DNA from: Octopus vulgaris
Lineage: Eukaryota
Direction of reading: 5' to 3'
Length of the DNA stretch: 64,000 nucleotides
Assembly (NCBI GenBank): GCA_951406725.2
Contig: OX597840.1
Span: 19,964,001 to 20,028,000, forward strand
In this document: positions 1-64,000 of the stretch, piece by piece
Layout: every line of letters starts with the position of its first letter
Numbering within the stretch: the first letter of the stretch is position 1
Translations under genes and position numbers: made by a program
Notes under the pieces: model-generated
What the model was told of the DNA's origin: nothing
What the model saw: the letters and a program-made list of their open reading frames with translations, nothing else
Database searches by the model: none

Positions 1-345
1 TATAATCGACTTAATCCGTTAGTCTGTCCTTGTTTGTCTCCTCTGTGTTTAGCCCCTTGTGGGTAGTAAAGAAATAGGTATTTCGTCTGCCGTTACGTTC
101 TGAGTTCAAATTCCGCCGAGGTCGACTTTGCCTTTCATCCTTTCGGGGTCGATAAATTAAGTACCAGTTGCGTACTGTGTAGCCCCTTGTGGGTAGTAAA
201 GAAATAAGTATTTCGTCTGTCTTTGCATTCCGAGTTCAAATTCCGTCGAGGTCGCTAAATTAAGTACCAGTTGCGTACTGGGTTGATCTAATTGAATGGC
301 TCCCTCCCACCAAAATTTCGAACCTCGTGCCTAGAGTAACAAAAA
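1..345 (+). mobile_element. SINE family A tandem array (runs off the window start)
   Basis: Units with B-box GAGTTCAAAT, core GCCTTTCATCCTTTCGGGGTCGATAAATTAAGTACCAG, tail-1 ...GCCCCTTGTGGGTAGTAAAGAAATA; last unit ends in tail-2 (...AAAATTTCG..CCTCGTGCCTAGAGTA). Confidence 0.85.
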
Positions 346-736
346 ACAAAAAAAAATTATACAAGCGACCCTCCAAAGACTGTCTATAATTTAATGGCCG
401 GCGATGGAATTCGAGTTGGCCAGGCCTGCTCTAGTGTAATTGATTACATTCACGTGTGTAAAATTATCCCGCCATTTTCCTTTCATACACCTTTCTTTAC
501 ATCAGCACCCGTTTTTCCGCCATTTTGTCAGTCGCTTTTTTTTTGTATTCCAAGTCCTTTCTCCCTCGTCACTGTTTCCTTTGAACCTGTATCGCCTTTT
601 ATCTATATAATTCGGTTGGTTATTGATCCGCGTGTCTAGTGATGTGTTAAATGAATGTTTTTATCTATTTAGTCTTTTTAAAGTTACGTTTGTGAAAAGG
701 AGAAAAAATATAATTGATATCGACAGACATAACTGT

Positions 737-843
737 AGCTGTGTAGTATGAAGCGGTTTTGGCCCAACATCTTCTACTGTAGCCTCTGGCTGATCAAAGC
801 CCTGTGAATGGATTTGGTAGACAGAAACTGAAAGAAGGCCATC

Positions 844-875
<32 letters not shown>

Positions 876-912
876 GTATGAATGTATGTATATATATGTA
901 TGAATGTATGTA

Positions 913-948
<36 letters not shown>

Positions 949-1455
949 TGTATGTATGTATGTATGTATGTATATATGTATGTATGTATGTGTGTATGTA
1001 TGTATGTGAGTGTATGTATGTATGTGTGTGTGTATGTATGTTTGTATGTATGCAGGTATGTACATATATATTTGTGCGTATGTATGTGTGTATGTATGTG
1101 TATATGTATGTATGTATGTATGTGTGTGTGTGTGTATGTATGTGTTTGTGTGTATGTATGTATGTATGTATGTATGCAGGTATGTACATATATATCTGTA
1201 TGTGTGTGTGTTTGTTTACCTCTCAGCACCACTTGACAGCCAATGTTGGTGTGTTTACTTCTTCGTAAAATAGCGGATCGGCAAAAGCAACGAATAGAAT
1301 AAGTACCAGGCTTTACACACACACACACACACATACACACACACATACAAGTACAAAATAAGCCCTGGGGTCGATTCACTCAACTAAAAACCCATCCAGG
1401 ATGTGCTCCAGCATAGCCGCAGTCTAATGGCTGAAACAAGTAAGAATAAAAAGAA
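737..1455 (+). mobile_element. Diverged SINE family B with expanded internal (TATG)n
   Basis: GGATTTGGTAGACAGAAACTGAAAGAAG ... GTGCTCCAGCATAGCCGCAGTC. Confidence 0.7.
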
Positions 1456-1789
1456 AGAAAAAAGAAGTAAAAACCAAGGCTGACCCAGATTCGTACTGGT
1501 TCGTCATTGTAGGTTTTGCTGTGAAAACTTGACTGCAGGAACTTCTAAAGTAAGATACCTTAAAAACCCCAGCCTCCCCACCGAACCCACCATAGTTGCA
1601 CTTGTCTTCCGGCCTCGGGTGATACCTTTTTGTTGTTGTCGTATCGATCGGGGAAGAACAAAAGGTAAAGTTAACCTCAGCAGTGTCTGGTCTTTGTGTT
1701 TTGATCGTTGAGTCGGAAGAAACACCGAAGCGCCATTTTGTTTTGTGTGTAACGTTGCAACGAGACTCTCTCGGTTCGTCGTTTTTATT

Positions 1790-2017
1790 GGGGAAAGAAA
1801 GGGAGAGGAAGCGAGAGAGAGAAAGAGAGAGAGGGGGAGAGAGTGAGTGAGAGTAAGAGAGTGAATGAGAGAGGCAGTGAGAGGGTGGGAAAGAGTGAAT
1901 GACAGAGAGGCAGTGAGAGGGTGGGAAAGAGTGAATGAGAGAGAGGCAGTGAGAAAATGGGAGAGAGTGAATGAGAGAGAGGCAGTAAGAGGGTGGGAAA
2001 GAGTGAATGAGACAGAC

Positions 2018-2048
<31 letters not shown>

Positions 2049-3000
2049 AACAGAGAGAGAGAGAGAGAGAGAGAAAATGAATGAGAAACAAGCAGAAGGA
2101 GAAAGACGGGCAGAGGGGGAGAGAGAGAGAATGAGAGAGACGGACAGAAGGAAAAAGTGAGTAAATGAGCGAGAGACAGAGGTAGAGAGAGTGACTGACA
2201 TAGACAAACAGGCTGACAAAAAGAGAGAGAGAATGAGAGAGAGACAGATGGACAAATAAACAGACAGAGGGAGATACGGAGAGAAAGCCAGTGAGTGATA
2301 GAGAGACAGAGTGACAAGAGAGAGAGAAAGGCAGAGAGACAAGGAAGGAAGAAAGATAGAAAGAAAGTGAAGGAAAGAAAATAAAATGAATGAAAGAAAC
2401 GAGAGAAGGAAGGAGTGAAGGAGAAAAAGAAAGACAAGAAAAAGAAGAAAAAGAAAGATTTGAAGAAAGAGAGAAAGAAAGAAAGAAAGAAAGAAAGAAG
2501 GGGAAAAAAGAAAGGAAGAAAATTAGGGAAAATTAAAATGTTTGAAAGACGCGAGAGAATGAAGGAATGAAGAAGAGAAAGAAAGAATAGAAAAAAGAAT
2601 GAAAAAGGAGAGAAAGAGAAGAAAAGAAACAAGATTTGAAGAAAGATAAGTACAGAAAAGAAAGAAAGAAAGAAAGAACGAAAGAAAGAAAGAACGAAAG
2701 AAAGGAAGAAGGAAAGAAAGAACGAAAGAAAAAGAACAGAAAAGAATAAAGAAAAGAAAGAAAGGAAAGAAAGGAAGAAAGAAAATAAAGAAAGAAAGAA
2801 AAGAAAGGAAGAAAAGAAAAGAACAGAAAGAATAAATAAAGATAAGAAAGAAAGAAAGTAAAGGGTGGAATAGATTAAGAAAGAAAATAAAGAAAAGATA
2901 GAAAAGGAGTGAATGGAATAAGAAATGAAGAAAGTAGGTAAGAAAGACGAAGAAGAAGAGACAGAGGAAAGATAGCGAAAATAAGAGAAAGAATAATAAA
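1790..3000. repeat. 1.2 kb polypurine (GA/GAAA) tract with four ~36-38 bp tandem units at 1860-2010
   Basis: GTGAATGA(GA)GAGAGGCAGTGAGAGGGTGGGAAAGA repeated. Confidence 0.9.
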
Positions 3001-3084
3001 TTGCGTTTTGACCAAAGGTGTGCTCAACGTTGGTTGACCCGGAGCTAGACAATACCAACAACGGTGACAATATGTCGTTCATAT

Positions 3085-3891
3085 AAAGGCGGCGATCTGG
3101 CAGAAACGGTAGGCACGCCGGGCGAAATGCTTAGCGGTATTTCGTCTGCCGTTACGTTCTGAGTTCAAATTCCGCCTAGGTCGACTTTGCCTTTCATCCT
3201 TTCGGGGTCGATAAATTAAGTACCAGTTACGCACTGGGGTCGATGTAATCGACTTAATCCGTTTATCTGTCTTTGTTTGTCCCCTCTGTGTTTAGCCCCT
3301 TGTGGGTAGTAAAGAAATAGGTATTTCGTCTGCCGCTACGTTCTGAGTTCAAATTCTAGCAAGGGGTCAACTTTGCCTTTCATCCTTTCGGTGTCGATTA
3401 AATAAGTACCAGTTACCCACTGGGGTCGATATAAACGAATTAATCCTTTTGTCTGTCCTTGTTTGTCCTCTCTGTGTTTAGCTCCTTGTGGGTAGTAAAG
3501 AAATAGGTATTTCGTCCGCCGCTATGTTCTGAGTTCAAATTCTGCTGAGGTTGACTTTGCCTTTCCTCTTTTCGGGGTCGATTAAATAAATACCAGTCAC
3601 GCACCAGACGATCAATAAAGTACCAGTTGCGTCCTGGGGTCGACTGGCCCTCTTTCCTCTCCCCTCCAAAAACACTTTCGGGCCTTAATTAAGTACCTAT
3701 TTCTTTACTACCCACAAGGGGCTAAACATAGAGGGAACAAACAAGGAGAGACAAACGGATTAAGTCGATTACATCGACCCCAGTGCGTAACTTAATTAAG
3801 TACCAGTTTCATAATAGGGTCGATTGGCCCTCTTTCTTCTCCCCGCCAAAAAAAGAAAAACTTTTCGGGCCTTGTGCCTAGAGTCAGAAAG
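3085..3891 (+). mobile_element. SINE family A nested cluster flanked by a 16-bp TSD
   Basis: tRNA-like head GGCGGCGATCTGGCAGAA, three ~185 bp units, an inverted insert at 3698-3790, tail-2; direct repeat AATATGTCGTTCATAT at 3069-3084 and 3892-3907. Confidence 0.9.
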
Positions 3892-4096
3892 AATATGTCG
3901 TTCATATCAAAGCTCGAATGTAAAGGATAAAGTAGGGGGGGGGGGCAATAATTATAAAGAAGTCTTATGTAATGGAAGAATCTGTAATATTTCGTTGGTT
4001 TTGCTTTGTGTGTAATAAAAAAAAAAACCTTGTCAGATATATTTACACAAAGATATTTATGCAATCGGAAAAGAAACAAACAACGGTCGGGAGGAT

Positions 4097-4149
<53 letters not shown>

Positions 4150-4858
4150 GTGGAGAGAGGCCTGGGGAGAGAATACAAATATTTTATAATCTCAGGTATA
4201 ATTCGGTTAAGTTATTTATTATGAACCTGAGCGACGCGTAGTGCTTTGCGGCCGCTGCTACTGCTGCTAGAATATATGTAAACGAGAGAAGTGTGTGCGT
4301 GTGCGTCTGTATGCGTGTTATGTTAAGGACAAAGCTATGTCCGAATTAAATCTTTTTTATTGAATGTTATTAAATGTGTATTTATTAATCCTTTGTGTTT
4401 CGTGTACAACAATAGCATTCCTAAATCCATTAAGTCCCTTTACATATCAGGACGTTCCCGCTCTCATCGTCAGAATGCAGGGACTGTTATAATAACGGTG
4501 TTTTGTTCACGCAATTTGCAAATGGGTCACAGAAAGATTTACGCGGATGTTATTACAACTGATAACGGCGTCAATGCCAGGTTTTATAAATTATACAACG
4601 GTCGATCCCTGGTGGATGTCACGACTTATTTTGCGTGTAGCATTGAAGAATTTCTTACGGGTCTTTCTTAGCTGAAATCCCACCGGAATCAACTTTTCTT
4701 TTATCCCTCTCCTAAGAATTGGTTTCATTTTATTTTCAGGTTTCGCCACGAGGTCAGAGACTTCAGAGAGAACCGTTCGCATGATCTGGTCAATGTCAAA
4801 TAAGGAAAATTTTATTATTATAACGCAAAATGCTTAGCCTTGTGTCCTTTGTAGGAAG

Positions 4859-4892
<34 letters not shown>

Positions 4893-5451
4893 GAGTGAGA
4901 GAGCAGTTCATGCCATCAAAGTGACACTGGGGTAAAATATACGAAGCCCAATATACCCATCATGACTTCCTGTCTGGTAAGGGGTACACCAGACACATGC
5001 ATCACAACCATGTGTGCGCGACATGGTGATCTCATATCAAAATAAACAGTGCATGTCCTTACAGGTGGGGCCCAGTTAGAATTTTCTTCTGGTCAAGTAA
5101 CCCATCCCGCTCAAAAGGTCCCTGAATAAGGGTTGTTTAAGGATGTTGAATGAAACACCCATGTTTCCAGAGGTGAATTATTCAAGCCCCAAAGAATCCC
5201 TCTCAACACATGGCTATGATGCTCCCCCACTACTTCTGCTCGTGATCAGAGATGCACATATCGTCAGCCACTAAGGGACATGCTCAACTGGTTACGGTCA
5301 AACAACTGACAAGCAAATCTGTGGTATTGAGCAGAATATTTGCTGTAGCCCATCTTTTATACCAAGACAAAACAATGTACATGATAACACTTCCAATCAG
5401 ATAAGATCAGAAGCCATGAGAGCCACTGCCTCGTACTGCATCAGGGCATTC

Positions 5452-5452
<1 letters not shown>
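4893..5452. mobile_element. ~560 bp insertion in a (TTA)n microsatellite
   Basis: Complex sequence bounded sharply on both sides by in-phase (TTA)n; family not assigned. Confidence 0.5.
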
Positions 5453-5516
<64 letters not shown>

Positions 5517-5785
5517 TATTATTACCTTTATTATTAAGGTGTCGAGCTGGCAGAATCGGTGGCACGCTGGGCGAAGTGCTCAGTGTAGTTCGTTCGCCAC
5601 TACGCGCGGGTGAGGGTGTGGTTGCTATTTTCGGTTGCTTTCTTTCTCTAACTCTCTATCTTTCTCTTTATATTTCTTCCTTCAATAAACACTCACAACG
5701 CCCAGGCTGGGAAACGAAACCGCGATCCTACCACTGCGAGTCCGCTGCCCTAACTACTGGGCTATATATATAATATATATATTAT

Positions 5786-6200
5786 GTGGCTGTGTGGTAA
5801 GTAGCTTGCTAGCCAACCACATGGTTCTGGGTTCAGTTCCACTGCGTGACATCTTGGGCAAGTGTCTTCTGCTATAGCCTTGGGCCCACCAATGCCTTGT
5901 GAGTGGATTTGGTAGACGGAAACTGAAAGAAGCCTGTCGTATATATGTATATATATATATATATATGTATGTATGTGTGTATATGTTTGTGTGTCTGTGT
6001 TTGTCCCCCTAGCATTGCTTGACAATCGATGCTGGTGTGTTTACGTTCCCGTCACTTAGCGGTTCGGCAAAACAGACCGATAGAATAAATACTGGGCTTA
6101 CAACGAATAAGTCCCGGTGTCGATTTGCTCGACTAAAGGCGGTGCTCCAGCATGGCCGCAGTCAAATGACTGAAACAAGTAAAAGAGTAAAAGAGAAAGA
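5786..6200 (+). mobile_element. SINE family B (tRNA-derived head, CORE-like motif, internal microsatellite)
   Basis: A box GTGGCTGTGTGG, B box GGTTCAGTTCC, CTTGGGCAAGTG core-like motif, internal (TA)n/(TG)n, tail ...GACTGAAACAAGT(AAAAGAGT)n. More than 25 full or partial copies in the window. Confidence 0.88.
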
Positions 6201-6270
<70 letters not shown>

Positions 6271-6426
6271 GTATATATATATACATATATACACACGTAT
6301 ATATATATATATATATATACATATACACACACATATACACGAGTGAGTAGGCAAATGAAAGAAGGACACTCAACCAATTTATTGGGTGTTACATGTATGG
6401 ATCAAAACAGTTTGATTCAAATTCGT

Positions 6427-6467
6427 TGGTACTCTTGAGTTTCAAGCATGATGCTAGTCGTCAGCCA
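6427..6467 (-). ncRNA. Minimal type-I hammerhead ribozyme
   Basis: TGG CTGACGA CT-AGCA tca TGCT-T GAA ACTC aa GAGT A^ CCA. Confidence 0.68.
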
Positions 6468-6474
6468 TTTTAAA

Positions 6475-6505
<31 letters not shown>

Positions 6506-6766
6506 TTGTGCACGTGTGTGTTTGTGCACGTGTGTGTGCGTGAGTACGTGACTCATGGTATTTTGTTTGACTCATAGAAATTCCCCTGCAGGTATATTTT
6601 CCATCAATGCTCAATGACCACCCTGGTTACGGTTACACCCGATCTAATTTCAATCCTCTTTTCCTCTTCGCAACCCACGAAGCGTGACAGACAAAAAAGC
6701 CCCCCCCCCCCAACGCTCATTTTACCCCTCCTACTTCCACTCCTGCACTTTCTATTTATGTATTTT

Positions 6767-6797
<31 letters not shown>

Positions 6798-6951
6798 CTC
6801 ATAACGACCTCCTACCTCCAAAACCGTTTTCTGGGACAGCAAAACAAAATACAAATGATTAATTATAATATGTGGCTAATCTCCTCCTGATTAGTAAAGA
6901 ATATATTTCCTTTCAGACGAAATGACAGGTGTAGTAGTAGTAGTAGTAGTG

Positions 6952-7013
<62 letters not shown>

Positions 7014-7118
7014 CCGGAGTAAACACATAAATGTGAAACAAGGTGGAAAAAAGAGTACTCAAATACCAGTGGTAGAGTAATATGCTTTATTTAAAAGCAG
7101 CAGAAAATTCAACAAAAT

Positions 7119-7156
7119 CTGTTACTCTGAGTTTCTCGTTGCCGTTCATCAGACAG
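7119..7156 (-). ncRNA. Minimal type-I hammerhead ribozyme
   Basis: CTGT CTGATGA ACG gcaa CGA GAA ACTC-A-GAGT A^ ACAG; GUA triplet. Confidence 0.72.
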
Positions 7157-7184
7157 TTTTTGCTAGAATCTAGCTTTAAATAAA

Positions 7185-7256
<72 letters not shown>

Positions 7257-7261
7257 TCTCT

Positions 7262-7483
7262 TTCTTTTATTCTCTTTTACCTTGTTTCAGTCATTTGACT
7301 GCGGCCATGCTGGAGCACCGCCTTTAATCGAGCAACTCGACCCCGGGACTTATTCTTTTTGTAAGCCCAGTACTTATTCTATCGGTCTCTTTTGCCGAAC
7401 CGCTAGTTGACGGGGACGTAAACACACCAGCATCGGTTGTCAAGCGATACTGGGGGACAAACACAGACATACAAACACATACG

Positions 7484-7535
<52 letters not shown>

Positions 7536-7720
7536 TACATACTTACACACATATATACGACGGGCTTCTTTCAGTTTCCGTCTACCAAATCCACTCACAA
7601 GGCTTTGGTCGACCCCAGGCTATAGTAGAAGACACTTGCCCTAGGTGTCACGCAGTGGGACTGAACCCGGAACCGTGTGGTTGGTAAACAAGCTACTTAC
7701 CACACAGCCACTGCTGCGCT
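7262..7720 (-). mobile_element. SINE family B
   Basis: Full-length match to the other copies. Confidence 0.88.
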
Positions 7721-8087
7721 ATATATATATATATATATAAATAATGAGGGAGATAAATTGAATATTAATTTAATTAACATCAATTTAAAACCAGTAGCCT
7801 AGCATACAAAAATCTGAAAAATCAGAGAAAGTTCTATTACATGTGTATATTTAAAGGGCAAAAACCACTAGGTGGTCAGCCGTATGCTAGACCACCTAGT
7901 GGTTTTTGCCCTTTATATATATATATACGGGGGTGTGTGATTGTGTATAGAAGAATATATTAATAAAAGGAATTCCAACCTTGTCTGATTTTCATTTTTT
8001 ATTTACAATCTTATAATGATATAATATAATATAATATAATAAAATAAAATAAAATAAAATAATAGAATGTTAAATGTTCATTCTGAT

Positions 8088-8132
8088 TGAACTAGTACTT
8101 TCATGCATTAAATTCTGCAATCTTCAGGTTCA
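8088..8132 (-). ncRNA. Minimal type-I hammerhead ribozyme
   Basis: TGAAC CTGAAGA T-TGCA gaatttaa TGCA-T GAA AGTACT A^ GTTCA: 5-bp stem I, full core, palindromic stem III, CUA cleavage triplet. Confidence 0.8.
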
Positions 8133-8169
8133 TGTAGTAGTGGTGACAGTCATGCTTCACAATTTTTGA

Positions 8170-8214
<45 letters not shown>

Positions 8215-8430
8215 GGCGCAGGAGTGTTTGTGCTGAGTAGCTTGTAAACGGACTGTCCCTCATCTGGATAATTAATACTTCGAAGGTTCTGGCTATGAAA
8301 CATATGTAGCCTGGATTGTATCTACTGCATTCCCTAATTTTGGATGTATAATAGTCATATGTATAAGTGGAGCAAGAGCACACACGAAAACGAAAAGTGT
8401 CGCTGAAGAGGTCACAGATACGTGACAAAA

Positions 8431-8635
8431 TACGGCGGGGTGAAATGCTTTGCGGTATTTCGTCTGCCGTTACGGTCTGAGTTCAAATTCCGCCGAGGTC
8501 GCCTTTGCCTTTCATCCTTTCGGGGTCGATAAATTAAGTACCAGTTACGCACTGGGGTCGATGTAATCGACTTAATACCTATGTCTGTCCTTGTTTGTCC
8601 CCCCTATGTTTAGCCCCTTGTGGGCAGTAAAGAAG
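8431..8635 (+). mobile_element. SINE family A (tail-1) with a 16-bp TSD
   Basis: TSD CAGATA(C/A)GTGACAAAA at 8415-8430 and 8636-8651. Confidence 0.88.
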
Positions 8636-8669
8636 CAGATAAGTGACAAAAGATTTCCGGACAACGGAC

Positions 8670-8723
<54 letters not shown>

Positions 8724-8834
8724 ATTTAGGGATGGCCATGTTGCCAGTTTAGCCAATAAAAAACACACGCACTATAAATTTGGTGTTAATTTTGTTTAGC
8801 TTCTTTCTTTTTTTTTTACTTTAAGCGTATTTCA

Positions 8835-8876
8835 GCCAGAGTTCTTTCGTCACACTTCTGTGACCTCATCAGTGGT
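8835..8876 (-). ncRNA. Minimal type-I hammerhead ribozyme
   Basis: CCA CTGATGA G GTCACA gaag TGTGAC GAA AGAACT C^ TGG. Confidence 0.75.
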
Positions 8877-9191
8877 CTTTGCTTTCTTGTTTCTCATTTG
8901 TGTGTCTCTCCTTACTAACGATCGACCATATTGTATTTTGTATATATATATGTGTGTGTGGGGGGAGAGTTTACGGAAAAAAAACAAAAGACGAAGACAG
9001 GTGGTGTAGAAAACAAACAGATGTATTAGTATAACGCTCAGGAATAGAAAAAGTCTTTTATGTTTCGAGCCTACGTTCTTCTACAGAAAGGGACACAAAA
9101 AAAAAAACAAGGAGAGAAAAAATGTGTGTAATGGCTAACGATCTATCATGGCGACTAGTATATATATCTATACGTACATACATACATATAT

Positions 9192-9398
9192 ACTCTTTTT
9201 CTTTCTTTTTACTTATTTCAGTCATTTTGACTGCGGCCATGCTGGAGCACCGCCTTTAGTCGAGCAAATCGACCCCGGGACTTATTCTTTGTAAGTCCAG
9301 TACTTATTCTATCGCTCTCTTTTGTCGAACCGCTATGGTTACGGGGACATAAACACACCAGCATCGGTTGTCAAGCAATGCTAGGGGGACAAACACAG

Positions 9399-9444
<46 letters not shown>

Positions 9445-9740
9445 GACAGGCTTCTTTCAGTTTCCGTCTACCAAATCCACTCACAAGGCATTGGTCGGCC
9501 AGGGGCGGCTATAGCAGAAGACACTTGCCCAAGATGCCACGTAGTGGGACTGAACCCGGAACCGTGTGGTTGGTTAGCAAGCTACTTACCACACAGCCAC
9601 TCCTGCGCCTATTCTTTGTAAGCCCAGTACTTATTCTATCGGACACTTTTGCCGAACCGCTAGATAACAGGGACGTAAACACACCAGCATCGGTTGTCAA
9701 GCAATGCTAGAGGGACAAACACAGACACACAAACACATAC
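9192..9740 (-). mobile_element. SINE family B plus an adjacent partial copy
   Basis: Full copy 9192-9611, partial 9611-9740. Confidence 0.85.
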
Positions 9741-9887
9741 ACACACATAACCACATACATACATACATACATACATACATAATAGAGAGAGATATAAATA
9801 GACGGACGGATATAGGTGGTGCTATTAAGTTAGACATGACCTGGGCCAATACTGGCCAAAACCTTTCTAAGTTATTCTAAGTTATAT

Positions 9888-10505
9888 GTGGCTGTGTGGT
9901 AAGTAGCTTGCTAACCAACCACATGGTTCTGGGTTCAGTCCCACTGCGTGGCACCTTGGGCAAGTGTCTTCTGCTATAGCCCCGGGCCGACCAAAGCCTT
10001 TTGAGTGGATTTGGTAGACGGAAACTGAAAGAAGCCTGTCGTATATATGTATGTGTGTGTGTGTTTGTGCTTGTCCCCCTAGCATTGCTTGACAACATAT
10101 TTCTTTACTGCCCACAAGGGGCTAAGCATAGAGAGGACAAACAAGGACAGACAAACGGATTAAGTCGATTACGTCGACACCAGAGCGTAACTGGTACTTA
10201 TTTAATCGACTCCGAAAGGATGAAAGGCAAAGTCAACCTCGGCGGAATTTGAACTCAGAACGTAGCGGCAGACGAAACACCACTAAGCATTTCGCCCGGC
10301 AGCTAACGGTTCTGCCAGCTCGTCGCATTGCTTGACAACCGATGCTGGTGTGTTTATGTCCCCGTCACCTAGCGGTTCAACAAAAGAGACCGATAGAATA
10401 AGTACTGGGCTTACAAAAGAATAAGTCCCAGGGTCGAGTTGCTCGACTAAAGGTGGTGCTCCAGCATGGCCGCAGTCAAATGACTGAAACAAGTAAAAGA
10501 GTAAA
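9888..10505 (+). mobile_element. SINE family B interrupted by SINE A
   Basis: The two halves join perfectly once 10097-10324 and one TSD are removed. Confidence 0.88.
10097..10324 (-). mobile_element. SINE family A (tail-1) inserted in a SINE B copy, 15-bp TSD
   Basis: TSD GCATTGCTTGACAAC at 10082-10096 and 10325-10339. Confidence 0.9.
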
Positions 10506-11759
10506 GACAGGCAGACAGATACACACACACACACACACACACACACGTACATAGGTAGATAGGAAGAGACAGTGATAGACTACAACCACCAAACTGGAAC
10601 TCCAACGACACCATTATCTAAAGTACCTTCCACCCACCACCACCACCACCACCACTACCACTACCACCGGTACTGCTATCACCAATAGACTTAAATACCA
10701 CTGTCTTCGCTATCATTTTAACCACCACCACCACATCCTCCACCACCTCCACCACCAGCATGAGGAAAAAGAACAACAACAACAACAATTCCAACTACAA
10801 GAACAAGAATGTCACCGCCTTCCCCCGTCGCGAACCGAACACAAACACCAGTAGGACTGTTACCATAGTAACGAACTTTTGAACCTTCGCTCGTAGATCA
10901 TCATTTCACCAGTCGCCAGCGCCCCGTCCCGCCTCCGTCCCCTTGTCACAGTGGCACACACACATTCACACACACACACGCAGACGTACACACACACACA
11001 CACACGCACACACACACTCACACACACACACACACACATACACACACACACACGCACACATACACATACACTCTCACACACACACACACGTAGACATACA
11101 CTCACACACACACACACACACACACGTAGACATACACCTACACTCACACACACATACACACATAGACATACACATACACACACACACGCACACACACATT
11201 GACGTACACATACACAGAAGCACACGCACTGAAAGGCGTTGAAAACATCTCCGCCACCGCCACAGCCGCCGCTCCGCTCCCACCGTGACATGTACCTCTC
11301 CTCCTCCCCCCAGCGATGCCGTCGCCCCTGTCGTCTCCTTCCTTTCACCCCACCCCTCCACCACCACCACCATCGCCACCGACGCCACCACCAAAATTAA
11401 TCTCGACACCACGTGGAAATAATAAGACACTAAACAACCCCCTCCTCCTCTTCGTCGTCGTCGATCACCTCCTCCTCCTATTACTACTACAACTACTACT
11501 ATTACTACTACTACTACTACTACTACTCCTATTACCACCACCTCCATCGTCATCATCATCGAATATGGCAGGTTTCTTTATAATCGCTGTTTCGACCTGT
11601 TAGTAATAGCAACTAAATCTCCCTCGAATCATATTGAAACTCATAAATAGATAAAAAGCCTTCGTTATTTTTAAAAGGATGTGCCCCCCCCCTCTCTCGA
11701 TATATCTTTTAAGGACAGAAGGGTCACGGTTTGGATTCCTCTTGGTTATAAATAAACAT

Positions 11760-24857: not shown

Positions 24858-25140
24858 TATCACCGTGATCACCGTGACCGACCAGGCTATCAGATGCTGT
24901 TACACATCGCTGGTCACTATGCGCTTCGCATTGTCTTAGCCTTCAAATGACGCCACCCCGCTGGCTAAGCGAGCAGGCCAACAGAAGAAAGAGTGAGAGA
25001 AAATTGTGGCGAAAGAGTACAGCAGGGATCACCACCATCCCCTGCCGGAGCCTCGTGGAGCTTTAGGTGTTTTCACTCAATAAACACTCACGATCCTACG
25101 ACCGCGAGTTCGCTGTTTTAACCCCTGGGCCATTGCGCCT
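24858..25140 (-). mobile_element. tRNA-derived SINE family D (related head fragment at 5683-5763)
   Basis: Minus-strand head AGGCGCAATGGCCCAG..GTTA...GACTCGC..TCGTAGGATCG; the 5683-5763 copy retains B box GGTTTCGTTTCC; both share GTGAGTGTTTATTG. Confidence 0.7.
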
Positions 25141-25388
25141 ACACACACATGTATGTATGTATGTATGTATTTATGTATGTATGTATCTACGTATGTATGT
25201 ATGTGTGTGACTTTGTGTCCGAGTTTGTCCCCCACCATGGCTTGACAATCGATATTGGTGTGTTTACGTCCCCGTAAACTAGCGATTTGGCGAAAGAGCC
25301 CGATAGAATCTCGACTAAAAAAAAAAAAAACCCTTTAAGGCGGTGCTCCAGCATGGCCGCAACCAACCGATCTCAACCAGAATAAAAG

Positions 25389-25438
<50 letters not shown>

Positions 25439-26054
25439 TATCAATTAACCTGTCGCATTTCTCTGACCCCTCCGTGCCTCTAGTTGTTAGCGTTGAGAAA
25501 ACGGCACACGCGTCGAAGCCATTGTTAGGAGCGTCTGAATCCGGTTAATTTAGCGTAATTGAAGAACATGAAAAGGAATTACGACTTTCTTGGGAGGAAA
25601 TGGAACGACTTCTATTCTGATACGTCTAAATATTTAAGTAAATAATAAATAAATAAATATAGATAATAATTTGGTCTGGTTTTTGTCTGTTCTGGTGAGC
25701 GGCGTGGGTTTTAAGTGAATTCGGTGGAGATAGTTGCGGTCTTCTACAATTACGCCGAAAATGTTATGACAGATGTTCCGGAGATAAATCAGGAAGTCAA
25801 TTGAGTTTGGGTAATTGAAGAGTTATTTTAAGGGGAAGTAAGCGAAGAAAAAATATATATGGAAAGAGGCTGGCAAACGATTGTGATAGCGATATAAGTA
25901 CATGCATACATACATACATACATACATGCATGCATACATACATACATACAGACATACATACACACACACATACATACATACATACATACATACATACATA
26001 CATGCATGCATACATACATACATACATACAGACATACATACACACACACATACA

Positions 26055-26085
<31 letters not shown>

Positions 26086-26440
26086 GTATGACTGGGTGGT
26101 AAGAAGTTTGCTTGCGAACCACATGGTTCTGGGTTCAGTCCTATTCGGTAGCACCTTGAGCAAGTGTCTTCTACTATAGCTTCGGGCCGACCAGAGTCTT
26201 ATAAGTGGATTTGGTAAGCGGAAACTGAGAGAAGCCCGTTGTATATATATATTGTGTGCGTGTGTGAGTGTGTGTGTGCGTGCGTGTGTGTGTGTGTGTG
26301 TGTGTGCGTGTGTGTATGTACAACGGGCTTCTTTCCGTTTCCGGTTACGAAACCCATTCGCAAAGCTTTGGTCGGTGTGAGGCTATAGCAGATGACGGTT
26401 GCCCAGGTTGCCACGCAGTAGGGTATGTGTTTGACAAGCA

Positions 26441-26471
<31 letters not shown>

Positions 26472-27769
26472 CACACGCATGCGTATACGTCTTTATAGGT
26501 ATGTCGGGACGCGTGACTTTACAATTAAAACTGAAAAAACGACCTAGCGCGTATCTAACAAAGTGTTGCGGCACATGTGTTGTTTTATAGAAGGAATAAG
26601 TAACCATGCCGCTTAATCTAAGGCTCTTTCTCGAGAGACACCGTCCCATTTGATTTCCCTTCGTTAATTAATAAGCATCAAAAGAATGCCGATGCATATC
26701 GTTAAACAGATACGAAGGAAGACGCTGCCATCCTTTTATGACAGATGTTCTCGAGATGTATCAGCGACTCAATTTGGAGGTTAGTTGAAGAGTTATTAAA
26801 GGGGAGTAAGCGGAAAATATATGGAAAGAGGCGAACAAGCGATTGTGTTGTCGATAGAAATACACACACACACACATACATAGATAAATACACACATACT
26901 TAAAGACATACATACATACACACACATACATAGATACATACATGCACACATACATAGATACATATATATACACACATACATAGAAGCACACACAAACACA
27001 TACATACATACACACATATATACATCCACGTACACACAATACACATACATACACACACATATACACATACATACACACACACACATACATACACACACAT
27101 ACATATATATACACATACATACATCATACATACATAAATACAGACATACATACACACACATACATACACACATACATACATACACACATACATACATACA
27201 CACACATTCATACATACACATACATACATACACACATACATACACACACACATTCATACATACACACATACATACACACATACGTACATACATACATACA
27301 TATACATACATACACACATACATACATATATACACATACATACACACATACGTGCTTACACACATACATAAAGACACACACACACACACATACAAGATAT
27401 AGGATTTTTGGCCCTCTTCCTGAATCTAAAGGGATGTATTTCTCTTAAGGGGTTCCGAATCATTTTTTTTTATCTATGGACCCCTCTCATTGCTATTTTA
27501 TTCTAGTGCCTCCACCCACCCCTATTAAATCGATATTTCAAAACTAGTTTCAAAGAATCTTCTTTCAAAATTCCTACGTTGTTGGTCACCCGTTAACAGC
27601 AGGTTGAAAACTTTGTAAAATGTCAGCGAAAGAAACTTGATTTTTTCTTGATATACACTTAATAAAACCCGTCAGGCGCTCTCCAGCTATTTTATTTCAA
27701 ACTGTATATGACAATGGTACGTCTTATTCTTAGAATTTGCATCTCCAGTCTGGAACCCCTATCTTCCTC

Positions 27770-28225
27770 CATTGGTTGAAATTGCCGAAATGCAAGAAAT
27801 TAAACAACAAATATCTTACAAACTACAGAATTTTCTCAATAAAGCCAAGAGAAAAAGATGTTTTATAAACACATTCTACCAGTATACGAAGTTTAAAAGT
27901 GTTTAGTTACAAAGAAATTATTTATAAAATCTGTCGGTCAAAGTGAAAAGATCCACTTTATTAAAATAACATGAAACAATGCTTTCTACTAAAGGCACAA
28001 GTCCTCGCAGAAATTGTATTCACCTCAATAGACGTCATTGATTGGTTGCAATTGCCGAAATGCAAGAAATTAAGCAACAAATAGCTTACAAACTACAAAA
28101 TTTTCGCGAGAAAACGAAGAGAAAAAGATGTTTTATAAACACATTCTACCAGTATACGAAGTTTAAAAGTGTTTAGTTACAAAGAAATTATTTTAAAAAT
28201 CTGTCGGTCAAAGTGAAAAGATCCA
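27770..28225. mobile_element. Two tandem end-fragments of a related MITE subfamily
   Basis: CATTGGTTGAAATTGC...AAACACATTCTACCAGTATACGAAGTTTAAAAGTGTTTAGTTAC...GAAAAGATCC twice; homologous to 34230-34420. Confidence 0.72.
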
Positions 28226-28448
28226 CAATTTCATATATTTCACATACCAATACATAGATCTAAAATAAATCCCTTTCAAGGGTCCTTAAAATACTATCAT
28301 TGATTCCCAGTTTACTATATAGCTGTGTGGACCCCCAACAATCTTATATGGACCAACAGGGGTTACATGGATCCCAGTTAAGGACAACTAAATTAGATTA
28401 ATAAACTAAGATTTTGTTTAGAAATTACAGAGAAATAAGTTCGGCGTG

Positions 28449-28483
<35 letters not shown>

Positions 28484-29183
28484 GTGTGTGTGTATGTATG
28501 TGTGTGTGTATGTATGTATGTATGTATGTGTATGTGTACGTGAAGATTTGTGTGTATTGTGTATGTTTGTATGTGTATATGTATGTGTGTGTGTACGTGT
28601 GTGCTTGTCTTCGCCCCTCCCCACTTGACACCGGTGTTGGTTTGTTCAATCCCCCTTAACTTGACGGTTCGGTCAAAGGGACTGACAGAGTTAGTACCAG
28701 GTTGAAAAACAGAAGTTCCGTGGTCGATTCGCTCGAGAAAAATTCCTCAAGGCGGTGCTCCAGCATGGCCGTTGTCCAGTCTCATGCCTGAAACAAGCCA
28801 CGATAAAACGATGATGATGATGATGGCAGTAGTGTTGACGCTTAATGTGATAGTGGTGGTGGCGGTGGCGGGTTGTCGGGGACGACGACGGCGGCAGCGG
28901 CGCGGGGGAGACGTGAAAAGGTGATGGTGGTGGTGGTGGTGGTGGCTGTAGCGGATGTGGTGTTGACTTTCGCGTTGTTGCTTTTGTTGTTGTCGTTGTT
29001 GTTGTTGTTGACGGTTGTAGTGGTGATGGTGCTTGTGGTGGTGGTGGTGGTGTAACATGCGTGGAGGCGGCGGCGGTGATGGTGGCAATGGTAGTCGTGC
29101 AAGAGGGTGGAGGTGGTGGTTATAATGGTGTCAATATTTGTGCTGACCGAGATGTCTATATCGTGCCGATAATAAGTGTATAC

Positions 29184-29258
<75 letters not shown>

Positions 29259-30171
29259 GGTTAAGGGAGTCGTATGTCTATTGACGATACATTAGGCTGA
29301 ATATCTCGTAAATGTAGCTTCAATAAGTCTAAAGACACACACACACACACAAGCGTTACCCGTTTTTATTTGCGTGTTTAGGTGTAACCTTTTCCCATTC
29401 ATGATATTGCAGAAGATACGTACACACATAGACGCACAGACACACATGTATGTATATATATCTTAAAATAAAGAAATATATATATATGTGTGTGTCTATG
29501 CAATTTTCATTAATAGAAATATATATATATGTTTGTATACATATCACGGATGTGTGCATATTCATGTGTATATACCAACCTGTATCCTTTCCAGTTTTAC
29601 ACAAAAGCAATGAATGACATCTGTGAATGGGTTAGCCGCATGTATATATATGTATGTATATATATATATATATCTCTGTCTGTGTGTGTGGACGTCTAGA
29701 TATGTATACACACATCCGTCGTCTTTCTATTATGTCAAGCGCTACTTTGTCTATCTCCTCCTCCTCTTCCTTCACCTCAACCGCTTCCTCCTCCCCCCCC
29801 ACTTGCAAACTAGTAAACCCATCTGCTCACCCTCCATCTCTGCCCCTCCACCCGGCTCTATTATGTGCCGCACGTGGTGCTGAATGCAGGTATACGCGCA
29901 CACACACGCACCCGTATTCACTCACAGCACACAAATTCCCTTAAATGATACGCTACTTTCTAAGAAAATAGCGGCCATATTGACCGTATATTTACGCATG
30001 CGTTTTTTTTTATATTATGTGCGTACCTGGTCTCATTTCTCGAATTTTCTACCAAGGGTGAAAGAGCCGGTTTCTACCCTAGAAAGAAGACTCTTTCAAT
30101 CGTACTTAGACATTAAACAGAACATATTTATGAATGCATATATAAATGTACATACATGTACGCATGTGTGC

Positions 30172-30209
<38 letters not shown>

Positions 30210-30238
30210 TTATATGTATGTAACCACGCATCTATGCA

Positions 30239-30289
<51 letters not shown>

Positions 30290-30309
30290 ATGTATATATA
30301 TATATATAT

Positions 30310-30715
30310 AGGCGCAGGAGTGGCTGTGTGGTAAGTAGCTTGCTAACCAGCCACATGGTTGCGGGTTCAGTCCCACTGCGTGGCATCTTGGGCAAGTGTC
30401 TTCTGCTATAGCCCCGGGCCGACCAATGCCTTGTGAGTGGATTTATTAGACGGAAACTGAAAGAAGCCTGTCGTATATATGTATATATATATGTGTGTGT
30501 GTTTGTGTGTCTGTGTTTGTCCCCCTAGCATTGCTTGACAACCGATGCTCGTGTGTTTACGTCCCCGTAACTTAGCGGTTCGGCAAAAGAGACCGATAGA
30601 ATAAGTACTGGGCTTACAAAGAATAAGTCCCGGGGTCGATTTGCTCGACTAAAGGCGGTGCTCCAGCATGGCCGCAGTCAAATGACTGAAACAAGTAAAA
30701 GAGTAAAAGAGAGAG
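30310..30715 (+). mobile_element. SINE family B, full length
   Basis: Same structure as the other full-length copies. Confidence 0.9.
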
Positions 30716-30716
30716 A

Positions 30717-30755
<39 letters not shown>

Positions 30756-31269
30756 TGCACATGCATGTATGTATATATGTACGCATGTATACATGAATAT
30801 ATATATATATATGTTTAAGTAGTTGAATGAATTATCCTTGTATGGATAATTCGGTTAACCGATACCCGGGTAGCAAATCTACGTCAGAAAGCACGGTTTA
30901 CGTCAGAAAGCACGGTTTACGTCAGAAATCACGTGCTTTCGTGTGGAAATTTGTGTGTTTTTTACTATATATATATACATATATGACTTATGAAAGAAGT
31001 TTCTATAAAACTAGTTTATAAGCATTGAATGGCTATGCGGGGGGGACTAGAGTGAAATGGGTCCATTGGTAAAAACGAGGGTTGACAACCACTGTGGTAG
31101 ACAATGAAATATGTCCTTGGGCCCTAAATAGTGCTCAGTTCTAGTCTACGGCACATCTGTCCTAGAGTTGTGTTCCTTCATCTTCCATGAATGCTTGCGA
31201 GGTTTTGTCTTAAAACAAAGCAAAACTAGGTCTCACTTATTTCATCTCAAATGTTTCTGAAAATACCGA

Positions 31270-31450
31270 AAGTGATAGTATAATGTGAATGCAAAGAACG
31301 GTGGGAAAAAAATGCTCTTTTATTCAGAGTTTGTCCTTCAGAAAAAAAAACCGTTATGTATTGTCTGCCGAAAATAGTTTCACACGTAACAGAAGACATG
31401 TTGAAAAAATAGAGACGTTTGAAAAAGCTCAGACCGAAATAGAAGACGAT
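31270..31450 (+). pseudogene. Second decayed hAT transposase N-terminal fragment
   Basis: KERWEK...EKK/PLCIVCRK*...RRH across frameshifts; nucleotide similarity to 36930-37060; hAT-like end GGTTGACAACCACTG at ~31080-31094. Confidence 0.42.
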
Positions 31451-31620
31451 CTTAAAGTAGAGAGATTTGGGTGAGTTATGCAAAGGAATTGGGATTTAGA
31501 AAAATGGAACGTATGCGTGTGTGTGTGTGTGTGTGTTCTGTAAATAGTTTTAAATTGTATGTTTTGGTAAATTGTTGGTAAATTGTGTTTTGTAAATTGT
31601 TTGTAAAATGTTTGTGTGTG

Positions 31621-31781
31621 TAGGAGTGGCTGTGTGGTAAGTAGCTAGCTTACCAACCACATGGTTCCGGGTTCAGTCCCACTGCATGGCACCTTGGGCA
31701 AGTTTCTTCTACTATAACCTCTGGCCGACCAAAGCCTTGTGAGTGGATTTGGTAGACGGAAACTGAAAGAAGCCCGTCGTA

Positions 31782-31867
<86 letters not shown>

Positions 31868-33190
31868 TCCCCCTAGCATTGCTTGACAACCGATGCTGGT
31901 GTGTTTACGACCCCGTCACTTAGCGGTTCGGCAAAAGAGACCGATAGAATAAGTACTGGGCTTACAAAGAATAAGTCCCGGGGTCGAGTTGCTCGACTAA
32001 AGACGGTGCTCCAACATGGCCACAGTCAAATGACTCAAACAAGTTAAAGAGTTAAAGAGTTAAAGAGTGTGTGTGTTTTGTGTGTTTTTTAAATTTGTAA
32101 AGTCCTGGCAATTATTCTATCGGTCCTTTACGCCATATTGCTACCTTACGCGGAGGTGAACGAACCAACACCGGTTGTCATACAGTCTGATGTATGTGTG
32201 TGTGTGTTTGTGTGTGGTTGTGTATTGTTTCATGCACTGGATTGCGGCCATGCTGGTGCACTGCCTTGGGTTTCGTCGAATAAAGCGACACCAGTAGTTA
32301 CTTTTTAAAGCCTGGTACTTCTCCTACCGGACACTTTTTGTTAAACCGCTAATCTATGGGGACGTAAACACACCAACAACGGTGCTCAAAGTGTGATGGG
32401 GAAAAAGACACACATAGAAATATATATATATACATATATATATATACAAGTATATAATGGGCTTCTTTCAGTTTCTATCTACCAAACCAACTCACAAGGC
32501 TTTGGCTGACCCGGGAGGTGCCATGCACTGGGACTGAACCCGGAACCATGTGGTAGGGAAGCAAGCGTCTTACCACACAAAATATTTAGACATATTGTCG
32601 ACATCATCAAATATGGGATATGTGGGTGCCTGGTTGTGTTTGTGTCTCAGAAACCCAAACCGCTTCACTATCGGTGTCGCTTTGTTTACGTCCGCGTAAC
32701 TTAACAGTTTGGTTAAAGTGATCAATGAAATACGTACAAGATTGGAAAAGGAAAAAGAAAATCACAAACACAGGTAAATACTGAGGTGGATTTGTTCAAC
32801 CGAAACCATTGAAGGTGGTACCCCAGCATGGTCGCAGCCTTCCAGTTAGGGAAGTGTGGCATCTTGGGCAAATGTCTTCTGCTATAGCCCCGGGCCGACC
32901 AATGCCTTGTGAGTGGATTTGGTAGACGGAAACTGAAAGAAGCCTGTCGTATATATGTATATATATATATATGTGTGTGTGTGTTTGTGTGTCTGTGTTT
33001 GTCCCCCTAACATTGCTTGACAACCGATGCTGGTGTGTTTACGTCCCCGTCACCTAGCGGTTCGGCAAAAGAGACCGATAGAATAAGTACTGGGCTTACA
33101 AAGAATAAGTCCCGGGGTTGATTTGCTCGACTAAAGGCGGTGCTCCAGCATGGCCGCAGTCAAATGACTGAAACAAGTAAAAGAGAGGAA
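31621..33190. mobile_element. SINE family B cluster
   Basis: + 31621-32066, diverged - 32225-32580, + 32853-33190. Confidence 0.82.
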
Positions 33191-33531
33191 AAGATATAAG
33201 AAAGAGAAGCACTCGTGTGAAATTGGTTTAGTAATTAGCTCTATTAATGAGAAATTACGCAATCATTACGTAATGAGCAACTTCAATGATCCAAGTTTGA
33301 AACCACAGAGAAAGGAAACAATTGTTTTACGACTCAGATACGAATAAGTGTGAATAGAACAAGAAGGATGCCTTCCTTGTGTGAATCTTTTATTGTATTT
33401 CGTTGAAACACGGACAAACCATTTAGTTATGTTTTCTAGGCGAGGATCTGTTGCAGGCGTTGGTGTGTGACCATGAAGCTCTCTCAGGTCATTTGGTTAT
33501 ATTTTGTAGGCGTATCCTCCCTCCGCGATCC

Positions 33532-34420
33532 AGATCTTTTCCGTTTGAACGGCAGTTTTTTAAAAATAATTTCCACGTAACTAAACACTTTCAAACTTCG
33601 TATACTGGTAGAGTGTGTTTGTAAAACATCTTTTTCTCTTTATTGAGAAAATTCTATAGTTTGTAAGATATTTGTTGTTTTTCTTTCTTCAATTTCTGCA
33701 ATTTCAACCAATCAATGACGTCCAGTGAGGTAAAAAAAACATTCTGTGCCGTATGAATATGTCCCTCGTTTAAGAAACAGATTGGGTTTATTTACATTTG
33801 TGAAGAAACAAAATACCCTTCTCCCCACCACTAACCCTAACCGTAACCGTAACCCTAACCCTAACTAACCCTAAACCTAAAACAGATTGAAATGCACTAG
33901 ATCGATTCTAGGGTCATAATTTTGGGTGACAATTTCATATGACACCGCTAGAAAAAACTGCCGTTCAAACCGATAAGATCCCGGCAGTTTTTCTAGCGGT
34001 GTCATATGAAATTGTCACCCATAATTATGACCCTAGTATCGATCTATTGCATTTCAATCTCTTTTAGGGTTAAGGTTAGTTAGGGTTAGGGTTAGGTTTA
34101 CGGTTAGGGTTAGGGTGGGGGGAAGGGTATCTTTTTTTCTTCACAAATGTAAATAAACCCAATCTGTTTCTTAAACGAGGGACATATTCATACGGCACAG
34201 AATGTTTTTTTTTTACCTTAATAGACGTCATTGATTGGTTGAAATTGCAGAAATTGAAGAAAAAAAAACCCAACAAACATCTTACAAACTATAGAATTTT
34301 CTCAATAAAGCCAAGAGAAAAAGATGTTTTATAAACACATTCTACCAGTATACAAAGTTTAAAAGTGTTTAGTTACGTGGAAATTATTTTTAAAAACTGC
34401 CGTTCAAACCGAAAAGATCC
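33532..34420. mobile_element. Inverted dimer of a ~450 bp TIR element (MITE) containing (TAACCC)n
   Basis: TIR GATCTTTTC(C/G)GTTTGAACGGCAGTTTTT and AAAAACTGCCGTTCAAACCGA(A/T)AAGATCC; unit 1 33532-33981, unit 2 33982-34420 inverted. Confidence 0.8.
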
Positions 34421-34714
34421 AACTCTTTTCAAGCTTGTATATGAAACTCGGCCCACCCTTATCGATCAGTGGGCCGCATGGAATATGTCTTATTAGATGG
34501 GCCACAGCTACTAGAAAAATAATAAATCAAAGGTAATTTTTCGTTAGGCGTGCCATGCATAAATTCTGTCGGTCAACAGGTTACCCACGAATGAACTCCA
34601 ATTGAACAAATAAGATCAGTGCAGTTTAACAACCGTGATTTTATTTTTAAAAAAACGTTTTGTTCTCATTTCTCATTTTAAATACGTATGTATGTATATA
34701 TATGTATGTATGCT

Positions 34715-34756
<42 letters not shown>

Positions 34757-34801
34757 GTGTTGTGAGAAATGAATAAAGGCTTTCTTAGATAAAATTACAC
34801 C

Positions 34802-34875
<74 letters not shown>

Positions 34876-35257
34876 ATGTATATATATACACAAACACACA
34901 CGTGTGTGTGTGTATGTGTGTGTAATACATTCGTTGCTCGATGTTCCGAAAATAATCCTATTGAAAAACTGATAAAAGCAAGGTACAGGTGCAAAGTTGT
35001 TTGACAACTATATATATATGTATAATATATATATATATATATGCATGGGTATGTATATATATATATGTGCACACACACACATACATATATATATACATAT
35101 ATAGACATATATAATATATATATATATATACATACATATACATATATATACATACATACATGCACACACAAACACATCTATATACATTTATACATACATA
35201 CACACACATGTATATATACATACATATATCTATATATATATATATATATATATACAT

Positions 35258-35393
<136 letters not shown>

Positions 35394-35757
35394 AGAGGTG
35401 TGTGGTACATACTACATATAAGTCTGCTTATACGTGTGCCTGTACAGAAGCATTTGTGTAATATCTATCAATAGATCTCATTTCTTTGTGTGTGTATGTG
35501 TATATATACTCTTTTACTTGTTTCAGTCATTGGACTGCGGCCATGCTGGAGCACCACCTTTAGTCGAGCATATATATATATACACACATATATCGGGACT
35601 TATTCTTTGTAAGCCCAGTACTTATTCTATCGGTCTCTTTTGTCGAACCGCTAAGTTACGGGGACATAAGCACACCAGCATCGGTTGTCAAGCGATGTTG
35701 TGGAGGGGGGACAAACACAGACACACAAACACTCTTGCGCCTGTGTGTAGTATCTAT

Positions 35758-35808
<51 letters not shown>

Positions 35809-36157
35809 TGTATGTATGTATCTACATACATATATACACACCCAAACACATATTTCTTAGTAAAACATGTAATATAAACTACATCTACATATACACGCAT
35901 GCAAACATGCTTATGTACACATATTCGTATAAATCTATGAATCATTAATCAGGTAAATGATGATATATAGTACGGCCATGCTGGGGCACCGCCCTGAAGA
36001 ATTTCAGTCGAACGAATCAGTCCCTTTATTTTTGTAACAAAGCCAGCTATTCATTCAGTTGGCCTTCTTTGCCGACCTGTTACGTCACGCGGATGTGAAA
36101 ACACCAACACCGGTTCTCAAGCGGTGACGTGAAACAAATACGGACACAAAGGCACTG

Positions 36158-36530
36158 CGTGTCTGTCCTTGTTTGTCCCCTCTGTGTTTAGCCCCTTGTG
36201 GGTAGTAAAGAAATAGATATTTCGTCTGCCTTTATGTTCTGAGTTCAAATTCCGCCGAGGACGACTTTGCCTTTCATCCTTTCGGGGTCGATAAATTAAG
36301 TACCACTTACGCACAGGGGTCGATGTAATCGACTTAATACCTTTGTCCCCTGTTTGTCCTCTCTGTGTTTAGCCCCTTGTGGGTAGTAAAGAAATAGGTA
36401 TTTCGTCTGCCGACGTTCTGAGTTCAAATTCCGCCGAGCTCGACTTTGCCTTTCATCCTTTCGGGGTCGAAAAATTTAGTACCAGTTGCTCCCCCAAAAC
36501 TTTCGGGCCTTATGCCTAGAGTAGAATAGA
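36158..36530 (+). mobile_element. SINE family A tandem array
   Basis: Tail-1 followed by G(A/G)TATTTCG at 36215/6 and 36396/7; final tail-2. Confidence 0.85.
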
Positions 36531-36899
36531 TTATTTTGCTTGTGGTAAAAACCTACAAAACTTCTAAGGACGTTTGGACCGGTTAAGAACAACTGTGTGA
36601 AAGGGTTAACAAGGATAGGACGATCAAGTTTTAGACTATTCGAAACAGTATATTCGTCATTCGTCCATAATAATTAAATAAACGTTTGATATTTGTTTGA
36701 TTCTGATATGACGACAGCCAACGCCTGGAGATCGTAATTTTTGTTTCATTTGTCAGTTGGCAGACGACACTCCTTCATCACAAACTACTCTTTGATCGTC
36801 TTTTGTGAAGAATTGTGGGTTTGTACTTTTCTGGAGAATTAGACCTTGTAGTTTTTTCTCTGTTTATTAATTTTTTCACTTGACCCATCACTGGCACAA

Positions 36900-37085
36900 A
36901 AAAGCGGAAAATGGTAGCACACGTAAATTCAATGAACAGTGGGAAAAAAACAGTATTGTTATTATTTATAGTTTTTTTCGTTCTGAAGGACCGCGGCGTA
37001 TTGTGTGTAAAGAAAGTTTCTCACATACGAGAAGAGGTCTCAATAGGCACTTGAAAAAGACAAAAACAAAAGCAAAGAAAATAGT
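36900..37085 (+). pseudogene. Decayed hAT (Buster/Charlie-like) transposase N-terminal Zn-finger fragment
   Basis: RKFNEQWEK...FF..EGPR(C>R)IVCKESF....LNRHL resembles the RxFxxxW...PxCxxC...LxRH finger of these transposases. Confidence 0.5.
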
Positions 37086-37218
37086 TGAATCCTTGGATTA
37101 AAATAGAAGGAAAACTGATGCGAGCGATTAGGCCTGAGCTACCGGTAATCTGAAAGCTGAAAGTTTAAGTCACTTGGAGTCGGATCAAACTCTTTTAAAT
37201 AATGTATAAATATATGTA

Positions 37219-37260
<42 letters not shown>

Positions 37261-37348
37261 GTTTGAAGTGGTGTAGAGATATTGTATATTGAGAAAAAGG
37301 AGAAGACGTGAGAATTTTGGATAATCCTCCAAAATTCTGAAACCTCCT

Positions 37349-37454
<106 letters not shown>

Positions 37455-37885
37455 GTGTGTGCATATATATATATATATATAGTAATATTAAAATTTCTAA
37501 GTCTCTCTAAAGGAGACTACGGCAGCGGTACTGGAAATTAATAGTTATCGCCAAGCTAATATGGCAGTCCAGAAATATAGGACGAATGCTGCCGTTGATT
37601 AGCTCCAAGAGGCCATCACCTCTAGCTAGCTATATGACACACGAACCGAAAAGATCCGAAACGTTGAGATGGGATGGTCGTGGATTTGGAAAACATAAAA
37701 TAACAAAGTCATTCTGAATAGCGTAATTGTTATCAGGAAACCTGGGGGTGGGGGAAAAACCGTGGTCAGGGTTTTGGTACACGCGTACTTTTGTTTTCGA
37801 GCGGATCCATTCTTAAGATCCAAAGAAATAAACCATGATTCAAATCCTGATCTAATTTTGGCATCAACATCGCATTTCTTCATAT

Positions 37886-38287
37886 TACTCTTTTACTCTT
37901 TTATTTGTTTCAGTCATTTGACTGCGGCCATGCTGGAGCACCGCCTTTAGTCGAGCAAAATCGACCCCGGGACTTATTCTTTGTAAGCCCAGTACTTATT
38001 CTATCAGTCTCTTTTGCCGAACCGCTAAGTGACGGGGACGTAAACACACCAGCATCGGTTGTCAAGCAATGCTAGGGGGACAAACACAGACGCACAAACA
38101 CATACACACACACACATATATACGACAGGCTTCTTTCAGTTTCCGTCTACCAAATTCACTCACAAGGCATTGGTCGGCCCGGGGCTATAGCAGAAGACAC
38201 TTGCCCAAGGTGCCACGCAGTGGGACTGAACCCGGAACCATTTGGTTGTTTAGCAAGCTGCTTACCACACAGCCACTCCTGCGCCTA
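37886..38287 (-). mobile_element. SINE family B, full length
   Basis: Same structure as the other full-length copies. Confidence 0.9.
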
Positions 38288-38721
38288 TAAAAATACTGCG
38301 CTCAACGTTTTTTTTTTGTCTTTTTGTTTTGTTTACTTTTGTGAACCGGATATGTTCTTCACAATGGCTTTAAGTAGCTTCCTGTCCGTGCCATCATCCG
38401 GGCAGACGTTGACCTTAAGATGACGCAGCAACGAGATCGTCTCGGGATTTGAGGTTTCCATTCATGGAAGTCCGATGCGCGTGTTTTTGCCGGATGCCAG
38501 AACTAAGCCCTTCGAGATAATAACTGTTTCGGGTTTAGGCTAAGAAAAAAAAAAAAAAACCCCAGCAATCTTGCGGTTTAATGGATGTCATTACTTGATT
38601 GGGGACTGTAGTTTATTGACCCCGGAGGAAAGAAAGACGAATTGTGATCTCCGTGGGATTTGAAGTCGAATTGCAAACAGCTGGAACAAATACCGCGAAG
38701 TATGTTTTCCACCGCGTTACT

Positions 38722-38937
38722 GATTCTTTTCTACTCTAGGCACAAGGCCCGAAATTTGGGGGTTCGAGATACGTCGATTGTATCGACCCCAGTGCGCAAC
38801 AGGTGCTTAATTTATCGACCTCGAAAGCACGAAAGACAAAGTGGACGTCAGTGAAGCTTGATCTCAGAACATAGCGACGGGCTAAATATGCTAAGCATTT
38901 CGCCCAGCATGTTAATGATTCTTCCAGCTCGTGGCGT
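38722..38937 (-). mobile_element. Older SINE family A copy (tail-2 only)
   Basis: Diverged head and core, tail CCCCCAAATTTCGGGCCTTGTGCCTAGAGTAGAAAAGAAT. Confidence 0.75.
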
Positions 38938-38956
38938 TAATAATAATAATAATAAT

Positions 38957-53000: not shown

Positions 53001-53501
53001 GCCTGGCAGTGCTATCGAGAAGCATTACCTGTTCGGGATAAGCTCTACAGACACGGTTCCAGACACACTGGACCGACTTGCCCGAGATGCGGTCAGAGCG
53101 ACGAAACCGTTCTGCACGCACTCGTGCAATGTCCAACCATTTCCGACCTGTGGGCTTATGCCGAACGGCTGCTGTCACGTGTGGGACGAATCCGCCTATC
53201 GGCCGAGTCTATCGTGAGAATTGCTCCGCCCCCTTCCCTCAACCGGGAAGGCAAGGCAGTTTTCATCGTACTGGTGGCCATGGTGAAAGAATGTGTGTGG
53301 TGGACTCGAGCGAAAGGATTAGAGACAAACACTTACCTCTCTGGCCAATCGCTCATCAACTTTTTCAAGTACCACTTGAAAAGGAAGGTGAGAATGGAGA
53401 GGGAAGTTTTGTCTCGCGAAAGATTCAAAAAAAAGATGGGTGAATGTTGCAAAGATGGTGCGTGCTAGTGCAACGAAACCATTTTGAGCATGATCCTGTA
53501 G
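50062..53501 (+). CDS. LINE ORF2: APE endonuclease + reverse transcriptase + C-terminal zinc finger; frameshift at the A6 run 50913-50918 and small indels near the C-terminus
   Basis: EN motifs SINVRGL, ISET, VYAP, GDWN, SYLDR, YTDH; linker PGYWKLN; RT motifs KSPGLDGLPYEFY, NFRPITLLNADLKILAK, LDQSKAFDRVDH, VRQGCPLS, AYADD; GGLGMP; CPRC-x7-H-x4-C finger. Confidence 0.93.
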
Positions 53502-53814
53502 ATCGTAAAAAAGAAAGAAAGAGAGCATTTTTGACCTCATGTGTTTATTTCCTCCCTTCTGACTGGGGTTCCCGTGGTCTTTTCTGTAGGCTTTTCTTCC
53601 CACGGATGAACCCAATCTTGTTATATCAATGTTTACACCATTATTTCTGTGATACACGATTTCCTTTTTTTTTCCTTTTTTCCTCCTCTCGATCCCTTTT
53701 GATCGCAATCTTTGCCATTGTCATTTTTTATTTTTTTCCACCCTCGAAAAGAAAAGCTCTGCATTTGTATTTGTCCCCTCTGTATTCAGCCCTGTGTGGC
53801 TAATAAAAAGAAAG

Positions 53815-53815
<1 letters not shown>

Positions 53816-53846
<31 letters not shown>

Positions 53847-53847
53847 G

Positions 53848-53926
<79 letters not shown>

Positions 53927-53949
53927 ATCTATCTATCTATGTCTATCTA

Positions 53950-53981
<32 letters not shown>

Positions 53982-54011
53982 TGTCTATCTATCTATCTAT
54001 CTATCTATCTA

Positions 54012-54070
<59 letters not shown>

Positions 54071-54087
54071 TTATCTATCTATCTATG

Positions 54088-54124
<37 letters not shown>

Positions 54125-54139
54125 ATCTATCTATCTATG

Positions 54140-54184
<45 letters not shown>

Positions 54185-54271
54185 GTCTATCTATCTATCT
54201 ATCTATATCTATCTATCCATCTATCTATCTCTATCTATCTATCTATCTATGTCTATCTATCTATCTATCTA

Positions 54272-54320
<49 letters not shown>

Positions 54321-54321
54321 G

Positions 54322-54370
<49 letters not shown>

Positions 54371-54483
54371 GTCTATCTATCTATCTATCTATATCTATCT
54401 ATCTATCTATCTATCTATATCTATCTATCTATGTCTATCTATCTATCTATCTATCTGTCTGTCTGTCTATCTATCTATCTATG

Positions 54484-54524
<41 letters not shown>

Positions 54525-54525
54525 G

Positions 54526-54558
<33 letters not shown>

Positions 54559-54637
54559 GTCTATCTATCTATCTATCTATATCTATCTATCCATCTATCT
54601 ATCTCTATCTATCTATGTCTATCTATCTATCTATCTA

Positions 54638-54673
<36 letters not shown>

Positions 54674-54675
54674 TG

Positions 54676-54737
<62 letters not shown>

Positions 54738-54755
54738 CATCCATCTGTCTGTTTG

Positions 54756-54800
<45 letters not shown>

Positions 54801-54825
54801 GTCTATCTATCTATCTATCTATCTA
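53816..54825. repeat. (TCTA)n array, right flank of the LINE
   Basis: Direct reading; same variant units as the left flank. Confidence 0.97.
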
Positions 54826-55559
54826 ACTACCTGTCAGTCTGTCTGTTATTTCTCTGTATGTATGTTTGTACATACACATATATTTACACATAGACACACA
54901 CACATAAACATATGTAAATATATAATATATACACGTGTGCGTATAAACATACTTACATATAGACAGACAGACAGACAGATAGTTAGATAAATAGATAGAT
55001 TGATAGACATACAGATAAAAAGATAGGTAGATGTATATATATATATGCATATATATAGCTACATACATATATATATGTGTGTGTATATACATATACATAC
55101 ATATATATATATATATATAAATTTACATATAAAAGAGAGTAAAAGAGTATATATATATATATATACACACACACGTGTGTATATAAGCATATATACACAC
55201 AGGTATTCGTACATGCGGAAACACTCCAGCGCGCACAGACACACATCCACTCACTCAGTCTCACACACACACATATATACACACACGCATTCATATGTAT
55301 ATATACATCTTTGTAAAGGAGTGTAGAGGAAAAAAGCAGATAGAGACAGAAAGACGAATCGGGTGCATCGACAAAAGAGATAAGAATCGTACCCTGGTTT
55401 AGCACTGATAAATTTAGCACAGTTTGCGAGGCGCACCTTGCCGTTCCCGCCTTAAAATGCCTCAGAAATACAAGGTCAAGGTGTAGGTTACAAGCAGGTG
55501 GTGATCCGGAACGAGACAACCCGAACGAAGGTGTTTGTATTCGTGTATCACGCTGCCTA

Positions 55560-56200
55560 CAGGTTGCGGCAGAAAAACCTACCATGTTTTACGCCATCGT
55601 AGGAGTGGTGCTACTGAAGTTAGAGAGATAGTAATGATAGTTTCGTTTAGCTAATGTTCTACCGTTTTTAGTTTCTGTAATTTTGGTTGCGATATTTAAC
55701 CAAGGTTTAGGTTAAACGCAAGTTCTGATCCATAATGAAAGTACCAGAAAGGAAATATTTACCATAGGCGAACCCTATATACAGTGGTGCTACTTAAGAT
55801 ACAAAGATAGTAATGATAGCTTTGTTTAGCTAATGTTCTGCCGTTTTTAGTTTCTGTAATTTTGGTTGCGATATTTAACCAAGGTTTAGGTTAAAAGCAA
55901 GTTGTGATAGGAAATATTTACCATAGGCGAACCCTATATACAGGTTGCGACAGAAAAACCTACCAAATTTTTGCGCCGTCGTAGGAGTTAGTTTCTGTAA
56001 TTTTGGTTGCGATATTAAACCAAGGTTTAGGTTAAAAGCTAGTTGTGATCCATAATGAAAGTACCAGAAAGGAAATATTTACCATAGGCGAACCCTATAT
56101 ACATATTTTACGCCGTCGTAGGTGCGGTGCTGGTAATAATGATATCGTGTACCTAGTTTTCTACCGTTTTTAGTTTCTATAATTTTTGTTTTGATATTTG
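55560..56200. repeat. Degenerate tandem array, four units of 100-225 bp with different internal deletions
   Basis: TTAGTTTCTGTAATTTTGGTTGCGATATT(T/A)AACCAAGGTTTAGGTTAAA and GGAAATATTTACCATAGGCGAACCCTATATACA are each repeated three times. Confidence 0.88.
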
Positions 56201-56945
56201 TATTCATAAGCTGTCAAACACTGTATATACATCGGGCGGCAAAAAAACGTCCCATATTTTGTATGATCGTAGTTGTTTTGATAATGGAGTGAGAAAGAAA
56301 TTAATGGTGGCTTCTTGTATCCACATTCCTACGGTTTTTTTTTTTTTCGTTTCAATAATAGTGCTTTTGACAGATATAAACTTTGCATTTAGTCGGGGCT
56401 TCGGTTACAAAAGGCATTAACTGTCAAACACTGTACATACAAGCTGCGGAAGACAAACCTCCCATATTTCACCTGAAGATAGAGAAATGGTACTAATGTT
56501 CTGCCGTTTCTAGATTCAGTTATCGTTACTATTTTTTGGCGGGCGAAAGACAAGGTATTTGCCGCGAAAGACAAGGTATTTACCGCCAAAGACACTTAAC
56601 TTTTATCTCTTCGTTGTTTCAGTAATTAGACTGCGGCCATGCTGGAGCACCGCCTTAAAGAATTATTCTGTTTCAAAGACTGCTGCTTATTCTATCGTCC
56701 AGTTTTGGTGAGGGTGGTGCTTGTTCATTGGTCATATGAATTCCAGGATTCGTTTAGTTTCACTTAATTAAATTTCGATTTAATCAGTTTCTAATTGGGG
56801 AACAGTAACATAGAAAACGAACTTTTTTCGAACAACGAAAGAAAGAAAGAAAGAAAGAAACAGAGAAACGAGACAGGCAACATAAAGAACATTCCCTTCA
56901 TCAGATGTCCCCTGTTTTATCTACTCCGCGTTACGAAGGTAGGGA

Positions 56946-57136
56946 CATACATACATACATACATACATACATACATACATACATACATACATACATACAT
57001 ACATACATACATACATACATACATACATACATACATACATACATACATACATACACACACATACATACATACATACATACATACATACATACACACACAT
57101 ACATACATACATACATGCATACACGCATACATACAT

Positions 57137-57167
<31 letters not shown>

Positions 57168-57203
57168 TACATACATACATACATACATACATACATACAT
57201 ACA

Positions 57204-57235
<32 letters not shown>
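56946..57235. repeat. (CATA)n microsatellite
   Basis: Direct reading. Confidence 0.95.
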
Positions 57236-57238
<3 letters not shown>

Positions 57239-57492
57239 TGTAGGGCAGGATTCATGACAGAAGAACTGTAGACAGGAACTTCGCTGCGGACTGGCTAGGA
57301 AGTTGGTCAGCAGCGAAAGGGACTTCCGGTCGGAGAAGAAAAACAAAAGAATGTCAACAGCGAGTGTTAAACGAATTTGAGTGACCAAAACAGAAATAAT
57401 TGACAATTTCAGTCCTGATGTACGTAAAGTAAGAAACCTTTGGTAAATATACTCTCGTCTTCACTAGTTTGTTGGCGTATAGCTTTCAATAG

Positions 57493-57614
<122 letters not shown>

Positions 57615-58293
57615 AAATTAGTTATAAATAAGTTGCTGAATTTCAAAGAATCTCATTGTGTGTGTGTATATAATATTAGAAAAATACGTAAACACACACA
57701 CACATACATGTGCACAGTCACACACATATACGCACACACGGAAATGCATTCCAAGAGAACAGTCTGCGAGTGTACTGAACACTCTCGTGTTACTGCAAAA
57801 GAAGAAAAATAAAAATTAAAAAAATGGCTGACGTAGCGAAACCGACAAAACAACAACCAAAGTACAGTCACGCGGTTTCTACCCTAAGAAAAACGAAAAG
57901 AAGGTCAACCGCCATTTTTTATTTTTTTTTTTGCCGGATTAAATAAACTCTCGGCAATAAAACGACCAAGGTATCAGTAACGAATCTCGGTGAAATTCCA
58001 GAAGAATTCACTGCCAAATGCATTATAAAACAGCCATAACCGTTCTGAGGGCGATTGCTGTATCGAGTTTCAAAATATCCCGAGAGATTTAATGTGTAGA
58101 CGGTTGAATTTATTGGTTTGATTTTATTAAACATTTATTTTATCTTGGGTATATATGAATTTAAATTTGATATTTTGGAGGATTGGGAACTATGTACTCT
58201 ATAATATGGCTGTAGATAAACTGGTTTTTAAAATATATACACACACATATACATACATACATACATACATACATACATACATACATACATACA

Positions 58294-58329
<36 letters not shown>

Positions 58330-58449
58330 TACATATTTGTATATTTACATGTATATGTACGTTTATATATACATACATATATGCATATACACATACATAC
58401 ATACATACTCGTACATACACATGCGTATGTATACTTATGCATATATATA

Positions 58450-58800
58450 CTCTTTTACTCTTTTACTCGTTTACTTGTTTCAGTCATTTGACTGAGGCCA
58501 TGCTGGAGCACCGCCTTTAGTCAAGCAAATCGACCCCAGAACTTGTTCTTTGTAAACCTAGTACTTATTCTATCAGTCTGTTTTGCCGAACCGCTAAGTT
58601 ACAGAGACGTAAACACACCACCATCGGTTGTCAAGCGATGTTGGGGGGGCCAAACACAGACACACAAACATATACACACACATACATAAATACGACGGGC
58701 TTCTTTCTGTTTCTGTCTACCAAATCTACTCATAAGGCTTTGGTCGTCCTGATAGCTATAGTAGGAGACATTTGCCGAAGGTGCCACGCAGTGGGAATGA
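58450..58800 (-). mobile_element. SINE family B
   Basis: Tail to core match. Confidence 0.82.
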
Positions 58801-59508
58801 ACACAGACATACATGTGTGTGTGTCAAATACATAGGGAAAATAAAACATCTGTACAGTTTTTAATAGTCATTTATACGGTATATATCTGCTCATCGGTAT
58901 CATGTACTCGCCCCACCTTCGAAAAGAATTCGAAATAGCCATCTAGAATTATATACAAAGAGTTTAAAGTCTATTTGCTGATGTGCACTATAGCCGCACA
59001 AGTAGAACAAAATTCAAAGTTTATGTTAGAAGCAGCTCAATATTGTAAACATTAACAAATATCACATATTTAGTGGATTTGTGTTTGTGAAACGTTACAA
59101 AAGCTGCAGTATTTCGTCTCAGAGATGTCGCTTTAAGACATATAAGTGTTAAAAAGAAACACGGTATACTTCAAAACTAAGCGAAACGAAACCACCCCGA
59201 AAATGAACGCGAACGATATATTGTCACGTTCCGCAGTTTTTACTGTCTGTCGTTATCGTGCACTCGAACTCACCTAGGAAACGAACTCGAAATAGTCTGG
59301 CAGAAGAATGCATATTTAGGCGCAGACACGGGTGTGTGATTACCAAATTCATTTTGTCACGTGTTGTTTCGAGTTCAGTTCCAGGGCGCGACACCCCGGG
59401 TTCGTGCCTTGTAGTATAACAACAGGCATGTGAATGGATTTTATATCTATATATATATATATAATTGATGACAAATTAAAAAATAAAACATATAAATACA
59501 TACATACA

Positions 59509-59541
<33 letters not shown>

Positions 59542-59673
59542 GTACGTACCTACATCTACATGTATATATACATGCATATATGGGTACAGGACACCAAAAT
59601 GAAAACGTCGAACACAATGAGAAACGAAAACATAAACACAAAACCAAGGAAATGGACAATTTTCTTAAACAAC

Positions 59674-59729
<56 letters not shown>

Positions 59730-59840
59730 ATATAATAATTAAATAAAATATATGCATACCAATACAATTGTGTGTTTGTACTCCACCTACCTTCGTCTTT
59801 TGTTTATTTTCGTTAAGCTTCCTGTTATATGCATATATAC

Positions 59841-59904
<64 letters not shown>

Positions 59905-59924
59905 CATCTACATGTATATATACA

Positions 59925-59980
<56 letters not shown>

Positions 59981-60209
59981 AGGACACCACAAATAAACGT
60001 AGAACACAACGAGAGACGAAAACATAAAATCAAACAAGGAAACGGACTTTTTTTAATATGCAGCACGAAGCTTTATCAGTGCAGAGGTCGCGGTCTCAAA
60101 GCGACGAAAATATTCGGACAAATTTAATTCATATTTAATTCATATGTTGAAGTGAAGGCTTTTGTGTGTTTCTTAAATGGCTTACAAACCCAAACACCTT
60201 CCACGCTGC

Positions 60210-60260
<51 letters not shown>

Positions 60261-60360
60261 GGAGTAAACACATAAATGTGAAACAAGGTGGAAAAAGAGT
60301 ACTCAAATACCAGTGGTAGAGTAATATGTTTTATTTAAAAGCAGCAGAAAATTCAACAAA

Positions 60361-60402
60361 ACCTGTTACTCTGAGTTTCACGTTTCCGTTCGTCGGACAG
60401 GT
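60361..60402 (-). ncRNA. Hammerhead ribozyme, same family as 7119-7156 (U4C variant)
   Basis: ACCTGT CCGACGA ACG gaaa CGT GAA ACTC-A-GAGT A^ ACAGGT. Confidence 0.65.
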
Positions 60403-60428
60403 TTTGTTGAATTTTCTGCTGCTTTTAA

Positions 60429-60616
<188 letters not shown>

Positions 60617-60884
60617 AATATTAGGGAATAAATCCAAATTTACAGGGAAAAAAATCAGATTTAGGATTAAATCCAATTTTATAGTAAAATATTATAAAAT
60701 ATTATTAGAGACAAAACCACTATTTTGCAAAACAAACAAGGAAATACTATAATCAATACATAAAATTTATATATAAATAGTCAAAAATATATATATTTTT
60801 ATACTATTTATTAAAATTTTATGTATTGATATAAGTCTTTCCTATATTTATTATATATATATATATATATTATGTCTCTATATA

Positions 60885-60915
<31 letters not shown>

Positions 60916-61286
60916 GGTCAACCTGATCGCTAGTAATAACAACCAACATCCTTTACAATCCCATGCTCACTACTAATTCTATTTAAGATGGTTCCTCTGG
61001 CTCAATGGAATTCCAACAGCAACGACACAACCACCTGTTTACTACAAGCAAGAACAACACCTGGGTCGGCAGTGACAGCGGTTGCCATAACAACGATGGA
61101 AAGTGCAACCGAACCAGCACGTGCAACTAAAGCACGAACAGAGAGGGAAAAAAATCGGGTCGGAAAAGCAGCGCAATTTCACATGGACACCATGTTTAAT
61201 ATATTCAAATACATTCATGTTATAGACACATACATACGTATACACATACATTCACACAGACATGCGTATACACACAAATATACACA

Positions 61287-61329
<43 letters not shown>

Positions 61330-61501
61330 ATTAAAAAAAGAATTTTTTATTTTATTTTAACTTTAAATTTAAATAATTTAAATTTTGAATTTTATATTTT
61401 ATATATTTTGTAAATTATATTAATTAATTTTATTTCTATGTTTTGGTTTATGTTTTTCACTGTTTGCCTAATAGTGGTTTTATCTCTAATTTATATATAT
61501 A

Positions 61502-61879
61502 CACTTGCGTCAGAAATTAATTAGCACTTCTCAAATTTCTACATTAAATAGGTTAAATCAATTAACCTTATGAGCTGTTCAAAACGTCTTACGCGATGAG
61601 AAAACTTAGTATGGTGTGATTTCGGTCCTTGCGAGGCGCTACCTATATCTATTAAACAAAGGAAGATTTGTCTGCATCCGCACTCCAATTTGTTGCACTG
61701 CTATGTCAACATCATAAGGCTGTAGACTCTCAAACTGCTCTGCAAACAAAGTTACGTCATCGTTCTGCGCAACAGTGAACTCGCAACAAAGCAATAGTTC
61801 GAGATATGGCCACTAGGTGACAGCACATACCTTGAGTGAAGAGCAAATCAAGGGTGCTAATTAATTTCTGACGCAAGTG
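61502..61879. mobile_element. Tc1/mariner-type MITE
   Basis: 26-bp perfect TIRs CACTTGCGTCAGAAATTAATTAGCAC and GTGCTAATTAATTTCTGACGCAAGTG, flanked by TA. Confidence 0.85.
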
Positions 61880-62447
61880 TATATATATATACATACATAC
61901 AATTGTCTGTATCTCTCTCTCTCTCTCTCCCTATATATATATATATATATAGAGAGAGAGCTTGAAGGTGTGTGCATATGTATATATTGATAGTGGTGTA
62001 TCTATATATAGTGATATATGTATATATACACATAGTAACACTCACACAGAACTGTATATACACATACAGACATACCTTCAAATATGTATGCATATACTTC
62101 TACGTAGACATACAAACACATATATACATACATATTCCTACATAGACAAATACATACACTCTCACGCACACTCCGACGCTCACGTACACATACACGCTCA
62201 CACACACACACAGTAGCACACACACACACAAACACGGTAGAACACACGCGCGTGCTCTCCCTTTTCTCTTTCTCTTTCTCTCTTACCCTCTCTCTCTGTC
62301 TCTCTCCCTCTCACAACACACACCGACGCTCACTCACGTTCCTTCTCTCTCTCTTTCTTTCTCACCCCCTCTCTCTCTCTCTCACGCGCACACACATACT
62401 CACGCTCCCCCTCTCTCTTTTTCTCTTTCTCTTTTTTTCTTACCCCC

Positions 62448-62481
<34 letters not shown>

Positions 62482-63049
62482 TTATATAAGTACAACCACA
62501 TTTATACGTACTCTGAATACAAATGACCCCATTTTGCCATGGTAACCAGACACACACTCTCTCTCTCTCTCTCTCCCTCCCCTTCTCATCCTCCCCTTCT
62601 CATCCTCCCTCCCTAACTCGCTCCTTGCCCCTCTCCCTCTCCCTCCCTAACTCGCTCCTTGCCTCTCTCCCTCTCCCTCCCTTTCAAATGTCTTTGATTT
62701 TGTTATATGGTCGAAGTGACGGAGCAAGTGTGAAACGGGAGAGAGAAAAGAGAGTAGTAGTGGGAGGTAAACTGACCGTCACAGTTGAGGTGGTGGAGGT
62801 GGCGGAGGTGTTATTCGATGATGGTGGTGGTTGCTATAGTGATGTTCATGGTGTTGGTGATGGCATTGACTCCGGGGAACGAAATTTGCTTAGGGATCCC
62901 AAACACCAGGTCCAAATTTTTTTTTGTACAAACGAGGCCTTATTTTTCCATTACCATTTTATGTTCCTTGTTCTTCCAGAAGAAACCTCCAAGCTGCTGT
63001 TTACGGATCTCATTTTAACAGGTGGTTCCAAAAAGTCCCCGGAATACTC

Positions 63050-63335
63050 TCTCTCTTTTACTCTTTTACTTGTTTCAGTCATTTTGACTGCGGCCATGCT
63101 GGAGCACCACCTTTAATCGAGCAACTCGACCCGGGACTTATTCTTTTGTAAGCCCAGTACCGATGCTGGTGTGTTTACGTCCCCGTCACTTAGCGGTTCG
63201 GCAAAAGAGACCGACAGAATAAGTACTGGGCTTACAAAAGAATAAGTCCCGGGGTCGAGTTGCTCGATTAAAGGCGGTGCTCCAGCATGGCCGCAGTCAA
63301 ATGACTGAAACAAGTAAAAGAGTAAAGAGAGAGAG
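63050..63335. repeat. Inverted pair of SINE B 3' ends (fold-back)
   Basis: 63050-63160 is the reverse complement of ~63222-63335, with a ~60 nt spacer. Confidence 0.88.
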
Positions 63336-63499
63336 TTAAAAGCAATGGCTGTTGGCCACCTCAACGTGGTCGTTCCATTGAGAACAATGCCACTACTCTC
63401 TTTAGCCCCAGGAGGACACTTGTTCCAGCTGGTTAACGACACAATATCTGTGTCCGTTATATTGCAAACAACTTCCTATCCAGCGGTGACGACCAGTAG

Positions 63500-63538
63500 A
63501 GCAGAACTGGTTTCAGGGTCTTACCCTTCCTCAGTACT
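63500..63538 (-). ncRNA. Hammerhead-like motif (degenerate relative at minus 23933-23972)
   Basis: AGTA CTGAGGA AGGGT aag ACCCT GAA ACCAGTT C^ TGCT; stem III is imperfect. Confidence 0.45.
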
Positions 63539-63603
63539 GGACACCTGTCTGCTAAACATGGCAGTCATCCGTCCCAGTTCGCAATATATAAATAAACAAG
63601 AAC

Positions 63604-63654
<51 letters not shown>

Positions 63655-64000
63655 AAATCTCCACCAAGGCAACAATTATTTGGCATGTTTAATAGTGCAA
63701 AGATCTATCTGGGACTGCTGTTGCAATAACTAACCCAATTAGCAGCGGAATGTAGTTCACATTTTCCAACAGCAACTATCAGTGAACCAGAGAATTGCAG
63801 GACAAAATAACTGATAATAATAATAAGAGCGTGTATTTTTTTACTTAATTTTTGAGAGAGGTCGAGTTCATTTTTAGTGTTCTCGTTTGTGAGAGCAGTC
63901 GAGTTTATTTCAGATTTTCTCATTTTAAAATACATCTCTGGCTAATCGTTGAGAGGACATTGGTGTTACCTTGGTGTCGTGTCTGTTTGTCCATGGACAA

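Follow-up and report, generated by a model that had tools for sequence, protein, structure and literature searches.

Eight repeat-family ends between TA runs

The window analysed here is a stretch of 64,000 nucleotides of the Octopus vulgaris genome (contig OX597840.1, positions 19,964,001 to 20,028,000), dominated by microsatellites. Within 2.8 kb of it (the locus, about 6340-9160), we identified the 3' ends of eight repeat families, interleaved with several copies of a short repeat. The features are listed below, with families named after the first coordinate of their copy at the locus, identities counted against the family majority sequence, and Penelope-like elements abbreviated as PLEs.

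6202-9166, no strand: (TA)n runs between the ends; (TA)6 or longer occurs 3.1 times per kb in 6200-9450 vs. 1.0-1.5 times per kb elsewhere
6340-6475, minus: 3' end (pLTR and tail) of a decayed Hydra-like PLE; hammerhead 6427-6467, predicted cut after 6430; 129/136 identical
7015-7185, minus: 3' end of a Hydra-clade PLE that is young and autonomous; hammerhead 7119-7156, its cut predicted after 7123; 156/157 identical
7173-7185: remnant of an inverted arm within the 7015-7185 end
7190-7739, and likewise 5763-6269 and 9159-9608, no strand: interspersed short repeat found by self-comparison, which we take to be an octopus-type SINE
7741-7915, minus: another (TA)n-flanked family, represented by its 3' end and a short 5' piece in inverted orientation; the copy breaks off downstream of the family hammerhead, which lies upstream of the portion retained
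7929-8174, minus: 3' end of a Neptune-like PLE that is autonomous; hammerhead 8088-8132, stem III palindromic and cut predicted after 8093; 237/241 identical
8248-8350, plus: 3' end of an old family whose hammerhead has a long stem II; the 3' half of the hammerhead is left (GAAA at 8297-8300, palindrome, UA, stem I strand) and the 5' core is lost
8364-8671, plus: 3' region of a family that is sister to the 8718-8943 family; the core lies at 8403-8409, G12 carries a mutation, and an insertion interrupts the copy
8431-8642: the 212-nt insertion inside 8364-8671, presumably a SINE, with a 9-nt target duplication (8422-8430 and 8643-8651)
8718-8943, minus: 3' end of a PLE family with a C-terminal GIY-YIG, presumably of a Nematis-like clade; hammerhead 8836-8875 with non-palindromic stem III, predicted cut after 8839; 202/219 identical
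8967-9159, minus: 3' end of a Neptune-like PLE family with an A6U core; motif 9055-9090 damaged in stems II and III; 180/185 identical

The assignment of the 7929, 8718 and 8967 families to Neptune versus Nematis is our assumption. The first-pass annotation had counted about five sequence families, which is too few: what it treated as a single island at 8250-8670 comprises two families (8248-8350 and 8364-8671), and the end at 7741-7915 had been overlooked. Six of the eight ends point one way, which is not significant (two-sided binomial p of about 0.29, by hand).

Elsewhere in the window, we observed a 3.5-kb (TATG)n array of 876 copies (17994-21470), a tRNA gene with a UUG anticodon (Gln) on the minus strand (24058-24129, 69 bits in Rfam), and a near-intact LINE with ORF1, endonuclease and RT frames on the plus strand (47764-53468), which by its motifs we presume to be L1/Tx1-like.

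Hammerhead motifs at the locus

Hammerheads were searched for with a strict type-I descriptor (CUGANGA, stem II of at least 2 bp, GAAA, stem III of at least 1 bp, UH, and stem I of at least 3 bp) that tolerates unpaired bases at the base of stem II. Exactly four matches were found in the window, all of them within the locus and on the minus strand: the 6427, 7119, 8088 and 8836 motifs of the list, which together span 2.45 kb. These are four of the six motifs, five of them correctly assigned to the minus strand, that had been proposed from the sequence by eye. The other two, at 9055-9090 and around 8397-8662, are broken copies, and the majority sequences of both their families carry the motif. 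In the 9055-9090 copy, the core CUGUAGA is a trait of the family, and the mutations of the 15.2-16.2 pair and of one stem II pair are private to the copy. Of the five CUGANGA words in 6300-9200, the fifth, at 8403, belongs to the copy with the mutated G12. The minimal type-I core with stems I and II in type-I order is present in four of the eight repeat ends and absent from the other four copies. A search of the 2.8 kb for permuted hammerheads at stems of 4/4/3 bp found none.

Among the four intact motifs, stem III, described in the first-pass annotation as often palindromic, is a perfect palindrome only at 8088-8132; it is near-palindromic at 6427 and 7119, and not palindromic at 8836. A G10.1-C11.1 pair is found only at 8836; the 6427, 7119 and 8088 motifs have U.U, A.A and U.U at these positions, as do the majority sequences of their families.

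Could these motifs be chance matches in AT-rich repeat DNA? Their stems are short, and none of them has a hammerhead match in Rfam, either at the gathering score or at E ≤ 10. When the locus, microsatellites excluded, is shuffled by dinucleotides, however, the mean is 0.0015 motifs, with none of 2000 shuffles reaching four; for the whole window, treated likewise, the mean is 0.04, with none of 200 reaching four. The motif is also kept in other copies of the four intact families, of which 17/24, 26/29, 24/24 and 18/24 pass the descriptor, and apparent compensatory changes occur in stem I (see below). Together, the shuffles, the conservation within families and these changes refute a chance origin, to which we give a negligible probability. 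In the families with broken copies, 17/24 copies of the 8967 family pass a relaxed core and 4/9 other copies of the 8364 family pass the descriptor, and in the old 8248 family none of 15 other copies passes, with the long-stem-II hammerhead still present in the majority sequence.

Further sites in the window had been proposed as well. Those at 15602 and 24727 pass the relaxed core, those at 23470 and 23540 form an inverted pair with a swapped core, and those at 42116, 60361 and 63500 are decayed, though recognizable by eye. The inverted pair (23400-23600) carries a hammerhead with a G3-C8 core, a 7-bp stem I and a palindromic stem III; all 8 matches at the anchor of this family have the G3-C8 core, and the family was matched in 7 of 100 sampled regions. 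At 42116 and 63500, type-I hammerheads of two more families have decayed, and one of the two has a long stem II. A relaxed-core match at 57281 was treated as likely chance, given 0.4 such matches per shuffled window.

Covariation in stem I was examined with this stem left free in the anchor, by comparing related subfamilies against a strand-shuffle control of 1000 shuffles. Double changes that keep the pair were seen in three groups: C-G in 23 vs. G-C in 5 of 42 copies, A-U in 14 vs. G-C in 7 of 23, and G-C in 15 vs. U-A in 10 of 26. All 1000 control shuffles were exceeded only by the third group, the Hydra group (81 vs. a maximum of 77); the other groups reached 153 vs. a maximum of 155 and 68 vs. 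a maximum of 71.

Five of the repeat families run upstream into PLE coding sequence

Genome searches with the eight ends returned 290-2563 first-look candidates each, of which 40 were scored per search and the best 15-30 loci used. Upstream RT and/or GIY-YIG coding sequence was reached for five of the eight families, in line with the PLE origin proposed in the first-pass annotation; no ORF was traced for the 7741, 8248 and 8364 families. PLE clades were assigned by sequence motifs.

The 7015 family is the best resolved. Two loci (L261 and L262) contain 3.36-kb direct repeats with a hammerhead in each, around an intact, stop-free frame of 727 amino acids (L261:4818-6998 and L262:1561-3741) that lies in tandem and inverted arrays. 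This frame carries RWK (53), DKT (129), CxCX5C (578), YRDD, CxxC (683) and CxH (711). By RWK, DKT, CxCX5C, CxxC and CxH, together with insertion at (TA)n, the family falls within the Hydra clade as defined by motifs. An ORF remnant upstream of a 6340-family copy (L265) is a decayed relative of the Hydra ORF and matches it at E = 1.6 × 10−36. At least 1.5 kb of upstream sequence in 4/24 copies of the 7929 family, and 1487 nt in a fifth, leads into YLDD, a CX4CX2C linker and a GIY-YIG domain (Pfam E = 1.8 × 10−4, below the cut-off). The 8967 family has an RT and an endonuclease related to those of the 7929 family, with Pfam RVT_1 at E = 2.5 × 10−7, above the cut-off (L266). Of the 8718 family, the C-terminal part alone was seen, and it has a GIY-YIG domain and a cysteine linker. 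Pfam returned nothing for the Hydra 727-aa ORF or for the 8718-family fragments. The features that define the Neptune and Nematis clades are found in translations of the 7929 and 8718 families, and the core cysteines in the 8967 family. The ORF link of the 6340, 8718 and 8967 families is seen in 1-3 long copies each, with low-complexity sequence between.

The architecture of the families is likewise that of PLEs: RT and GIY-YIG in one ORF upstream of the 3' end (5/8 families, the 8718 family by its C-terminal part), tandem or partially tandem pLTRs, inverted 5' copies and an optional tail. The 3' ends are fixed at (TA)n and the 5' ends are variable, and two 3' termini are separated by the tail. 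The proposed association with TA microsatellites was borne out, (TA)3 adjoining the 3' ends in 22/24, 29/29 (the 7015 family), 21/24, 17/24 and 6/24 copies of five families; in the family with 6/24, many copies continue into a longer tail. Inverted upstream copies were present in 13/24, 28/29, 3/24, 3/24 and 1/24 copies, the value of 28/29 being inflated by the choice of query. In an older copy of the 7015 family at 60258-60440, the inverted arm starts again from stem I, at its 3' strand (by eye), as if the cDNA had folded back on the ribozyme's own stem.

These families had been described as non-autonomous, and the islands could be hammerhead elements of that kind (retrozymes or mini-PLEs) copied as short units by PLE proteins. 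Animal retrozymes have been proposed as non-autonomous PLE derivatives (10.64898/2026.07.22.740005), and an initial search with 7015-7185 indeed gave short copies that had a single 5' junction in common and carried a long inverted repeat. That junction proved to be a query bias. A pattern of the 7119 motif that requires the non-inverted upstream base has 1863 exact matches in the genome (0 for the reversed control), all 30 fetched loci among them resemble the Hydra element upstream, and the 1863 copies extend upstream into the coding element; we therefore rejected the idea that the 7015 family is a hairpin element, non-autonomous and fixed at its 5' end. Four other families also extend into RT or endonuclease sequence, the five traced families being 5'-truncated copies of coding elements, and the short, non-coding head-to-tail units with a hammerhead in each that characterize retrozymes are absent from the locus. 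The three families with no traced ORF would fit a non-autonomous origin. On balance, we consider it unlikely that the islands are such elements.

Density of hammerheads at the locus and in the genome

To compare the locus with the genome, we searched 100 systematically spaced 10-kb regions (60 genome-wide, 20 from the same contig and 20 from small contigs). Strict motifs numbered 12, 3 and 7 in these sets, or 22 per Mb, compared to 0-3 per 600 kb and 0-1 per 400 kb in shuffles of the sample. The 22 motifs represent about ten families, and 14 of them have a palindromic stem III. Of the first 12, 9 have (TA)5 within 200 nt downstream, vs. 14% of random positions. For the 2.8-Gb genome, we estimate a total of about 60,000 intact-looking motifs (range roughly 40,000-90,000).

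With four motifs in 2.8 kb, the locus lies about 65-fold above the genome average, and the sample contained at most two motifs per 2.82 kb, as inverted pairs; the high local density that had been suggested is real. At the mean density, the Poisson probability of four or more motifs is 5.9 × 10−7 per 2.82-kb window, which corresponds to about 0.6 such windows per genome, and it rises to between 9 × 10−6 and 4 × 10−5 if the local density is 2-3 times higher, as the density of TA runs is. The flanks of 192 other family copies, with the nearest 150 nt left out, contained 9 motifs of other families in 518 kb, which is no enrichment over 22 per Mb. General clustering of hammerheads around PLE ends was not found in these flanks, so that a general, self-reinforcing rule of nesting is unsupported and the local excess is not explained by it.

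Would RNA from the locus cut itself?

The first-pass annotation expected potential self-cleavage sites to be unusually dense in any transcript that crosses the locus, and the analysis does not bear this out. Each of the eight families occurs once in the locus, with no second copy on the same strand nearby. Dimers between families at the locus were rejected as an alternative: no combination gives a stem I of at least 3 bp, the best having 2 bp. The computed occupancies of the monomer fold are 7 × 10−5, 1 × 10−4, 4 × 10−5, 3 × 10−6 and 6 × 10−10, in a 2D energy model that ignores tertiary contacts. By 2D estimates, stem III of a homodimer is favourable for three motifs (−7.1, −7.4 and −4.8 kcal/mol) and not for the other two. 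Minimal PLE hammerheads are reported not to cleave as monomers and to show low cleavage as dimers (PMC4209133), and the hammerhead of Anolis Poseidon required protein to cut and proved unnecessary for insertion (PMC11167929). As modelled here, the single copies in the locus are probably inert. Since each motif stands without the partner copy that it would be expected to need, the cluster is likely a harmless graveyard rather than a cutting device.

The same results bear on the idea of a kept, functional ribozyme cassette, in which a minus-strand host transcript would be cut at several sites, by monomers or by trans-dimers with active Hydra RNA. Four intact motifs on one strand within 2.45 kb, at the Poisson probability given above, would fit such a cassette; the 7119 family is a young one whose ORFs are intact, and stem III of the 6427 and 7119 motifs could form 3 bp in the monomer. 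However, half of the eight ends lack the motif and their shared orientation is not significant, a dimer in cis is impossible and monomer occupancy is at most 1.3 × 10−4 in the same 2D model, and three of the four motifs lack the G10.1-C11.1 pair. No host exon is evident among ORFs of at least 130 amino acids, and the roughly 0.6 such windows per genome expected by chance would become more with an uneven TA density. We regard a functional cassette as very improbable.

A candidate type-SGC permuted hammerhead 13 kb away

On the plus strand at 22466-22529, 13 kb outside the 2.8 kb, we observed a candidate non-circularly permuted hammerhead of type SGC, with stems of 6/5/4 bp, a predicted cut after 22471 and a possible fourth helix (22453-22458 with 22504-22509). 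Its element (about 22070-22650) is (TA)n-flanked and apparently non-coding, with tandem and inverted copies; no ORF was traced for the family. Genome searches gave 4796 candidates, and a 35-nt stretch of the core was matched exactly 192 times; among 29 other copies, 13 pass the search, and one relative (L331) has a double change in stem III. Shuffling gave no match in three shuffles of 1.28 Mb and, under looser settings, 3 in five shuffles of 600 kb. A second, sequence-distinct candidate of SGC order lies on the plus strand of another locus (L032, near 2023). In the available part of the literature, this topology was found described only from environmental sequence (PMC10085705); judged by eye, the blocks of one Naiad 3' end in the supplement of Craig et al. 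follow this order too, although its stem II is weak. We lean slightly towards the reading that the hammerhead-bearing repeat ends of the window include a type-SGC ribozyme candidate in a (TA)n-flanked, apparently non-coding family of thousands of copies.

Origin of the cluster

In our reading, eight repeat-family ends have very probably piled up at the locus by independent insertion; five of the families are traced to PLEs, and each end was likely left by an aborted insertion targeted to (TA)n. The GIY-YIG endonuclease of the element would nick a (TA)n run, and reverse transcription would halt after 100-250 bases, leaving a 5'-truncated end. An internal start of reverse transcription may make the tail, as internal priming has been put forward to explain two 3' termini separated by a tail (PMC11167929). 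According to the literature, the hammerhead would lie in the pLTR just upstream of the start of reverse transcription, so that nearly every stub would carry one. In the full element, again following the literature, the hammerhead likely cleaves either with the help of the element's protein or as a dimer that tandem pLTRs form. Identities of 92-99% to the family majority suggest that the copies arrived over a long time, and the absence of the motif from four of the eight suggests that the ends are decaying neutrally. Our best guess is that the locus is an extreme of neutral accumulation, a TA-rich stretch that acts as a neutral sink for the many insertions.

Comparison with known systems

By sequence, the elements at the locus belong to the system described in PMC4209133 and PMC8557442. 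Cervera and De la Peña (2014) reported minimal hammerheads from truncated PLEs that occur singly, on opposite strands and throughout the genome (PMC4209133). The motifs here share with those pLTR hammerheads the type-I order, a stem I of 3-5 bp, an extra base between 9 and 10.1, a tiny or palindromic stem III, the many families per genome with mostly single, truncated copies, the opposite-strand pairs and an apparent covariation of the 3-8 core pair. They differ from what the available text of that paper describes in that positions 10.1-11.1 are U.U or A.A rather than G-C in all intact motifs but the one at 8836, in the A6U family, and in a G3-C8 pair where that paper has U3-A8. The estimate of about 60,000 motifs compares with about 9,000 in Xenopus (PMC4209133), only roughly, as the descriptors differ.

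An octopus Hydra element with a (TA)n preference and a hammerhead was already listed by Craig et al. 2021 (PMC8557442). The 7015 family shares with the Hydra clade, including Hydra-1_Obim, the RWK and DKT motifs, the CxCX5C linker, CxxC and CxH, the (TA)n targets and a hammerhead near the 3' end (PMC8557442), and differs from Hydra-1_Obim as given there in the sequence of the hammerhead and in its 3.36-kb unit with clear pLTRs; one ORF of this analysis resembles Hydra-1_Obim, judged by eye. As in Anolis Poseidon (Frangieh et al. 2024, PMC11167929), there are two 3' termini split by a tail, tandem units, AT-rich targets and a hammerhead near the junction of pLTR and ORF. The Poseidon ORF starts inside the hammerhead, whereas the Hydra-family ORF here starts about 120-170 nt downstream, with the tail before the first ATG. 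Animal non-LTR retrozymes likewise have a type-I hammerhead and a relationship to PLEs (10.64898/2026.07.22.740005, PMC7229834), but are described as short, non-coding tandem repeats (10.64898/2026.07.22.740005), whereas the traced families here code for RT or endonuclease and the copies at the locus are single. Our literature search found no dedicated study of hammerheads in octopus or other cephalopods, and the main text of an octopus repeat paper (PMC13282606) contains neither 'hammerhead' nor 'ribozyme'.

In terms of PLE biology, the cluster itself is nothing out of the ordinary. As a sampler, the 3-kb stretch brings together variants of the ribozyme, including non-standard 10.1-11.1 pairs and an A6U core, from three or more PLE clades, and the estimated 40,000-90,000 intact-looking motifs exceed the counts found in the available text of Cervera 2014 (PMC4209133). 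If the SGC motif cleaves, that topology would be an abundant part of an animal genome and might represent the ribozyme that is missing from Naiad-type elements. The purpose of the hammerhead in PLEs could be addressed with the young Hydra family, whose ORFs are intact and whose pLTRs stand in tandem.
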